Assembly (NCBI GenBank): GCA_963789555.1
Contig: CAWBKY010000004.1
Coordinates: 7,182-71,181, forward strand
Length of the DNA stretch: 64,000 nt
Source: Methanomassiliicoccaceae archaeon
GTDB taxonomy: Archaea > Thermoplasmatota > Thermoplasmata > Methanomassiliicoccales > UBA472
Direction of reading: 5' to 3'
The position numbers were made by a program, and so were the translations under genes. The notes under the pieces were generated by a model. That model was not told where the DNA came from. It saw only the letters and a program-made list of their open reading frames with translations, and ran no database searches. Below are positions 1 to 64,000 of this stretch, piece after piece. Position 1 is the first letter of the stretch, and every line of letters begins with the position of its first letter.

Positions 1-1273
1 ATGGTTCGATAATAACCGTCAGTAAGGGAGCCCCACAAGAGATAGCCGAACTGTCCAAGTTGGGCCATGAAGCAAAGAGAGATTACTTGACAAAGACGTG
101 AATGAATACGCTAAGAAGGGGTATCGTGCCATCGGCGTGGCAAGCGGTCCTGAGGGCCAAATCATGTTCAACGGGCTCATAGCCCTCAACGACCCGCCAA
201 GAGAGGACTCTGCGGAGACCATCTCAGAGGCTAAGCGGATGGGTGTGGATGTGAAGATGGTAACTGGAGACCATATCGCGATTGCTAAGGAGGTATCCCG
301 TCGTGTTGGTCTCGGGACCAATATCATCACCGGTGAAGTGTTTAGATCAGGAAAGGCTGATGATATGGGGGAGCAGGTGGAGAAGGCCGACGGTTTTGCT
401 TAGGTGTTCCCAGAGGACAAGTACAGGATCGTAAAGAGCTTACAGGACCGGGGGCATATTGTTGGAATGACTGGGGATGGTGTGAACGACGCCCAGCATT
501 AAAGAAGGCGGATGCCGGGATAACCAGTCGCGGGTGCCACGGATGCTGCCAAGTCCGCGGCGTCCATCGTATTGACCAGACCAGGCCTTAGCGTCATCGT
601 GGACGCATTAAAGGAGAGCAGGAAGATATTCCGAAAGATGAACAACTATGCCATATATCGAATCTCTGAAACGATGCGCGTCATCCTTTTCATTACTTTG
701 TCCATCCTCATTTTCCAATTCTATCCAGTTACAGCGCTCATGATAGTCCTCTTGGCGATATTGAACGATATCCCCATCATGACGATTGCCTATGATAATG
801 TCAAAATATCCAATTCCCCAGAGACATGGGACATGAGAAGGGTGTTGATAGTGGCTACCTTTTTGGGCGTCATCGGGGTGATATCGTCCTTCCTTATTTT
901 GTACATTGGTCTATATATAATCCATCTGAGCTTGATGGTGTCTGCAGTCCTTCATATATCTGAAATTGTCGGTATCCGGGCACCTCACTGTTTTCATCGC
1001 CAGGACAGAGGGTCACTTCTGGTCCGTCCCTCCCGCAAAGATATTGGTCATAGCGGTGGTAGGCACCCGGATAGCTGCTACCTTGATGACGGTCTTCGGT
1101 TTCATCCTCCCATCCATGGGGTGGGCATTGGCAGGGTTGATCTGGGCCTATGGCGTAGGTTTCTCCTGGTAACGGACACACTGAAGGTGTATCTATACCG
1201 ATACTTGGATCGTAAAAATGATAGGAAAGGGACATCGCCGAGTAAAAATACCAGTGAAAAGACCATCTCATAA
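1..1273 (+). pseudogene. P-type ATPase, plasma-membrane H+-efflux type (3' part, disrupted)
   Basis: Motifs DPPREDS, KMVTGDH, GFA*VFPEDK and MTGDGVNDA, then TM segment 'LLAILNDIPIMTIAYD'. In-frame TAG at 401-403 plus several frameshifts. Begins before the window. Confidence 0.8.
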
Positions 1274-1369
1274 GATGGAATGAGGGCTTTCCACCTTCAG
1301 ATAGATAGCCAAGTCCCATGGTTGAAACGTATAAAAAAAGACACATAAGAAACGAGAGACTGGATATTA

Positions 1370-2155
1370 GTACCTTCAAAGCGTACCTTGAGCGGCTTCG
1401 ATACTTGTGGAACTACCTCCCGGTCCTCGGAGAACATATGCGGAACACCACTGCGATCAGTCCACCCACGATTGGGCCGATCAGATATAACCAGTAATTC
1501 GTGAAATCAAGGAGGACGAGGTCGGGACCGAACAATTACAGCGGGATTCATCGATGCCCCACTGATCGGGCTGGCCCAAAGCCCAGCAAGAATGATATAA
1601 CCGCCCACTGCCAAGGCCGCCGCGGGTTCGACGCTTTGGGCCTTGGACGCAGTGCCAAGTATCACGCTCACCAGACCGATTGTCAGCACTATCTCCATCA
1701 TCAACACCTGAAGGTCAGTAATGCCTGGTCCTGGTTCGATCACTCCTATATTTCCTACATTTCCGAACATGGCCAAAAGGAATAGACCGGCTATGGTAGC
1801 CCCAACCAACTGTGCAATGATATATCCAGGCACACGTTTCCAGGGAAAGTCACCCCTTGCAGCGAAAGCAATGTTCACTGCCGGATTCAGATGGGCCCGG
1901 ATACATGACCAGTGAAAAGGATGATGGCCATCACCATAGGCCCAGGAGCGGAAACCTCTACCACGCGACCGATAGATTCCATGACTCACTTCATTTACTA
2001 CGGCACTCCCTGCTGCTACGAGGACCAAGAAGAAGGTCCCTAGTACCTCGCAGAACGATCTTTCACCATTCTAGTTTTGGGTTATCGAAATCCTTTATCC
2101 ATGGCACTTCCAATGCCGAGATGGCCTTGATGTATTGGTGAGAATGTTCATTCAT
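1370..2155 (-). pseudogene. MIP family aquaporin (disrupted)
   Basis: Two NPA boxes (HLNPAV, GASMNPA) and 'CEVLGTFFLVLVAAG'. TGA at 2063-2065 and frameshifts. 3' end approximate. Confidence 0.8.
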
Positions 2156-2515
2156 TCCCTGGCCTCCATGTCGGGAGAGCGTTTTGACCCAGGTATCATC
2201 ACCTACACGGTCTGCCGTAGCAATGACCTTCCGGGTTTGTTTTATGCTAATTGATTGGTATTTATTTCTTTCAAAAAATTGTCGGGCGATAAGTCGCCAT
2301 TGCCTATTTATTAAAAACACAGAAAAAAGCCAAACAATTAAGCAGTGCAGGCACATTTTATGATATTCCTGACCCAAGGACAGGGGCGCCGTTACCCGGC
2401 CCCACCTCCTCTCGTGGTGCCAGGGCCTAACGAAAACCCGAAAAACCAGCGATAATTATTCGCGTGCGAATAATAAAATTCTCCACGACTTCGCCAAGCC
2501 GGTATGTTAGAGATA

Positions 2516-2602
2516 TGGTGCAGGGGGTGCGATTTGAACGCACGGACCACTAAGGATAGGATCCTAAGTCCTACGCCGTTGGCCAAGCTTGGCTACCCCT
2601 GC
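2516..2602 (-). tRNA. tRNA-Leu(TAG), CCA encoded
   Basis: Reverse complement GCAGGGGTAGCCAAGCTTGGCC...GTAGGA-CTTAGGA-TCCTA...GTTCAAATC...CCCCTGCACCA. Long variable arm. Confidence 0.95.
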
Positions 2603-2631
2603 GTTATTGCCGCTGAACGTCTGAGGTATAA

Positions 2632-3081
2632 TTAACGCTTTTCACTCTCGCGGTCAAGGATGCCCTGAAGGAACTCCTGCGCGGAGCGCATGGCGTTCTC
2701 CCGCTTCTTAGGATAGCTCTCCACCTTGGCCCGGATGGCGATGGCATCGTCGGTCGTGGTCAGCGCCTTCACGCCGAGAAAGGCCTGCTGCTTGTCCAAT
2801 CGAGCGAACAGGAAGCAATCGTCGTCCAAACGCATCTCGAGCGTGTCGATCAGGGTCTGGACGTCCTTAAGGTCCAGGGTGCGGAAGAACTGCCTGGCCG
2901 CCTTCTTCTCCCTCAAAGCGCCTTCCATTATGACGATCTTGTTGCCATGGTGCCCTTCGGTGACGTCCCTCTCGAACTCCTCCAGCCCAGAGACGAACCT
3001 CATGGCCTGAACGACCTTCTCCTCGTCCTCGGTGGCGTGCACGAAGGTGCGGAAGTGGACCGATGTGAATGCCATCCTCAC
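2632..3081 (-). CDS. Archaeal RNA-binding protein (COG1325-like)
   Basis: 'FVHATEDEEKV', 'EGHHGNKI', 'RLDKQQA' and 'KVESYP' pattern typical of the family. Confidence 0.8.
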   Translation of the reverse strand: MRMAFTSVHFRTFVHATEDEEKVVQAMRFVSGLEEFERDVTEGHHGNKIVIMEGALREKKAARQFFRTLDLKDVQTLIDTLEMRLDDDCFLFARLDKQQAFLGVKALTTTDDAIAIRAKVESYPKKRENAMRSAQEFLQGILDRESEKR

Positions 3082-3118
3082 CCCATCCTCGCCCGGGTAA
3101 TAATATCCTCGCAGGCGG

Positions 3119-4223
3119 TCATCGGACCGGCATCACCTTCTCCTTGCCATAGCCTACGATCACCCGCCGATAACCTCCAAGCTCCCTATCCAGCTCAGCG
3201 TCCCCGGTGTCCACCCGCAACGCCCTGATGCCGCTCAGCTTGGAAGGGGTCGCTACCACGATGATGTTGTCCAGGCCCACCCTTCGGATGACCTTCGGGG
3301 AGATCTGTTGGTTGCCCCGCCCGAAGATGAAGCCCTGCGCCCCTATCGGCGTGACCACGATCTTGACCCTCTCATTGGCCTCCACCAACCGCATCAAGCC
3401 CGCCTCGTCGAGGTCCTTGGCGATGACCTTTCGGTCCAGCAAGGCATCCACGCCCAGAATGGTCTTCTCCTCGCCAAGCGCCTGGGCCAAGGCCCTGACC
3501 GTGGTCCCCGGCCCGAGGATGTACAGGGTACCCCACTCCAGCAGCAGTTGGAAGTACTCCCCCAGCGCCTCCTTCTCCTCGTCGTCGCCGCTCAGAGCGA
3601 TGGTCCCCTTGGGCGGCTGCATGAGCTGCGCCTCGTCCGGCACCAGCATGTAGCCTTTCAAGGTCGCCTGCAACCGGTCGGAGCGGAACGCCTCCTCATC
3701 GATGTCCATGACCTCGCCCTCCTTGGTCCCGATGTTGCCGTCCAGGAACTGTCGGAGCAGCTCACCCGCCGTCCGCGGCGTCGTGGCGAACACGCCCGAA
3801 TGCATCTTGACGCCCGAGGGGATGCCGATCACCGGAACGGCGCTGCCTACGGCGTCCATGACATCGATGGCCGTCCCATCCCCCCCGCAGAAAACTATCA
3901 GGTCGACCTTCTCCGCCAGGAACCTGTGGCAGGCCTCCACCGTATCCTTTCCTTCGGTCGTTCCCTGAGACCTCATAGACGACCCGATGGCCTCAGGCCA
4001 AGCTCCTTCAGCTATGTCCGCGCCCATGAGGACCCGAGGCGGTGACGATCTCGACCTCGTCCAATGGCAACGCGCTTGCGCAAGCGCCATCCTGGCCCGT
4101 TCCGGGGCGATCGGGACCGCACCTTTCCTCAGTGCCTCCTCCCTCGCCCTGCCATCGGTGCCCTTCAGACCGAGCGGTCCGCCCATGCCCGGCGTACGGG
4201 TTCACCACGAAACCGATCCTCAC
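3119..4223 (-). CDS. ATP-NAD kinase family protein (COG3199-like), one frameshift near the 5' end
   Basis: N-terminus 'RIGFVVNPYAG|MGG..GLKGTDG', then GGDGTA, 'GIPSGVKMHSGVFA' and 'FGRGNQQIS'. Confidence 0.85.
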
Positions 4224-4368
4224 AGCAGGCCTGATGCACCGGTGCAGCGATAAATCTAATCCAGTGTAGAAAAAGAAAAAAATTGGGGAGGTCATCGTGA
4301 GTTCGTCACAGTGTGGTGCGGTGGTGCAGGCCACCGCACCGGGGTCTCTGTGGTGAAGTTCGTAATTC

Positions 4369-5175
4369 TCATTGAGGCAACTGGGTCTTGGCGACCAGCG
4401 GCTCGAGCGGCATCTCGCAGGCCATCGGCCTGGGCGCGATGACGATCTCCGGCTCGCTGACCGGCGCCTTGGCGCTCTGGTTGTCGCGCATCCACTGGTC
4501 TATCTCGTGCTGGAACTGCTCCATGAAGGTCTGGGTCACCTTGCTGCAGAAGGACTCGATGAGCTTCATGACGTTGCGGTCGATGATCTCGAAGGCCTTG
4601 TGCAGGGGCTGGTTCTCCGCCACCTTGAGCAGCAGGTCGTTCTCCAGGACTATGGCGTTGGGGGTGATCTCCTTGAGCTTGCGCACCCCGTCCCTGGCCT
4701 TCTCGGAGCGCTCCCTCTCGAACGTGAACGGGTTTATGGCGATTACGAAGGTGAGGCAGTTCAGTTCCTTGGCGGTCCTGGCGACGACCGGCGCTATGCC
4801 CGTGCCGGTCCCGCCGCCCATGCCAGCGATCACGAAGGCGATGTCATGGCCGACCACCGCGTCGCGGATGGCCTTCTTGGCGCACTCGGCGCAGTACTCC
4901 CCCACCTCGGGGAAGCCGTTGGTGCCCCGGCCCTGGGTGACGTCCTTGCCGAGCAACAGCTTGGTGCTGGCGTTCACGCCCTTCAACGCCTTCTCGTCGG
5001 TGTTGATGGCGATGGTGTGCACGTTCTTGCGGCACCCGCCCTGTATGTTGTTCACGATGTTGTTGCCCGCTCCCCCCACGCCTATGACCGCTATCCTAGG
5101 CTCTGGTATGCCGTTGCATACGATGTTGAGGAGACGGTCGTTCGCCGCCATTTTCTCTATCGCCCTTGTATCCAT
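4369..5175 (-). CDS. FtsZ/tubulin-family GTPase, N-terminal domain only (268 aa)
   Basis: 'VIGVGGAGNN', 'AINTD', signature 'AGMGGGTGTG', 'PFTFE' and 'END.L'. No T7 loop or C-terminal domain. Confidence 0.85.
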   Translation of the reverse strand: MDTRAIEKMAANDRLLNIVCNGIPEPRIAVIGVGGAGNNIVNNIQGGCRKNVHTIAINTDEKALKGVNASTKLLLGKDVTQGRGTNGFPEVGEYCAECAKKAIRDAVVGHDIAFVIAGMGGGTGTGIAPVVARTAKELNCLTFVIAINPFTFERERSEKARDGVRKLKEITPNAIVLENDLLLKVAENQPLHKAFEIIDRNVMKLIESFCSKVTQTFMEQFQHEIDQWMRDNQSAKAPVSEPEIVIAPRPMACEMPLEPLVAKTQLPQ

Positions 5176-5298
5176 CCCTTACGCCCCCGCTAGAGTGTCC
5201 ACTAAGACACCGTTTACATGAAAGCCAGGCCCCCCAGCCTGGCCTATTGTGCATCCCATCCCTCCGCAGGTTCCCAAACCTCTGGAAGTAAGTACCGG

Positions 5299-5655
5299 TC
5301 ACAGTCGTGCGATGGCCTTCCTGGTCTCGTCGAAGCTGTTCTCCTTGACCTCTTTCAGCCTATCCTTGGGCAGGAAGAACTCGCGCAGCGCGTCCTCGAT
5401 GGCCGTATCTACGGACGAGTAGTACCCGTCCTCCACCATGCGATCGATGACGCCCTTGATCACGGCCGGTATTTTCGCCGCCGCCCGGTCCTTGGAAGGC
5501 TTGGTGGGCTGGAGCGATTCCTTCTCGATGTAGTAACGGAGCGCGATCCTCGCCAGATGCGACCGGTTGGAGAACTCGGGGTGCTTGGCGACGAAATCGT
5601 CGATGAGCTCCAAGTCCTCAGCGTCCAATCGCAGGGAGATGCGTTCGTTATCCAA
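5299..5655 (-). CDS. Double ribbon-helix-helix (CopG/CdrS-like) transcription factor
   Basis: 'ERISLRL...IDDFV...EFSNRSHLARIALR' plus a second unit 'AKIP...IDRMVEDGYYSSVDTAIEDALR'. Probable TTG start at 5655. Confidence 0.75.
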   Translation of the reverse strand: MDNERISLRLDAEDLELIDDFVAKHPEFSNRSHLARIALRYYIEKESLQPTKPSKDRAAAKIPAVIKGVIDRMVEDGYYSSVDTAIEDALREFFLPKDRLKEVKENSFDETRKAIARL

Positions 5656-5687
5656 CTTGCCCAGACTTCCTAGTCCCGGAGGACTGC

Positions 5688-5704
5688 GTATGACATTGTC
5701 ATAC
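5688..5704. promoter_or_regulatory. Perfect inverted repeat GTATGACA-T-TGTCATAC, candidate operator next to a TATA-like box
   Basis: 8-1-8 palindrome between the minus-strand TTTAAATA (5709-5716) and the RHH start codon. Confidence 0.6.
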
Positions 5705-5874
5705 AAATTATTTAAAGATATGCCGCTCGCCATCTGGCCGTCATATTTATGGCACAAGGGCGAGGGCCCGTTCCGCTCAAAGAAGAATCTGGCACATCCT
5801 CATCCCGATAAGGAGTGATGGAGAAATGATAATAAGACGCTTTTCCTTCTACCACGACGAACGAGAGTGAAGGA

Positions 5875-8759
5875 ATGCTGACCCGCTCCACCGACATCGA
5901 GGCCAAGTGGCAGGAACGCTGGTACGCCGAGAGGATCAACGAGGCGGACCGGGACGAGCGCGAGAAGTTCATGATCATCTTCGCCTACCCCGGTGTCACT
6001 GGCTACCTGCACGTCGGGCACATGCGCGGGTTCTCCTACGTGGATGATATCGCGCGGTACAAGCGCATGCAAGGGTACAACGTGCTCTTCCCCGTCGGCA
6101 CGCATGCCACCGGCAACGGCCCGATCAGCCTGGCCAAGCGCGTGGCCTCGGGCGACGAGGACATGATCGACTACCTGCGCCGCAACGGCTGCCCCGAGGA
6201 CGTCATACCCGAGCTCACCGACCCGCTGGCGGTGGTGGAGTTCTTCAACAAGGTCTACGTGGAGCAGTACTGGCGCCGCTTCGGCTTCCTGGCCGACTGG
6301 AGGCGCTTCGCCTGCACCACCCATCCCCAGTACGGCAAGTTCATCCAGTGGCAGTTCCGCAAGCTCATGGACGCGGGGCTGCTCATCCAGAAGCCGTACT
6401 ACTCTCCGGCGTGCATCACCCACGGCCCGGTGGCCATCGACGCCTCCGAGACGGACATCGCCTGCGGCGGCTGCGCCGAGACCACCGAGTACACGCTGAT
6501 GAAGTTCCGATGCGGCGAGCTCACGCTGCTGGCGGCCACCCTCCGCCCGGAGACCGTCTTCGGCCAGACCAACTTCTGGGTCAACCCCGAGGTGGAGTAT
6601 GTCAAGGTGGTGTGCGGCGACGAGATCTGGGTGATGAGCCGGCCTTGCTACGACAAGATGCTCTACCAGAAGGACCGGCTCAAGGAGGTCGGGACGATGT
6701 GGGGCGCTGAGCTCATCGGTCAGGATGTGCACCGCGCCCATGACCGGCCGGGAGATCGTCTGCCTGCCGGCCTCGTTCTGCGACCCGAACGTGGGCACCG
6801 GCCTGGTGGTCAGCGTGCCCTCGGACGCCCCGGACGACTGGGTGGCGCTGCGCATGCTGCAGGAGGACGAGGAGGCCTGCCTCCGTTACGGCCTGGACTG
6901 GGAGATGGTCAAGGCCATCGCGCCCATCGCCATCATCGAGACCAAGGGCTGGGGGCCCATGCCCGCCGTGGAGATCGTGGAGAGGATGGGCATCACCCGC
7001 TCCGGCGACCCCAAGCTGGTGGAGGCGAAGAAGATCGTCTACAAGGAGGGCTTCCACGCCGGGAGGATGAACCAGGACTGCGGCCAGTACTCCGGACTGC
7101 CGGTCGATAAGGCCAAGGAGGCCATGAGGCAGGACATGCTGCGCGCCAACGAGGCGGACCTGTTCTACGACCTCTCCGAGACGGTCATCTGCCGCTGCGG
7201 CGAGCCGGTGGTGATCAAGAAGGTGGACGACCAGTGGTTCATCGATTACGCCAACCCCATGGTCACCGAGCTGACCAAGCGGCACGCCGAGGGCATGCGC
7301 ATAATGCCGACGGAGTATCAGACCAACGTGCAGGGCGTCCTGGACTGGTTCCGGGAGCGCGCCTGCGTGCGCCAAGGGAACTGGCTCGGCACCCGCTTCC
7401 CGTTCGACGAGAAGTGGATCATCGAGGCCATCTCCGACTCCACCCTCTATCCCGTCTTCTATCTGATCTCGCCCTATGTCAACGACGGCTCGGTCAGGCC
7501 GGAGCAGATGGGCACCGAGTTCTTCGACTACGTGCTGCTGGGCAGGGGCGACCTGGACCACGTGGCCAAGCGCAGCGGCGTGGAAAGGGAGGTTCTGGAG
7601 CGGATGCGCGCCGACGTGGACTACTGGTACCCGCTGGACGTCAACCTGGGCGGCAAGGAGCACATGACCGTGCACTTCCCCGCCTTCCTGATGAACCACG
7701 TGGCCATACTGCCGCCGGAGAAGTGGCCCCGGGGCATATTCGTCAACTGGTACGTGATGAGCAAGGCCGGCAAGATATCCAAGTCCAAGGGAGGGGCCCA
7801 GCCCATACCGGGGGCGGCGGAGCTCTACGGCGTGGACAGCATGCGGCTGTACTACGCGCACATCGCCTCGCCCTTCGCCGACGTGGAGTGGGACGAGGAG
7901 GTGCTGGAGAACTACGTGGCCAAGATGGACCGCATCATGCGCACGGTGGAGGAGCTGTCCGCGATGGAGGAGAGCGAGGCCATCGAGCCCATCGACACCT
8001 GGCTGCTTTCTCGCATGAACAGCCGCATGGCCTCCATCGTCAGGGGCATGGAGCAGCTGGACCTGCGCAACCTGGCCGGGGAGGCGTACTTCGAGATCCC
8101 GAACGACCTGAAGTGGTACCTGCGCCGGGGCGGCAGCAACGGCGCCGTCGTCGGTCGGGCGCTGGACATGTGGGTCCGGGCCATGGCGCCGATCACGCCG
8201 CACACGGCGGAGGAGATGTGGGAGCACCTGGGCAAGGAGGGCCTGGTGGCCAAGGCCAGGTTCCCCTGCGCGGATGCGGCGGAGATGTCCCAGGCGGCGG
8301 AGCTGGCGGAGGACTACGTGCGCAAGCTCCTGGAGGACGTCAACGAGATCGTCAAGGTCACCAAGATCGCGCCGAAGCGGGTGCTGGTGTACACCGCCCC
8401 GGAGTGGAAGGAGAAGGTGCTGCAGAAGGCCATCGCGCTCTTCCGCGACAACGAGCTCAAGGTGCCCACGCTCACCAAGCAGGTCATGCAGGACGAGGAC
8501 ATCAAGAGGCATGGCAAGGAGGCGTCCGACCTGGCCCGCAAGATGGCGGAGGACCTGACGCGCCGTTCCGCGGACGAGGTGGAGCGCATGGCGGTGCGGT
8601 TCGACGAGCTCGGAGTACCTGCGCCAGGCGGAGGGCTTCCTGGCCCGGGAGCTGCAGTGCGAGGTGGGCGTCTTCGATGCCGCCGACCCGCAGCGGGTGG
8701 ACCCTCAAGGCAAGTCCCGCGCCGCCCAGCCCCGCCGGCCGGCCATCTACCTGGAATGA
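5875..8759 (+). CDS. leuS: Leucine--tRNA ligase (archaeal type), frameshifts at about 6720 and 8610
   Basis: 'AYPGVTGYLHVGH' (HIGH), 'AATLRPET', 'SVPSDAPDD', 'GKISKSKG' (KMSKS) and C-terminal 'PRRPAIYLE'. Confidence 0.95.
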
Positions 8760-8807
8760 TGCCGTTCCAGCCAAACCTTCTTTTTGTTACCTTGAAATAG
8801 CGGGACC

Positions 8808-11800
8808 TTGCTTCAATGGCCATTTCCGTCCGGAGCGGGTCCATTGCTGTTCAACCGTCTGGGTAAGGCCATCGTCCGACATCACAAGCTCATAATCGTC
8901 ATCTGGGTGCTTGCGCTCCTGGTGGCCATCCCCTTCGCGCCGCAGGCGTATGACGCCGTCATATACGAGGAGACGCAGGGCTCGTCGGAGCAGCAGCTGC
9001 CCTCGGAGGAGGCGCAGAGATGGATGGAGGACAACTTCGGCGACAGGGCCAGCACCGGCTCGACCATCATCGCCCTCACCTCGCCCGACGTGCTGGACCA
9101 GGACACCAAGGCCTGCGCGGACGAGATCACCATGGCGCTGATCCAAGCCTCCAGCCCGCTCAACGAGGATGCCAGCATCGGGTACTCCATCGAGGTGGAG
9201 AGCGTCTACACCGTGGTGCGCACCTATTCCACCGGTTTCCTGGGCCAGGTGAACCAGGTCTACTACACCTCATATAATGCCACCAACGCCACCCGGTACG
9301 TCATCTTCGGCGTGCCGCTGCAGTTCTGGTCCTTGTACAACCAGACGGAGGCGACGCAGGAGCTGGTGTTCGGCCTTCCCACCGATTACGCCGCCACCTG
9401 GGCCTACACCAATGAGAGCACCGGCGGCATGCTGTCGATCGAGGAGGTGGACGACCTCACCTACGGTACCATCTCGTCCGCGCTCCCCACCTCCGACCCG
9501 CTGGCCATCGCCTGGCTGGGTTACTATTCGGCCGCATGGAACGCCACCCGGGCCACGCCCTCGGTCGCCAACGACCTGACGCTGCGCACCCAGGTCGCCT
9601 TGGAAACGGGCTATGCCCCGTTCTCCGACGAGTTCCTTTCCCAATTGCCGCCCGAGCAATCCGCTTTCATCAACTCGGTCGAAAGCGGTTTCACCTTGGA
9701 CAACTGGACCTCGGTGCCGGACCGCAACGCCTTCGTCAATGACGTCTTCTTGCAGAACTTGGAACGGATGGCGGATGGTCTGCCCGAAGAACAGGCCGCC
9801 ATGCTCTTCGGTTACTATTCCACCTTCTACCATCAGTGGGACTCCTGGAACTCCACCCGCGTCCCGGCGGACATGAGCGAGTTCGAGGAGGTCGTCACCG
9901 CTTCCGTCTCCGCTTTCTCTTCCAGCTTGCCCACCAGGGAGGCCGAGGTGTTCCGATCGCTGTACGCTTTCCTGGGTTGGGAAGGACTGGCAGGACGACG
10001 CTCTGCTCGCAGAATACAATATAGGTCTGGTGGCAGCGGCGACCGAGGTGGAGCCATGGTTGGTGCAGGAGACCGCGGCCTTGGGGCCAACGCCCTCCTC
10101 CGTCCAGGTCTACGTGCTGGCCGGCCGGGTGGTGGACAACTCCTCGCTGAGCGCCTTCCCGCTGCCGCTGGTCCCGGCCATGGTGGACAACTTCGTCAAC
10201 ACGCCTGATAACAATACGATGATCATCGCCCTCACCTTCTACAACGATGATGGCGAGGTGGTCAGCGGGTCCCGCTACATCGAGCAGGTGCGCGCCGTCA
10301 TCGGTCCCATCGTCGACGAGCACCCCGAGGTCGATACCTACGTCACTGGCGGGGACGCCATCCAGACCGACATCGAGCTGTCGGTGGACGAGGACGTCTC
10401 CAGGATCGACCCGGTCACCATCATCCTCATCCTGGTCCTGATCGGGCTGTTCTTCCGTTCCTTCGTGGCGGCGGCCGTGCCGCCGATGATCATCGGCATC
10501 GGCCTGGGCATATCGTTCGCCTTGGTCTACTTCCTGGGCACGTACTTCATGGACGTGCACTACTCGGTGCTCACCATACTGCTGACCGCCTCGCTGGGCG
10601 CGGGCTGCGACTATTGCATATTCATACTTTCGAGATATCGGGAGGAGAGGAGGAAGGGATACGACAAGAAGGCGGCGGTGGAGACCTCGGTCACCTGGGC
10701 GGGGGAGGCGATCGCCACTTCCGGTCTCACGGTCATCATCGCCTTCGGCGCGTTGTCGCTTGAGCAGCATGAGCTACATCGCCTCCATGGGGGTGCTGGC
10801 CGTCGGCATCGCCTGCGCCCTGCTGCTGGCGCTGACGTTGCTGCCAGCCATCCTGGTGCTGCTGGGCGACCGCATCTTCTGGCCCAGCCGTTTCGATCGC
10901 GAGGAGAGGAAGGACAAGGAGAGCTACTTCACCCGCAGCGCCAGGTTCTCCATCAAGCATGCCAAGGCCCTGTTGATCGTGGCGGTGCTGATCACCCTGC
11001 CCACCACGTACATCGTCCTGACCACCCCCACCAGCTATGATTACATCGCCTCCATGCCCGACTCCGAGTCCAAGGACGGGCTGATGGTGCTGGAGGACGG
11101 TTTCGGGGGCGGAAGGATAATACCCACGTACGTGGGCATGGACCTCTCCTCCTCCGCGTACCTGGCGTCAGGGAGATGGAACGTCACCAACCTGGACGGC
11201 ATCGAGGGGCTTGTGCGCGGAACTGGCCTCCCTGGAGAACGTGGAGGAGGTCATCAGCCCCACCCGGCCGTACGGGGAGCCGATCGACTATGCCAACGTA
11301 TCCACCGACCTCACCATCCAATCCGTGCTGGACGACCAGTACATGCGGACCATGGTGGGGGAGAACAGCACCGCGATATTGATCACGGTGGTGTTCGTGC
11401 AGGAGCCCTTCTCGCCCGACTCCATCGAGAGCATCGACACCATCCGGGACCTGGTCGCGACCACCGTCTCCGCCGGAGGGATGTTCACCGCCGGTTACGT
11501 GGCCGGCGGGACCGCTACGATGTACGACCTGAGCGTGGAGACGAACGACGACTTCCTGCTCATAATCCCGGTGGTCATCGTGGCGATCTACATCGTCCTG
11601 CTCTTGGTGCTGGGCTCGGTGCTGAACCCGCTCCGCTCCATCCTGACCATACTGCTGTCCATCTCCTGGACCCTGGCGGTCACGATGGTCCTCTTCACCT
11701 ACGTGTTCGAGACGCCCATCATGTGGATGGTGCCGCTGATGCTGCTGGTGGTCTGCCTGGGCCTGGGCATGGACTATGACATATTGCTTTCCACGAGGGT

Positions 11801-12150
11801 GCGGGAGGAGGCCTCGAAGGGCAAGGAGCACCAACGACTCCATCGTGACCGCGGTGGGCAAGACCGGCGCCATCATCACCGCCTGCGGGCTGATCATGGC
11901 CGGCGCGTTCGGGACCATGATGCTCTCCGAAGGCTGGCTGCTGCGGGAGTTCGGCTTCGCCCTCATGTTCGCCATCTTGCTGGACGCGCTGGTCGTGCGC
12001 ATCTACCTCGTGCCGGCGATCATGTCCCTGCTGGGGAAGTGGAACTGGTGGGCGCCAGGGCGGCTGCAGCGGACCAAGATAACGCAACGGAAGCAGGTGG
12101 ATGAGGACGATTGGATCAAGAAGGCGCTGGAGGAGGAGAATCGTAATTAG
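8808..12150 (+). CDS. MMPL/RND-family transporter (several frameshifts)
   Basis: 'LGAGCDYCIFILSRYREE' and 'GLGMDYDILLSTRVREE', 'LGKWNWWAP', two TM repeats with large external domains. Confidence 0.85.
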
Positions 12151-12353
12151 TGTGGAATGCACCCGTCGGGAAGCGATCGTGAGCTTAGTCAGCCATGTCG
12201 ATGTCGGTGGCTATGACGAGGTATATCGCTTTAGGGCCCAACTGAAGGACCGAGAACGAGGGCAGCCCTGCAGGTATGGTCCCAACCAATGCGACCCCCA
12301 AAGTCTCCCAAATAGTCAGCGCCAGACCGAACAAGAGACCCTTGGAGTTCCAC

Positions 12354-14726
12354 TCATTGGAACCCCAGCGCTACTCGGAAGCGCTCCGCGCCAGTCAGAA
12401 GGTGGTCCGCGTTCAGCGCCGCCTCATCCACATCCAGCTCGACCCAGTTCACCTGGCCGGTGAAGGCGTTCCCCTTGGCCCCGTAGTCCGGGGACACCGG
12501 CGAACCCAATTCCTCCCCTAGGTCGATGGTCTCGTCCGCGGAGAAGGCGAACGGCTCGGTGATGTCCACGCGCCCCTCCCCCACCTTCCTGCCATCTATG
12601 AAGAGGGACACATCCCCTCCCTTGGCCAGGCCCCCGCCGTCATAGGCGAACTCCATCCGCACCTGGTGCTTGCCCGTCGGGATGTCCTCTGTTCCCTCGA
12701 TGAAGAACCGCCTGATGCCGCAAAAGTTGTAGCAGTATTTTGGCTTCCCGCCCTTGGCATAGAGGCTGAACCCGCCCGAGATCCCGCCCCAGGCGAAGAT
12801 CACACCCTCCACGCCGGGCTTGGGCACTATCACCTCGGCGGTGATGGCGTGCGATTTGTTGTAGGTGCTGATCACCGAACCGGCGGAGATCCCCTTCATC
12901 CCGCCGAAGAACAGCTGCTTGTTCCCGCGGATCAGCTGCGGCCGGCCGGCTATGTCCGGGTTCAGGCGCTCCGACATGCGGTCGTCGAGCGGTATGACGT
13001 TGTACTTGGCCGCCTCGATCAGCCAGAGGCGCTTGAGATGCTCAAGCTTGTCGGGAAACTCCTTGGATAGGTCGTGCGCCTGCGTCCAGTCCTTGCTGGT
13101 GTCGTACAGCTCCCAAACGTCCTCATCGAAGGGGATGGTCTTTATGGCTCCAGTGGTCCATGGGGTGCGGTGCTTGGTTACCGCCGTCCAACCCTTGTGG
13201 TAGATGCCGCGGTTGCCGATGATCTCGAAGTATTGAGTCTCATGACGGTCGGACGCCTGGGCGTCGTCGAAGGAGTAGAGCATGCTCACGCCCTCATACG
13301 GCTTCTGCTGCGTGCCGTTGACGAAGGCTGGCTGGGGCAGCCCTGCCACCTCCAGGAGGGTCGGCGCGATGTCGATGACATGATGGAACTGCGAGCGCAA
13401 CCCTCCCTTGGCCTTGATCCCCTTCGGCCAATGCACGATAGTGGCGTTGCGCGTGCCTCCGAAGTGGGATGCGACCTGCTTCGTCCATTGGTAGGGGGTG
13501 TTCATCGCATGCGCCCATCCCACCGCATAATGGTTGTACGCCTCTGGTCCGCCGAACTTGTCGATATTCTGCTTCATGAAGTCTATGGTCTCCAGATGGC
13601 CAAAGCCGTTCATCGATAGCATCTCGTTGAACGTACCCTGCAACGTACCCTCCGCGGATGCTCCATTATCGCCGATGATGTAGAAGACGAGGGTGTCGTC
13701 CAGAATCTCCAGCTCCTCCAAGGTGTCGATTAGCCTCCCGACATGGTGGTCGGTGTGCTCCAGGAACCCGGCGTATATCTCCATCTCCCGGGAGAGGATG
13801 GGCTTAAGCTCCGGGTCGATGGCGTCCCATGCCGGCATCTCCGTGTGGCGCTTGGTCAGGTCGCAGTCCGGCGGGACTATGCCCATGCGCTTCTGCCGGG
13901 CGAAGGTCTCCTCACGCAGCTTGTCCCAGCCCTGGTCGAACATGCCCTTGTACTTGGCCGACCATTCCTTCGGCACATGATGCGGGGCGTGTGTCGCCCC
14001 TGGCGCGAAGTAGACGAAGAAGGGCTTGTCGGGCATGAGGGCCTTCTGCCTCTGCACCCATCTGATGGCCTTGTCCGCCAAATCCTCCGTGAGATGGTAC
14101 CCCTCCTCAGGAGTCCTGGACGGCTCGACCTGGGTGGTGCCCTCGTACAACGAGGGATAGTACTGATTGGTCTCGGCGCAGATGAAGCCGTAGAAGTACT
14201 CGAATCCGCTGCCAGTCGGCCAGCGTTCGTACGGCCCGGCGGGGCTGGTCTCCCAACCTGGCACCTCGTGGCATTTGCCGAACTGGGCGGTGGCGTAGCC
14301 GTTGAGCTTCAGCGTCTCGGCCACAGGGGCGCAGCTCTTGGGCCGGATGGAGCAGTTGCCCGGCGCGGAGGTGGCCATCTCGGTGATGCCGCCCATGCCC
14401 ACGGAGTGGTGATTGCGCCCGGTCAGCAGGGCCTGACGCGTCGGTGAGCATAGCGCCGTAGTGTGGAAGCGGTTGTACTTCAGGCCGTTAGTGGCTAAGC
14501 GCTCTGCCGTGGGCATGCGGACCGGCCCACCAAAGACGGCCGAGGCCCCGAAGCCCACGTCATCGATCAGGACAATAAGGATGTTGGGCGCGCCCTTGGG
14601 CGGCCGCAGCGGCTCGATCGGCGGATACCTGGTATCCGGGTCCTTGGCATCGAAAGTGGTCATCCCGACTTGCTGCTTGTCAGGAATCGGCAGGACCTCG
14701 CGCAATAACTCTTCCATGTTACCCAT
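12354..14726 (-). CDS. Arylsulfatase (Cys-type, about 790 aa)
   Basis: 'PNILIVLIDDVG', CxPxR signature 'LCSPTRQALLTGR', 'GKCH' and 'GDNG'. Confidence 0.92.
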   Translation of the reverse strand: MGNMEELLREVLPIPDKQQVGMTTFDAKDPDTRYPPIEPLRPPKGAPNILIVLIDDVGFGASAVFGGPVRMPTAERLATNGLKYNRFHTTALCSPTRQALLTGRNHHSVGMGGITEMATSAPGNCSIRPKSCAPVAETLKLNGYATAQFGKCHEVPGWETSPAGPYERWPTGSGFEYFYGFICAETNQYYPSLYEGTTQVEPSRTPEEGYHLTEDLADKAIRWVQRQKALMPDKPFFVYFAPGATHAPHHVPKEWSAKYKGMFDQGWDKLREETFARQKRMGIVPPDCDLTKRHTEMPAWDAIDPELKPILSREMEIYAGFLEHTDHHVGRLIDTLEELEILDDTLVFYIIGDNGASAEGTLQGTFNEMLSMNGFGHLETIDFMKQNIDKFGGPEAYNHYAVGWAHAMNTPYQWTKQVASHFGGTRNATIVHWPKGIKAKGGLRSQFHHVIDIAPTLLEVAGLPQPAFVNGTQQKPYEGVSMLYSFDDAQASDRHETQYFEIIGNRGIYHKGWTAVTKHRTPWTTGAIKTIPFDEDVWELYDTSKDWTQAHDLSKEFPDKLEHLKRLWLIEAAKYNVIPLDDRMSERLNPDIAGRPQLIRGNKQLFFGGMKGISAGSVISTYNKSHAITAEVIVPKPGVEGVIFAWGGISGGFSLYAKGGKPKYCYNFCGIRRFFIEGTEDIPTGKHQVRMEFAYDGGGLAKGGDVSLFIDGRKVGEGRVDITEPFAFSADETIDLGEELGSPVSPDYGAKGNAFTGQVNWVELDVDEAALNADHLLTGAERFRVALGFQ

Positions 14727-14988
14727 GCTTTTTCCCCCTCTTGATATATGGACGCCTGAGGCCTCGGTCCGGAGCCTGTGCGGTTACAGCCCATGCAACC
14801 GACCTGGAAGAAATCATCGATCTGCGGCCGGACGAATAACTCAGAGACGTTCCCTCACTCCCCGTTCAGGGAAGAATGGGCAAAGAAGAACTCGGCTCAA
14901 TGAACGAAGACGACGATGGCATTGGTGGACAGTCGACCGTTGAAGCATCTTCTCTGCAAGGCTAAACCTTAGCTCCCCCTTAACGAAG

Positions 14989-15008
14989 ATACTGTCTAGA
15001 GACAGTAT
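14989..15008. repeat. Inverted repeat ATACTGTCT-AG-AGACAGTAT
   Basis: 9-2-9 palindrome just upstream of the integrase remnant. Confidence 0.5.
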
Positions 15009-15033
15009 AATAACTCTCCCCTGATGAGATACA

Positions 15034-15438
15034 ATGATCATTACAGACTGGGTCAGGGCTGGAGCAGCGCAGGAGGATTTAGCGATGACGGACCGGGACG
15101 GCTCGGCTTACCTAGTGCCGAACTTGGGTGTAAAGGAGGACAGCCCGTACTCCAGTAACCACTTGCGCACGCTCAAGAAGGAGCTGGCGGAGGTTGCCGG
15201 GGTGGAATTCCGCCCCAAGGACTTCCGCAGCACCTTCGCCAGCCTTACCTTGAAGAAGGACCTGGCGCTCTTGGTGGACATATCGCGACAGCTTGGGCAT
15301 GGTTCCCATGGACATCACGCAGCGCTTCTATGCGAGCATAGAGGCGAGCGACGCGGGAGATCGGCTCTGCAAGGCATGGACCGAAGAGGCCAAGCCAGCA
15401 TCCGAAATATCGAAAATTGCAAAAAATGTTTTGATTAA
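15034..15438 (+). pseudogene. Tyrosine recombinase/integrase C-terminal remnant
   Basis: 'RPKDFRSTFA', 'ISRQLGH' and, after a frameshift, 'DITQRFYA' (catalytic Tyr). N-terminal part absent. Confidence 0.75.
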
Positions 15439-15589
15439 GGAAAAAGAATATTTGTCTGGATATGCGTTGTAGTGCTCCCATCTGGGAGTGAACCCAGGTC
15501 AATTAACCATCCAGGAATAGTGGTCAAATGGGAACTCATGATGACAATAAGGTTCGGGGAAACGAAGGAACTTGAAAAGGCTGCTGAGC

Positions 15590-16132
15590 TCATCCCCATC
15601 TCTTGTACAGATGGTGCTCGATGCCCAATTGGTCCATGATCTTCCCGACCACGAAGTCCACCATGTCCTGCACCGTCTGAGGCTGGTGATAGAACCCCGG
15701 GCTCGCCGGCAGTATCGTCGCCCCCGCCCTGCTCAAGCGCAGCTCGTTCTCGATCATGATGGCGCTCAGCGGCGTCTCGCGGGGCACGATGATGAGCTTC
15801 CTCCCTTCCTTCATGCACACCGCCGCCGCCCTGGTGATCAAGGTGTCGGCCACCCCGGAGGCGATCTTGCCCAACGTCGACTCGGAGCAGGGGCAGATGA
15901 CCATGGCGTCGAACTTATAACTGCCCGATGCTATCGGTGCGAACAGGTCGCCGTCCTGGTACACCGCGTCCGCCATGGCCTCCACCGCTTGCAGCGAGGC
16001 GCCGGTCTCGTGGGCCAGAAGTCGCTTGGCCATGTCCGACATGACCAACACCTTCTCCGACGGCAGGGCCTCCAACAGGCGCAACCCGTAAGGCATCCCG
16101 GAGGAACCGGTCATGGCGACGACGCATCTCAT
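15590..16132 (-). CDS. ubiX: Flavin prenyltransferase UbiX
   Basis: 'AMTGSSG', 'APIASGS', 'VPRETPL' and 'PASPGFY'. Confidence 0.92.
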   Translation of the reverse strand: MRCVVAMTGSSGMPYGLRLLEALPSEKVLVMSDMAKRLLAHETGASLQAVEAMADAVYQDGDLFAPIASGSYKFDAMVICPCSESTLGKIASGVADTLITRAAAVCMKEGRKLIIVPRETPLSAIMIENELRLSRAGATILPASPGFYHQPQTVQDMVDFVVGKIMDQLGIEHHLYKRWG

Positions 16133-16287
16133 CGGCCTGCGAAGACAGGCGCCGGTATATGAACGCTATGGCCGAGCCACATGGGCCAGCGTCATGGGAA
16201 ACCGTTATATATGAGCACCATATTAGAGGGCGACAGCGTGCCATTGGACAATATAAAAGTGGTAATGCTGGAAGAGGATTGATCGAT

Positions 16288-16713
16288 ATGGTTACAGTCT
16301 ATGACGTGCCCTCTGAGAAGCTGATCGCGAAGGCCGCGGGGAAGCTGAAGGAGATAAATGGCATCACCCCGCCCGAATGGGCGGACTTCGTAAAGACCGG
16401 AAGGCACACTGAGAAGGCCCCCACCCAGGTTGACTGGTGGTACACCAGGGCCGCCTCCGTGCTCAGGAAGGTCTACACCAAGGGTCCCATCGGGACCTCC
16501 AGGCTGGCCGCCGAGTACGGTGGTTTCGCTGACCGCGGTTCCCGTCCGAACCACGCCGTCAAGGGAAGCCGCTCCATCGCGCGCAAATGCCTGATGCAGC
16601 TTGAGTCCTCCGGCCTGGTGGCCAAGGACAAGAACAACGGCCGCATCGTCACCGCCAAGGGCCAGGCCCTTCTGGACGCCGCCGCCAAAGAAGTGATGGA
16701 CGAGAGCAAGTAA
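16288..16713 (+). CDS. rps19e: 30S ribosomal protein S19e
   Basis: 'MVTVYDVP', 'PEWADFVKTG' and 'DWWYTRAASVLRKVY'. Confidence 0.97.
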   Translation: MVTVYDVPSEKLIAKAAGKLKEINGITPPEWADFVKTGRHTEKAPTQVDWWYTRAASVLRKVYTKGPIGTSRLAAEYGGFADRGSRPNHAVKGSRSIARKCLMQLESSGLVAKDKNNGRIVTAKGQALLDAAAKEVMDESK

Positions 16714-16727
16714 AGGAGGGATGGATC

Positions 16728-17058
16728 GTGGAGGACGACGAACTGGAGATGCTTCGCCGCAAGAAGATGCAAGACCTTCAGCAGCAGCAGGGCCAGGCCG
16801 TGATGGCGCAGGAACAGGAGCGCCAGTACGAGGCACAGAAGCAAGCCATCCTCCGACAGATCCTCACCCCCGAGGCGCGCGACCGTCTGGCCAATGTGAA
16901 GATGGCCTACCCGGACGTGGCGCGCATGGTAGAGGACCAGCTCATACGGCTCGCGCAGGCGGGGCAGATCACCAAGCCCCTGGACGAGCCGACCTTGAAG
17001 CAGATCCTTAAGGAAGGTCGCCCCGCAGAAGAGGGAGATCAGCATTGAGAGGGTATGA
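16728..17058 (+). CDS. PDCD5-like DNA-binding protein (frameshift near the 3' end)
   Basis: '[18 protein letters not shown]'. Conserved position between rps19e and rpl39e. Confidence 0.9.
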
Positions 17059-17063
17059 TTATT

Positions 17064-17219
17064 ATGTCACGCAACAAGCCGACAGCGATGAAGAGACGTT
17101 TGATGAAGAAGGTCAACCAGAACCGCCGTGTCCCAGCATGGGTCATGATGCGGACCAACCGCACCTTCGTGCGCCACCCGCACCGCCGCAACTGGAGATC
17201 CAGCAACCTGAAGGAGTGA
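17064..17219 (+). CDS. rpl39e: 50S ribosomal protein L39e (not in the ORF track)
   Basis: Translates as [51 protein letters not shown]. Confidence 0.95.
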
Positions 17220-17225
17220 GCAGAA

Positions 17226-17501
17226 ATGGCAGAAGAGAAGGAAACAATGGTCATCTACAACGTGCCGCTCCGCAAGGCCAAGACCGTAGCCTATACGCAT
17301 AGGGCCGAGAAGGCCGTCAAGGTGGTCCGTGAGTACGTCATGAGGCACACCAAGTCCACCGAGGACAAGGTCTGGATCGATGGTAAGGTCAACGAGGCCC
17401 TGTGGTCCCGCAGCATCCAGAAGCCCCCGACCCACATCAAGCTCAAGGTGGTCAAGTTCGAGGATGGCCTGGTCGAGGTCTCCCTTCCGGAAGAGCAATG
17501 A
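17226..17501 (+). CDS. rpl31e: 50S ribosomal protein L31e
   Basis: 'IYNVPLR', 'RAEKAVK' and 'VNEALWSRSIQKPP'. Confidence 0.95.
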   Translation: MAEEKETMVIYNVPLRKAKTVAYTHRAEKAVKVVREYVMRHTKSTEDKVWIDGKVNEALWSRSIQKPPTHIKLKVVKFEDGLVEVSLPEEQ

Positions 17502-17515
17502 TCGGTGCTACCGGC

Positions 17516-18175
17516 ATGCTTAAACTCTCTTCCTACAACGGCGTGGAGTTCCTTGGGGTCTATTGTCGTGCGAACGAGGAGTTCGCCCTCGTCCCCAACG
17601 ATGCCTCCATCGACCTGATCGAGGACCTCAAGGAGGCCTTGGGCGTGGAGGTGGAGCATTCCACCATCGCCGGCACCAACCTGAACGGGGCGTTGCTGGC
17701 CATGAACTCCTACGGGGCGGTGGTGACCTCGATGGCCACCAACGCCGAGGTGGAACGCCTTTCCAAGCACATCACGGTCGCCCGCCTGGACGACCGTCTG
17801 AACGCCGCAGGCAACAACATCCTGGTCAACGATAAGGGCGCCGTCATCAATCCAGAGATGCATCCCGATTCGTTCCGCCTCATCGAGGAGGTCCTTCAGG
17901 TCGAGGCGGTCCAGATGTCGGTGGCCGGGCACAAGACCGTGGGCTCGGTCTGCGTGGCCACCAACAAGGGCGTGCTCTGTCATCCCGAGACCAAACGGGA
18001 CGATGTGGAGACGCTGCGCTCCATCTTCAAGGTGCCTTGCGCCATCGGTACCCTGAACTATGGGTCGCCCATGGTCGGCGCGGGCATATTGGCCAATTCC
18101 AAGGGAGGCGTGGTCGGTTACCGTTCCACGCCCATCGAGCTCGGAAGGACCGAGGACGCGCTGGTACTGTTCTAA
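17516..18175 (+). CDS. eif6: Translation initiation factor aIF-6
   Basis: 'LGVYCRANE', 'NAAGNNILVND' and 'GTLNYGSPMVGAG'. Canonical operon position. Confidence 0.95.
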   Translation: MLKLSSYNGVEFLGVYCRANEEFALVPNDASIDLIEDLKEALGVEVEHSTIAGTNLNGALLAMNSYGAVVTSMATNAEVERLSKHITVARLDDRLNAAGNNILVNDKGAVINPEMHPDSFRLIEEVLQVEAVQMSVAGHKTVGSVCVATNKGVLCHPETKRDDVETLRSIFKVPCAIGTLNYGSPMVGAGILANSKGGVVGYRSTPIELGRTEDALVLF

Positions 18176-18178
18176 GCG

Positions 18179-18814
18179 TCAAGGGGAGAAGACCCAGTAT
18201 TCCATCTTCTCCGGGAGCTCGTCCCGGTGGAACTCCACTTCGTTGCCGACGCGGATCACCCGGTCCTCAGGCAGTCCCTTCAGGAACGGCTCCACCCCTT
18301 GGATGGAGAGCGAGAGGCCCCCGATGCGGAAGTGCATGGGCACGGCGATGCGCGGCCTGACCTTTTCGATGAGGCGTTTGGCCCCCTCGGCGTCCAGCGT
18401 GAAAACCCCGCCCACCGGTACGAACAGGACGTCGACCTCGCCCAACCTCTCCACCATCTCGTCCGTGAGCACATGGCCCAGGTCGCCGCAATGGCAGAAA
18501 CTTAACCCATCCAGTATGAACTTGAAGACCACTATCTTGCCCCGCTTGGCGCCCTGTTCCTGGTCATGGAAGGCGGATATGCCATGGATGGGCACCCCCC
18601 TCTCGATCCTGTCGCCAGGGTCTCGAACGGTGGTGTAATCGCCCTTCACCATCCGGGTGCAGTTGTGATCGAAATGGTCGTGGCTCACCAGCACCAGGTC
18701 CGCCTTCAAGATCGGTGGCTTGATGCCGATGGACTTGCCATCGTGCGGGTCGGTGATGACCACGGCACCGTCCCTGACCTCGAAGCAGGAGTGCCCATGC
18801 CAGATGATCCTCAT
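18179..18814 (-). CDS. MBL-fold metallo-hydrolase
   Basis: 'WHGHSCF', 'VSHDHFDH', 'HCGDLG' and 'VPMHF'. Confidence 0.9.
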   Translation of the reverse strand: MRIIWHGHSCFEVRDGAVVITDPHDGKSIGIKPPILKADLVLVSHDHFDHNCTRMVKGDYTTVRDPGDRIERGVPIHGISAFHDQEQGAKRGKIVVFKFILDGLSFCHCGDLGHVLTDEMVERLGEVDVLFVPVGGVFTLDAEGAKRLIEKVRPRIAVPMHFRIGGLSLSIQGVEPFLKGLPEDRVIRVGNEVEFHRDELPEKMEYWVFSP

Positions 18815-19719
18815 GCCGTTCCCCTGATCTCCGATGGCTCGAACTCCGTACCGCAGGCCGGGCATTTGCTGTCCTGGACGCCGACGCGCTCATGGCAGCG
18901 GGGGCAGACCTCCACCACCACCTCCTTCACCACCACATCCTCATCGCCCATGGCCTCGATGTCCCAGTTTATGGTGAGCTTGCCCAGGCCGGCGGTCAAC
19001 ATCGCCGCCGCCACTATGCCCAAGCCCCACTGGCCCACCGACTCCAGGGAGTCCCCTGCGACCAGCAGGGTGGCCAGATAGATGATGATGCCCCCTTGCA
19101 GGACCAGCAGGAAGGCCACGTCCTTGCGGGAGCGCAGATTGAAGTTCCAGGTGAAGAAGCGCGGACGCTTCGTCGTGAACGGTTGGTTGGTCTCCAGGAC
19201 CACAGATTCCTCGACCGGCAGCTGCACATCCTCCTCCAAAGGCTCGAGGTCCTCCACCTCCATCACTTCGGTGACCTCCGAGGCCGGGACGGTCGTTTCA
19301 GGTTGCGTCGCAAGGACCGCCGCCGCGGCCAGCTCTGGCTTCGCCTCCGGTGTGACAGGTGCCTGCGGTTCCGGAATGGCCTCGACCTTCGGTTCCGGTC
19401 TCGCCTCGACCGGCGCCGGCTCGGGCGGTGCCTGCTTCGCCACCGCGGCGGCCGCGACCACCGCGGCCGCGGCCGGCTCGGCCCGGTCCTTGCGCTCCAC
19501 CGCATCCTTCTTCACGATGGTGGACTCGATGCGCTTGGAGACGTCATCCGACACATCCGCTTTGGTGTCGACCTTGTTCAGGCTCTCCAAGGCGTCGATC
19601 TGCTGGTCCCATTTGTCCTCTTCCTCGAAACGTTGACCGCAGAAGTCGCACTGCCTCGCCGTGGGCTTGTTCCTCAGGCCGCAACGGGAGCATTCCTTGA
19701 AGCCGCCTTTTTTCTCCAT
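18811..19719 (-). CDS. Hypothetical membrane protein with N- and C-terminal zinc ribbons
   Basis: CSRC..CDFC, Ala/Pro/Glu-rich linker, two TM helices, CPRC..CPAC. ATGA overlap with the MBL gene. Confidence 0.75.
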   Translation of the reverse strand: MEKKGGFKECSRCGLRNKPTARQCDFCGQRFEEEDKWDQQIDALESLNKVDTKADVSDDVSKRIESTIVKKDAVERKDRAEPAAAAVVAAAAVAKQAPPEPAPVEARPEPKVEAIPEPQAPVTPEAKPELAAAAVLATQPETTVPASEVTEVMEVEDLEPLEEDVQLPVEESVVLETNQPFTTKRPRFFTWNFNLRSRKDVAFLLVLQGGIIIYLATLLVAGDSLESVGQWGLGIVAAAMLTAGLGKLTINWDIEAMGDEDVVVKEVVVEVCPRCHERVGVQDSKCPACGTEFEPSEIRGTA

Positions 19720-19911
19720 CCTTTATCAAAATTGAAAACATACTTCTGAATTATAATGGTTTGGAGGTGGTTGCGGGAAATGGAAATAAGCGTCCAGATA
19801 CAAACGGCATTATCGCCGCCGCGATGTCGGGATGATTATTCCCCGATGGAATCTGAACATAACTGATATGAACGCTCAGCTGTATATGGTGGGCCGTCGA
19901 CGGACTGGAAC

Positions 19912-21076
19912 GTGGCTGACGTGAAGGTGCTCGTTCTTTGTGTGGACCGGGATGACGACTTCGGGTCGAAGACCGGTCTCAAGGGCCCGTTCGTGGGCAG
20001 GCAGAAGAACATAGAGGCAGCCCTGGCCCTAGGCCTGAAGGACCCGGAGGACTCGGACGTGAACACCCTCCTGGCGGCCATCGGCATCTACGAGGAGATG
20101 CTGAAGAAGGGCATAGACGCCGAGATCGCCTGCATACTGGGCGACGTGAAGGTAGGGTACGAATCCGACCTCGTCCTCGTAAATCAGTTGGAGGCGGTCA
20201 TCGAGCAGGTCAAGCCGGACCGGGCGGTGCTCGTCTCCGACGGGGCGGAGGACGAGTTCATCTATCCCATGGTATTCTCCCGGGTCAAGGTGGACTCGGT
20301 GCGCCGGGTCTACATCAAGCAGGCACCGACCGTGGAGAGCACCTACTACACCATGGTCAAGATGATGAAGGATGACAAGATCCGCAAGCGGATACTCACC
20401 CCCATCGGCCTCATCTTCTTGGTCATCGGAATATTCTCGCTCATCCCCAAGTTCTTGGCGCTGGCCAGCCAGCCGGACGATCTGGACGTGATCGCCAGCC
20501 TTACCTGGGGCATGCTCTCGCTCGTCATCGGACTGTACCTGTTGGCATATGCTTACAAGGTGGGGGAGCGGACGCGATCGGGCGTGGGTCGCATGGTGCG
20601 CGCGGTGCGCTCGGGAAGCCAGATGATCCCCTTCATCATCGTCTCCATCCATACTGCTCATCATCGGGCTGTTCCTCGGCTATAGCTACGCCAATGAGGA
20701 CCCTAACCTGGACCTGGCGGTGCGCTCCCTGCTCTTCGTGGAAGGGGTGCTCTGGCTCTGGGTGTTCTCCATTTTGACCTATGAGACCGGACGGTTCGTC
20801 AGCTACTATCTATCCAATGGCAGATACTACTGGCCCCATGTGGTGGTCGGTCTGACCGTCCTGGCCAGCGGGTTCATAATCCAGGGGGCGGTGGACTCCA
20901 TCCTCCTATTCCTCAAGGAGTACCGCGTATCCACCACCGTGGTGGTCCTGGAGTTCCTGGCGGGCTTCCTGTTCCTAGCCTTCAGCGCCATCATGAACGT
21001 CACGCTGCGCAACCTGTCGCAGACGGCGCATGTGGTCACCGAGCAGAAGGACATGATCGAGTACCCGGAAGCGTGA
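19912..21076 (+). CDS. DUF373 family membrane protein (frameshift at about 20650)
   Basis: 'LVLCVDRDDD', 'DPEDSDVN', 'VSDGAEDE' and 'VRRVYIKQA'. Confidence 0.85.
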
Positions 21077-21083
21077 ACCAGAC

Positions 21084-21756
21084 ATGGATTTCGAGGACTG
21101 GTCCCCGTGGTACGAGGCCATCCTGGAGGACTTCGGCTTCGACCGGGAGAGGGACGAGGGGTCGGCCCGCAGCCTGGCCGCCATGGTGCCGCTGGAGCAG
21201 CTATGTCGTCCCGCACGTCTTCGCTAAAGATCAGGAAGGAGGTGACCGTATGCGCCAACGGGCCCTCCGCTGGACGGAAGGTTGCATCTCATCGACACCA
21301 AAAGCACCATAATCTCGGCCGGTCCGGCCACCACCGTACTTTATGAGAGCGGGATCCAGACCGGACATCCTCGTCACCGATCTGGACGGTCCCATCGAGG
21401 CAGACCTGCGGTGCAATCCAGGAAGGCAGCGTCGCCGTCATCCACGCCCACGGGGACAACCTGGACTCGATTGGTGGAGCTGGTGCCTCGATTCCTACGG
21501 TCCGATCATCCCTACCACCCAAGCCGCGCCCTCGGCCGGACATATTCAATTTCGGTGGTTTCACCGATGGTGATAGGGCGGTATGCCTGGCCCGCCATTT
21601 CGGCGCCAAGAGAGGTCCATCTGCTCGGATTCGATTTCGAGGAGCCCCGGCTGAAACCGGGCCAGGACCGGGATTTAAAATTGCGGAAGCTTCGCCTGGG
21701 CCCGCAAGATAATCTTCGACCTCAATCCCCCTGAGGTGGAGCTGTCGATGCTATGA
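21084..21756 (+). CDS. 6-hydroxymethylpterin diphosphokinase MptE-like protein (DUF115), heavily frameshifted
   Basis: Pieces 'WYEAILEDFGFD', 'VTDLDG', 'IHAHGDN', 'NFGGFTDGDRA' and 'LLGFDF' across frames. Confidence 0.75.
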
Positions 21757-22063
21757 CCCATTCCAGGTAGGGAGGATGCCCTCGGCGATCCCATAGCGGA
21801 CGATGCAAGGGACCTGGTAAGGATGGTGATCGCAATATGGACTCCTGGACAATGTGAAAGTCCAAGTCCCGTATCTTCATCAGGGCCATCCATTCCTCGG
21901 GCCGTTCCACCTGGCCCTCCCACCAATAGCTTGATTCGACCGGGAAGAGATTGGCGCAGGCGATAAGATGGGCATCCATCAGGTATGCGATGATGGTGCT
22001 CGGCGCACGGCTCGGTCCGGAAACGTGACCAAGACCGTTGAGCACATCATCGGTCATCACCAT
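21722..22063 (-). CDS. cutA: CutA divalent-cation tolerance protein (frameshifted)
   Basis: 'LIACANLFPVESSYWWEG' and 'HPPYLEWV'. Confidence 0.75.
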   Translation of the reverse strand: MVMTDDVLNGLGHVSGPSRAPSTIIAYLMDAHLIACANLFPVESSYWWEGQVERPEEWMALMKIRDLDFHIVQESILRSPSLPGPLHRPLWDRRGHPPYLEWVIASTAPPQGD

Positions 22064-22401
22064 GATGGATGTTACGGAGGTCGCTCGACTACTTAATTCA
22101 ACCACTCAAGTGCTTTTATTTCAAACTAAAGTACAACGGCTAAGCATCAACGAATTCCGTAGCCCGCTACGATTGTCATTATGCCTCTCGTTCAAGCTTT
22201 ATGTCAACAATAATCCGTTATTATCAGCATTTTCAGTGCATTTATGGCGATAATTAGAATAAATTGTTAAAATGCCTCTATCAAATCGACTTTTAACGAT
22301 TTTTTTGATACTGGATCGATACGTTTTTATTTCTGAAAACTAGTAACGTATTTATAGCGAAGAAGTGGTTCCAATTGTAATCTCCCGCTGTTTTGCGGAG
22401 G

Positions 22402-24843
22402 GGAGAAAGGAGGAAAAGCTAATGGAAGGCCAAGGAGAAAAACCGCCAATGGAAGCGCGCCTCCAAAGGAAGATCGAAAAGAACAAGATGATGGTGATCA
22501 TCGTTGTCGTCATCTTGCTCGTTGCCGCGGTTGCAGTCGGATTTTATTGGTGGTATGGAAATGAGAAACCCTCTGTCGATGTAACAGCTGGCAGCGACCA
22601 AGTGAACGTTGGTGATCGGTGACGTTTGACGCCTCCGGTTCCAGTGCACCGTCCATGGCTAGCATAAGTGAATACAAGTTCGAATTCGGAGATGGGGAAG
22701 AGGTTAAAGGCTCTGAAGACGTGGTAGAGCATTCCTATGCCTTCCCCGGAAAGTACTATGTCTTGTGACAGTGAAGTCCAGTAACGGTGCGACCGCCGAT
22801 AACTTCGGCAAATCGTCAGTCTGGAGGTCTTGGAAGTCAGTACGACTTCGCCGAACCAGACGCGACCAAGCCCATAGCGATCGCTGCGGTCTCTTCGGAC
22901 TCTATCTCCAAGGGTAGCCAAGTGAACTTCACCGCTGCCTCGTCCATGAGCCTATAGCTGGGATGGAGGGGTGTTTGCCGACCCGTCCTTCATCCAGACC
23001 TATACCTGGAATTTCGGTGATGGTACGGCCAATGGAAATGGATCGGAGGTCAACCACACGTATGATGGGAAACAGAAGGTCTACATCTCCTACGTCACGA
23101 TATTGAGCGTCAATGGTGCGGTCAACAGGTATTACAACTGCATCATAGTCGGACGGTGAGGTAGGCGCGGTAAAGAACCCAGACACCTTCGTCTACGTGT
23201 CCATCGCAGAGCCAGACTATCTGGACCCTGCGGTGGACTATGAGACCGCTGGTGGCGAGAGTCATTCAGAACACTATGAAACGTTGGTCTGGTACGATGG
23301 CGAGAGCCTGCCACCTGAAACCGATGTTGGCGACCGAGGTCCCCACTGTGGCGAACGGTGCTAAGCGCGGACGGACTGACATACACCTTCAACCTCCGCC
23401 CGAACGTGAAGTTCCACAACAAGAGACCATGACCTCTGCGGACGTGGTCTATTCCTTCCAGCGGGTCCTAATGATAAATGATGCCAGATGGTCCCGCTTG
23501 GATCTTGGGCAAGTGCTCATCCCAGATTATTATGACTATAATGGAACGACAAAGGTTAATGGATGGGCCCTGGTAGGAAGTGGCCGGCATATATCCCGAT
23601 GAATGTAAGCTGCCAAGGCTATCTGGGCCGTTGATTCGGACACTGTTCAGTTCAACCTGACCATGCCGTACCCGGCGTTCATCTACATCATGGCACTACA
23701 CGTGGCTCCATCATCCCATGAAATATCGTGGAGGACAATGGCGGTATGACACTCGGGAGAGCAGAGCCAGTTGATGAACGAGAACATCTGTGGCACTGGA
23801 CCTTTCACCATGGAGAAGTGGGTCAGGAACCAGCAGATGGTCCTGCAGCGCTGCGATGCATATTGGCAGACCCCAGCTCGATTCAATATGTCATCATCAA
23901 AAAGGCCAACGACTATGGTACTCGCTTGATGATGCTTCAGGCTGGGGATGCGGACGGCGCCTATGTGCCCAGGATCCATGAGAGCGATGTTGCCTCAACG
24001 GCAACATGAGTGTGGTCAAGGACCTGCCAACATTCAACCTGGACTTCCTAGGTCTGAACCAGGACATCCAGATGACGCCAACCCAGCGGCGGGAACGGAC
24101 ACTATACCGTCTGACTTCTTCGCTGACCCCAAGGTCAGGCTGGCCTTCGCTCATGCCTTCAACTACCAAACCATATCGACACATATTTCCTCGGAGGGGC
24201 GGAGCAACCTAATGGTATCATACCGGCCGGCATGTTCGGCTACAATGATACTGTTCCAGTGTACGATATAATTTGACACTGGCAGCCGACTTCCTGAACC
24301 AGGCTGCGACAGGAGATGGCGACACCTGGGGCGAGAGGGGCTTCAAGCTCACCCTAATGTATAACTCTGGTAACGAGGGTAGGGCTCTGGAATGCCAGCT
24401 GCTCAAGGAAAGCTTGGAAAGCTTAGCAGCCTTCTGGATTGATAGAAGGTAATATCCAGATATCTGCCCAAGCTCTGGAATGGTCGTCATATCTCGATAT
24501 CTTAAGGGGTCGGGGATTGCCCGCATTCTTCCTCGGATGGGCCCCAGACTATGCTGACCCGGATGACTATGTCAACCCGTTCATACATGGCTCTGGAACC
24601 TATGCCAAGAGATGCAGCATCGTTAACGACACCTTAACCGATATGTGTGAGGAAGCGGCCAGTGAGTTGGATCCCGATGTGAGGGCAGAGATGTACTACA
24701 ACATCTCGATGGCGGTGTACGACAACTGCTATTACATCTGGACCGCGCAGGCGACCAACTTCCATGTCGAACGGACCTGGGTCAATGGGTACTATTTCAA
24801 CCCGATGTACCCCGGTCTGTACTTCTACACCTACAGCAAGTAA
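22402..24843 (+). CDS. Peptide ABC transporter substrate-binding protein with PKD domains (heavily frameshifted)
   Basis: N-terminal TM, PKD 'YTWNFGDG', 'LDPAVDYE', 'GTGPF', 'GWAPDYADPDDYV' and 'GYYFNPM'. Confidence 0.8.
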
Positions 24844-25072
24844 TTTAGGTAGCGGAGTCATGGATCAAACCCTTTACCATTTTTCTATTTTTATTAGAAA
24901 TTAGATGGTCAACATCATAAAAGTGACATTAAATGTCGAATCTGAGGATTATGTTTCATCAACAACCTCGCGAGGAAGAGTTTATAAATGCTGGCATCGA
25001 TGCAAAAATGACTGCTGGATATTGAAAATCTATTTATAGCAACGTGGTCCTCCGAAGAAAGGTGATGTGCCG

Positions 25073-26097
25073 ATGAGAATGACCTCCTACATCATACGAA
25101 GACTGTTGTTGTTCATCCCGGTACTCCTCGGGGTGACCATTCTGGTCTTCACCCTGACCAGGATCACCGGGGACCCTGGAGCGGCATACATCACTGAGAC
25201 GCATGAACGAGGAACAGATCGCGCAGATATATGATGAGTACCATCTCAACGATCCAATATGGGTGCAATATTTGTATTGGCTCAATGGAATAATCCATGG
25301 GGATTGGGGTCTTTCAAAGAGTGGATGGAGACAGACCCGTGACCGAATCGATAGCAAGATTATTTCCCTGCTACTTTCGAACTTACATTCTTTCAATGGT
25401 CATCGGTATTCTGGTCGGTATATTCGTCGGTACCGCCATCGCTGTACGCAAGGACAAGTTGTCCGACCATGCCGCTCGCGCCATTTCCCTGCTTAGGGGT
25501 ATCCATCCCCATTTTCTGGCTCGGTTATTGTTACTGAACGTATTCTATTCAATTTGGGTCTGTTCCCTTCGGGTGGCCAGTACAGCGATTATTATCTGAT
25601 CAATGGGTACCAGGAGTACACTGGTATTCCTGATACTGGATGCGATAATCGCCCTCGATTACGCTTTCTTTACCGGACCTGCTCTGGCACATCGCCCTTC
25701 CCGCCATCACCCTGGCGTTCGGCACCATCGCCCTCATCATCAGGATCATGCGTTCCAGCATGCTGGAGGTATTGAACCAGGATTATGTAAAGGCCGCCCG
25801 GGCCAAAGGTCTCCCGGAATCGACGGTCATCAAGCGCCATGCCCGACGCAATGCCATGATCCCCACCGTGACCGTGGCGGCATCTGGCGTTCGGCGGCTC
25901 TGTTGGCCGGAGCGGTGCTGACCGAATCCATCTATCGTTGGCCAGGATTGGGCGCATGGTCCGCCTCAGCGATCCTAGCCCTGGACTGGAACTCCATCAT
26001 GGGATTCACACTGCTGGTGGCCATCATCTATGTTCTGGGGAACCTCATCGTGGACATAATGTATGCCTATCTGGACCCAAGGGTCAAACTGGAGTGA
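25073..26097 (+). CDS. Oligopeptide ABC permease (OppB/DppB-like, frameshifted)
   Basis: 'YIIRRLLL', EAA-like 'RSSMLEVLNQDYVKAARAKG' and 'YAYLDPRV'. Confidence 0.85.
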
Positions 26098-26101
26098 TAA
26101 G

Positions 26102-27101
26102 ATGGCTAAGAAACCCACTGAGGCCAAGAAAGAGGCAATCGAAGCGGGCCAAGGTCAAACCCTAGAAGGGAGCTAGCGGAGCACGGGTACCAATGAGACC
26201 ATTGAAGCCAAGGATGCAATTCCTTCAGGACCTCGATGAAGCTGATTCTAAGGAATCCCCTTGGCGGTCACTGGTCTTATGATCTTGATAGCCATCATTG
26301 CCATGGCCTTCATGGCGCCTTACCTGGCACCACCAGTCTACCAGGACCCTTACCAGATGCCTAAGGACTATGAGCCACCAAAGCCACCCGGTGCGGAGGG
26401 TCATCCATTCGGAACCGGAAAATGGGGCTCCGACATCTATTATGGTATAGTCTGGGGGGCGAGGCTTTCAATTCTGGTCTCGATCTATGTAGTCTTCTGT
26501 GCGGCCATCATAGGAATTCTAGTCGGTGCCCTATCAGGATATGTAGGAGGTTGGTTCGACGAGATCGTGATGCGCATCACTGACATCTTCCTATCGATAC
26601 CAGGGCTGATACTTGTCGATGGCGATAGTGGCCGTGCTATCGCGAAATTTGGAAAATATCATGCTTTCATTGATCATCGTTTGGTGGCCTCCATACGCTC
26701 GATTGGTCCGAGGGCAGGTGCTCTCGGTCAAGGAGAGCACCTATGTGGAGGCGGCCCGGGCGGTGGGCGTGAAGAAGTCGCGCATATTGTTCCGGCACAT
26801 CATCCCCAATTCCATGGCCCCGATGATCGTGTCCATAACCATGGACCTGGGGGCGGTGGTGCTGGTGGCCGCGGCCCTTAGCTACATCGGTTTCGGCGTG
26901 CCGCCGGGAACGGCGGAGTGGGGCAAGATGGTCTCAGATGGCCAGGAGTATTTCATGAGCACGGTCGAATACAACGGCGAACTGATAAATCCCTGGTGGA
27001 TGGTGACCATCCCCGGTCTGGCCATATTGTTATTCGTAATGGGCTTCGCACTGTTGGGTGATGCTCTCCGAGATATAATGGACCCGAGGGCACGGAGGTG
27101 A
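26102..27101 (+). CDS. Oligopeptide ABC permease (OppC/DppC-like, frameshifted)
   Basis: 'HPFGT', 'YVEAARAVG', 'HIIPN' and 'GDALRDIMDP'. Confidence 0.88.
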
Positions 27102-27105
27102 GCCC

Positions 27106-28620
27106 ATGAGCAAAGAGAAAATGGTCGAGATACAGAACCTGTACGTGAATTTCTATACCCAATCCGGAGTGGTCAAGGCCATCGACGGCGTCAATCTCAC
27201 GCTGTTCAAGGGGGAGACCTTCGGCCTGGTGGGCGAGACCGGATGCGGAAAGAGCGTCACCGCCAACAGCGTCATGAAGCTGATACCCCAGCCTCCGGGA
27301 AAGATCGAGAAGGGCAGGATCTTCTTCATGCCCCCGGGCGGAACGGAGGAGGAGATGCAGAGGATCCAGGAGCAGATAAACGAGCTGAGGTCCAAGCCCG
27401 ACCTGCCCAAGGACGACCCGCAGATCAAGAGGTTGGAGAAGGATCTGGCCGAGCAGAAGGCGGTGGCCGACATCACCGCCCGATGGAACTTGCTCTGGAA
27501 ACAACCCGCCTCCCCGGAGCGCGATGCCAAGATATCCGATCTGGACAAAGAGCTCTATGCCATTCTCAACAAGTACGACCTCATCCCCCGGACCAAGAAG
27601 TACATGCAGAAGATCCGGGGCAAGTACATCTCCATGATCTTCCAGGAACCCATGGCGCGCGCTGAACCCGGTGTTCACCGCCGGTTACCAGATATCCGAG
27701 GTGCTACTGCTGCACGAGCGCAGGGAGCTGGCCAACTCGGCGCTGAAATCGGTGGAGGAGGAGAAGAAGTACCTCAAGACCCACAAGCTGGCCAAGAAGA
27801 TCAAGGACGTCAAGGGGGAGAACAAATGCAGCATCTGCAGCTCGGCCGTCCAGGACGAGGTGGACCGTTGCCCTAACTGTGACAACTACTTCAAGGCGGT
27901 ACCGCTCAAGCCGTTGAAGATCACTGTCGCTCAGATATGACCGCCGCCAAGCTGAAGCGCGTGAAGAAGAACCCCTACTCGTTCATCAACAAGCGCCTGG
28001 CCGGTCGCCGTATCAAGCTGGAATCGATGGAACGCGCCGAGCGCATGCTTCGCCTGGTCCGCATACCCGACCCGCAGAAGGTGGTCAACTCCTACCCGCA
28101 TGAGCTGAGCGGGGGGATGCAGCAGCGGGTGATGATCGCCATCGCCCTGGCCTGCAAGCCGCAGATGCTCATCGCGGACGAGCCGACCACCGCGTTGGAC
28201 GTCACCATCCAGGCCCAGATCCTGAAGCTGATGCGCGAGCTGCAGGAGGAGACCGGCACATCCATCCTGATGATCACCCACAACCTCGGGCGTGGTGGCG
28301 GAGATGTGCGACCGGGTCGGGGTCATGTACGCCGGGGTCGATCGCCGAGGTCGGTCCGACTGGCCCGGTGTTCAAGGAGCCATTGCACCCATATACCCAG
28401 GGTCTGATGAACTCCATCCCCAAGGTCAACATCGACCTGCCCCGGCTGGAGACCATCGAAGGGAAACGTGCCCAATCTGATCAAGCCGCCCTCAGGCTGC
28501 CGTTTCCATCCCCGTTGCCCATATGCCATGGACATCTGCCGCAAGCAGAAGCCGCCCATGATGGAGATCAGACCGAACCACTATGGCCGCCTGTCATCTC
28601 TACACGGGGGTGACCTTGTG
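27106..28620 (+). CDS. Oligopeptide ABC ATPase (OppD-like) with large insertions, frameshifted
   Basis: Walker A GETGCGKS, 'IFQEPM', 'LSGGMQQR', 'ADEPT', 'HPYT' and 'GCRFHPRC'. Confidence 0.88.
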
Positions 28621-29744
28621 AGCGAGGAGTACCTCATCGAGGCCACGAACCTGAAGAAATACTTCCCCATCCGAGGGGGTTTCTTCAAGAAGGAGCTCGG
28701 GGCGGTCAGGGCCATCGACGATGTCAGATTTCCAAATCAAGCGCGGCGAGACCCTCGGTCTGGTGGGGGAGAGCGGATGCGGTAAGACCACCACTGGTCG
28801 ATGCACACTGCAGCTCACCCGACCTACCAGCGGCAACATCTACTACAAGATGCCGGGCAAGGACCGGGCGCAGGATGAATGGAACTGGAGGCCTTGGAGG
28901 CGGAGACCTTTGGCAAGGACCAAGCCGAAGAACCGGCCAAGAAAAAGGAAGAAGGTGCCCCGACCACTCCGACCCGAGCATGCGGGAGCTTTGGGAGCTG
29001 CGGGAGCAATACGCCCTGAACCGAAAGAAGGACGAGGACCTCCGCCTCATAAGGCGCGAGATGCAGATAGTCTTCCAGGACCCGTTCTCATCCCTCAATC
29101 CCCGGTTCCTGATCAAGGACATCATCGGTGAGCCCTTGATGGTGCATGGCGTGGCCCGAGGCCAGGAGGTCATGGACCGGGTGCAGCAGCTGATGGAGAA
29201 GGTGGGCCTCAACCCGGACCACCTCTATAGATACCCCCATGAGTTCAGCGGGGGCCAGAGGCAGAGGATCGGGGTGGCCAGGGCCTTGGCCCTCAATCCG
29301 GACCTCATCGTGCTTGACGAGCCCACCTCCGCCTTGGACGTGTCCGTGCAAGCTCAGATACTCAACATGCTCAACGACCTGCAGCGGGACCTCAACCTGA
29401 CCTACATGTTCATCTCCCACGACCTGTCCACCATACGATACATGTGCGACCGGGTCAACGTGATGTATCTGGGCAAGATCGTGGAGTCCGGCAACAAGGA
29501 CCAGATATTCAAGAATCCTCTGCACCCGTACACCGAGGCGCTGCTGTCCGTCATCCCCGTGCCTGACCCGGAGCACAAACGGGAGCAGCATCATGCTGGC
29601 CGGGGATGTGCCCAGCCCAGCCAACCCACCATCGGGTGCCGCTTCCACACCCGTTGCCGTTACCGTCAGGAGATATGCGAGATCTAGGAGCCCGCCCTGG
29701 AGGACAAGGGCGACGGCCACCTGGTGGCCTGCCACTTCCGTTGA
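28618..29744 (+). CDS. Oligopeptide ABC ATPase (OppF-like), frameshifted, in-frame TAG at 29685
   Basis: GESGCGKT, 'VFQDP', 'FSGGQRQR', 'DEPT', 'HPYT' and 'CRFHTRC...*EPAL...HLVACHF'. Confidence 0.88.
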
Positions 29745-30144
29745 GGGGCGATGGCGAGCAAACGGTCCTATCAAAAATGTCGCACGGTCACCGAGCAGGA
29801 GGACCGATCCGGAGGAGAGCTGGTCCACATGGTTCAACAGCACGTATGCCCAGATACTGGTATGCATCTGTTCTGCTTGTTCATCGACTCGGTGGTCGGG
29901 ATTCGAGATCTACCAAGAGCATCGACGGCCTTACCGGCATGGTCTCGGCCATCATCGTCCTGATGGCCTTGGTCGCCGTGAGGTGGTCATCTACCGTTAA
30001 TGCTATGGGGGGAGGAGGGGCGATGGGCGACACTGGACGAGTGGACATGATACACATCTAAGGACTTGGGGCATGATTTCCTACAGGTAAAATTTCGAGA
30101 ATCATTATATGTCACGAATCGTGATGCCAGGGCGGGTAGTCAAT

Positions 30145-30565
30145 TTGACAGTCGTCAGCATGGCAGGATGTCATTTCGGCCCTTAAGAACACTTTGGGCA
30201 AGAAGGGCATGTCCGATGATGACATCGAGAAGTTGGCAGAGTATATGATGAGCTTCTTCGGTTTCGAGGGCGAGGTCATCGATAACAGGCTCACCTCCGA
30301 GGACCGGGACGTCTTCTACATGCTGGAGGAGGAAGGCTTCCTCACCACCACCCAGGAGGAGGTGCACCTGAAGAAGGGCAAGCTCTGGCGCATACACTAC
30401 TGGATCCTGAAGAAGGACCAGATCATCCGTTTGGCGCACCAGGGGAGCTCGGAGCTGAAGGGCGCCGATGAGATGTCCGCGGTGTACGATCAGATGGGAG
30501 ATGACGTCTGGAAGGACCATCACGACAAGGACGCAAGTGATCCCAGCCCCATCCAGAATGTTTGA
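30145..30565 (+). CDS. DUF6015-like Thermoplasmata conserved protein
   Basis: 'FFGFEGEVIDNRLTSEDRDVFYMLEEEGFL...GKLWRIHYW' recognised from memory. Probable 5' frameshift. Confidence 0.65.
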
Positions 30566-30600
30566 TATAGCACGTGTCCCTTTTTGCGTCAGGTCCCAAA

Positions 30601-32208
30601 ATGGTCAACGGTCTAGTCATCGCCGCCGCCATCATCATCGCCTGGTTCGCTTTCATCATCATCGTCAAGAGGAAGAAGCTGCTGGAGCGTTACAACATCA
30701 CTGTATACGGCCCGTTCCTCATGTGGCGCACCCAAGGGGGGAAGGACGCCATCGAATGGCTTTCCCGCCCGGCCCGATTCTGGCGCGTCTACGCCGGTAT
30801 CAGCCTGGTCATCGTTTTCGTGGCCATGTTCTCCATGTTCGCCCTGCTGGTCTGGGAGGTGACCTTGGTCCCGAACATCCCGGCGGAGTCGGCGCCATCC
30901 CCCGTGATGCTGCTCGGCATACCCGGGATCAACCCGCTCATCCCCATCTGGTATGGGATATTGGGCCTCATAGTGGCCATTGTGGTGCATGAGTTCGCCC
31001 ATGGCATACTGACCCGCGTAGGTAATATGGCGATCAAGGCGTTGGGCCTGATCTTCGCCGTCGTGCCCATGGGCGCGTTCGTCGAACCGGACGAGGACGC
31101 GCTGCGCACCACCTCTAAGAAGAACCGCATGCGAGTGTACGCGGTCGGTCCGGCCACCAACATCATAGTGGCCTTCCTCTTCGTCCTCCTCTTCTCCCAG
31201 GCCATGGTGACCCAGGCGGCGCCCATCTACGAGGGCCCGGTCATCATGAACAACGTGGACGACGGCCCGGCCGAACTGGCCGATCTAGGATATGGTTGTC
31301 AGATACTCTCCATCGATGGCGTCAACGTCACCGATCTGGATTCCTGGGCGAACGTCACCGCCCCCGCTGCCGGCTCTCTTGTCAATGTGACATATTTCCT
31401 TGAAGGCAAGGTCCGCAGCAAGGAGGTCTTCTCGGGAGTGGCGTTGACCTCGGTGTCCAAAGGTCTACCAGCATACGATTCAGGGATGCGCTCCGGCATG
31501 CTCATGGCCTCTCTGAACGACACGCTCATCACGAACGAGCACGACCTGAAGGAGGCGTTGGGGCTCACACTGCCGTTCCAGACCGTCAACGTCACCGTCC
31601 TGCAATGGGACGCGGGATCCGGCGACTACTTGGTGGTGGCCGGGCTGACCCAGGTGACGTTGGACAGTCGGAAGGCATATCTGGAGGACAACGGTTTCGA
31701 CGTCCCCTCCGACTACCAGGACGTAGGTTTCCTTGGCATCAACTCCGCCTATCTGGGCGCGGGGGTGCTCGAGCCGGAGACCATTCTTCTGGCCATGACC
31801 AACCCCTATCGGAACGTCGAGAGTGCGGGGGACTTTGTCACGGCCAGCCTGCGTTACATCGCCTTCCCCTTCATCGGCCTGTCTCCGATACAATCACCCC
31901 TGGCCGACCTGTTCGAGACCACCGGTTACCTGGCCTGGATGTCCATAGGCACCTTCTGGATCATCGCCAACTGCCTCTACTGGATATTCTGGCTGAACCT
32001 GATGGTCGGTCTGACCAACGCCCTGCCGGCGGTGCCGCTGGATGGCGGTTATCTGTTCAAGGACGCCATGGGTTCCGTGGTGGCGAAGCTCCGCAAGGGA
32101 TTGAGCGAGGAGGCAAGGAACCGGATCGTGGACCAGATATCCCTGGCGCTTTCCTTCCTGATACTCTTCCTGATCCTCTGGCAGGTCATCGGGCCGCGGT
32201 TCAACTAG
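30601..32208 (+). CDS. Site-2 protease (M50) with PDZ-like domains
   Basis: HEFAH, 'GAFVEPD', 'GPATN' and 'NALPAVPLDGG'. Confidence 0.92.
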   Translation: MVNGLVIAAAIIIAWFAFIIIVKRKKLLERYNITVYGPFLMWRTQGGKDAIEWLSRPARFWRVYAGISLVIVFVAMFSMFALLVWEVTLVPNIPAESAPSPVMLLGIPGINPLIPIWYGILGLIVAIVVHEFAHGILTRVGNMAIKALGLIFAVVPMGAFVEPDEDALRTTSKKNRMRVYAVGPATNIIVAFLFVLLFSQAMVTQAAPIYEGPVIMNNVDDGPAELADLGYGCQILSIDGVNVTDLDSWANVTAPAAGSLVNVTYFLEGKVRSKEVFSGVALTSVSKGLPAYDSGMRSGMLMASLNDTLITNEHDLKEALGLTLPFQTVNVTVLQWDAGSGDYLVVAGLTQVTLDSRKAYLEDNGFDVPSDYQDVGFLGINSAYLGAGVLEPETILLAMTNPYRNVESAGDFVTASLRYIAFPFIGLSPIQSPLADLFETTGYLAWMSIGTFWIIANCLYWIFWLNLMVGLTNALPAVPLDGGYLFKDAMGSVVAKLRKGLSEEARNRIVDQISLALSFLILFLILWQVIGPRFN

Positions 32209-32229
32209 ATCTGAAAAAAACCATGCCCC

Positions 32230-32496
32230 TCAGGGGGCGCCCCTTTTCATCCTTTCGTTGCACTCCGGGCATAGCTCGAAGTCCAAGGCGTTGAAGTTGG
32301 AGAACACCTCGTAGACCGAGGAGCATTGGCGGCACTGCTTGAACGCCACGAACTGAGGTTTGAAGAGGTCGCACTCCACGACACGCAGGTTCTTGCGCTC
32401 GTCGCGACGGAAGCACACCTCAGCGACACAATTGTCGCAAAGGCTGCGCCTCCTCACGTTCACATATCGGTGCTCACCAACCTTGACCATGGTCAC
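32230..32496 (-). CDS. Small Cys-rich hypothetical protein
   Basis: Eight Cys including CDNC, CRQC and CPEC. Codon style resembles host genes. Confidence 0.65.
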   Translation of the reverse strand: MTMVKVGEHRYVNVRRRSLCDNCVAEVCFRRDERKNLRVVECDLFKPQFVAFKQCRQCSSVYEVFSNFNALDFELCPECNERMKRGAP

Positions 32497-32594
32497 CTAG
32501 ATATCACCTTTCGTTTTCGACTGGGTCCCTGCGATATTTAATGTTTTGTCGTTGAATTCACGAAAATGCGGAACGAATCATTGGGGTGGGAAAG

Positions 32595-32631
32595 AAAAAA
32601 AGGAGGGGCCGGGCAGGGGTAGCCCGGTCCC
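32595..32631 (-). terminator. Hairpin plus T-tract terminator after nrdD
   Basis: Minus strand GGGACCGGGC-TACCCCT-GCCCGGCCCC then TCCTTTTTTT. Confidence 0.65.
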
Positions 32632-32651
32632 AAAGGCGTTGTTGATCCGGA

Positions 32652-34772
32652 TCAGATCTGGTTTCGTACGCGGTCGTGCAGCTCCCCGATCTTTCCCTTG
32701 TTCCAACTGTTGGTCTTCGAGAAGAAGCCCGTCACCCTGGTGATCCCCTCGATGTTCACCGACTTGCAGTAGGGGCAGCACTCCTTCAGGCCGCGCACCG
32801 TCTTGCCACAGTCGAGGCAGGAGGTGAACTCCGGGCTGAACGCTATCTGTGCGTTCTGCGTCGATTCGAAGGTCTTCCTCACGAAGGCGGCGATGGACTC
32901 CGCTGGGGGCTTATGCTCGCCCAGCCAGACATGGGTCAGGGAGCCGGCGTCGATCAGGGGATGGAACATGCCCTCCGCCTTGACGCGCTCGATGGCGCTG
33001 ATCTGAGCTCCTACGTTCAGGTAGGTGGAGTTGGTGTAATACACCTCCCCGGTCGATTTGTTGCCACGGATGGAGGTGGCCGCCTGCAGCGGGTAGTACT
33101 TCTTGTCGAGCTTGGCGAACCGGTAGGCGGTGCTCTCCGCCGGGGTCTGCTCCAAGGGCATCTTGATGCCGTACTTCTCACCCAGCTCCTCGGACACCTT
33201 CTTCATGTAGGCGATGACCTTGAGACCGAACTTGGTGGCGTCCTTGGACTCGTGCAACTGCTGCCCGGTGTGGTACTGCACCAGCTCGTTCAGGCCGACC
33301 ATGCCGATGAGGAACGAGGCCTTCTTGAAGCGGTAGTAGGGCTCGCCGTCCATCTCCATGGTGAGCAGGGCCAACGGTCCGTGCTTGCCCATGCTCAGGA
33401 GCTTCCCGATGAACTCCTTCTTCTGCAGGTGCGCCTGCGCCACCAGGTCGATCCTCTGTCGGATGATCTCGAACAGCTTGTTGTCGTCCTGATGGGCCTG
33501 GTAGGCGATCCTGGGCAGGTTCAGGGTGACGTTCTGCATGGCGGAGTAACGCATCTTCCACGGGGTCTTGGCGTCGTCAAGGTCGCTCTGTTCCAACTTG
33601 AAGGTGAGGCGGCAGCACTCCGAGATCTTGGCGGTGTTGCCCCGGTCGAACACGAAGTAGGTGTTGCCCTTCTCGCTGGCGCACTTCGATATCTTGTTGA
33701 GGAACTCCTCGTGGCCTTCGCTCTGGAAGAACTTGTCCGTCATGTGCACGTTCGGCTTCGGGAAGAAGAACGGGCGCCCCATGGCGTCGCCTTCCATGTA
33801 CACATCGAAGAGGGCGTTGATGAAGCGTTGCGACTCGGGAAGGTAGTCGGAGTAGGTCTGCCCGGTGAACTCGCCCCTAGGCCCGATGGCGGGCACATCC
33901 TCGAAGTGCTTGGGGCACTCCCAGTACAGGTTCAGGTCGCTGAAGATGGACTGACCGCCGCGGGCCACCGCCTGCTGCGCGAACTCGAAGACCAGTATCT
34001 GGGCGAGCTGTTTCATGCGCTCGTCGTCCACATTTACCAAATATGGAGCTAGGAACAGGTTGAAAGCATCCCAGCCAATGGCCCCAGAGAAGTTGCCTTG
34101 TAGGGCGGCGGAGAACTTGACCACCTGCTCGATGAGCACCTCCGGGTGCTTGGCCGGCTTGGCGATGGATATGGCGTTGGGAAGGTTCAGGCCGAACTTC
34201 TTGACGTACTCTATGGACTGACCGCTGCAGTAGGGCCGGTCCACCATGCCTAGGTCGTGCAGGTGCAGGTCCCCCGCCATATGCGCGTCCGCAAGGTCCT
34301 GCGTGAAGACCTCGAGCAGGGCGAACTCCTTCTTGATGCGCTCCGCCAAGGTCAGGTTCGTCGCTTCCGGGCCGTGGGGCACGTTAGCGTTCTCCTTGTT
34401 CGGGCTCATGATGATCTGCCGAGCGTCATAGAGCGGCACACCGAGGCGGGTGTGCTGTCGGCGGATCTTCGATAGCCCGTACTCAACGAGCTTGGCGTTC
34501 GTGAGCTCACGGATCAACGGCGCTGTTATCACCTCTATCTCAAGCTCGGAGATCATCTTCTCGACCTCCCTCGACACTATCGCCGCTGCATCCTCGCTGA
34601 TGGTCGTCTCGCGGATCAGAGCCTCGTAGATCTTGCCCCGGTCCCACTTCCTTATCTCTTCATCGGAGGTCCTTACGAACAACGAAAGTTCAGTCGATTC
34701 CTTGTCGTCATGCGACACTATACCCGGTTCGAACGAGTCCCCTGATTCTCGAGCAGATACGCTTCCCTTCAT
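32652..34772 (-). CDS. nrdD: Anaerobic (class III) ribonucleoside-triphosphate reductase
   Basis: ATP cone, 'HLHDLG', 'PYC', 'SECCR', 'EQTPAES', 'YYTNS', Zn site CLDC/CPYC and glycyl-radical motif 'ITRVTGF'. Confidence 0.95.
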   Translation of the reverse strand: MKGSVSARESGDSFEPGIVSHDDKESTELSLFVRTSDEEIRKWDRGKIYEALIRETTISEDAAAIVSREVEKMISELEIEVITAPLIRELTNAKLVEYGLSKIRRQHTRLGVPLYDARQIIMSPNKENANVPHGPEATNLTLAERIKKEFALLEVFTQDLADAHMAGDLHLHDLGMVDRPYCSGQSIEYVKKFGLNLPNAISIAKPAKHPEVLIEQVVKFSAALQGNFSGAIGWDAFNLFLAPYLVNVDDERMKQLAQILVFEFAQQAVARGGQSIFSDLNLYWECPKHFEDVPAIGPRGEFTGQTYSDYLPESQRFINALFDVYMEGDAMGRPFFFPKPNVHMTDKFFQSEGHEEFLNKISKCASEKGNTYFVFDRGNTAKISECCRLTFKLEQSDLDDAKTPWKMRYSAMQNVTLNLPRIAYQAHQDDNKLFEIIRQRIDLVAQAHLQKKEFIGKLLSMGKHGPLALLTMEMDGEPYYRFKKASFLIGMVGLNELVQYHTGQQLHESKDATKFGLKVIAYMKKVSEELGEKYGIKMPLEQTPAESTAYRFAKLDKKYYPLQAATSIRGNKSTGEVYYTNSTYLNVGAQISAIERVKAEGMFHPLIDAGSLTHVWLGEHKPPAESIAAFVRKTFESTQNAQIAFSPEFTSCLDCGKTVRGLKECCPYCKSVNIEGITRVTGFFSKTNSWNKGKIGELHDRVRNQI

Positions 34773-34935
34773 TACATCACCTAAGCATCAAATCGAAATG
34801 GATCGCTCTCTCATCCCCAAACGAGAGCACAATCCCATCCTCGTATTTCCTGCGACATAACAGATTGGTCCAGCCCATTTATACAGATTTTTGAACTCGG
34901 TCTGGTAACAAAGGTATTTGAGCGAACTTTTATTA

Positions 34936-34971
34936 GTTACCATATCTGTTACCATATCTGTTATCATATGT
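34936..34971. repeat. Three tandem 12-bp repeats GTTACCATATCT (third degenerate)
   Basis: GTTACCATATCT GTTACCATATCT GTTATCATATGT between divergent nrdD and the HTH gene. Confidence 0.75.
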
Positions 34972-35549
34972 TTCACCCAGACAAGGATTTCAGGCTGATT
35001 GTCCTCGACACATTGACCGAAGAGGGTAAATCCATCAGCTCCTTGTCAAAGGACCTCAACAAGAAGGGGTTGAAAATAAATCGCCTGCTACTAACAGGTT
35101 ACCTTAGGGCATTAACGGACCTTAAGATCGTCAGGGAGAAGATAGTCCCGCCTGCGAAGATATACATCCCGATCAAGGGAAAGGAGCAGGATTTCTATCA
35201 GATGATCGGGGAGAGGGCGCGCGAGCTTTTTCCCGGAGAGAGGGTCGAACATGTGATCCTCTATTCCATGAACCGGTTGTTCCGCCGGGCCGTTTTCGTC
35301 GAGGAGCTCGCCCGTTGCGGCATCGAAGGGAACATCCCCGGGACGCAGGCTAACCCGGAGCAAAGGATGGAGGCGAAGAAGGTCCTTGTGCGCAACGGCT
35401 TCAAGGTCCCCGACTCCTCCCGGGCGTACGTCCTTGAGGACCCTGGTTTCGAGAAGGACTACGTCCTGCTCTTGGAATCGATCACTTTGGTATCGCATGA
35501 CGCCTTCTATCTGGTCAAGGAGACGAAGCAGACCAAGCTCACGCTTTGA
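34968..35549 (+). CDS. Hypothetical protein with probable N-terminal winged HTH
   Basis: 'GKSISSLSKDL...INRLLLTGYLRALTDL...KIVPPAKIY'. Confidence 0.65.
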   Translation: MFHPDKDFRLIVLDTLTEEGKSISSLSKDLNKKGLKINRLLLTGYLRALTDLKIVREKIVPPAKIYIPIKGKEQDFYQMIGERARELFPGERVEHVILYSMNRLFRRAVFVEELARCGIEGNIPGTQANPEQRMEAKKVLVRNGFKVPDSSRAYVLEDPGFEKDYVLLLESITLVSHDAFYLVKETKQTKLTL

Positions 35550-35609
35550 GGTCGAGGTTTATATACTCCACGGACAAAGATTATAACGGTCCGGACCATT
35601 CACGATAAC

Positions 35610-36626
35610 ATGGACCTAATGGCCCTGGTGAACGACATCAAGAGCTTTCCTGGCATCACCAGAAAGAAGACCATATCCGAGGTCATCAACTTCTTCCCGA
35701 AGTTCTCCACGGCCAAGGTGCTGGCCTCATACGGGGAGGATGCCGCGGTGGTGGAATGGGACGACCGGGTGCTCCTGCTGGCCGCGGATGGGATCATGCA
35801 GGCCTTGATGAACGCCAACCCGTTCTATGCTGGTTATTATTCAGTACTTGTTAATATAAACGACATCTCCGCCATGGGCGGGGTGCCGATAGGCATGGTC
35901 GACGTACTGTCCGTCAAGGACAACAAGGTCTGCGGACAGGTCATGCGGGGGATGGAGACCGCTGTGCGCAAGTTCGGCGTGCCCATCGTGGGCGGCCACA
36001 CGCATCCGGACTGCACCTACAACGCCATCGATGTGGCCATCGTCGGTTATTGCGATGACAAGGAGCACGTGGTGTACAGCCACACCGCGAAGGCAGGGGA
36101 CGACGTCATCTTCGCCATGGACCTGGACGGGTTCTACCCGGAAGGGCTGATCTATGCCTGGGACACCACCTCGCGCAAGGATTCCGACATCGTGCGGAAG
36201 CAGATGCTCGTCATGAACAAGATCGCCCGCAAAGGTCTCCTACGCTCAGGGAAGGACATCAGCAACCCGGGGACGCTAGGGACGATGGGCATGCTGTTGG
36301 AGACGAGCGGCAAGGGGGCGAGCGTCGATGTGGACAGGATACCACGCCCCCATGGCGTGGATTTCCATCAATGGTTGAAATCCTATCAGGGATGCGGTTT
36401 CACGCTCACCTGCGACCCCGAGAATTCTGACAAGGTCATAGATATGTTCCAAGCCGTCGGGGTCACCGGCGCCGTGGTCGGCAAGGTGGACGATTCTTAC
36501 GTGTACCGTCTGACCAAAGGGGACCGGATGGAAGTGCTCTTCGACTTCAAGTCAGAGCTGATAACCGGTTGCAAGCCCACCAACACGGTCGGTTGGGAAT
36601 CGATAGAGCTGAACGATGGAAAATGA
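35610..36626 (+). CDS. Methanogenesis marker protein 2 (AIR synthase/PurM-like)
   Basis: 'FPGITRK', 'GEDAAV', 'NDISAMGG', 'GGHTHPD' and 'KDISNPG'. Confidence 0.88.
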   Translation: MDLMALVNDIKSFPGITRKKTISEVINFFPKFSTAKVLASYGEDAAVVEWDDRVLLLAADGIMQALMNANPFYAGYYSVLVNINDISAMGGVPIGMVDVLSVKDNKVCGQVMRGMETAVRKFGVPIVGGHTHPDCTYNAIDVAIVGYCDDKEHVVYSHTAKAGDDVIFAMDLDGFYPEGLIYAWDTTSRKDSDIVRKQMLVMNKIARKGLLRSGKDISNPGTLGTMGMLLETSGKGASVDVDRIPRPHGVDFHQWLKSYQGCGFTLTCDPENSDKVIDMFQAVGVTGAVVGKVDDSYVYRLTKGDRMEVLFDFKSELITGCKPTNTVGWESIELNDGK

Positions 36627-36940
36627 GTGCTAGGCCACGAAGGTAGCCGCTCGGATCACTCAAGGTTGATCAGTCATTAACTCCGCCCCGCAACCCTACG
36701 AGCGTAGGTAGTCCACGGTTAGGCTGCTCCCGTCAGGGCCTGACCCGTTCCCCGTGATTAGGACCAGGGGCGCAACCCTCCAGCTGCGCCGCGAGATCGC
36801 CGCCTGCCCCGCAGGACGAGACATCAACATCTATGACTGGGCCTTAGGTTCTCCGGATACGACGTCCTCCGCTGTCACCCCCGCGTATCGACGATTTCGG
36901 TGTATAAGGGCACGCCGAGCGTCCCGGTCTAGCCTAGCGC
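36627..36940 (-). ncRNA. ffs: Archaeal SRP (7S) RNA
   Basis: Helix 8 GGGAACGGGTCAGGCCC-TGAC-GGGAGCAGCC. Complementary ends GCGCTAGGC/GCCTAGCAC. About 314 nt. Confidence 0.9.
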
Positions 36941-37134
36941 TGTCGCATACAGGATGATGCTATTAAAATGTTTTCCAATCGTTCCAGCCAGCATCCATAT
37001 TGAATGTTCGTCTCGCCGCCCGGTCCTGTTCGATAGCGAGGGGATCGAAACAACCTTCACATTGTAAGCGGTGCCCTCGCTTCGCCATAAAGCAGATTAA
37101 GGGGCCGCTCCAATGGTCGGGGGAGGTCAGGATA

Positions 37135-38004
37135 TTGCCGGTGGAGACTAAACCAGCATGGCTAAAGATTCGCCATATGCCGACCGAAGGCATGGCGGAG
37201 ACGAGGCGGATGAACCGCGAGCTGGGCCTTCATACCGTTTGCGATTCCGCTCATTGCCCTAACATCGGTGAGTGCTGGAGGACCAAGAGCGCCACCTATC
37301 TGATCATGGGCAACAACTGTACAAGGGACTGCCATTTCTGCGCCGTCGCCCATGGGCCCCCAGACGCCTTGGACCCAGACGAACCGCGGAGGGTGGCGGA
37401 GGCGGTGTCGCGGACCGGCTTGGAATACGTCGTCATAACGTCCGTCACCAGGGACGACCTGTTGGACGGGGGGGCCTCTCATTTCGCCGAAACGACGTCA
37501 GCCATAAGGGGGAGGAACCCAGGATGTCTGGTCGAGCTCCTCATCCCGGACCTGCGAGGGGACATGAAGGCCCTGCAGACAATTCTCCAGGCCGCACCAG
37601 ATGTCCTCGGCCACAACATCGAGGTGGTGAGGCGCCTGCAGCCCATAGCGCGGGATCGGATGGCGTCCTACGAGAGGTCGCTGGCATTGCTCCAGGCAGC
37701 GAAGATGGTCAGACCTGAGGTCGTGACCAAGTCCTCGTTGATGCTGGGACTGGGCGAGACCGAGGAAGAGGTGCAACAATGCCTGCAGGACCTGGTCCAT
37801 GCGAAGGTGGACATCCTTACCGTGGGGCAGTACCTGCGACCGAGCTCGGACCATTTGCCGGTGGAAAGATATTACCCGCCAGAGGAGTTCACGTCGATAA
37901 GGGGGCGGGCTTTGGGCATGGGCTTCAAGGCCGTTCTTTCCGGACCGTTCGTCCGTTCATCTTACAAGGCCAAGGAGGCCTACCATATGGCTAGAGGAGA
38001 GTGA
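37135..38004 (+). CDS. lipA: Lipoyl synthase
   Basis: CX4CX5C (CDSAHCPNIGEC), CX3CX2C (CTRDCHFC), 'GQYLRPS' and 'VRSSY'. Confidence 0.95.
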   Translation: MPVETKPAWLKIRHMPTEGMAETRRMNRELGLHTVCDSAHCPNIGECWRTKSATYLIMGNNCTRDCHFCAVAHGPPDALDPDEPRRVAEAVSRTGLEYVVITSVTRDDLLDGGASHFAETTSAIRGRNPGCLVELLIPDLRGDMKALQTILQAAPDVLGHNIEVVRRLQPIARDRMASYERSLALLQAAKMVRPEVVTKSSLMLGLGETEEEVQQCLQDLVHAKVDILTVGQYLRPSSDHLPVERYYPPEEFTSIRGRALGMGFKAVLSGPFVRSSYKAKEAYHMARGE

Positions 38005-38008
38005 GAGT

Positions 38009-39091
38009 TTGCTAGTGGATGATTTCGACCCCTTGAAAGGCAAGAGACTGGAGATCCTGAGGAAGGACGGCAGCGTCAACAAGGAACTGGAGCCGAAGAT
38101 AGATGACGGCACGTTGCTCAAGGCCTACCGCACCATGGTGCTGACCCGGGTCGCCGACGATAAGGCAGTGAAGCTGCAGCGGCAAGGCCGACTCGGCGCC
38201 TATCCGCCCACCAAGGGGCAGGAGGCCAGCCAGATCGGTCCCGCCCTGGCCATGGGACCGAACGATTGGCTGGTCTGGGCCTTCCGCGAGCTGGGAGGCC
38301 TGATCTACCGGGGCGTCCCGCTCTGGCGCCTCTACCTTTACTGGATGGGCAACGAGGAGGGCAGCAGCTATCCCGAAGGGGTGCGTGCGACGCCATCCGT
38401 CGTCCCGGTCGGCTCGCAGGTCCCGCACGCGGTCGGCATCGCCTACGCCGCCAAGCTGAGGAAGGAGGACACCGCCGTGGTGTGCTTCTTCGGCGACGGC
38501 GGAACGTCCGAAGGGGACTTCCATGAGGGGCTGAACTTCGCCGGGGTGATGCGCACCCCGAACGTCTTCATCTGCCAGAACAACCAGTGGGCCATCTCCG
38601 TCCCGAGGGAGAGACAGACCGCTTCAAAGACCATCGCCCAGAAGGCGGTGGCCTATGGCTTCCCCGGGATACAGGTCGATGGCAACGACGTCCTCGCCCT
38701 CTATGCGGCGACCAAGGAGGCGCTGGAACGGGCCAGGAAAGGCGAGGGACCGACGCTCATAGAATCATACACCTACCGCATGGGGGACCACACCACATCC
38801 GATGACGCCACCCGCTACCGATTGGACAAGGAACTAAAGGAATGGGCGGACCGCGACCCCATCGCCAGGTTCAGGGTCTACCTGACCAACCGAGGTCTAT
38901 GGGGCGAGGAGAAGGAGAGGGCATTGCTGGAAGAGGTCTCCGCCATGGTGGAGGAGGAGGTCAAGAGGGCCGAGTCCTTCCCGAGACCGACCTTCGAGGA
39001 TTGCTTCCGCCACACCTACGCCACCATGCCGGACGACCTGAGGGAGCAGATGGAAGCGCTCCGCAGGGAACTGCCCACCGGGAGGGAGTGA
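38009..39091 (+). CDS. pdhA: 2-oxoacid (pyruvate-type) dehydrogenase E1 alpha
   Basis: 'LQRQGR', 'GQEA', TPP motif [15 protein letters not shown]...QNNQW and '[11 protein letters not shown]'. Confidence 0.92.
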
Positions 39092-39093
39092 AC

Positions 39094-40071
39094 ATGGTCA
39101 TGATGAACATGGTGCAGTCCATCAACCTCGCGCTCCGCGAGGAGATGGACCGGGACCCCAGCGTCGTGCTGTTGGGCGAGGACGTGGGGGTGGACGGCGG
39201 GGTGTTCCGCGTCACCGAAGGTCTGCTCGACCGATTCGGGACGGAGAGGGTCATCGACACCCCGCTGGCCGAGGCCGGCATCGCCGGGGTCGCCATCGGG
39301 ATGGCCATGAACGGACTGCGCCCGGTGGCCGAGGTCCAGTTCATGGGGTTCGGCTATCTGACCTTGAACCAGATGATCTGCCATGCGGCCCGGATGCGCA
39401 ACCGCACCCGGGGTCGGCTCACCGTCCCCATGGTGCTTGCGCACCCCATACGGCGCGGGCGTGAAGGCGTTGGAGCATCATTCGGAGAGCACGGAGGCCC
39501 TGTTCACCCAGATCCCCGGGCTCAAGGTGGTGGTACCATCCACGCCATTGGAGGCCAAGGGCCTTCTGACCTCTTCCATTCGTGACCCCGACCCGGTCAT
39601 ATTCTTGGAGCCGACGCGCAGCTATCGCATGCTCAAGGAGGAGGTGCCCAGCGGGGAGTACACCGTGCCCTTGTCCCAGGCCCGGGTGGTCCAGGAAGGC
39701 ATCGACCTCACCGTCATCGGCTGGGGTGCCATGATCCCGCAGATACAGAAGGCGTTGGATCGACTGGCGCGGCAAGTACAGTTGCGAGGTCATCGATCTG
39801 CGCACGCTCTCCCCATTGGACTCGAACACCATCATCCGGTCGGTCAAGAAGACGGGACGGTGCGTGGTGGTGCAGGAGGCGCCCAAGAGCTTTGGCGTCG
39901 GAGCGGAGATAGCCGCCCGCATCAACGAGAAGGCGTTGCTGTCGCTGGAGGCGCCGGTGGAGCGGGTGGCCGCCCCTGACATCACCATCCCCTTGCCCAA
40001 GGGCGAGGACTACTATTACATAGGACCAGAGAGAATTAAAAGACGCGATCGAAAGGACCATGGGCTTCTGA
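39094..40071 (+). CDS. pdhB: 2-oxoacid dehydrogenase E1 beta (frameshifted)
   Basis: 'GEDVG..GGVFR', 'DTPLAE', 'EVQFMGF', 'EHHSES' and 'VIDLRTLSP'. Confidence 0.9.
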
Positions 40072-40080
40072 GGTGGACAA

Positions 40081-41331
40081 ATGGCGACTAACTTCGTATT
40101 TCCCGACCTGGGGGAGGGCGTGACCGAGGGTGAGATCAAGAAATGGCTCGTGAAGGTCGGCGACAAGGTGAAGCTGGACCAGTCCCTGGCGGAGATGGAG
40201 ACGGACAAGGCGGTGGTGGAGATGCCCTCGCCCGCCGCTGGCAAGGTCCTGCAGTTGAACTTCAAGGAGGGTGACATGGTCCAGGTCGGTCAGACCCTGG
40301 CGGTCATAGGCGAGGAGGCCGAGGCCCCTCCGCCCGTCACCAAGAAGGTGGAGGGCAAGCGCGAGTCGATATCAGTGGTGGGGGAGCTGCCCACCGAAGA
40401 GATAACCGTATCTTCCACCGCCACCAAGGTCGCGGAGGCGACGACGGCAGATGTGCTCGCCACGCCGGCAGTGCGAAAGCTGGCCAAGGACAAGGGCGTG
40501 GAGATCTCCAAGGTGCGCGGCTCTGGTCCGGAAGGAAGGGTCATGGAAGGGGACATCAATGCCGCCGCGCTCCCGGCCAAGCCGAAGCTGGCATCCCGCC
40601 CCAAGTTCGACATCTATGGCTGGGTGGAACGGGTCCCGATCAAGGGCGTGAGGCGTACCACCGCCAAGCACATGATGGAGTCCCAGGCCAAGGTGGCCGC
40701 CGTGACCACGATGGACCAGGCCGACGTCACCGACCTGGTGGCCATGAGGGAGAAGGTGAAGGTGGCGGTGGAGAAGGAGCGTGGGGTGAAGCTCACTTAC
40801 ATGCCCTTCATCATCAAGGCGGTGGTGGCATCCCTGAAGGCCCATCCGCTGCTCAACTCCGTGGTCGATGACGAGGCGGAGGAGATCGTCATGAAGAAGT
40901 ACTACAACATCGGCGTGGCCGTGGCCATCGACGACGGTCTCATCGTGCCGGTGGTCAAGGGGGCGGACCAGAAGAGCATGGTGGACCTGGCGGAGGAGGT
41001 CCACAAGCTCGCCGAGATGGCGAGCGCTCGCAAGCTGGACCTGGCCGACCTCAAGGGCGGGACGTTCACCATCACCAACTACGGGGTGTTCGGGAGCACC
41101 TACGGCACGCCGATCATCAACTACCCCGAGGTGGCCATCCTGGGCGTGGGAAGGATCATGGACATGCCCCTGGTCGTCAACGGGGAGATCAAGGCGCGCA
41201 AGGTGCTGCCACTGTCGCTCACGTTCGACCACCGGGCCTTCGACGGGGCGGAGGCGGCGAAGTTCGTCAATGACCTCAAGAGGTATCTGGAGAACCCGGA
41301 GCTGCTCATATTGCAGGCGTCTAGCGGCTGA
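40081..41331 (+). CDS. pdhC: Dihydrolipoamide acyltransferase E2
   Basis: Lipoyl site ETDKA, subunit-binding domain 'ATPAVRKLA...GSGPEGR' and catalytic 'FDHRAFDG'. Confidence 0.93.
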   Translation: MATNFVFPDLGEGVTEGEIKKWLVKVGDKVKLDQSLAEMETDKAVVEMPSPAAGKVLQLNFKEGDMVQVGQTLAVIGEEAEAPPPVTKKVEGKRESISVVGELPTEEITVSSTATKVAEATTADVLATPAVRKLAKDKGVEISKVRGSGPEGRVMEGDINAAALPAKPKLASRPKFDIYGWVERVPIKGVRRTTAKHMMESQAKVAAVTTMDQADVTDLVAMREKVKVAVEKERGVKLTYMPFIIKAVVASLKAHPLLNSVVDDEAEEIVMKKYYNIGVAVAIDDGLIVPVVKGADQKSMVDLAEEVHKLAEMASARKLDLADLKGGTFTITNYGVFGSTYGTPIINYPEVAILGVGRIMDMPLVVNGEIKARKVLPLSLTFDHRAFDGAEAAKFVNDLKRYLENPELLILQASSG

Positions 41332-42076
41332 GGTTCCATTCGTCGTTGGAGTAACGGTCGCGGGCAATGACCTCCACCCGGGCCGACTCGTCACGGCTCA
41401 GGTCGTCGAGGAACCACTCCTTGCCCTCGACGAAGGCGTTGAACATGGCGAGCAGCAGCTCCTCCAGGGTGGCCTCGGAGACGTCCCTGACGCTGGTGAC
41501 CCGGTCCTGGAACGAGGCCAGGTCCTTGTCGGAGATCTTGGTGCGACCGACCTTGAGCACCGAGAACATGGTCTCGGGGTCCACGTCGAACAGGACCGTT
41601 CCGTGCATGGTGAAGACGCCCTGCCGGCGGGTCTGCGCGCTGCCGGAGATCTTCCGACCTCCCACCAGGATATCGTTGATGGGCTTGAACTCCGCCTCGA
41701 TCCCTATGGCCGCCAGGCCGGCGACGATGAGATGGCATATGTCGCGATAGGAGGCGTTGATGTCCTTGCTCACCAACCGCTCCGGGCAGATGACGCTGTA
41801 GGTGATCTCCCCCTCCTCGTCATGGTACACGGCGCCTCCGCCGGTGCGCCTCCGCACCAGGTCGATGCCCCTCCGCCGGCATTCCTCCAGCTCCACCTCG
41901 TCCTCGGCGCTCTGGAAGCGGCCTATGCTGATGGCGGAGGGCCTCCACCCGTAGATACGGACGGTGGGCGAGGCCTCGTTGAAGGATATGGCCTCCGCCA
42001 CCGCCTCATCGATGGCCATGTTGACGGCGGCATTGTGGTATTGGAAAGGTATCAGGCGCCATCTGTCCCGGAGCAT
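41321..42076 (-). CDS. lplA: Lipoate-protein ligase catalytic subunit
   Basis: 'NMAIDEA', 'RRRTGGGAVYHD', 'NDIL..GRKISGSAQ' and 'HGT'. Confidence 0.9.
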   Translation of the reverse strand: MLRDRWRLIPFQYHNAAVNMAIDEAVAEAISFNEASPTVRIYGWRPSAISIGRFQSAEDEVELEECRRRGIDLVRRRTGGGAVYHDEEGEITYSVICPERLVSKDINASYRDICHLIVAGLAAIGIEAEFKPINDILVGGRKISGSAQTRRQGVFTMHGTVLFDVDPETMFSVLKVGRTKISDKDLASFQDRVTSVRDVSEATLEELLLAMFNAFVEGKEWFLDDLSRDESARVEVIARDRYSNDEWNLSR

Positions 42077-42365
42077 ATCTCCTCCAAAAGCTCGGCCACG
42101 TCCCTGGGGGCGAAGCCGATGACCGTCAAACCCTCCTTCTCCATGGTCTCGATCAGGGCCTTCTCGGCGCTCGCGAAGAATGCCCGATGGTGTTCAATCC
42201 CGTCAGGGCGACCTCCATCTTGGCCAGTCCCTCCTCCGGGTGCACGAAGAAGTCACCTTCGATGCGGACCTCTGCCAACATCCCCCCTTGCACGGCGGCC
42301 TTGACGCGCACCAGCTTGCCGCCCTTCACCTTGCGCTCGGCCATGCGATAGGGGGAGCGTTCCAT
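42052..42365 (-). CDS. Lipoate-protein ligase C-terminal (LplB-like) subunit, frameshifted
   Basis: 'KVKGGKLVRV' and 'IEGDFFVHPEE'. Confidence 0.8.
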
Positions 42366-42665
42366 CTACTTGACCTCGGCCCAGGCCTTGAGCTTGTCCA
42401 TGTTGATGCGGGCGCCGCAGATGGCCTTGCCCGTCCTTTCGTTGTAGAAGGCCGGAACGCCCAGGTCCCCGCCGCAGGCCTCGGAGATGACATCGCCGTA
42501 CTTCTGCATCAGCTTCTGGTTCTCCTGGTCGTGCCAGACCTCCAGCCGGTCCAAGGCGATGCCGGTCTCGGCCTCGAACTGATCGACCACTGGCTTGAGC
42601 TGTCTGCAATGCGGGCACTCCCTTCCATGGAACCAGATCAACCTCTGTCCTACCTCTGCCATCAC
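42366..42665 (-). CDS. Thioredoxin-fold protein (CPHC)
   Basis: 'FHGRECPHC', 'LEVWH' and cis-Pro loop 'GVPAFYN'. Confidence 0.85.
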   Translation of the reverse strand: MMAEVGQRLIWFHGRECPHCRQLKPVVDQFEAETGIALDRLEVWHDQENQKLMQKYGDVISEACGGDLGVPAFYNERTGKAICGARINMDKLKAWAEVK

Positions 42666-43102
42666 GGCACCTCCTTATGGCGTTTCACGAAGAGACCGCA
42701 CCAGCATTCCCCCGTCTCCTTGTAGGCGTTCTGCCTGAGGAAATTGCAGGGGCATATCAGGTTCAGGTCCTTCTGGAAATCGCCGGTGGGTATGCGGCAG
42801 GGGCAGTACTTTAGACCTTTGTTGGCGCGGTTCTCCAGGACGCCCTTGGAGAGCAGCTCCACCTCGTCCCCCTTGTCCGTCATCTTGAACTCGGGGCTCT
42901 GCTCCCCGAACCTCCTCCAGACCTCGATCACCGCCTCCTGGGTGGCGATCTCGCCCCCTTCAGTACCGATGATGCGGAGCGCCTCGTCATGGTCGATCAA
43001 CATGAAGGCCCGCTTCGCTCCGCAGGTGGGGCACACCTCAGGAGGGTTTATGCCATAATGGAGGTCGTTGCACACGTGGCAGCGCCAAAGTCTCTTTCCC
43101 AT
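42662..43102 (-). CDS. Rubredoxin-like domain fused to ferredoxin:thioredoxin reductase catalytic domain
   Basis: 'WRCHVC...PPEVCPTCGA' followed by FTR motifs CPC, CPC and CWC. Confidence 0.88.
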   Translation of the reverse strand: MGKRLWRCHVCNDLHYGINPPEVCPTCGAKRAFMLIDHDEALRIIGTEGGEIATQEAVIEVWRRFGEQSPEFKMTDKGDEVELLSKGVLENRANKGLKYCPCRIPTGDFQKDLNLICPCNFLRQNAYKETGECWCGLFVKRHKEVP

Positions 43103-43262
43103 TCAGGTCACCTTATTGGTCTAAATGCATAACCGCCACGATATAGATTTAAGTGAAGGTCGCGTGGCGCCGAGGGCCGCCCAGGGATGTCAAGATGTGT
43201 CACGGCCAGATGCGCCGTTGGGACCGATAAATATATCTTATATCGATTTATCCGCCTAATCT

Positions 43263-43487
43263 ATGCCAGAGATATCAGCTCAGGCTGAAAAGCTGTTCAA
43301 GGCCATGAAGAAGGCTGGCGCCATCAGCGAGGACAAGTCCATCACCGCTGAGAAGGCCACATCCCTCTCCACCCTACCCAAGGCCCAGTGCATGAACGCA
43401 CTGCAGGACCTGGAGAAGAAGGGCATCGTCAAGAAGAAGACCAAGGGCAACGCGTCCTCCTACTTCTTGGCGAAGACCGATCTCTGA
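43263..43487 (+). CDS. Small basic winged-helix-like protein
   Basis: 74 aa, Lys-rich, 'ALQDLEKKGIVKKK...YFL'. Confidence 0.65.
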   Translation: MPEISAQAEKLFKAMKKAGAISEDKSITAEKATSLSTLPKAQCMNALQDLEKKGIVKKKTKGNASSYFLAKTDL

Positions 43488-43619
43488 ACCATTTTTCAGC
43501 TTCAAAGGCCAGGCCGGGGCAGGGACCGGTCCAACCTCCTCTCGATTTCCTCCATGGGTCCATCGCACCACTGACAGGCCTCGAAAACGGTTATATCCCG
43601 GTGGACGGTTCCCCACATC

Positions 43620-44231
43620 ATGTTGGAAGGCTTGGTGGCATCAGCGGTCGTGCTGTTCTTCATCTTCGACCCCTTCGCCAGCCTGCCCATCTTCATCGGC
43701 CTGACCAAGGACCAGGACAAGGCGCAGATGATAAAGAGCGCCAACCGCGCCTGCTTCGTGGCCGCCTTGCTCTTCGTCATCTTCGCCATCTTCGGGCAGC
43801 AGATACTGGACCTTTTCGGCATCTCCATCTCCAGCTTCAAGGTGGCCGGTGGCCTGGTGCTGATGATGATGGCCGTCGAGGTCATCTTCGGCATCGAGCT
43901 GAGCAAGCACAAGAACGAGGAGGTGGCCTGGGTGGTCATCGCCACGCCCATACTCACCGGGCCAGGTGTGATCGCCACCGCCATATTGCTGGTGGACCAG
44001 TACGATGTGGTCACCGTGCTCCTCGCCGGCGGTTTCGCCCTCTTGGTCACCTGGCTGGCCTTGCACAACTCCGTCTACATCGTCAAGAAGCTGGGCAAGA
44101 ACACCATCGAGATCGTCTCCCGCATCATCGGTCTGTTGATCGCCGCCTTGGCCGTGGAATACATCCTCAGCGGCTCGATGCAATACATCGAGCAGAACAT
44201 GACGGCGCTCATCCAGCTGCTGCTCGGTTAG
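43620..44231 (+). CDS. MarC family membrane protein
   Basis: 'FFIFDPFASLPIF', 'SFKVAGGLVL' and 'ATPILTGPG'. Confidence 0.9.
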   Translation: MLEGLVASAVVLFFIFDPFASLPIFIGLTKDQDKAQMIKSANRACFVAALLFVIFAIFGQQILDLFGISISSFKVAGGLVLMMMAVEVIFGIELSKHKNEEVAWVVIATPILTGPGVIATAILLVDQYDVVTVLLAGGFALLVTWLALHNSVYIVKKLGKNTIEIVSRIIGLLIAALAVEYILSGSMQYIEQNMTALIQLLLG

Positions 44232-44320
44232 GTCATCCTTCACCGAAATGAGGGCGAGCAGCGAAAATGCTATAAATCGCCAGCTACGAGTACCGTCCTC
44301 GATCGCTAGGTGAACGAGGC

Positions 44321-44590
44321 ATGGCAGAGGAGAAGAAGAAAAAGGAGTGCAGGAAGTGCGGGGACGAGCTGGTCATCGACGAGACCCCGAAGTTGAAGAT
44401 CAACGGAAGGGAGGTGGGCATCGCCGAGCTCGACAACATCATGAACGAGGTCATCGCCCTCAATCTGAGCGACGACGCCGAGATCAGCAGGGAGCTGTTG
44501 CAGCGCGTCAAGGACCGGGACTTCGTGCCGGCGAGCGTGGAGAAGGAGTATTCGCGCGCATTGTTGGAAGAGTACAAAGAACGCATCTGA
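44321..44590 (+). CDS. Small conserved hypothetical protein (CxxC)
   Basis: 'CRKCG...INGREVGIAELD...FVP..EKEY..ALLEEY'. Confidence 0.7.
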   Translation: MAEEKKKKECRKCGDELVIDETPKLKINGREVGIAELDNIMNEVIALNLSDDAEISRELLQRVKDRDFVPASVEKEYSRALLEEYKERI

Positions 44591-44654
44591 CGATCGACCC
44601 GTTCCAATTTTTCCTCCAATCCCTTCTAGGGTCATCAAGAAAGCCTTTTATCGG

Positions 44655-45353
44655 ATGACCCACCATCAAACCCCGATGAAGGACGAAGACCTGGTCATGG
44701 GCGTGGACGACGCCCACCTGATGTCGTTGGAACTGACCACCCATATCCTGGAGTACGCCAACTCCTATCGCTTGCTGTCATCGCAAGGCGATTACCTGGG
44801 CAAGGAGAGGTTGCGCTACCTGACCCTGATGGTGATGTTCGACGAGATGGCCAAGCTCATGGAGGTCATGAAGGATTGCGAGCGGGCCGTGACCCACAAG
44901 GACCCGTTCGTGACCGTGCCTGGTTTCTATGGGAAGGCGAGGAGCGAGAAGGCGTTGGGCAACATCATGACCGAGCTGAGCAAGTCCGAGGCCATGTTCA
45001 TGCTCTTCAAGAAGGTGATGGGGCATCCCCCCTCCAACCTGGACTTCGATATGTTCAAGAAGGAGTTCGGGCAGGGCAGCAAGGGCCTTGATTCCCAGAT
45101 CCACAACCTCACCTTCTATGACGTGAGGATGCGCAGCGACCACCTGGGCCAGGTGCCATCCAAGGAGGTCATGGACATGTTCTTCGAGGCGGTGGTGATC
45201 AACGCCGAGAGCGCCAGGGAGTTCATCTACGAATGGGCCCGGGCCAGGGAGCTGGACCTGGAGTTCAAGCTCAAGTCCTTCCGGGCCGAGGGTTGCGGCA
45301 ACGTCAAGCTCTGGGCCAAGGTGCCCATCCCCAAGACCCAGAGGAACTTCTGA
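44655..45353 (+). CDS. Hypothetical protein
   Basis: 232-aa ORF with host-like codon usage, no motif recognised. Confidence 0.7.
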   Translation: MTHHQTPMKDEDLVMGVDDAHLMSLELTTHILEYANSYRLLSSQGDYLGKERLRYLTLMVMFDEMAKLMEVMKDCERAVTHKDPFVTVPGFYGKARSEKALGNIMTELSKSEAMFMLFKKVMGHPPSNLDFDMFKKEFGQGSKGLDSQIHNLTFYDVRMRSDHLGQVPSKEVMDMFFEAVVINAESAREFIYEWARARELDLEFKLKSFRAEGCGNVKLWAKVPIPKTQRNF

Positions 45354-45362
45354 GGCGGGACG

Positions 45363-45677
45363 ATGACCGGCAAGTTCGCCCGCTACGAGATAGACCTCAA
45401 CGCCAAATGCGTCTGCGGGTGCATGGAGGGGGACCGGGTGCACAAGATCTACCGTTTCCCCAACGACTATGGCGCCTCGGTGGTATCTGGCCGGAAGGAG
45501 AACGGAAGGGTGGGCCAATACCGCATGTTCGTCCTCCATTTCGAATCCCCCGCTCCGGAGCATTGTTGGGAGGTCACCTCCGACAACCCGGTCAGCGCCG
45601 GGGCCGACACGCTGGAGTGCGGCGACTGGGTCCAGGTCGAGGCGGTCTTGCAGCGCATCTTCTCCCTGCCGGGCTGA
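45363..45677 (+). CDS. Hypothetical protein
   Basis: 104-aa ORF with 'YRFPNDYGASVV'. Confidence 0.65.
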   Translation: MTGKFARYEIDLNAKCVCGCMEGDRVHKIYRFPNDYGASVVSGRKENGRVGQYRMFVLHFESPAPEHCWEVTSDNPVSAGADTLECGDWVQVEAVLQRIFSLPG

Positions 45678-45722
45678 GCAACCTATTTATCCGGTCGACT
45701 TGACTTATGACATCGGATAACG

Positions 45723-46079
45723 GTGTCCATCTGGAAGTGGTTCAGGAAGGAGAGGCCTGAGGGCTCGGTCAAGGAACTGACCGATGAGGCGTTCGATGCT
45801 TTCCTGGCAGAGAACCGAGGGCGGTGGTCGAGGTCTATCTGGGCACCTGCCCCCATTGCAGCGCATGGCGCCGATATACGAACGGGTGGCCGAGGCCTCC
45901 TCGCAGAGGGCGGCCTTCGCCCGGATCGAGGGCAGGACGCAGCCGAAGACCGCACGGCGTTACGAGGTCTCGTCCGCCCCGACCTTCCTCTTCTTCAAGG
46001 ACGGAGCAAGGTGGCATCGTTGGAAGGTGAGATGTCGCAGATGGAGCTGGAGCACCATGTCGCCACCCATTTCGGTTGA
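45723..46079 (+). CDS. Thioredoxin (CPHC), frameshifted
   Basis: 'VKELTDEAFD', 'GTCPHC|QRMAP' and 'SAPTFLFFKDG'. Confidence 0.75.
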   Translation: MSIWKWFRKERPEGSVKELTDEAFDAFLAENRGRWSRSIWAPAPIAAHGADIRTGGRGLLAEGGLRPDRGQDAAEDRTALRGLVRPDLPLLQGRSKVASLEGEMSQMELEHHVATHFG

Positions 46080-46088
46080 GGTTTGAGC

Positions 46089-46466
46089 ATGATCAAGGAC
46101 ATCAACGAGGCGCTCTTCAACGATCTGATGAAACGCACCGACAAGGTGGTGGTGGTCGAGTTCTGGTCGCCAAGTTGCTCGATATGCAAGGACGTCGCAC
46201 CGGCGTACGAGCAGGTGGCCCAAGAGCTGGAGCAGGAGGCGACGTTCATCCGCATCAACACCGATGGGAACGTCCAGATGGCGCAGAGGCTGGGGGTCAC
46301 GGGCACACCCACCTTCATGTTCTTCTGCCGCGAGGGCAAGGTGGGCGAGGTGGTGGGCCTTACCTCGGCCACGCTGTTGCGCAACACCATCCGCGATTCC
46401 ATCAAGTACAACACCGCCTGCCCTCGGAAGAAGAGGCCGTCCTACGACATGGACGGCTACGGCTAG
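46089..46466 (+). CDS. Thioredoxin (CSIC)
   Basis: 'VEFWSPSCSIC' and 'GTPTFMFF'. Confidence 0.85.
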   Translation: MIKDINEALFNDLMKRTDKVVVVEFWSPSCSICKDVAPAYEQVAQELEQEATFIRINTDGNVQMAQRLGVTGTPTFMFFCREGKVGEVVGLTSATLLRNTIRDSIKYNTACPRKKRPSYDMDGYG

Positions 46467-46504
46467 GGAAAATCTAGATTAACCGCCTGGCCAATGACCT
46501 GGGC

Positions 46505-47752
46505 ATGTTCGGACCGGTCGACCTCGAGAAGTGGATGAAGGGACGCCAGGCCAGCTTGGCCAACGTTCAGGGCGCGGTGCAGGATATCGTGGACCGTGTC
46601 CGCCATGACGGCGACAAGGCACTTTTCGAGCTGACCGAGCGTTTCGACAAGGTCAAGCTGGACTCGCTCCGGGTCAGCGAGGGGCAGTTCAAGTTGGCGC
46701 GAGAGAGCGTGCCTGAGGAGCTGGTCCGCGAGCTGGAACGGGCGGCCGAGAACATCCGCCGCTTCCACCGCATGCAGCAGTCCCATGGCCTGTGGTTCCA
46801 GGAGGTGGAGCCAGGCATAATACTGGGGGTCAAGACGACGCCATTGGCGAGCATCGGGGCCTATGTCCCCGGCGGTCGGGCGGCCTATCCATCCACCGTG
46901 CTGATGTGCGCCATACCGGCGAAGGTGGCCGGGGTGAGGAAGGTCATCTGCTGCACCCCGCCCCCGGTCAACGCCCTCACCCTGGTGGCCATGCAGGTGG
47001 CCGGGGTGGACGAGGTCTATCAGATCGGGGGGGCCCAGGCCATAGCGGCCATGGCCCTCGGCACGGAGACGGTGGGGAAGGTGGACAAGATCGTCGGCCC
47101 AGGCAACGTCTATGTGACGGCGGCCAAGATGATGTTGCGCGACGCGGTGGACATCGATTTCCCGGCCGGACCGAGCGAGATCGCCATCATGGCCGATTCC
47201 AGCGCCGACGCCTCCTTCATCGCCGCCGATATCATCGCCCAGGCGGAGCACGACCCCAACGCCGCCTGCCTGCTGGTCAGCACCGACCCTTCGCTCCCGT
47301 CCAAGGTGGGGGCGCAGATCGAGCGGCAACTGGGCTCATCGCAGCGCGGTGCCATACTGGAACGCTCATTGGGCAACGCGGGGTATGTCATCGTCCCGGA
47401 CCTGGCCGAGGCGGCGGCGGTGATCGACCGGGTCGCCCCCGAGCACCTTTCCATCCAGATGACCAATGAGCTGCTGGCATTGAACTCCGTTCACAACGCC
47501 GGTTCGATCTTCATCGGCAAGTACGCCGCGGTGGCCTGCGGGGACTACGCCTCGGGCACCAACCACGTCCTTCCCACCGCTGGCTATGCCCGTATCTATT
47601 CTGGCCTGGACGTGCACCATTTCTGCAAGCGCAGCTCGATCCAGATGATAGACCGCAACGGACTGGAACGGATCGGTGCCACGGTGGAGCGTCTGGCCCG
47701 GGCGGAAGGGCTGGACGCCCATGCCCGTTCCGTCGAGATGCGGCGGGATTGA
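46505..47752 (+). CDS. hisD: Histidinol dehydrogenase
   Basis: 'YVPGGRAAYPS', 'GPGN', 'AGPSE', 'QAEHD', 'APEHL' and 'GTNHVLPT'. Confidence 0.96.
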   Translation: MFGPVDLEKWMKGRQASLANVQGAVQDIVDRVRHDGDKALFELTERFDKVKLDSLRVSEGQFKLARESVPEELVRELERAAENIRRFHRMQQSHGLWFQEVEPGIILGVKTTPLASIGAYVPGGRAAYPSTVLMCAIPAKVAGVRKVICCTPPPVNALTLVAMQVAGVDEVYQIGGAQAIAAMALGTETVGKVDKIVGPGNVYVTAAKMMLRDAVDIDFPAGPSEIAIMADSSADASFIAADIIAQAEHDPNAACLLVSTDPSLPSKVGAQIERQLGSSQRGAILERSLGNAGYVIVPDLAEAAAVIDRVAPEHLSIQMTNELLALNSVHNAGSIFIGKYAAVACGDYASGTNHVLPTAGYARIYSGLDVHHFCKRSSIQMIDRNGLERIGATVERLARAEGLDAHARSVEMRRD

Positions 47753-47755
47753 GGC

Positions 47756-48791
47756 CTATTTCCAATTGACCAGGATCTCCTCGCGGCGGAAGGTCCTCCG
47801 GGCCAGGTTGAGCATGGCCAGGTCGATGATGAGCACCACCAGCGCCAGGACCGCGATGTTCAGGGCGGTCAGCGGGATGAGCCCCAGGGCCATGATGAGG
47901 AACAGGGCCACTATGGGCAGCACCACCAGGGAGCCGAGCTGCTGGGCGGAGCGGACGTCGGTGACCCGGGAGGATATGATGACGTTGCTCAGGATGCTCA
48001 TGCCGCACACCATGGGCGACAGGAGGAAGACCCCGGCCACCCATATGGCATCAGGCATCGGACTGTAGCCCAAGGCCGGCTCGGTGATCGTGTTGACTAT
48101 GATCACGAAAGGCAGGAACACCGCCCAGGTGACGAGCACGCATGGGATGAAGATGGAGGCGGCCTTGCCCACCAGCAGTTCCAGGTCGGTGGTGGGCGTG
48201 GCCAGCAATGGTTCGAGGCTGCGATTTATCTTCTCTCCCACGATGGTGTACGACGCCACCACGGTGGGGATGACCGTGGGGATGAGGATGAAGAAGATGA
48301 GCAGTATGTTCAGCAGGAGCAATATGGCGGTCTCGGTATCGCTCGGCTGACCAGCGACGAAACTGTCCTGAACGGTGGTGCCCACCAGGTCCGTTCCGTC
48401 GAGGTTGCTTTGCTGGACGAACGAATCAGTGAGCCCCCCTCCGACGATATCGCTCCCCTCCACCAGGGAACCTTCCACGGTGCAGTTCTCCAAGCGGCAG
48501 TGGCTGATGACCGCGTTTTGGACCGTGCAATCGACCAATGAGATGTTGCTCAGCACGACATCGGACAGGTATTCGACCCTGCACGCTCGATGAGAGGTTC
48601 AACCCCAGGTCGAGCGGTCCGTCGGCCGGGCCTTCGGACATGGAGGAGACCGGTATCAGATATATCGCCGGCAGGACCGTGGCGAAGATGATGGGCATCA
48701 GCACCAAGGAATAGAGGATGTACTTGTTGCGTCGGAACTCGGAGAACTCCTTCCGCACGATGATGCCCACACGGTCCCAGCGCAGGATCAT
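47756..48791 (-). CDS. ABC-2 type permease with repeat-rich external loop (frameshift at about 48570)
   Basis: 'IVRKEF', 'IVGEK..RSLEPLLATP' and 'FRREEIL'. Confidence 0.85.
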
Positions 48792-49711
48792 CCTCCCCCT
48801 CCGATTATCTTGAGGTATACATCCTCCAGGCCGCGCCTGCCCTGCTCCACGTATTCCACCTTGCCCCCCATGGCGATGATGAGGTCCACGATGAGGGGGT
48901 TCTGGACCGATGGGTCCTCCAGGCGGACCGTCAGCTCGTTGCCGTTAAGCTCGGAGGAGAGGACGCCAGGGACCCTGAGGATGGCCTCGGGGACGCCCTT
49001 CGGGATGGAGACCATGCGGACCACCGTGGTGCGTCCGAAGAAACGGTCCGCCAGCTCGTCCGGGGACCCGATGGCGAGAAGACGGCTGCGCAGGACGCCG
49101 ATGCGGTCGCAAAGACGATGGGCGTCGTCAAGGTTGTGCGTGTTCAGAAGGATGGTCCGGCCCTCTCCCCGCAGCTCCATGATGTACTGGCGGACGGTGA
49201 GGGCGGCCTGCGGGTCGAGTCCGGAGGTAGGCTCGTCCAAGAATAGGTAGCGGGGCTCGTGCACCAGCGCTCTGGCGATGGAGATCTTCTGCTTCATGCC
49301 CTTGGAGAAGCCGGAAACCGCATCGTCCCTCCTGTCCCATAGTTCCAAGGTGGTGAGGAGCTGCTTTATGCGGCCCTGCCTTTCGCTGGTCGGCACGCCA
49401 TACATCTTGCCATAGAACTCAAGGTTCTGCCAGGCGCTCAGGGATTCGTAGAGGCCGGGTGATTCTGGTAAAAGCCCGACCATGGACCTTATGCGCAGCT
49501 GGTCCTGATGATGGGAGACGTCCAGGCCATCGATGAAGGCCGACCCGGATGTCGGTGATATGAGGGCGGACAGCATGCGGATGGTGGTGGTCTTGCCCGC
49601 ACCGTTCGGTCCGAGCAGCCCGAAGACCTCCCCATCCTCGATGCGCAGGTTGAGGCCTTCCACCGCCACCAACCCATCGAACCTCCTGGTAAGGTCAACA
49701 GTCTCGATCAT
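48788..49711 (-). CDS. ABC transporter ATP-binding protein
   Basis: GPNGAGKTT, 'FSKGMKQK' and 'LDEPTSGLDP'. Confidence 0.92.
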   Translation of the reverse strand: MIETVDLTRRFDGLVAVEGLNLRIEDGEVFGLLGPNGAGKTTTIRMLSALISPTSGSAFIDGLDVSHHQDQLRIRSMVGLLPESPGLYESLSAWQNLEFYGKMYGVPTSERQGRIKQLLTTLELWDRRDDAVSGFSKGMKQKISIARALVHEPRYLFLDEPTSGLDPQAALTVRQYIMELRGEGRTILLNTHNLDDAHRLCDRIGVLRSRLLAIGSPDELADRFFGRTTVVRMVSIPKGVPEAILRVPGVLSSELNGNELTVRLEDPSVQNPLIVDLIIAMGGKVEYVEQGRRGLEDVYLKIIGGGG

Positions 49712-49782
49712 TTCTAACGCCTTGACGGGAGGGTGATGGGGGAGCCCCATATTGGTTCTTCTGTTGGTGATATCGCACCAAT

Positions 49783-50450
49783 TCACTTGATGGGAGGACG
49801 ATTTGGTTGCAGTATGACCTTCTTTATCAGGTAAAGGGTAGGGATGATGGTGAGCACAAGGAGGAGCGGGAGCATGATCACGAAGGTCTGTAGGTCTTCG
49901 ATGCTTGCGCCGTCTCCCCTCCCAGAGAATCCTTGAGAGTGCTTACCATCATCACCACCACGATACCGAACACGCCGATGAAGACGGAAATGGACTCGAT
50001 GATGCGCACGAAATAGGTGCGTAGGAACTGATCGTGGTCCGCGATGGATTTGCGTAGCTCGGACACATCCTTCTCGAACTCTTTCTGGCTTCTCTCCAGG
50101 TTCTTCTTCAGGGCCTCCATGTCGGTCTTCATGCTGTCATAGGTGGCGATGAGCTTGGACTCCATCTCCCAAGGCGATATCGTCCCGGCCCCCTCGGTCT
50201 GGGGCTCCAGGCCTTCCAGCATGGAGATGCCTTTCGCTGAGACCACCAGTCTCGTAACTCCCGCCCCATCCTTACTGGATTGAACGAGGCCCTCCTCCAC
50301 CAATCTGGTCAGGGTCGGTCGAAGGGATTCCTGCCCCACCTTCTCGCTCTGAGCGACCGTCTTGAGGAGGTCTGCCTCCGCCACCCTGGCGGGATAACTT
50401 TGCCTGAGCTGCCGCAGGATGGCTAGGCCATGGTCGATATCATCGCTCAC
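49783..50450 (-). CDS. wHTH/coiled-coil/2TM protein, paralogue B (3' frameshift)
   Basis: Similar to the upstream gene ('DHDQFLRTYFVRIIE'). Second TM is in a shifted frame ending at 49783. Confidence 0.7.
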
Positions 50451-51144
50451 GCATGCCATCCTCCTTGCATGGGTCCACTAGGATGAAGCGCTTGATGCCC
50501 CAGATCATGACCAGGACATAGACCATGATCGACAATGGCACGCTCAATATGATGACCCAGTAATCTTCCACGCTGGCATCGTGCTGCAGGCTTAGCCCGA
50601 TGGTGAGGATGAGCACCACCACTATGGCGAATATGCTCACGAACACCCCGAAGGTCTCGATGACGCGAAGGAAATAGGTCCTGATCACCTGGTCATGGTC
50701 CATGATGCGTTGCCGCATCTCCTTCATCTCCGCATCCAAGGTCTTCTGGCTGGACTCGATCCCCTGTTTCATCTCCTCCATATCTGACTGTATGCGGTCG
50801 TACGTCTCGATGAGCCGGGTCTCGATCTCGCGGGCGGAGACGCCCTCTCGCTTCGCCCCCCTCTCCTCGAGTGATTGGAGGTAGTCAATGCCGTCGGAGG
50901 TGATCTTGTAGCGATAGGTCTCGGTCTTGCCGAAGGGGGCCTTGATGACTGACTCCTCGATCAGGGCCTTGGACTTCAGCTCCTTGATCTCTTGGGAAAC
51001 TCGATCAATGGTGACGTCCTTCAGCGCCTTCTGTACCGAGGAGATGAGCACGATCTCGTCGACCTTGATGGGATAGAACTCCCTCAAGCTCCTCAGTATC
51101 TGCATCTTGACGATGTTCTCGCCATCGACCCCCGCTATGCTCAA
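50440..51144 (-). CDS. wHTH/coiled-coil/2TM protein, paralogue A
   Basis: 'ILRSLREFYP', wing 'YKITSDGIDYL', heptad region, 'DHDQVIRTYFLRVIE' and two TM helices. Confidence 0.75.
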   Translation of the reverse strand: MSIAGVDGENIVKMQILRSLREFYPIKVDEIVLISSVQKALKDVTIDRVSQEIKELKSKALIEESVIKAPFGKTETYRYKITSDGIDYLQSLEERGAKREGVSAREIETRLIETYDRIQSDMEEMKQGIESSQKTLDAEMKEMRQRIMDHDQVIRTYFLRVIETFGVFVSIFAIVVVLILTIGLSLQHDASVEDYWVIILSVPLSIMVYVLVMIWGIKRFILVDPCKEDGMRER

Positions 51145-51228
51145 CCTCTCCCCCCACCAATGTTTAACCATTGACCGGTGGAGTTTATATTATTGGCGTC
51201 AACGGTCTAAAAAAAAGAACGTCCCAAC

Positions 51229-52056
51229 TCATGGAACACCTGTCGGGTCCCAGGAAACTCGAAGCCCGCTTTCGAAACCGTTCATCTCCTCCATATCAGC
51301 GTCGCTGAGAGCAAAATCGAAGATGCCAGCGTTCTCGATGATGTGATCGCTGGAGGCCGCCTTGGGTATTATGACGTGTCCCCTCTGCAGACCCCATCGG
51401 AGCATTACCTGCGCGGGGGAACGTCCGTGTGCCGCAGCCATGTCTCTCAAGCCCTGATGTCCGAACCTCTTCCCACGGGCCAAGGGACTGTATGATTCCA
51501 CCTGCACCCCCATGGACCGGCAGGCATCCACCAGCTCGGTCTGCTGGAGATAGGGCGACAGCTCCACTTGGTTCACCGCGGGAATAAATTCCGCATAGGT
51601 TCCCAGCTCATTCAAGTGGGCGACGGTGTAGTTGCTGACCCCGATGCAGCGGCACCTGCCTTCCCTAAGCAACGTCTCCAAAGCCTTCCAGGAGCGTTGG
51701 CGCAGGGCGAGGACGGGCCAATGTATCAGGAAGAGGTCTATGGTGCCCACATCGATCCTCCTCTCACTGGCCTCGAAGGCTTTCAGCGCCTCAGAGTAAC
51801 CTTGGTCGTGGTTGTACAGCTTGGTGGTGACGAACACCTCGTCGCGGTCCAGACCGCTGTCCCTTATCGCCCGGCCAACATCTTTCTCGTTGGCGTAGTA
51901 GCTTGCGGTGTCAATGAGGCGGTAACCCACATCCAAGGCCGTTCGGACGGCGTCATATGTCTCCTTGCCAGGCGACAACCTGTACGTTCCCAGACCGAAC
52001 CTGGGCATCTTGACGCCGTTGTTCAGTTCCACCGTCGAAGCGATGTTGAAATTCAT
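51229..52056 (-). CDS. Aldo/keto reductase
   Basis: 'GLGT', 'IDTASYY', 'LIHWP', 'IGVSNY' and 'IPKA'. Confidence 0.93.
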   Translation of the reverse strand: MNFNIASTVELNNGVKMPRFGLGTYRLSPGKETYDAVRTALDVGYRLIDTASYYANEKDVGRAIRDSGLDRDEVFVTTKLYNHDQGYSEALKAFEASERRIDVGTIDLFLIHWPVLALRQRSWKALETLLREGRCRCIGVSNYTVAHLNELGTYAEFIPAVNQVELSPYLQQTELVDACRSMGVQVESYSPLARGKRFGHQGLRDMAAAHGRSPAQVMLRWGLQRGHVIIPKAASSDHIIENAGIFDFALSDADMEEMNGFESGLRVSWDPTGVP

Positions 52057-52149
52057 CGTTCTCCCGACCTAAAGTTTAGATAACCAGAGGTTCGTGGTTA
52101 TCCACCACGAGAATCAGATAATTGCCTTATATAAAGGTTGGAGTTGGAT

Positions 52150-52482
52150 ATGATGCGAGAAAGTGATCGGATGGAGGCATCAGGCGATTTCTTGAGCACA
52201 TGGTCTGGCGATCTGCAGGTCAAAGGTTTCCGCGAGGTCAGGACGGTCCATTGTCCGATACCCCACATCGAGGCCTTCCGGCGCGATGGCAAGAAATTCT
52301 TCGGATTCGCTGTACTGGACCGTTCCGACATCAACGAGCAGCTGCATCTCATCCTTCGCGGCAAGGTGCAGAACGGCACGGTGGTCTTCCTGCAGGCATC
52401 TTTCGACCTGCTCGATGACGTGGAGAGAAAGTTGAAGTGCTGGGAGCTGAACGACAAGGTGAACCTGGAAGGGTTCTTCTGA
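52150..52482 (+). CDS. Hypothetical protein
   Basis: About 110-aa ORF preceded by TATA-like CTTATATAAA. Confidence 0.6.
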   Translation: MMRESDRMEASGDFLSTWSGDLQVKGFREVRTVHCPIPHIEAFRRDGKKFFGFAVLDRSDINEQLHLILRGKVQNGTVVFLQASFDLLDDVERKLKCWELNDKVNLEGFF

Positions 52483-52503
52483 TCCCACTTCCGGGGATCA
52501 AAT

Positions 52504-53277
52504 TCAGATGGTCCTCTCGCCCCTCAAGATGTAGAAGGTCATGTAGGGCTTGAAGCCCACTTTCTCATAGACCGACCTGGCGGCATGGTTGTCCTCCCGC
52601 ACATGGATGAGGGCATAGGGAACTTCCTTTAGGATCCGCTCCGCCAATGCTGATACGATGGTGGTGGCGTACCCCCTCCCCCTCGAGCCCTTTTCCGTGG
52701 CGATGATGGAGATGTTGAAGCCTGGGCCTTGGGTCAGCACGCTCCCTACGGCTGAGGGACCCCCCGTCCCTGATGCCGAGCCAGTAGGATTTGTTGAACA
52801 TCGCCCGCACCCTCATCTTCGCTCATGTCCCCCCACCATTTCGGATCGGCCTCCCTCAAGAGCCGAGCGATATCCGGTGCATCCTCTGGGATCAAGGTCT
52901 CGTATGTAACCGTGCTCATCGGTCTGAGCTCGCCCGCGGCCAACGGTCATAAGTACGATATTGAAATGGACCTCGGGGTGGAACATCCTCAACAATTCAT
53001 CCTTCATATGCAGAGGGGCGTTTATCTCGACCTTTTGCTCTTCAAGCAGCTTGGCGAGGACCGTGCAGGCCCCCGGCTCGCCGCGCAATTGGACGATCTT
53101 GTGGTCGTAGACCAAAGATGCCCCAAGGAGAGTGCCATCCTCCTCGGCGAACCTGATACTTGTCCGGTCCCTCTCGAACATCCAGTCGACCAGGAACCAG
53201 AAATACTCCGGCCAGCGGCCCTCGATCGAATTGAGGAACCATGCTTCGTTCCTGCCATCCAGATCGCAGACTCTCAT
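52504..53277 (-). CDS. GNAT family acetyltransferase (frameshifted)
   Basis: 'RGRGYAT' and 'DNHAARSVYEKVGF'. Confidence 0.8.
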
Positions 53278-53408
53278 GGCATACCTCAGGGAAACAACGA
53301 TATGAGATAATAACAAATTTTACCTCGATCCCTCAACCATCTCCCGTCCCCGAATTATTGATGCAACCTATATCATCCAACCAAGATGATATTGAGAGGG
53401 GGTCCCTA

Positions 53409-53919
53409 TTGAACGAGAGGGAGGCATCAGCACCTGAGATCAAAATTTCCATCGAGGAATATCTAGAGGACGTGCATCGACTTTTCATCCTCTCCTTCAA
53501 TCAGGTGGGAGATCGAGCATGGACGTATGGATGCATTGAGAATGGCACGATCGGTCGGTGAGGCTCTCGGAAGGGAGATGGCGCGAGCTCAGCTCAAAGG
53601 CCGTCATCTCGAGGACTTCGAGGAGTTCAGTAAGTTCTGGAAAGCACTGATGTCCGCGCCTCTCTTTTCCGCGACCCAGCAAGTGACGATCCTGGAGGAG
53701 GGCCCCGACCATCTAAGCATGAGGGTGGACCGATGCCTCTGGGCGGAGCACTTCCTCAGGATAGGCGATCCGGAGTTGGGATACCTGGTCTGTTGCAACG
53801 CCGATCATAGCATGATAGCGGCCTACAATCCTAGGCTAAAACTCCATCGAACCAAGACCATCATGCAAGGTGATGACCATTGCGACCATTGCTTCCGTTG
53901 GTCAGAGGAGAGTCCGTGA
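53409..53919 (+). CDS. L-2-amino-thiazoline-4-carboxylic acid hydrolase-like protein (frameshifted)
   Basis: 'DRCLWAE', 'LVCCNAD' and 'RTKTIMQGDDHCDH'. Confidence 0.75.
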
Positions 53920-54750
53920 CCAACCTGGTGGCGGCATCCTCTTTGGCCATTACGGGTCTGGCGGTCATCTGCAGTTGCACCAACATCGGGATGGTCATGG
54001 GCCGGGAGAAGGCTGGGGTTCGGAAGAGCCAACATCAGCTGGATGGCGAGGGGCATCGTGCTCAACATCGTCCTGATGCCACTCCTTGCGCTCGGATTGA
54101 TCTGGACCTTCGACCTCGATGCGGGTTTGTCGGTCGGCCTGGTTCTGCTCTCTGCCTTACCCGCCTTTCCTTTGATCAAGAGGATAATGCGGAGGAAGGG
54201 GGGTTGACAAGAACGGTCTGGAACTGACCTTCGTGATGTTAGGTCTGAGCGTGATATCCGCCCCAATGATCATCTGGTTGTCTCCAGTGGAGGGATTGGA
54301 TGCTAACCCCACAGACATCATGTTCACATTGTCCTTGTTCCAGTTGCTGCCATTGCTTATCGGTTATGCCTTGGGAAGGCTCAAACCGGAACTGTACGAT
54401 CGCCTCGAGGACATCCTTACGTTCCTGGTCTTGATTAGCACCTCGCTTGATCGTCCTATACGTGATCAGTGAGCAGATATCAGGACATCGGCCAGATGGG
54501 AGGCACCCACGCCTTGTTGGCTGTGATATCGTTGGTCTTCATGGGGGTCTTCTTGGGGTGGTTTGTGGGCGGGCCGAGGCACGGGGGCAGGAGGACCTTG
54601 GCACTGAACACGTCTTTGAGGAACTTCATGTCCAGCCTACTCCTGGTGTTAACCTTCTTCACGGGGGCGGGGACTGAAGTATTGGTCCTTTTGGGCGGGC
54701 TTTTCATGCTGGCCCTGGGAATTCTCGTGGAAAGGACCCTCATAGACTAG
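53916..54750 (+). CDS. Bile acid:sodium symporter-like membrane protein (frameshifted)
   Basis: 'LNIVLMPLLA', 'LLPLLIG' and 'RTLALNTSLRN'. Confidence 0.65.
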
Positions 54751-54794
54751 TCACTTCACAGTGGCGTCCTTGATAGTATATTAATAATAATATA

Positions 54795-54820
54795 TTAATA
54801 TATATTGCATTATATATTAA
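54795..54820. repeat. AT-rich inverted repeat TTAATATATA-TTGCAT-TATATATTAA
   Basis: Perfect 10-6-10 inverted repeat between convergent genes. Confidence 0.6.
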
Positions 54821-54975
54821 AACATCGACTCAAAATGGAGTTCTTTCGTCCCTGGGCTTCTGTTCGTTATTTTCTCAATTGGAAACGAAGTAGAGACTGA
54901 CTACGATCGACCTCACCATAATGACGGTTGGCGAAGCCAATATCCATGGCACATCGATACGGTCTAAGGGGTATC

Positions 54976-55861
54976 TTATTTCTTGAAGATCGGGGTCTCC
55001 TTAACCCCTTCCTCGCGCATTCGGTTCGTGATCTGGAGGAGGTAGGAGGATGTGACCTTGCTTGTTTTGATGGGGGTATCCGTCCACAGGCTGACGTTAT
55101 AGATGAGCTTGTCCTGCTCGGTGCGCACGATGTGCGCAGAGGGCAGGAACCGGTCCTCCTCGAAGTCCAGATTGACCTCGTCCTTCTCCGCTAGTTTTGT
55201 CCTATGCTTGGACTTATGCTTCAACCGGCTCTCCTTCCTGATGGGGCGGATATTGGGATACACCATTGGGTTGCGCCTCGCTTCCTCCAGGAAAAGTTCG
55301 CACATCCGGTCAGGGTCCTCGGTCCAAGGCAAGGCCATCGGGATGTTGATGTTGAAACATCCGATATCCGAGTAGTTCAAGGCCTTATGGATGATGAGGT
55401 AGGAGCTGGGTATGACATACACCCTCCCATATTGCTCCCGGACCGTGATGGAGGTCAGCCCGATGTTAAGGACCTCAGCCGGACCGGTCTGATATAGGCG
55501 TGTCCCCCACCTCGACCCAATCACCCAACTGGACACGTCCATCGATGGCCACTATCACACCGCCCACCACGTTCTGTATCACGTTCTGGAATCCGAAGGT
55601 GATGGCGAAGGAGATCGCTCCGACGATGAAAGCGATGGTCGTGCTGTTCACCCCGAAGAGGATGAGCAGTGCCAGGGTGAAGAAAACGATCAACACGAGG
55701 TATTGGATGAAATTGGCCATGGTCTTGGCCGTGCTCGCACCAGCATATTTGGTTGCTCTCTTCTTGACCACCCAGTATACCAACCGGGCGACGATGAATC
55801 CCACAACAATGATGATAGAGACCTCTATGATCAACGTTAAGATGTCCCCAGTAAGTTCCAT
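54976..55861 (-). CDS. MscS mechanosensitive channel family protein (frameshift at about 55480)
   Basis: 'FGFQNVIQNVVGG', 'GDWVEV' and 'VYVIPSS'. Confidence 0.85.
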
Positions 55862-56363
55862 AAAAACCGCCTTGGCCAAGTCAAGAGGCGTTCAAATTAT
55901 TATTAGTTCTGTAGAGGCGGCTGATGGCGGAATACTTTCAAACAAAGTTGCGGGAGTTTTCAGTTTTTTCATACAGCGTTCGTTCCACAATCGGAACCAA
56001 ATGAGTGGTGTCAGATTGTAATGGTAGGCCAAAAAATGATATGGAAAAAGGGGACTGACCGGATAGACAGATATGGTCCTATTTGTGCGATTGCCAAGCG
56101 AGATGGGATCATCTTCGTTGTTGAGGTAGAGTGGGACGAGAGCTTTCTACACCTGAGGGGATGGGAGTGGAAGTAAACATGGCAAAACGTCCTCAATGAT
56201 ATGAGAGAGAAGCAAACTCATCCCTCTTTCTCCTTAATTTTTTCCATTGGGGAAAGTGATAAGGGTTAGTATCTTCTATTAAAAAATGAGGCCTCTGTGA
56301 GTTAGCTGAGGCCTGCATCAAGTCACTTTCAAAAACCTCAGAGGGAGGAGGAGGTGAGAAAAG

Positions 56364-56621
56364 ATGCCAGTGGTGACGATCGACATAATAAAAGGAGCAT
56401 TCAGCAAGGATCAGAAGGTGGAGATGATGAAGCGTGTTTCCGAGGTGGTCGCTGAGATCGAGAGCCGTCCTGATCCAAAGGAGAACATGCTTCCATTCGT
56501 ATATTGCATCATCCGAGAGACCGAATGGGGGGACTTTGGCAATAATGGGGTAGCCATAACGCCAGAATTGCTGCATGCGGTGAAAAAGGGAATCGTCCAA
56601 ATTTCGATCAAGCAGCCGTAG
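56364..56621 (+). CDS. 4-oxalocrotonate tautomerase family protein
   Basis: Catalytic N-terminal Pro (MPVVTI), 'SKDQKVEM' and a strong GGAGGTGA RBS. Confidence 0.85.
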   Translation: MPVVTIDIIKGAFSKDQKVEMMKRVSEVVAEIESRPDPKENMLPFVYCIIRETEWGDFGNNGVAITPELLHAVKKGIVQISIKQP

Positions 56622-56725
56622 AATATGGTCAGTGAAGGATAGGAGAGATAAGGAAACACTTTCCTTTTCATCTTTTCAGATATATGATCGATCATATCAC
56701 GTGTATACATTCATCTTCTACCACA

Positions 56726-56817
56726 GAGACAGACCACTGGATAAGAAAAATAACGAAAGGCCCTGAAAAGGGACCTGACGCGGAAATCCAGCAAGAGTGG
56801 GCCCAATGAGATTTGGA
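56726..56817 (+). repeat. Copy 1 of an about 90-bp direct repeat containing the tRNA-Ile 3' end (att-like)
   Basis: Near-identical to 57898-57993. Confidence 0.85.
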
Positions 56818-57789
56818 ACAACGCGACCGTCTGGATAAATCAAAAAGATCCCTTTAACGCGATAGCCCTGTCGTGAGGATTCCGGAGAGATGAGCAAACA
56901 CTTTTCCCATTTTTTTAACAAGTGATAAATAAGCGGCTTCTTAATTTTGACATAGGGGTTAGAGAGGAGAGAAACTTGAAAAGTTACCTGATGGTTGGCT
57001 TGGTTGTATTTGTCACCATAATTCTACTGGCCACCGTTTTTTTCCTATTTTTCCTTCCTGATGATGAGCAAGAAGTCGGGCAAACGAAATTTGGATGAGA
57101 TGAATATGAGGTCGGAGACTAGTTAGTATTTTTTCAACAATACCAGTCTATACCCTGATGGTGGGAAAGGATTTTTCAATGGTTTTTCCCGGTGTGATGT
57201 TAAAAGTATCTCAAATATGGAGATTATGTTGGATCTCGAGTGGGGGAGAATATCTGGATAATATGTCACATTGGAATTCCTCCTTCCCAAGAGAATCCTG
57301 CTACGCATTCAATGTTATGGCAATAAATCTACACTCGGATGTAGTGCAGCATGTGGAGGAGCTTGGGAATGAAGTCAATCCAAACGGCATGGGGTCCCAA
57401 GATGTCGCCAAAAGAATCTAAGATCATGGTTAAACCTCGATTACTGATGAAGATTGGATTAATCATCTAAAGGCAGGTGGACTGCATTTTTATGGATAAT
57501 TTGGAGGGGTGATTATCTGACAAGTTTTTCCTTTAGTCATCAAAATGGTGATCTTCTGGAGTGTCTGGAACTCCGGGACACGAATCTTAAGGAGATCATC
57601 ACTCCATAAGGATTATTGATCACCAAATTATCTGAGCCAAGGCCTGACAGAATATTCATAGGAGTGGATCAGCGCGGGATTGTTACCCGAGGAAAAGGAC
57701 TGGCAAGAGTACGAAAATTTCCCTAAAGTGTAAAAGATATGAGAGGAATCTTTTGGCAGTGGGATTAGATATATGAACGAAACCCCTCG

Positions 57790-57880
57790 GGACGCCCATC
57801 GAGAAGCATTGCATTCGAGATGCTTGGGCATGAGAGCATCGACATGACGCGTAAGTATCTCGGACTGTGCCTAGACGACC
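57790..57880 (+). pseudogene. Tyrosine integrase C-terminal remnant
   Basis: 'EMLGHESIDMTRKYLGL' matches the LGH...T..Y catalytic box. Confidence 0.7.
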
Positions 57881-57897
57881 GAATAAAGAACCATGGC

Positions 57898-57993
57898 GAG
57901 ACAAGACGACTGGATAAGAAAAATAACGAAAGGCCCCGAAAAGGGACCTGTCGTGGTAATACAGCAAGAGTGGTGGGCCCAAAGAGATTTGGA
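57898..57993 (+). repeat. Copy 2 of the about 90-bp direct repeat, overlapping the tRNA-Ile 3' end
   Basis: Near-identical to 56726-56817. Confidence 0.85.
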
Positions 57994-58048
57994 CTCTTGA
58001 CCTCCCGGTTATCAGCCGGGCGCTCCAGCCAGGCTAAGCTATGGGCCC
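57971..58048 (-). tRNA. tRNA-Ile(GAT), CCA encoded
   Basis: Reverse complement GGGCCCATAGCTTAGCCTGG...CCCGG-CTGATAA-CCGGG...AAGAGTCCAAATCTCTTTGGGCCCACCA. Confidence 0.93.
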
Positions 58049-58241
58049 GTGTGTTCTGCCGAATGGCGCATTCCATTTTAAACCTTTCTATCCTGGCGAG
58101 CCTAAAAAGACCTTCGAGCCAATGGTGAATGGACCCGCCAGCGGTTTGATGAATTTGAAAATGCAAAGGCGGCAAAGAATCTATGATGCCATAAAATAAG
58201 GTTTCATGGGACCGACAAAAGGTCGGTCCAAAAATGTTTCG

Positions 58242-58664
58242 TTAGGTCCTGAACGAGACCGAGTACTCGACATCCTTTGCGCCAAAGTACTTTGCACAGT
58301 ACTCTGCCACCTTCTTCGGTGGGTATTCCTTGCAGCTGAAGACGTCGATGAATGCGCGGTCCGTGTCTTCGGCGAAATGGCCGGAGATCATGGAGGTCTC
58401 GATCAATTGGGCCAAGGAATATCCCTGCACCCGCGGGTCGGCCCCAAATCTGACGACGATCGGTTCCCCGAACCTCTTCATATCGATATACTCGCAAAGG
58501 TCGATGGAGAACTGAGCTATGGTCTCCTTGCTGCGTATCTTCTCCGGGTCGCATTGGCGCAGATCCACGGAGGTGAGCAAGCCCCACTCTTTGCTGGTTC
58601 TGAAGCGTTCGATCGTCTCTTCATCAGTAAGCAATTTACCCGTATTCGGACTCATACTATACAT
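58242..58664 (-). CDS. S-adenosylmethionine decarboxylase-like pyruvoyl enzyme
   Basis: 'VDLRQC', 'GYS..QLIETSMISGHF' and 'FIDVFSC'. Confidence 0.8.
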   Translation of the reverse strand: MYSMSPNTGKLLTDEETIERFRTSKEWGLLTSVDLRQCDPEKIRSKETIAQFSIDLCEYIDMKRFGEPIVVRFGADPRVQGYSLAQLIETSMISGHFAEDTDRAFIDVFSCKEYPPKKVAEYCAKYFGAKDVEYSVSFRT

Positions 58665-58857
58665 GTTCGGTTATCGCCCTCTGGGTGTTGTATTTCACCC
58701 TTGAACTAGACGCAAGAACGATTCAAGTATTTTAATTTAATACCGCGAAGGGGCAGGAATCGGAACCAGAGGTCTATTTTTCGTGCTATAGCATGACACG
58801 ATTTTCTCTTTCACCAAGCATTCCCACCTCATCGGTCAGGCGATGATGCGCACATGT

Positions 58858-59262
58858 TCATTTCTCAATGAAATGCAGGGAACCGGAGTTCATGCAATAT
58901 CTCCTTCCGGTCGGGGCGGGGCCATCATCGAAAAGATGTCCGAGATGCCCTCCGCATCGCGCGCACCTGACCTCCGTCCGGACCATGCCATGGCTCCTGT
59001 CGGTCTCCGACTCCACTGCCTCCTCCTTGACCGGCTGCCAAAAGCTGGGCCATCCCGTTCCGGAATCGAACTTCTTATCCGAGGTGAACAGCTCGTTGCC
59101 GCAACCGGCGCAGACATAGGTCCCCTTGCGGTGGTTGTCCCAGTAGGCGTTACGGAAGGCGAACTCCGTTCCCTTCTTCCTCAGGATGCGGTACTGGTCC
59201 GTCGTCAATGTCTTGCGCCATTCGTCATCGCTCCTCTCTACGGGATAGGTCAGATGAACCAC
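58858..59262 (-). CDS. msrB: Peptide-methionine (R)-S-oxide reductase
   Basis: 'KGTE', '[11 protein letters not shown]', '[11 protein letters not shown]' and 'RYCMNS'. Confidence 0.95.
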
Positions 59263-59392
59263 CTCCAACCCCCTCGGTGCCGCGGGTATTAATGGCTTGT
59301 GCGCTTTTCTCGCTTCATACCCATGTTCCTGCTCCTGATGGCCACTTCTGACCAAGTGGTTTATACCCTGTGCACATTCATAGCCAGTGCAC

Positions 59393-60688
59393 ATGGTGGA
59401 AAAGGGCGGGGATGCCGCTGCTGATGAGGGAGCGAAGGAACAGAAATGGCTCGGCAGGTTCCTTGCCATCTGGAGCGGGCAGGCCGTCTCGGTCATCGGC
59501 AGCGCCTTGGTGCAGTTCGCCCTGATCTGGTACCTCACCATCACCACCGGCTCGGCCACCGTTCTGGCCATCGCCGCCATCATGGGCATCGTGCCGCAGA
59601 TACTATTGACGCCATTCGCCGGCGTCTATGTGGACCGATGGAAGCGCCGTTTCACCATGATCGGGGCGGACGGTCTGATGGCGCTCTCCACCTTGGTATT
59701 GGTGGCCCTCTTCGCCTTGGACGCGGTGCAGATATGGCAGATATACGTCGTCCTGTTCGCGCGCTCCTGCCTCGCCGCCTTCCATTGGCCTGCCAGTCAG
59801 GCCGCCACCGCCCTGCTCGTGCCGGAAAGGAACTTGGCCCGGGTGGCCGGGCTCAATCAGACCATCTTTGGGCTCTCCTCGGTGCTGGCCCCGCCCATCG
59901 CCGCCGCGCTTTTCGCCATCGTGCCGATCCAATACATCCTCTCCATCGATATCCTCACAGCGCTCATCGCCATCATCCCACTGGCGCTGATACGCATCCC
60001 TGAGCCCAAGCCCAGCCTGGAGGAGCGACATGTGCTCAAGGAGATGAAGGCGGCCTGGATGGTGCTGCGCAACTGGTCCGGAGCCTTGAAGGTCGTCGGG
60101 ATATTCCTCGTCGCCAATCTATTGCTCACTCCCGCATTCATTTTGATGCCTTTGCTGGTGGTCGACTACTTCCAAGGGGACGCCCTGGACCTGGCCTGGG
60201 TGGAGGCCTGCTTCGGGGGCGGGGCCATCGCTGGCGGTCTGGTCCTGGGGATATGGGGCGGGACGAAGCGTCGCATCGTGACCGTGATGGCCGCCACCTT
60301 CCTGGCCGGGATCGGGGCGACCTTGATCGGATTGGTCCCCAGTGACGCGCTGATGCTCCTGCTCGTTCTGGCTTTGTTCATCGGCGCCATGTTCTCCATG
60401 CTCAATGGCGCCATCATCGCCATCATCCAAGGCTGCGTCGAGCCGGGCATGCAGGGGAGGATACTGGCCCTCATCTCCAGCCTGGCCATGTCCGTGACGC
60501 CGATAGGTCTGGCCTTCGCCGGTCCGATGGCCGACGTGGTGGGCGTCCAGCCCTGGTTCATCCTCGCGGGGGTGGTCACCGCGGTCATGGGCATGGCCGC
60601 CTTCTTCGTGCCCAGCGTCATGCGCATCGAAGGGACCGCCAACTCGAGCTGCTCCGTTGGCAAGGCCGGTCCGGAGGCGGGGGACTAG
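59393..60688 (+). CDS. MFS transporter (Mef/H+ antiporter-like)
   Basis: '[12 protein letters not shown]', '[11 protein letters not shown]' and about 12 TM helices. Confidence 0.9.
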
Positions 60689-60725
60689 GATTAAGAGCAG
60701 CGAACCCTTACCAGGTCCGATCGCC

Positions 60726-61874
60726 ATGACCGGTGGCCTAAAGAACCGTGGTAGGACCAAAGAGGACGTGGAGGAGCGCAGGAAGGGTCTGGAAGAGGCC
60801 ACAGGCGCCTCTCTGGAGCACATCGCCCACACCAGCTTCGACCCATTGTTGGCCGAGAAGAACGTGGAGAACATGGTGGGCTGCGTGCAGGTGCCACTGG
60901 GCTTCGTCGGACCATTGCTCATCAACGGCGACCATGCCAAAGGGGAGTTCTTCGTGCCCATGGCCACCACCGAAGGGGCGCTCATCGCCTCGGTGAACCG
61001 GGGCTGTTCCGCCATCAGCGCCGCCGGAGGGGCGGACGTGCTCATCATCAAGGACGAGATGACCCGGGCACCGGTCTTCCGCACCAAGGGGGTGCGCGAC
61101 AGCAAGAGGGTGGTGGACTTCGTCAATTCCCATTTCCAAGAGATCAAGGCCGAGGCGGAGACGACCACCCGCCATGGCAAATTGATCAAGGTAAGGGCCT
61201 TCGCCACCGGGCGCAGCCTCTTCCTTCGCTTCAGCTACGACACCGGGGACGCCATGGGCATGAACATGGCCACCATCGCCACCGAGGCAGCGTCCCGTTA
61301 CATCGAGAGGGAGACGGGCACCACCATGGTCTCCGTCTCAGGCAACCTCTGCGTGGACAAGAAGCCCTCGGCCATGAACTTCATCGACGGCCGAGGGAAG
61401 ATCGTCCTGGCCGACGTCACGATCCCTAAGGACGTGGTGGAGGGCCGCTTGAAGACCACGGTGGACGGCGCGGTGGAGACCTGTTACCGCAAGAACCTGG
61501 TCGGCAGCGCCATGGCCATGTCGTTCGGTCACAACGCCCACATCGCCAACATACTGGCGGCGGTCTTCATCGCCACCGGTCAGGACCCCGCCCAGGTGGT
61601 GGAGGGCTCGATGGGCATGACCACCTGCGAGCGCTCCGGCGAGGACCTCTACCTTTCCGTTCGATTGCCCAGCCTCGAGGTCGGGACCGTCGGCGGCGGG
61701 ACGAGGTTGCCCTGCCAGCGGGAGGCTCTCTCGCTCATGGACTGCGTCGGTGCCGGCAAGGCCAAGAAGTTCGCCGAGATCGTGGCCGGGGCCACCCTAG
61801 CCGGTGAGCTGTCCACCCTTGCCGCACAGTCCGCAGGGGAGCTGGGCAAGGCGCACCGGGAGCTGGGGCGCTGA
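60726..61874 (+). CDS. hmgA: Hydroxymethylglutaryl-CoA reductase (class I)
   Basis: 'ENMVG', 'PMATTEG', 'GDAMGMNM', 'GNLCVDKK' and 'VGTVGGGT'. Confidence 0.96.
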   Translation: MTGGLKNRGRTKEDVEERRKGLEEATGASLEHIAHTSFDPLLAEKNVENMVGCVQVPLGFVGPLLINGDHAKGEFFVPMATTEGALIASVNRGCSAISAAGGADVLIIKDEMTRAPVFRTKGVRDSKRVVDFVNSHFQEIKAEAETTTRHGKLIKVRAFATGRSLFLRFSYDTGDAMGMNMATIATEAASRYIERETGTTMVSVSGNLCVDKKPSAMNFIDGRGKIVLADVTIPKDVVEGRLKTTVDGAVETCYRKNLVGSAMAMSFGHNAHIANILAAVFIATGQDPAQVVEGSMGMTTCERSGEDLYLSVRLPSLEVGTVGGGTRLPCQREALSLMDCVGAGKAKKFAEIVAGATLAGELSTLAAQSAGELGKAHRELGR

Positions 61875-61911
61875 AAAAGGTAAAATAGCCACAACCTTAT
61901 GGCAGGCGTGC

Positions 61912-63567
61912 ATGCCAGTCATCACTTTCAATATGGGCGACCTGCTCGACCTGGTCGGCGGGGGAGTGAGCGCCGAGAAGGTCCTGGAGCGAGTGCCCTT
62001 GATCGGGGCCAGCGTGGACCGTTACGAGCCCTCCACGGGCGAGACCGCGGTGGAGTTCTTCCCCAACCGCCCGGACCTCTACTCGGTGGAGGGGGTGTCC
62101 CGGGCCTTGCGCACCTTCTTCGACATCGAGTCTGGCATGAAGAAGTACCCGCACCGGCCCTCCGGCATCACCATGACCTGGGAGGAGAGCGTGCTGGACG
62201 TCCGCCCGCATTGCGTGGCGGGGGTGGTCCGCAACGTCACCATGTCGGACCCGATGATCCGTTCGCTGATGGAGCTGCAGGAGAAGCTGCACCTCACCGT
62301 CGGCCGCAAGCGGGTCAAGGTGGCCATCGGCGTGCACGACCTGGACAAGGTCAGGCCGCCCTTCCGTTACCTCGCCGCCGACCCCGATTCCATCTCCTTC
62401 GTGCCTTTGGCCAAGAGCGAGCCCATGACCATGCGCGAGGTGCTGCAGAAGCATGAGAAGGGCGTCGACTACCGCCACATACTGGATGGCAAGGACCGAT
62501 ATCCGGTCATCTTGGACAGGAACGACGACGTGCTGTCCTTCCCGCCCATCATCAACGGGGCGCTCACCACCGTGACGCCCGAGACCAAGAACATATTCAT
62601 CGACGTCACCGGCATGGACCTTTTCGCCATCTCCGGCGTGCTGAACATCGTCTCCACCTCGCTGGCCGAGCGCGGGGGCGACATCGAGACGGTGCATGTG
62701 AAGGGCCCCAGTTCCCTGGTCACCCCCGACCTGCACCCAAAATGCTGGCCCCTGGACCCCGTTTGGGCCAACTCCTGGTTGGGCCTGAAGCTCTCGGACC
62801 AGGAGATATGCCAACGCCTGGGGCGCATGGGCTACGATGCCGCCCCGAACGGCGCGAGGATCGACGTCATGGTCCCGCCCTGGCGCATGGACCTCATGCA
62901 CATGGCCGACCTGGTCGAGGACCTGGCCATCGGTCACGGTTACGAGCGCTTCGGTGCCACACCGCCCCGTTCCCAGACCATCGGCGGGGAGAGGAGCATC
63001 GAGCGCGCCGCCGACCTGGTGCGCCAGCTCCTGGTCGGATATGGATATTGGGAGGTCACCACCCTCACCCTCAGCAACCCTGACGACCAGTTCCGCCTGA
63101 TGCGCGTCCCGGAGGAGGAATTGGTGGAGGTGCTCAACCCCGTCTCGGAGGGTCACACCTGCCTGCGGGCCTGGCTCACGCCCTCCCTGCTGGCCGTCCT
63201 GAGGAAGAGCAAGCACCGGGAACTGCCTCAGCGCATATTCGAGGTGGGCGATGTCCTTTTGAACGCAAAGAGGCGCAAGCACCTGGCCGCCCTGAGCATC
63301 CATCCCAAGGCCTCGTTCACCGAGGCCAAGTCCCTGGTGGAGGGCGTGATGCGGGACCTCTCCTCCAAGTTCTACGTGGTGGCGAGCGACAGCGGCGCCT
63401 ACATCCCTGGTCGAGGGGCGCAGATAGTCTTCGAGGACGAGACGGTCGGGTCCTTCGGAGAGCTCCATCCCGAGGTCATCAGCAACTTCGACCTGGGGAA
63501 CCCGATAGTGGGCTTCGAGCTCGACCTGGAGCGGGTCATCCGTGACCGTCAGCTCCAGATACTTTGA
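61912..63567 (+). CDS. pheT: Phenylalanine--tRNA ligase beta subunit (archaeal type)
   Basis: 'PNRPDLYSVEG', 'QEKLH', 'SFPPIIN' and 'R.DLMH..DLVED'. Confidence 0.95.
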   Translation: MPVITFNMGDLLDLVGGGVSAEKVLERVPLIGASVDRYEPSTGETAVEFFPNRPDLYSVEGVSRALRTFFDIESGMKKYPHRPSGITMTWEESVLDVRPHCVAGVVRNVTMSDPMIRSLMELQEKLHLTVGRKRVKVAIGVHDLDKVRPPFRYLAADPDSISFVPLAKSEPMTMREVLQKHEKGVDYRHILDGKDRYPVILDRNDDVLSFPPIINGALTTVTPETKNIFIDVTGMDLFAISGVLNIVSTSLAERGGDIETVHVKGPSSLVTPDLHPKCWPLDPVWANSWLGLKLSDQEICQRLGRMGYDAAPNGARIDVMVPPWRMDLMHMADLVEDLAIGHGYERFGATPPRSQTIGGERSIERAADLVRQLLVGYGYWEVTTLTLSNPDDQFRLMRVPEEELVEVLNPVSEGHTCLRAWLTPSLLAVLRKSKHRELPQRIFEVGDVLLNAKRRKHLAALSIHPKASFTEAKSLVEGVMRDLSSKFYVVASDSGAYIPGRGAQIVFEDETVGSFGELHPEVISNFDLGNPIVGFELDLERVIRDRQLQIL

Positions 63568-63607
63568 GGTAACCTTTTTTAGGCGGGAGGGTTACTCCCG
63601 AGCACAG

Positions 63608-63697
63608 GCCGAGGTAGCTAAGTCCGGATTACGGCGCCAGCCTTGAGAGCTGGTGGTACCCAGTACCACGGGAGTTCGAATCTCCCCCTCGGCGCCA
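63608..63697 (+). tRNA. tRNA-Ser(TGA), CCA encoded
   Basis: GCCGAGG...CCAGC-CTTGAGA-GCTGG, long variable arm, GTTCGAATC...CCTCGGCGCCA. Confidence 0.95.
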
Positions 63698-63710
63698 CAT
63701 CTTCATACGC

Positions 63711-64000
63711 TCATTTTTCCATGATGAAGGCCAGCATCGAGGGGACCAGGGCCTGCAGGTCGGATGGGACATCGTGCTCCATCGCAGGTATCTCGACCTT
63801 CCTGTGCCTCACCCCCTCGATCTCGAACAGCTCGTTCAAGGCCTTGGAGTGCTCCCGGCAGTCCTGGTCCTGGTCGCCCCATATGATGTTGCATCGCACA
63901 TCCCTCGAACGCAACCCTCTGATCTTGGAGGAGATCTCGTCCAGGTCGGGGAGCCAGGGGGCGATGAGGATCAGCCCTTGCACATCGCTTTCCGCATCGA
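63711..64000 (-). CDS. Alpha/beta hydrolase-like protein (3' end only)
   Basis: 'GLILIAPW', 'WGDQD' and 'MEHDVP'. Extends beyond the window. Confidence 0.65.
   Translation of the reverse strand, partial: DAESDVQGLILIAPWLPDLDEISSKIRGLRSRDVRCNIIWGDQDQDCREHSKALNELFEIEGVRHRKVEIPAMEHDVPSDLQALVPSMLAFIMEK

Follow-up and report, generated by a model that had tools for sequence, protein, structure and literature searches.

FtsZ polymerization and GTP hydrolysis need both halves of the molecule, and we know of almost no regulators of FtsZ in archaea. One described arrangement is the cdrS-ftsZ2 operon of Halobacterium and Haloferax, in which the FtsZ2 GTPase domain is encoded behind a small ribbon-helix-helix regulator gene. 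The operon is conserved across Euryarchaeota, and haloarchaeal CdrS acts as a transcription factor whose gene shares a transcript with ftsZ2; the sections of the two reports available to us give no sign of binding (PMC7439475, PMC8406309). Archaeal FtsZ is further described, in the accessible part of a third report, as carrying a C-terminal SepF-binding peptide with a near-invariant GID-type motif (PMC8178401).

For bacterial FtsZ, the filament polarity set out in the excerpt available to us has incoming GTP-bound monomers dock with their top surface onto the filament's bottom end, where the T7 loop is exposed (PMC8936486). The same excerpt reports, citing Du 2018 and Redick 2005, that FtsZ mutants of the bottom interface are toxic and those of the top interface are not, and it reads this toxicity as capping of the growing end (PMC8936486). 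Filaments are likewise capped and shortened by MciZ, an unrelated small peptide that sits on the bottom face of Bacillus FtsZ (PMC8936486, same excerpt).

The window analyzed here (the whole 64,000-nucleotide stretch of DNA, which is without any N) encodes at 4369..5175, on the (−) strand, an FtsZ paralogue of 268 amino acids plus stop, referred to hereafter as short FtsZ, whose orthologues throughout the order Methanomassiliicoccales measure 228–300 amino acids. A preliminary description of this sequence had taken the protein for an FtsZ homologue reduced to its GTPase domain, and had suggested Tubulin and FtsZ_C profile searches as a check. PF00091 is indeed the sole Pfam domain found (residues 27–186, E 6.4e-37, 128 bits, above the cut-off), and the same Pfam search gave no match to FtsZ_C (PF12327). 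The GTP-binding motifs said to be intact could all be located in the translation: GVGGAGNN at 31–38, NTD at 58–60, GMGGGTGTG at 118–126, and PFTFE at 149–153. Loop T6 (N179, D180) and helix H7 (AFEIIDRNVMKLIESF at 194–209) are also retained, and no further domain follows. Residues G32, G34, G35, A36, G37, T59, D60, G118, G120–G122, G124, G126, P149, F150, E153, and N179 are invariant in 50 of 50 family members. By PF00091, these motifs and its fold match, short FtsZ is a member of the FtsZ/tubulin superfamily; it is set apart from canonical FtsZ by its TIGR00065 score (192.8 bits against a cut-off of 295.2, covering only positions 17–203 of the 353 in the profile) and by its lack of T7, of FtsZ_C and of a SepF-binding tail.

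The point at which the resemblance ends is well defined. A profile of the 50-member family matched the FtsZ chains of Methanocaldococcus jannaschii over residues 34–230 only, which is to the end of H7, and homology to solved FtsZ structures stops there, just before the T7 loop. None of the 42 short-type public ORFs contains the T7 motif NxDxxD, against all 35 of the full-length ones, and the aligned T7 region of short FtsZ is a helix, not a loop. Seven prolines lie among the last 32 residues; by inspection, the tail has no SepF-binding GID-type motif, nor anything like GVDFIK and DLDFIK, the C-termini of two full-length paralogues. The downstream neighbor begins at 4186, and the gap of 182 nt that separates it from the short ftsZ stop is too little space for a C-terminal domain. 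A tblastn search with the C-terminal half of each of three full-length paralogues from the genome gave no match at E<=0.01 anywhere in the window; within bases 1–12000 the top match (E 0.094) falls within another gene. The preliminary description was therefore right in holding that the T7 loop and C-terminal domain are missing and that there is no room for that domain before the next gene; no remnant of the domain was found in other frames either. We regard it as near certain that short FtsZ is a conserved protein which has kept H0, the GTP-binding domain, and H7, and from which the T7 synergy loop and the entire C-terminal domain have gone.

An AlphaFold2 model of short FtsZ (m0e27f4880d76, from a 50-row alignment; pLDDT 83.6, pTM 0.73) consists of an N-terminal helix H0, the GTPase domain, a long helix, and a disordered tail. 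H0 (residues 3–22, 5110..5169 (−), pLDDT about 68–82) matches, in the alignment, the N-terminal helical region of full-length paralogues. The GTPase domain (residues 27–186, 4618..5097 (−)) contains loops T1–T6 and is modeled at pLDDT above 90; FtsZ chains retrieved with Foldseek superpose on the model with an rmsd of 1.2–1.4 Å over about 185 columns. H7 then continues as a single long helix (residues 191–234, 4474..4605 (−)) through the canonical T7 site, running five turns beyond the canonical H7 end at approximately residue 215. The extension bears a hydrophobic stripe (residues 213, 217, 218, 221, 225, 228, and 229) that is kept in 72–100% of the 50 sequences. The remaining residues (235–268, 4372..4473 (−)) form a proline-rich tail predicted to be disordered (pLDDT 40–57), with a hydrophobic PEIVIA motif and a C-terminal motif. 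A second model, of an orthologue from the family labeled f7 in our survey, matches this overall picture (pLDDT 87.8, long helix at 198–239), with H0 poorly defined. Replacement of the T7 loop by a helix and a Pro-rich tail, as previously described, is thus reproduced by prediction, and in neither AlphaFold model does the tail form a T7 equivalent; helix gives way to disorder in both. A search of the ESM Atlas with residues 186–268 gave a best score of 0.75, under any useful level.

Several described proteins invite comparison with this architecture. The N-terminal domain of Thermotoga FtsZ, expressed separately, reportedly folds alone (Oliva, Cordell and Lowe 2004); that domain is an engineered fragment, whereas short FtsZ is a natural gene. 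Entry 1w5f, related to the Thermotoga work, is among the structure matches, as is the FtsZ:MciZ entry 4u39 among those from Foldseek. Membership of the CetZ family was rejected, given that the family profile matches FtsZ chains at E 1e-47 to 1e-61 and entries 4b45/4b46, which we take to be CetZ, at only about 1e-19. FtsZl1 (Makarova and Koonin 2010) resembles short FtsZ in that its FtsZ-like nucleotide-binding domain leads into a helical extension where canonical FtsZ has the C-terminal domain; as characterized in the accessible portion of that work, it differs in being extremely diverged and mostly bacterial, in lacking T6–H7, and in bearing a long coiled coil and an extra α-helical domain (PMC2875224). 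Since T6 and H7 are present in short FtsZ and no further domain is, we also rejected membership of FtsZl1, which we know here by its description (PMC2875224, in part). Databases name the protein "cell division protein FtsZ" or "hypothetical protein". Literature searches on FtsZ or cell division in Methanomassiliicoccales, Methanomassiliicoccus, Methanomethylophilus, and Methanomethylophilaceae found no description of short FtsZ (the supplements of PMC7439475 and PMC8178401 may list these loci), and none was found in the literature on archaeal FtsZ without a C-terminal domain. The main texts of PMC9871819 and PMC8178401 mention neither Methanomassiliicoccales nor a truncation, and the portion of PMC7203096 available to us holds nothing relevant to short FtsZ.

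Directly upstream of short ftsZ, across a spacer at 5176..5298 (−) defined by the ORF coordinates, lies a CdrS-like tandem ribbon-helix-helix gene (5299..5757 (−), PF17723/PF01402) whose longest ORF specifies 152 amino acids, with an uncertain start (orthologues 116–159 amino acids). The order of the two genes is that of the cdrS-ftsZ2 operon, but FtsZ2 has a T7 loop, a C-terminal domain, and a SepF-binding tail, and short FtsZ has none of these; its partner, unlike haloarchaeal CdrS, is a longer tandem form that scores under the CdrS cut-off (31.5 bits against model NF058555, E 1.3e-7, cut-off 100). Scored with a ribbon-helix-helix profile built here (6 of the 14 f7 loci lay outside its building set), the neighbor stands directly 5′ of short ftsZ at 21 of 22 loci from outside f7, where the sole exception is cut by a contig end, and at all 14 f7 loci, hence at 35 of 36 loci in the two groups together. 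It is likewise upstream in 39 of 42 named public short-ftsZ loci. A leucyl-tRNA synthetase gene also stands beside short ftsZ; in the present assembly it is split across two overlapping frames, and the assembly seems to have indel errors.

The genome keeps a normal cdrS-like/ftsZ2-like pair elsewhere, composed of a 103-amino acid tandem ribbon-helix-helix protein (68.7 bits against the CdrS model) followed by a 340-amino acid full-length FtsZ. There are six full-length FtsZ genes in the genome, and short FtsZ is 35–39% identical to ordinary FtsZ over its domain; the 340-residue protein is the best BLAST paralogue of short FtsZ (39% identity), has one clear orthologue per genome phylum-wide, and is preceded by a CdrS-like gene at 19 of 29 loci. 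In a maximum-likelihood tree of the N-domain (72 rows, 191 columns, LG+C20, unrooted), the short proteins form one clade (support 95/88) that is excluded from an FtsZ1-like clade (100/99) containing five paralogues of this genome, and that sits in a polytomy with the FtsZ2-like rows. Short FtsZ and the FtsZ2-like rows have in common A36 (loop T1), G87 (loop T3), and C95, which are not shared by the FtsZ1-like rows (C95 occurs in 24 of 24 short, 21 of 28 FtsZ2-like, and 0 of 15 FtsZ1-like rows); these groups were taken from the same tree, so the residues are not independent evidence. The identity of the best paralogue, its synteny, the position outside the FtsZ1-like clade, and the signature residues together favor an FtsZ2 ancestry. 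Although the tree leaves the sister group undecided, short ftsZ is probably the product of a cdrS-ftsZ2 operon that was duplicated in the order's ancestor, with the 3′ half lost afterwards.

The short form is widespread and constrained. A short-type best match was obtained in 38 of 41 genomes of the order, the gene not being found in G001 (59% complete), G022 (78%), and G013 (99%). Among the best 120 protein clusters from a collection of 5.8 billion proteins, 119 have PF00091 alone (lengths 162–310 amino acids), and the exception, P0118, lies on a contig of 2.1 kb and resembles a chimera. Of 80 public loci retrieved with the family alignment, 77 had a matching ORF: 42 are short (152–300 amino acids) and without the T7 motif, and 35 are full length (317–462 amino acids), have the motif, and belong mostly to other archaea. 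The short loci carry titles of Methanomassiliicoccales, -coccaceae, -coccus, Candidatus Methanomethylophilaceae, Methanomethylophilus, or unspecific Thermoplasmata-type names, apart from one in a bin titled Dialister hominis. The preliminary description had left room for full-length orthologues; the orthologues are instead likewise short, and the truncation is conserved across the order. Short ftsZ is under purifying selection, with dN/dS of 0.043 and 0.089 overall against two congeners (0.06–0.20 in the H7 extension and 0.11–0.15 in the tail). In three studies, RNA-library contigs match stretches of short ftsZ and of its upstream neighbor at 95–99% identity, and one metatranscriptome contig (5144–5314, run X16) bridges the spacer between the two genes, a weak hint of their co-transcription. 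As the evidence in all four RNA runs consists of contigs, and DNA carry-over is possible, this amounts to a hint of expression only, from which strand and expression level cannot be read and in which gaps in depth are uninformative.

The preliminary description had also held that a single polymer interface is kept, which agrees with a nucleotide ("top") face that is intact and constrained and a T7/C-terminal ("bottom") face that is missing. In this respect short FtsZ, as judged from sequence and model, is like the bacterial bottom-interface mutants, which present a top face without a usable bottom face; those are full-length laboratory point mutants, whereas short FtsZ is a natural conserved gene from which the bottom half has gone. 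From the published polarity of FtsZ, a bottomless subunit would be expected to bind the growing end and halt growth, and we tentatively propose, at somewhat less than even confidence, that short FtsZ serves FtsZ-family filaments as a "top-face-only" subunit, capping the growing end, at which T7 is exposed; in this genome the six full-length FtsZ proteins could be its targets. Short FtsZ would bind GTP, present a normal nucleotide face, and dock beneath the T7-bearing bottom end of the filament, the end of growth in bacterial FtsZ; having no bottom face, it could neither be extended nor activate GTP hydrolysis in a neighbor, and would thus terminate or cap the chain. The subunit above might still supply a T7 loop to hydrolyze the GTP of short FtsZ, in which case the cap would be transient. 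The outcome would be that described for MciZ, capped and shortened filaments, but short FtsZ would achieve it by mimicking a subunit and binding with its top face. A further partner probably takes hold of the protein by the lengthened, amphipathic H7 and the constrained tail, and the invariant upstream ribbon-helix-helix regulator would link short ftsZ expression to the division regulon. Compatibility of the top face is an assumption of this proposal, because loop T5 lacks one residue relative to the full-length paralogues and loop T3 deviates in f7 members of the family. The missing GID-type SepF-binding motif of the tail also speaks against the proposal.

Capping alone meets an obstacle in f7. 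This family is probably the lineage publicly called Methanomethylophilaceae, a name suggested by the likeness of its proteins to those of Candidatus Methanomethylophilaceae in length and identity; the Methanomethylophilaceae include gut methanogens. Our survey took in 150 genomes of the order with a completeness of 90% or more. All 58 from six of the families have FtsZ_C, whereas among the 91 f7 genomes only two gave a match, both weak, and 89 gave none; the short gene was found in 88 of the 91. Were capping of canonical FtsZ its sole job, the gene would be expected to have been lost together with canonical FtsZ, and such capping cannot be the whole role of a gene that f7 keeps. The dedicated FtsZ-filament cap envisaged in the preliminary description thus stays plausible by the published polarity, but not as a complete account. 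If short FtsZ is a cap, its target in f7 may be the remaining divergent two-domain FtsZ-like protein, or it may have a second, filament-independent role. PF00091 scans of three f7 genomes returned two matches or one, namely short ftsZ and a divergent paralogue ~300 amino acids long. At the f7 loci examined, short ftsZ always lies with the ribbon-helix-helix neighbor and a divergently transcribed leucyl-tRNA synthetase. The f7 tails are shorter (26–38 residues after position 215, versus 40–64 elsewhere), and a loose hydrophobic tail motif present at 13 of 21 non-f7 loci occurs at 0 of 14 f7 loci, although this motif was drawn up with the data already in view, and related genomes do not count as independent. 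SepF was detected in 34 of the 91 f7 genomes at E<=0.01, in 23 of them over the cut-off.

Two further ideas were tried and rejected. A split gene, with FtsZ_C encoded apart, is not seen: this genome has no orphan FtsZ_C (all six FtsZ_C matches share open frames of 351–387 amino acids with a Tubulin domain), and f7 offers just the two weak matches in 91 genomes. The other idea was ESCRT-III as a replacement division system; none of the order's 150 genomes gave a match to Snf7 (PF03357), in a search of poor sensitivity, as the control was weak in Sulfolobus and never over the cut-off.

The persistence of the gene pair in f7, where FtsZ_C is missing from 89 of 91 genomes, fits with an autonomous GTP switch, in which short FtsZ would bind GTP and serve the upstream ribbon-helix-helix protein as partner or effector, independent of canonical filaments; variants of this idea include a co-regulator sensing GTP or cell state, and an adaptor–NTPase pair like TubR–TubZ or ParR–ParM. 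That the two genes are hardly ever separated (21/22, 14/14, and 39/42 loci, as above) speaks for such a partnership, as does the conserved hydrophobic stripe of the H7 extension, which suggests a protein partner; the ParR match of the ribbon-helix-helix protein points the same way, but is weak (E 0.0013, far under cut-off). Co-regulation, however, explains the adjacency equally well, as the haloarchaeal CdrS–ftsZ2 case illustrates in the sections available to us (PMC7439475, PMC8406309), and without the T7 loop of a partner GTP turnover would be very slow. We consider a switch of this kind a serious contender, if on the unlikely side.

The same hydrophobic face, which both AlphaFold models place on an extended helix, could alternatively mean that the amphipathic H7 extension substitutes for the C-terminal domain and lets short FtsZ self-assemble into dimers or a new type of polymer, with persistence of the gene where canonical FtsZ has gone as a further point in favor. 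Yet the known longitudinal contacts of FtsZ and tubulin all need the T7/C-terminal side, as in the FtsZ structures matched here, and nothing positive supports assembly (a homodimer prediction with two copies and GTP scored 0.00, which counts for neither side); we judge it improbable. Only slightly more doubtful is a two-gene FtsZ, in which short FtsZ would supply the nucleotide face of a heterodimer with the divergent FtsZ-like paralogue. Both genes occur in this genome, where the paralogue is a two-domain protein of ~300–317 amino acids that keeps a C-terminal-domain-like region, and the paralogue is present in most f7 genomes (a match of any kind at E<=1e-5 in 81 of 91, an upper bound since some rows are cross-matches to the short gene). 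Against this, the NxDxxD T7 motif is gone from the paralogue and its G-box is degenerate, its gene is not adjacent to short ftsZ, and in the f7 genus g24 it was found in 1 of 9 genomes, though most of these keep the short gene. Finally, the view that the gene is a remnant in decay, the result of a recent deletion, or an artefact of assembly, for which the apparent indel errors elsewhere in the assembly (the split leucyl-tRNA synthetase) might be cited, is refuted for practical purposes by recurrence of the same length class and end point in >100 genomes and clusters, dN/dS of 0.04–0.09, the lack of any C-terminal trace in any frame, and the invariance of the GTP-binding residues.

A natural, strongly conserved FtsZ with the nucleotide-binding half alone offers a ready means of probing how archaeal filaments are polarized and capped at their ends, and cultured strains exist for both branches (Methanomassiliicoccus luminyensis and Methanomethylophilus alvus). 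The f7 result may outweigh the main one: these genomes have apparently no canonical FtsZ, no detectable ESCRT-III, and mostly no detectable SepF, so that division in f7 becomes a testable question with two named candidate genes, short ftsZ and its ribbon-helix-helix regulator. It is conceivable, though we think it fairly unlikely, that this pair is a self-sufficient module, independent of canonical FtsZ filaments, representing the remaining tubulin-based division apparatus of f7, perhaps together with the divergent paralogue. If that were true, an FtsZ consisting of the GTPase domain alone would join in, or control, a hitherto undescribed mode of cell division.

The own genome (1.88 Mb) encodes eight tubulin-superfamily genes, three of which sit together in one 7-kb cluster. 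Grouping by the 72-row unrooted N-domain tree places five of the eight as FtsZ1-like and a single gene, preceded by a CdrS-like gene, as FtsZ2-like; the remaining two are the short ftsZ and a divergent FtsZ-like gene. The paralogues of the short ftsZ are located at C3:63410-69945, C7:35134-36282, C9:28705-29754, C9:164142-165251, and C5:77173-78126 (contigs of the own genome), the last of these being the divergent gene (1057-2007 of locus L008, minus strand). The paralogue at C9:28705-29754 has a junk C-terminus.

We observe that helix H3 of the short FtsZ carries a cysteine, Cys95 (codon at window 4891..4893), which is invariant throughout the 50-member alignment of short proteins (50/50) and is common to 21 of the 28 FtsZ2-like rows of the tree, versus none of the 15 FtsZ1-like rows. 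The window's protein pairs this residue with Cys98, forming a CxxC motif.

Two genes follow on the downstream side of the short ftsZ (window 2632..4186, minus strand): one is NAD-kinase-like, the other a PF01877 RNA-binding gene. The order short ftsZ/NAD-kinase-like/PF01877 is kept in most own-family loci. Adjoining the operon is a leucyl-tRNA synthetase gene on the plus strand, whose frame is split into two overlapping reading frames (5875..7110 and 6725..8800) by an apparent frameshift at ~6.7 kb of the window, probably an assembly indel error.

Protein P0118 (377 aa, from a contig of 2120 bp) matches the short type from its N-terminus up to the G-box and then continues as a full FtsZ with FtsZ_C, and is most likely an assembly chimera joined at the common G-box sequence. 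Locus L139 encodes a 230-aa short-type FtsZ with a ribbon-helix-helix gene upstream, in a bin labeled as the bacterium Dialister hominis; this is probably an archaeal contig placed in the wrong bin.

Among 91 genomes of family f7 of the order, each at least 90% complete, FtsZ_C was absent from 89 and SepF was found in 34. A search for Snf7, for which the control was weak, returned none in 150 genomes of the order. The divergent FtsZ-like family (further loci L043, L044, L050, and L051) comprises two-domain proteins of ~300–317 aa in which the G-box is degenerate and the NxDxxD motif of T7 is missing. The family occurs across the order, including most f7 genomes, but was detected in just one of nine genomes of the f7 genus g24.

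Follow-up and report, generated by a model that had tools for sequence, protein, structure and literature searches.

Gene content of the locus

The window analysed here is a 64,000-nt stretch of a Methanomassiliicoccaceae contig, which contains a plus-strand run of lipA, E1 alpha, E1 beta and E2 converging on a tightly packed minus-strand run of LplA, LplB, a thioredoxin-like (Trx-like) gene and a rubredoxin-FTR (Rd-FTR) gene. All eight genes were recovered in the order and at the positions given in the preliminary description, as follows.

37135–38004 (approximate), plus strand: lipA, lipoyl synthase (PF04055 73.7, NF004019 393.4 and TIGR00510 356.1 bits, the last two above cut-off)
38009–39091, plus strand: E1 alpha, ThDP-binding subunit of a heterotetrameric E1 (PF00676 315.7 bits; TIGR03181 484.3 bits, cut-off 411)
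39088–40071, plus strand: E1 beta (pieces of PF02779 and PF02780 across three consecutive frames)
40081–41331, plus strand: E2 acyltransferase (PF00364 80.9, PF02817 56.5 and PF00198 307.6 bits)
41321–42076, minus strand: LplA, large catalytic subunit of a bipartite lipoate-protein ligase (PF21948 185 bits)
42052–42365, minus strand: LplB, small ligase subunit (NF053749 54.1 bits, profile positions 2–50 of 86)
42366–42665, minus strand: small Trx-fold protein of 99 aa with a CPHC motif (weak Pfam matches, all below cut-off)
42662–43102, minus strand: rubredoxin-like domain plus FTR-B (PF21349 37.3 and PF02943 53.2 bits, both above cut-off)

The start of lipA is uncertain and lies within 37126–37177; its product is 89% identical to a same-genus ORF in genome L023. 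LplA also matches NF053750, at 200.9 bits and hence under the cut-off of 480. On the minus strand the FTR and Trx genes share 4 nt, Trx abuts LplB, and LplB runs 25 nt into LplA, while the convergent LplA and E2 genes share 11 nt at their 3′ ends. E2 comprises a lipoyl domain (lipoyl-Lys43 in ETDKA), a PSBD at residues 125–159 and a catalytic domain with DHRxxDG at 383–389, with invariant alignment columns in support. The locus encodes a full lipoylation system (LipA, LplA/LplB) and the E1 alpha-beta/E2 core of a 2-oxoacid dehydrogenase complex, and the co-transcription of FTR-Trx with LplB-LplA in Methanomassiliicoccales is a second tie to lipoyl biology. A search of the locus for a class-I disulfide reductase gene found none.

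The E1 beta gene is interrupted by three frame breaks (near 39435, 39760–39770 and 40043, read directly and against the same-genus ORF) and LplB by one (about 42173–42189, both frames read), on which the preliminary description was silent; the latter break accounts for the partial match of LplB to NF053749. Such breaks within the window could mean decay of the cluster in this organism, with E1 beta and LplB as pseudogenes, but intact ORFs of 326 aa (E1 beta) and 103 aa (LplB) occupy the corresponding places in the same-genus genome, and beyond the indels neither gene contains in-frame stops or further lesions. Frame changes were present in 52 of 128 long genes sampled genome-wide, including a class I aminoacyl-tRNA synthetase in the window, at a rate of 71 in ~154 kb of sampled coding sequence (0.46 per kb). 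Runs X1 and X7, which come from two studies, have public contigs that omit exactly these extra letters at every break they cover. Given the genome-wide frequency and these contigs, the breaks are an assembly artefact and no evidence of gene decay, and pseudogenes are a highly improbable explanation.

The Trx-like and Rd-FTR proteins

The family alignment of the Trx-like protein shows an active site CPHC (C17, C20) and two more invariant cysteines, C64 and C83. Its AF2 model (pLDDT 92.4) has the order beta-alpha-beta-alpha-beta-beta-alpha, with thioredoxins as top Foldseek matches (TM 0.6–0.7), hence by its predicted structure the CPHC protein has a thioredoxin fold. The Rd-FTR protein consists of an N-terminal rubredoxin-like domain (CxxC…CxxC, residues 8–27) followed by an FTR catalytic-type domain (CPC…CPC…CWC), and these cysteines are likewise invariant in the family. 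The nearest solved chains are 4tpu_A (E 4.9e-19), which has the two domains in reverse order, and 7pwe_A. A further FTR paralogue and a canonical thioredoxin are also present in the genome.

Conservation of the linkage between FTR-Trx and E1/E2

An FTR match lies within 5 kb of E2 in 29 of 30 E2-bearing Methanomassiliicoccales relatives. In a sample of 80 Rd-FTR loci from three phyla, collected by means of FTR, E1/E2 adjoin FTR-Trx in 50 of the 73 loci that could be assessed, again across all three phyla, hence the linkage on which the preliminary description had staked its proposal is strongly conserved. Among Methanomassiliicoccales loci Trx is adjacent in 45/45 and E1/E2 in 37/43 assessable, both are present in 4/4 loci from Bathyarchaeia, and bacterial loci have Trx in 21/22 and E1/E2 in 9/18 assessable. 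The bacterial (Aminicenantes-type) layout is FTR-Trx-E1a-E1b-E2, all in one direction and set between housekeeping genes unrelated to it, and overall three gene orders keep the linkage (convergent with LplAB between, convergent without LplAB, and co-directional). No Lpd-like gene of at least 100 bits was found in the 80 loci. The FTR-Trx-linked copy was the sole strong E2 match in five of five further genomes (G041 has one additional 32.5-bit partial match), and E2 was found in none of the 25 genomes whose Rd-FTR does not adjoin E1/E2. These 25 genomes retain FTR-Trx without E2, and the pair can keep its syntenic place in genomes lacking E2.

A second sample of 80 metagenomic E2 relatives was unbiased with respect to FTR. 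Among E2 at least 49.5% identical, Lpd was downstream in 0/10 and a Trx-like gene directly upstream of E1a in 5/7, whereas below 44.5% identity Lpd was directly downstream in 14/29 and Trx present in 1/20; a Trx-like gene and Lpd never occurred at one locus in this sample. Four metagenome loci (L165, L166, L168 and L183) have Trx-E1a-E1b-E2 without an FTR match, although in L168 and L183 fewer than 800 nt lie upstream of Trx, hence an FTR gene could not have been seen there. In a tree of concatenated E1a+E1b+E2 one branch (SH-aLRT 100) divides the 41 FTR/Trx-linked clusters from all others, and in the E2 tree of 121 rows a single change suffices to separate the 48 rows linked to Trx from the 26 linked to Lpd (SH-aLRT 89). 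The PSBD of E2 is conserved in the alignment of both groups alike; in such complexes this domain binds E1 too.

Dihydrolipoamide dehydrogenase in the operon and in the cell

Sister Thermoplasmata of five other families have a canonical-type Lpd on the same strand and at most 1.7 kb downstream of E2 in 10/10 loci, directly adjacent to E2 in seven, whereas nothing is found at this position in Methanomassiliicoccales. However, an unlinked Lpd-like flavoprotein is encoded in 29/30 E2-bearing relatives, the lone exception being 59% complete, and in 5/5 and 40/40 further cluster-bearing genomes (these samples partly overlap), compared with only 4/11 and 3/5 Methanomassiliicoccales without E2. Bacterial cluster genomes carry a canonical Lpd in 4/4 cases, and in another sample 4/5 score above cut-off. 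The absence of dihydrolipoamide dehydrogenase noted in the preliminary description is therefore established for the locus and not for the cell: with an unlinked Lpd-like gene in every near-complete cluster-bearing genome, “E3-less” describes the operon only.

The window’s own genome and 24 family relatives have a single Lpd-like gene, and no canonical Lpd was detected in this genome. Its copy scores 591.1 bits against NF004947 (“dihydrolipoyl dehydrogenase”, cut-off 592) and 319.7 bits against TIGR01350, under the cut-off of 408.8, and carries a CLNRGC redox disulfide and an HPALSE His-Glu dyad. The archaeal protein shares 25–30% identity with the E3 encoded in sister-lineage operons, and on this sequence comparison is not its orthologue. 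Mycothione reductases match the archaeal protein better than any solved Lpd does (259 versus 173 bits), and its NAD site has Arg/His-Asn where NAD-dependent Lpds have Glu, a residue present in the four bacterial canonical Lpds compared. The search for an lpdA elsewhere thus gave an ambiguous answer, with canonical Lpd in the bacteria and this mycothione reductase-like copy in the archaea. GcvH and GcvT are present in the genome, hence L-protein activity is expected anyway.

A possible thioredoxin partner for the lipoyl arm

The best explanation of these patterns is that the E1/E2 core is part of a distinct clade, spread by horizontal transfer, which gave up its operon E3 and encodes a four-cysteine CPHC Trx-fold protein instead, the gene for which is usually accompanied by rubredoxin-FTR (an FDR-type [4Fe-4S] ferredoxin:disulfide reductase). 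The Trx-like protein may then take E3’s place as partner of the lipoyl arm, the reading we favour, though tentatively, at slightly under an even chance. After E1 and E2 have acted, dihydrolipoyl-E2 would be re-oxidised by thiol-disulfide exchange with oxidised Trx, hence the complex would work as a 2-oxoacid:thioredoxin oxidoreductase. Rd-FTR would link the same Trx to ferredoxin, and depending on the direction of flow could act as a second source of reducing power, driven by ferredoxin, or as an outlet re-oxidising Trx. As textbook potentials make it uphill for dihydrolipoamide to reduce ferredoxin through Trx, a simple outlet is unlikely. The unlinked Lpd-like flavoprotein may also serve the complex.

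The support for Trx as lipoyl partner is comparative throughout, from relatives which are not independent. What the data show directly is which genes are present, that their linkage is conserved, that operons linked to Trx separate from those linked to E3, and that the Trx-like protein has a thioredoxin fold. The proposal in the preliminary description that Trx/FTR rather than E3/NAD may cycle the lipoyl arm is partly supported: it gains from the linkage and from the lack of an operon E3, but is weakened by the unlinked Lpd-like gene in the cell. Also counted against a Trx partner are that FTR-Trx is not dedicated to the complex, persisting without E2, that E2 conserves its PSBD, and that no fusion joining the Trx-like domain to E1, E2 or a lipoyl domain was seen among 90 longer homologues (Pfam columns, and six sequences read). 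The occurrence of this arrangement in unrelated anaerobes is a hint that the lipoic-acid cofactor may be recycled in another way.

Alternatively, the complex could be an ordinary three-component one in which the unlinked Lpd-like flavoprotein, an NF004947-type protein in archaea and canonical Lpd in bacteria, re-oxidises the lipoyl arm with NAD(P)+. The Trx-like and Rd-FTR proteins would then be accessories that protect or reactivate the complex when dihydrolipoyl piles up, or tune its redox state to the ferredoxin pool. This is plausible because the Lpd-like gene tracks the cluster yet is found in only a part of the genomes without E2, and the near-threshold NF004947 score, the redox disulfide and His-Glu dyad, GcvH and GcvT and the retained PSBD all fit. 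Against this, the archaeal protein is distant from the sister operon E3, falls below the TIGR01350 cut-off and has the mycothione reductase affinity and altered NAD site described above. It also occurs without E2 in four genomes (G015, G027, G032 and G036, of which G032 is also without GcvH), four genomes have GcvH but not the Lpd-like protein, and it would be left unexplained that no operon contains both the Trx-like gene and Lpd. On balance we regard an E3 in trans as possible but somewhat doubtful.

It is unlikely that the pair has no functional link to the complex and is a general ferredoxin-dependent disulfide-reducing system, for example for class III ribonucleotide reductase, whose adjacency to oxoacid dehydrogenase genes merely reflects shared ancestry and joint horizontal transfer. 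The 25 genomes with FTR-Trx but no E2 would fit, as would cluster-less Methanomassiliicoccales in which FTR-Trx lies ~2.3–6.5 kb from NrdD (four loci with both mapped in full), and the NrdD/NrdH/FDR system reported for Methanosarcina barkeri would be a precedent. However, the linkage survives in three different gene orders, the Trx-like gene is directly upstream of E1a at the four loci without an FTR match (two with enough upstream sequence), genomes with the pair have E2 nowhere else than beside it, and the other FTR paralogue and canonical thioredoxin are available for general duties. The suggestion in the preliminary description that FTR/Trx serve the nearby NrdD found little support: NrdD is in the flanks of only 9/80 Rd-FTR loci, all Methanomassiliicoccales, and in seven of these nine (those whose layout was examined) it lies beyond opposite-strand genes and hence is not co-transcribed with Rd-FTR. 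In this genome NrdD is ~8 kb from Rd-FTR, also behind opposite-strand genes.

Comparison with known systems

The 2-oxoacid dehydrogenase complex of Thermoplasma acidophilum (E1alpha-E1beta-E2-E3) has been characterised, and this operon form was found in Thermoplasmata genomes here. The cluster shares its heterotetramer-type E1alpha/E1beta, an E2 with one lipoyl domain, PSBD and catalytic domain, and lipA directly upstream, but differs in having no E3 after E2, in the linked Trx-like and Rd-FTR genes, and in the separate clade of its E1/E2 (SH-aLRT 100). The bipartite lipoate-protein ligase LplB/LplA of Thermoplasma (NF053749/NF053750) likewise has a separate small subunit just upstream of the catalytic subunit with overlapping genes, although in the present locus Rd-FTR and the Trx-like gene precede the ligase genes in one transcription unit.

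PDB 4TPU, with the entry molecule name “Rubredoxin”, is the ferredoxin:disulfide reductase (FDR) of Methanosarcina acetivorans. Both proteins combine a rubredoxin-like domain with an FTR-catalytic-type domain (CPC…CPC…CxC), but the domain order is reversed, with rubredoxin N-terminal here, the third motif reads CWC instead of CYC, and the gene here comes with a dedicated Trx-like partner gene and in linkage with E1/E2. M. barkeri reportedly has a class III RNR with an NrdH-like redoxin and FDR, similarly an FDR-type reductase and small redoxin in a methanogen with NrdD, whereas NrdD here is distant and seldom flanks Rd-FTR.

The exchange chemistry itself has precedent. According to work cited in PMC3426790, alpha-ketoacid oxidation drives thioredoxin reduction in mammalian complexes, E2-bound lipoamide feeds a mycobacterial Trx-like protein in an Lpd-DlaT-AhpD-AhpC relay, and E. 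coli glutaredoxin is reduced by protein-bound dihydrolipoate. As in the mycobacterial and mammalian cases cited there, a Trx-like protein would here take electrons from E2-bound dihydrolipoamide, as the genomic context suggests; those systems, however, contain E3 and use the exchange as a side path, whereas here the Trx-like gene stands in E3’s operon place.

Gene content and sequence quality of the cluster

The layout claimed in the preliminary description, a lipA-E1alpha-E1beta-E2 series converging on genes for lipoate ligase, a thioredoxin-fold protein and a rubredoxin-FTR fusion (Rd-FTR), was borne out, with all genes located and named by profile matches:

About 37135-38004, plus strand: lipA, lipoyl synthase; lipoyl synthase models at 393 and 356 bits, both above cut-off
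38009-39091, plus strand: E1alpha (ThDP-binding fold); PF00676 at 316 bits, TIGR03181 at 484 bits against a cut-off of 411
39088-40071, plus strand: E1beta; E1beta domains found, spread over three successive frames
Plus strand, last of the series: E2; PF00364, PF02817 and PF00198 all matched
41321-42076, minus strand: LplA; PF21948 at 185 bits
42052-42365, minus strand: LplB; NF053749 at 54 bits, on a protein shortened by a frame break
42366-42665, minus strand: CPHC thioredoxin-fold (Trx-like) protein, 99 residues
42662-43102, minus strand: Rd-FTR, 146 residues, with an N-terminal rubredoxin-like and a C-terminal FTR catalytic-type domain

The minus-strand run meets E2 convergently with an 11-nt overlap, and as its four genes overlap or abut one another they probably form one transcript. 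E2 residues K43, H384 and D388 are invariant in the E2 alignment, and the lipoate-protein ligase is of the bipartite type, with the catalytic domain in LplA and a separate small subunit, LplB. No class-I disulfide-reductase flavoprotein gene was found at the window locus. The organism is identified as a methanogen because mcrA lies on the same contig. The named relatives retrieved with its FTR protein are MAGs of Methanomassiliicoccaceae and Methanomassiliicoccales. A second, frame-broken LplA-like gene elsewhere in the genome assembly, G000 (G000:C10:51695-52214), shares ~30-52% identity with the LplA of the cluster. The segment 56001-58000 of the window has a low G+C (0.44 vs ~0.6 elsewhere) and a strong GC skew.

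In the window assembly E1beta is readable only in three consecutive frames and LplB only in two. Relative to a same-genus genome in which both ORFs are intact, at 326 residues for E1beta and 103 for LplB (locus L023), the window has single extra letters at these breaks. Contigs from two public sequencing runs of different studies (X1 and X7) are without the extra letters at every break that they cover (39435, 39759-39770, 40043 and 42173-42192), and the broken form of E1beta or LplB was repeated by no contig among those from the public runs. Frame errors are also frequent across G000: 176 long ORFs were sampled from 17 regions of 20 kb in a complete genome of the same family, 128 of them had an orthologue-like match in G000 covering at least 70%, and 52 of these 128 long genes carried at least one frame change (0.46 per kb, from 71 changes over ~154 kb). 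Elsewhere in the window, splits affect the genes of a class I aminoacyl-tRNA synthetase and of an ABC transporter (for example, 5836-8800 and 27079-28407). That the cluster is decaying, with E1beta and LplB as pseudogenes, is scarcely credible and is excluded by the read evidence; pseudogenisation is ruled out by the intact same-genus ORFs, the genome-wide frame-error rate and the run contigs together. Both genes are to be read as intact, their breaks being artefacts of the assembly, and any pseudogene call in this window needs a frame-error check beforehand.

Lpd in sister lineages and linkage of the complex to Rd-FTR and the Trx-like gene

Of 101 genomes sampled from the class, 31 had E2, a tally that counts one unpublished genome (G165) used for this purpose alone. 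We examined ten E2 loci from five other Thermoplasmata families, and in all ten a canonical-type dihydrolipoamide dehydrogenase gene (Lpd, the E3 component) follows E2 on the same strand at a distance of up to 1.7 kb, immediately adjacent in seven; lipA lies upstream of E1alpha in six. With a canonical query these Lpd genes reach 197-335 bits, as against 76-181 bits when the query is an unlinked flavoprotein of G000. Comparison of the loci indicates that the Lpd gene has been lost from the operon in the order to which the window belongs.

The linkage of FTR and Trx with E1/E2 proved to be conserved. An FTR match lies within 5 kb of E2 in 29 of 30 E2-bearing relatives of the order (the thirtieth has the genes on separate short contigs), and the linkage recurs in Bathyarchaeia and bacterial loci. 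With the Rd-FTR alignment as query against one genome of each species, 80 loci were obtained and then screened with the cluster proteins.

Table. Genes accompanying Rd-FTR in 80 loci.
Group; loci; Trx-like gene adjoining Rd-FTR; E1/E2 among assessable loci
Methanomassiliicoccales; 45; 45; 37/43
Bathyarchaeia; 4; 4; 4/4
Bacteria (Aminicenantes, Acidobacteriota, MAGs labelled Eubacteriales); 22; 21; 9/18
DPANN, Methanosarcinales, unclassified; 9; 2; 0/8

None of the 80 loci contained an Lpd-like gene of at least 100 bits. The order is convergent in Methanomassiliicoccales, with LplB-LplA interposed, convergent in Bathyarchaeia, with the ligase genes missing, and co-directional in bacteria, as an FTR-Trx-E1a-E1b-E2 unit, which on one Aminicenantes contig is flanked by secA/IMPDH and fumarase/panC/panB. 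The linked E2 is the sole strong E2 match in five cluster-bearing genomes, with G041 adding a partial match of 32.5 bits, and E2 was found nowhere in any of the 25 genomes whose Rd-FTR does not adjoin E1/E2. Where Rd-FTR and E2 coexist in a genome, they are neighbours. Archaea and bacteria that lack the complex can also have FTR-Trx, in the same syntenic position. A link of the pair to NrdD, offered as an alternative in the preliminary description, was rejected, its support coming from synteny only and within one order.

A sample unbiased towards FTR was obtained by scanning metagenomes with the E2 alignment, which yielded 80 loci at 37-57% identity, binned by identity to the E2 of the window.

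Table. Gene context of metagenomic E2 loci (counts are of loci in which the position is visible).
E2 identity; loci; Lpd directly downstream of E2; Trx-like gene directly upstream of E1alpha
At least 49.5%; 14; 0/10, and none anywhere in the locus; 5/7, three also with FTR
44.5-49.5%; 11; 2/6; 1/6
Below 44.5%; 55; 14/29; 1/20

No locus among these metagenomic E2 loci had both an Lpd and a Trx-like gene. Four loci carried Trx-E1a-E1b-E2 without an FTR match, although in L168 and L183 less than 800 nt lies upstream of Trx. The closest tie to the complex is therefore that of the Trx-like gene.

A concatenated E1a+E1b+E2 tree was built from 48 of 89 loci, the others being dropped as truncated, frame-broken or missing genes. 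Its 41 FTR/Trx-linked clusters are separated from seven E3-linked Thermoplasmata clusters by a branch with SH-aLRT 100; the Bathyarchaeia clusters (L053, L055-L057) are nested among Methanomassiliicoccales (SH-aLRT 95-100), with the bacterial rows as sister. This nesting points to a passage of the module from one archaeal phylum to another. For E2 alone, a tree was made from 121 rows, of which 48 are Trx-linked, 26 are Lpd-linked and 47 have a context that is unknown; one change between Trx-linked and Lpd-linked labels suffices (SH-aLRT 89). Both trees are quick, unrooted ones built without bootstraps, and they support a single switch between the E3-type and Trx-type operon, followed by horizontal spread. 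The PSBD, the E2 domain between the lipoyl and catalytic domains, is nearly alike in Trx-linked and Lpd-linked E2s; one Arg (LAR-E) is less conserved in the former, a difference too weak to use.

The Trx-like protein and Rd-FTR

The CPHC motif is present in 68 of 73 members of the Trx-like family (found by motif), whose invariant residues include F12, E16, C17, C20, W44, H45, N49, C64, P71, C83 and G84. An AF2 model (pLDDT 92.4) has a minimal thioredoxin fold with C17-C20 just ahead of helix 18-34, and its best Foldseek matches are thioredoxins. The protein of the window reaches no Pfam threshold, scoring 16.6 bits with PF00085 (cut-off 23.5), and 16 of 17 family members match PF00085 at E <=0.01. 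Judged by these features, the family is a divergent thioredoxin subfamily with the extra invariant cysteines C64 and C83. A search for fusions with E1, E2 or a lipoyl domain found none among the longer proteins (8000 candidates scored), which is weak evidence. Among the longer forms, one was a phosphatase fusion and one a frame-garbled gene call, the rest being DPANN proteins that are secreted or anchored in the membrane. In P0001, P0002, P0004 and P0005 the four-cysteine domain is C-terminal in membrane-anchored or secreted DPANN proteins, one of which has a dual-specificity-phosphatase-like domain; the DPANN forms hint that the family may donate disulfides. At 46083-46466 on the plus strand, 3 kb past the cluster and beside histidinol dehydrogenase, lies a gene for a canonical thioredoxin (PF00085, 76 bits).

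In Rd-FTR, C100, C102, C117, C119, C133 and C135 (CPC...CPC...CWC) are invariant in the alignment, besides four rubredoxin-type cysteines. With a PF02943 match of 53 bits, the six-cysteine set predicted for a [4Fe-4S] cluster and a redox-active disulfide is complete. Rd-FTR aligns with 4tpu and 7pwe; the best solved relative is 4tpu, with the two domains in the opposite order, which we take to be the Methanosarcina acetivorans ferredoxin:disulfide reductase. FDR is given in a review as a [4Fe-4S] ferredoxin:disulfide reductase of M. acetivorans. Selenocysteine in the FTR was considered and rejected, the apparent internal TGA being a stop codon read through into the next gene. G000 encodes a further FTR paralogue, 111 aa long and lacking rubredoxin, with the CPC...CPC...CWC pattern (G000:C1:69004-69339, L240:5005-5340, minus strand), located between two small same-strand genes with cysteine/histidine motifs that were read by eye as Rieske-type.

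An unlinked Lpd-like flavoprotein

A single gene in G000, an assembly that is 80% complete, matches lipoamide dehydrogenase models over its full length (G000:C9:39913-41301, minus strand; L001:1471-2859), scoring 319.7 bits where TIGR01350 demands 408.8 and 591.1 bits where NF004947 demands 592. Searching G000 by tblastn with a canonical bacterial Lpd returned nothing besides this gene. The CLNRGC redox disulfide and the C-terminal HPALSE His-Glu dyad are present, and GGTCLNRGCIPSK and HPALSE are kept in 12 of 12 aligned archaeal homologues; a CxxxxC disulfide and His-Glu dyad are also common to glutathione and mycothione reductases. An acidic residue closing the second strand of the NAD-binding fold has a typical NAD-site role in Lpds, and in the alignment the flavoprotein is without it. 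The position reads Gly-Arg/His-Asn in 11 of the 12 archaeal sequences and Ser-Arg-Ser in the twelfth, from Bathyarchaeia, as against Leu-Glu in four bacterial Lpds above the TIGR01350 cut-off. The nearest solved chains are mycothione reductases (245-259 bits; best Lpd 173 bits), and identity to the in-cluster E3 of the sister lineages is only 25-30%. The protein has a histidine-rich C-terminal tail (...DPEHHH), of which the Pro and first His are nearly invariant among its homologues.

Across a sample of 41 relatives' genomes, the flavoprotein is encoded in 29 of 30 with a strong E2 (the exception is 59% complete) and in four of 11 without. It is never close to E2, with at least 139 kb between them wherever one contig has both. 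GcvH is present in 35 of the 41; G029, G031, G033 and G037, near-complete genomes of the same order, have GcvH and no Lpd-like gene, and G032 has the flavoprotein without E2 or GcvH. A further 40 cluster-bearing genomes, reached through the loci and overlapping partly with the first sample, all had an Lpd-like match at E <=1e-60. This match was above the Lpd cut-off in four of five bacterial genomes (the fifth match was ended by the contig end) and one of three Bathyarchaeia, and below it in 32 of 32 Methanomassiliicoccales (mostly 285-345 bits, with three partial matches at 223-249). A gene named by eye as PHP-domain-like is the sole conserved neighbour, lying beside the Lpd-like gene in ten of ten relatives' loci (L028-L037) and convergent on it in G000, and it offers no hint of function. 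A predicted complex of the Lpd-like dimer with the E2 PSBD (residues 118-168) scored zero, which weighs neither way. The label 'E3-less' in the preliminary description thus holds for the operon, and for a canonical Lpd in this family, but a candidate trans-acting flavoprotein is nearly always encoded elsewhere in the genome.

Possible routes for reoxidising the lipoyl arm

Our preferred reading, to which we give close to an even chance, is that the Trx-like protein is the operon-encoded acceptor of the dihydrolipoyl arm in this clade. Trx would then act as a hub, with FTR and E1/E2 as alternative reductants, Rd-FTR would tie it to ferredoxin, and electrons would end at Trx targets or at ferredoxin/rubredoxin. 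Electron transfer from dihydrolipoamide to ferredoxin is uphill by textbook potentials. Because such a hub would have alternative reductants, the FTR-Trx pair could survive without the complex. A Trx acceptor would also explain the mutual exclusion of the Trx-like gene and E3, the existence of Trx-E1-E2 operons beside which no FTR gene was seen, and the tie to lipoate ligase genes. All of this support is comparative.

In the main rival reading the complex works in the ordinary way, with the unlinked flavoprotein acting on it in trans and with Trx and FTR as accessories that protect or regulate it. That this flavoprotein accompanies the cluster almost everywhere is the strongest argument for such a reading, which we regard as a serious possibility, if one that we doubt. 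Trx and FTR might instead be mere neighbours of E1/E2 with no functional link, which is very unlikely, as it accords poorly with the three gene orders seen, the FTR-unbiased sample and the failure to find E2 unlinked. Beyond a Trx acceptor as such, the preliminary description had proposed a lipoyl arm redox-cycled by Trx/FTR instead of E3/NAD. In its full form this would be a pyridine-nucleotide-independent complex in which the CPHC thioredoxin and Rd-[4Fe-4S] disulfide reductase wholly replace the flavoprotein E3, wiring the lipoyl arm to the ferredoxin/rubredoxin pool of strict anaerobes as a five-gene module passed between Methanomassiliicoccales, Bathyarchaeia and Aminicenantes-type bacteria; we consider it unlikely.

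Comparison with known systems

In the textbook view, 2-oxoacid dehydrogenase complexes consist of three enzymes, and to our knowledge a flavoprotein E3 is held to be indispensable to them. The gene content compared here indicates that, in a whole E1/E2 clade of strict anaerobes, a thioredoxin-fold protein and an iron-sulfur disulfide reductase have taken the place of the operon E3. Were this swap functional, it would provide a second route for closing the lipoyl cycle, would give 2-oxoacid oxidation a direct connection to the pools of thiol-disulfide couples and ferredoxin, and would help to explain why the complex is kept by methanogens that already have ferredoxin-dependent oxidoreductases. 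In the literature searched, which included few subscription journals, 2-oxoacid dehydrogenases linked to thioredoxin or FTR are not described in anaerobes, nor, on the more conservative reading, is a thioredoxin dedicated to the complex as an accessory. In a study of environmental Methanomassiliicoccales, a 'pyruvate dehydrogenase complex' in MAGs is mentioned, with no deeper analysis in the available text. Related chemistry is known from other systems, as cited in PMC3426790: thioredoxin reduction by mammalian complexes depends on alpha-ketoacid oxidation, a mycobacterial thioredoxin-like protein is fed by E2-bound lipoamide, and Escherichia coli glutaredoxin is reduced by protein-bound dihydrolipoate. 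By analogy with these cases, the chemistry that Trx-lipoyl exchange would need has precedent.
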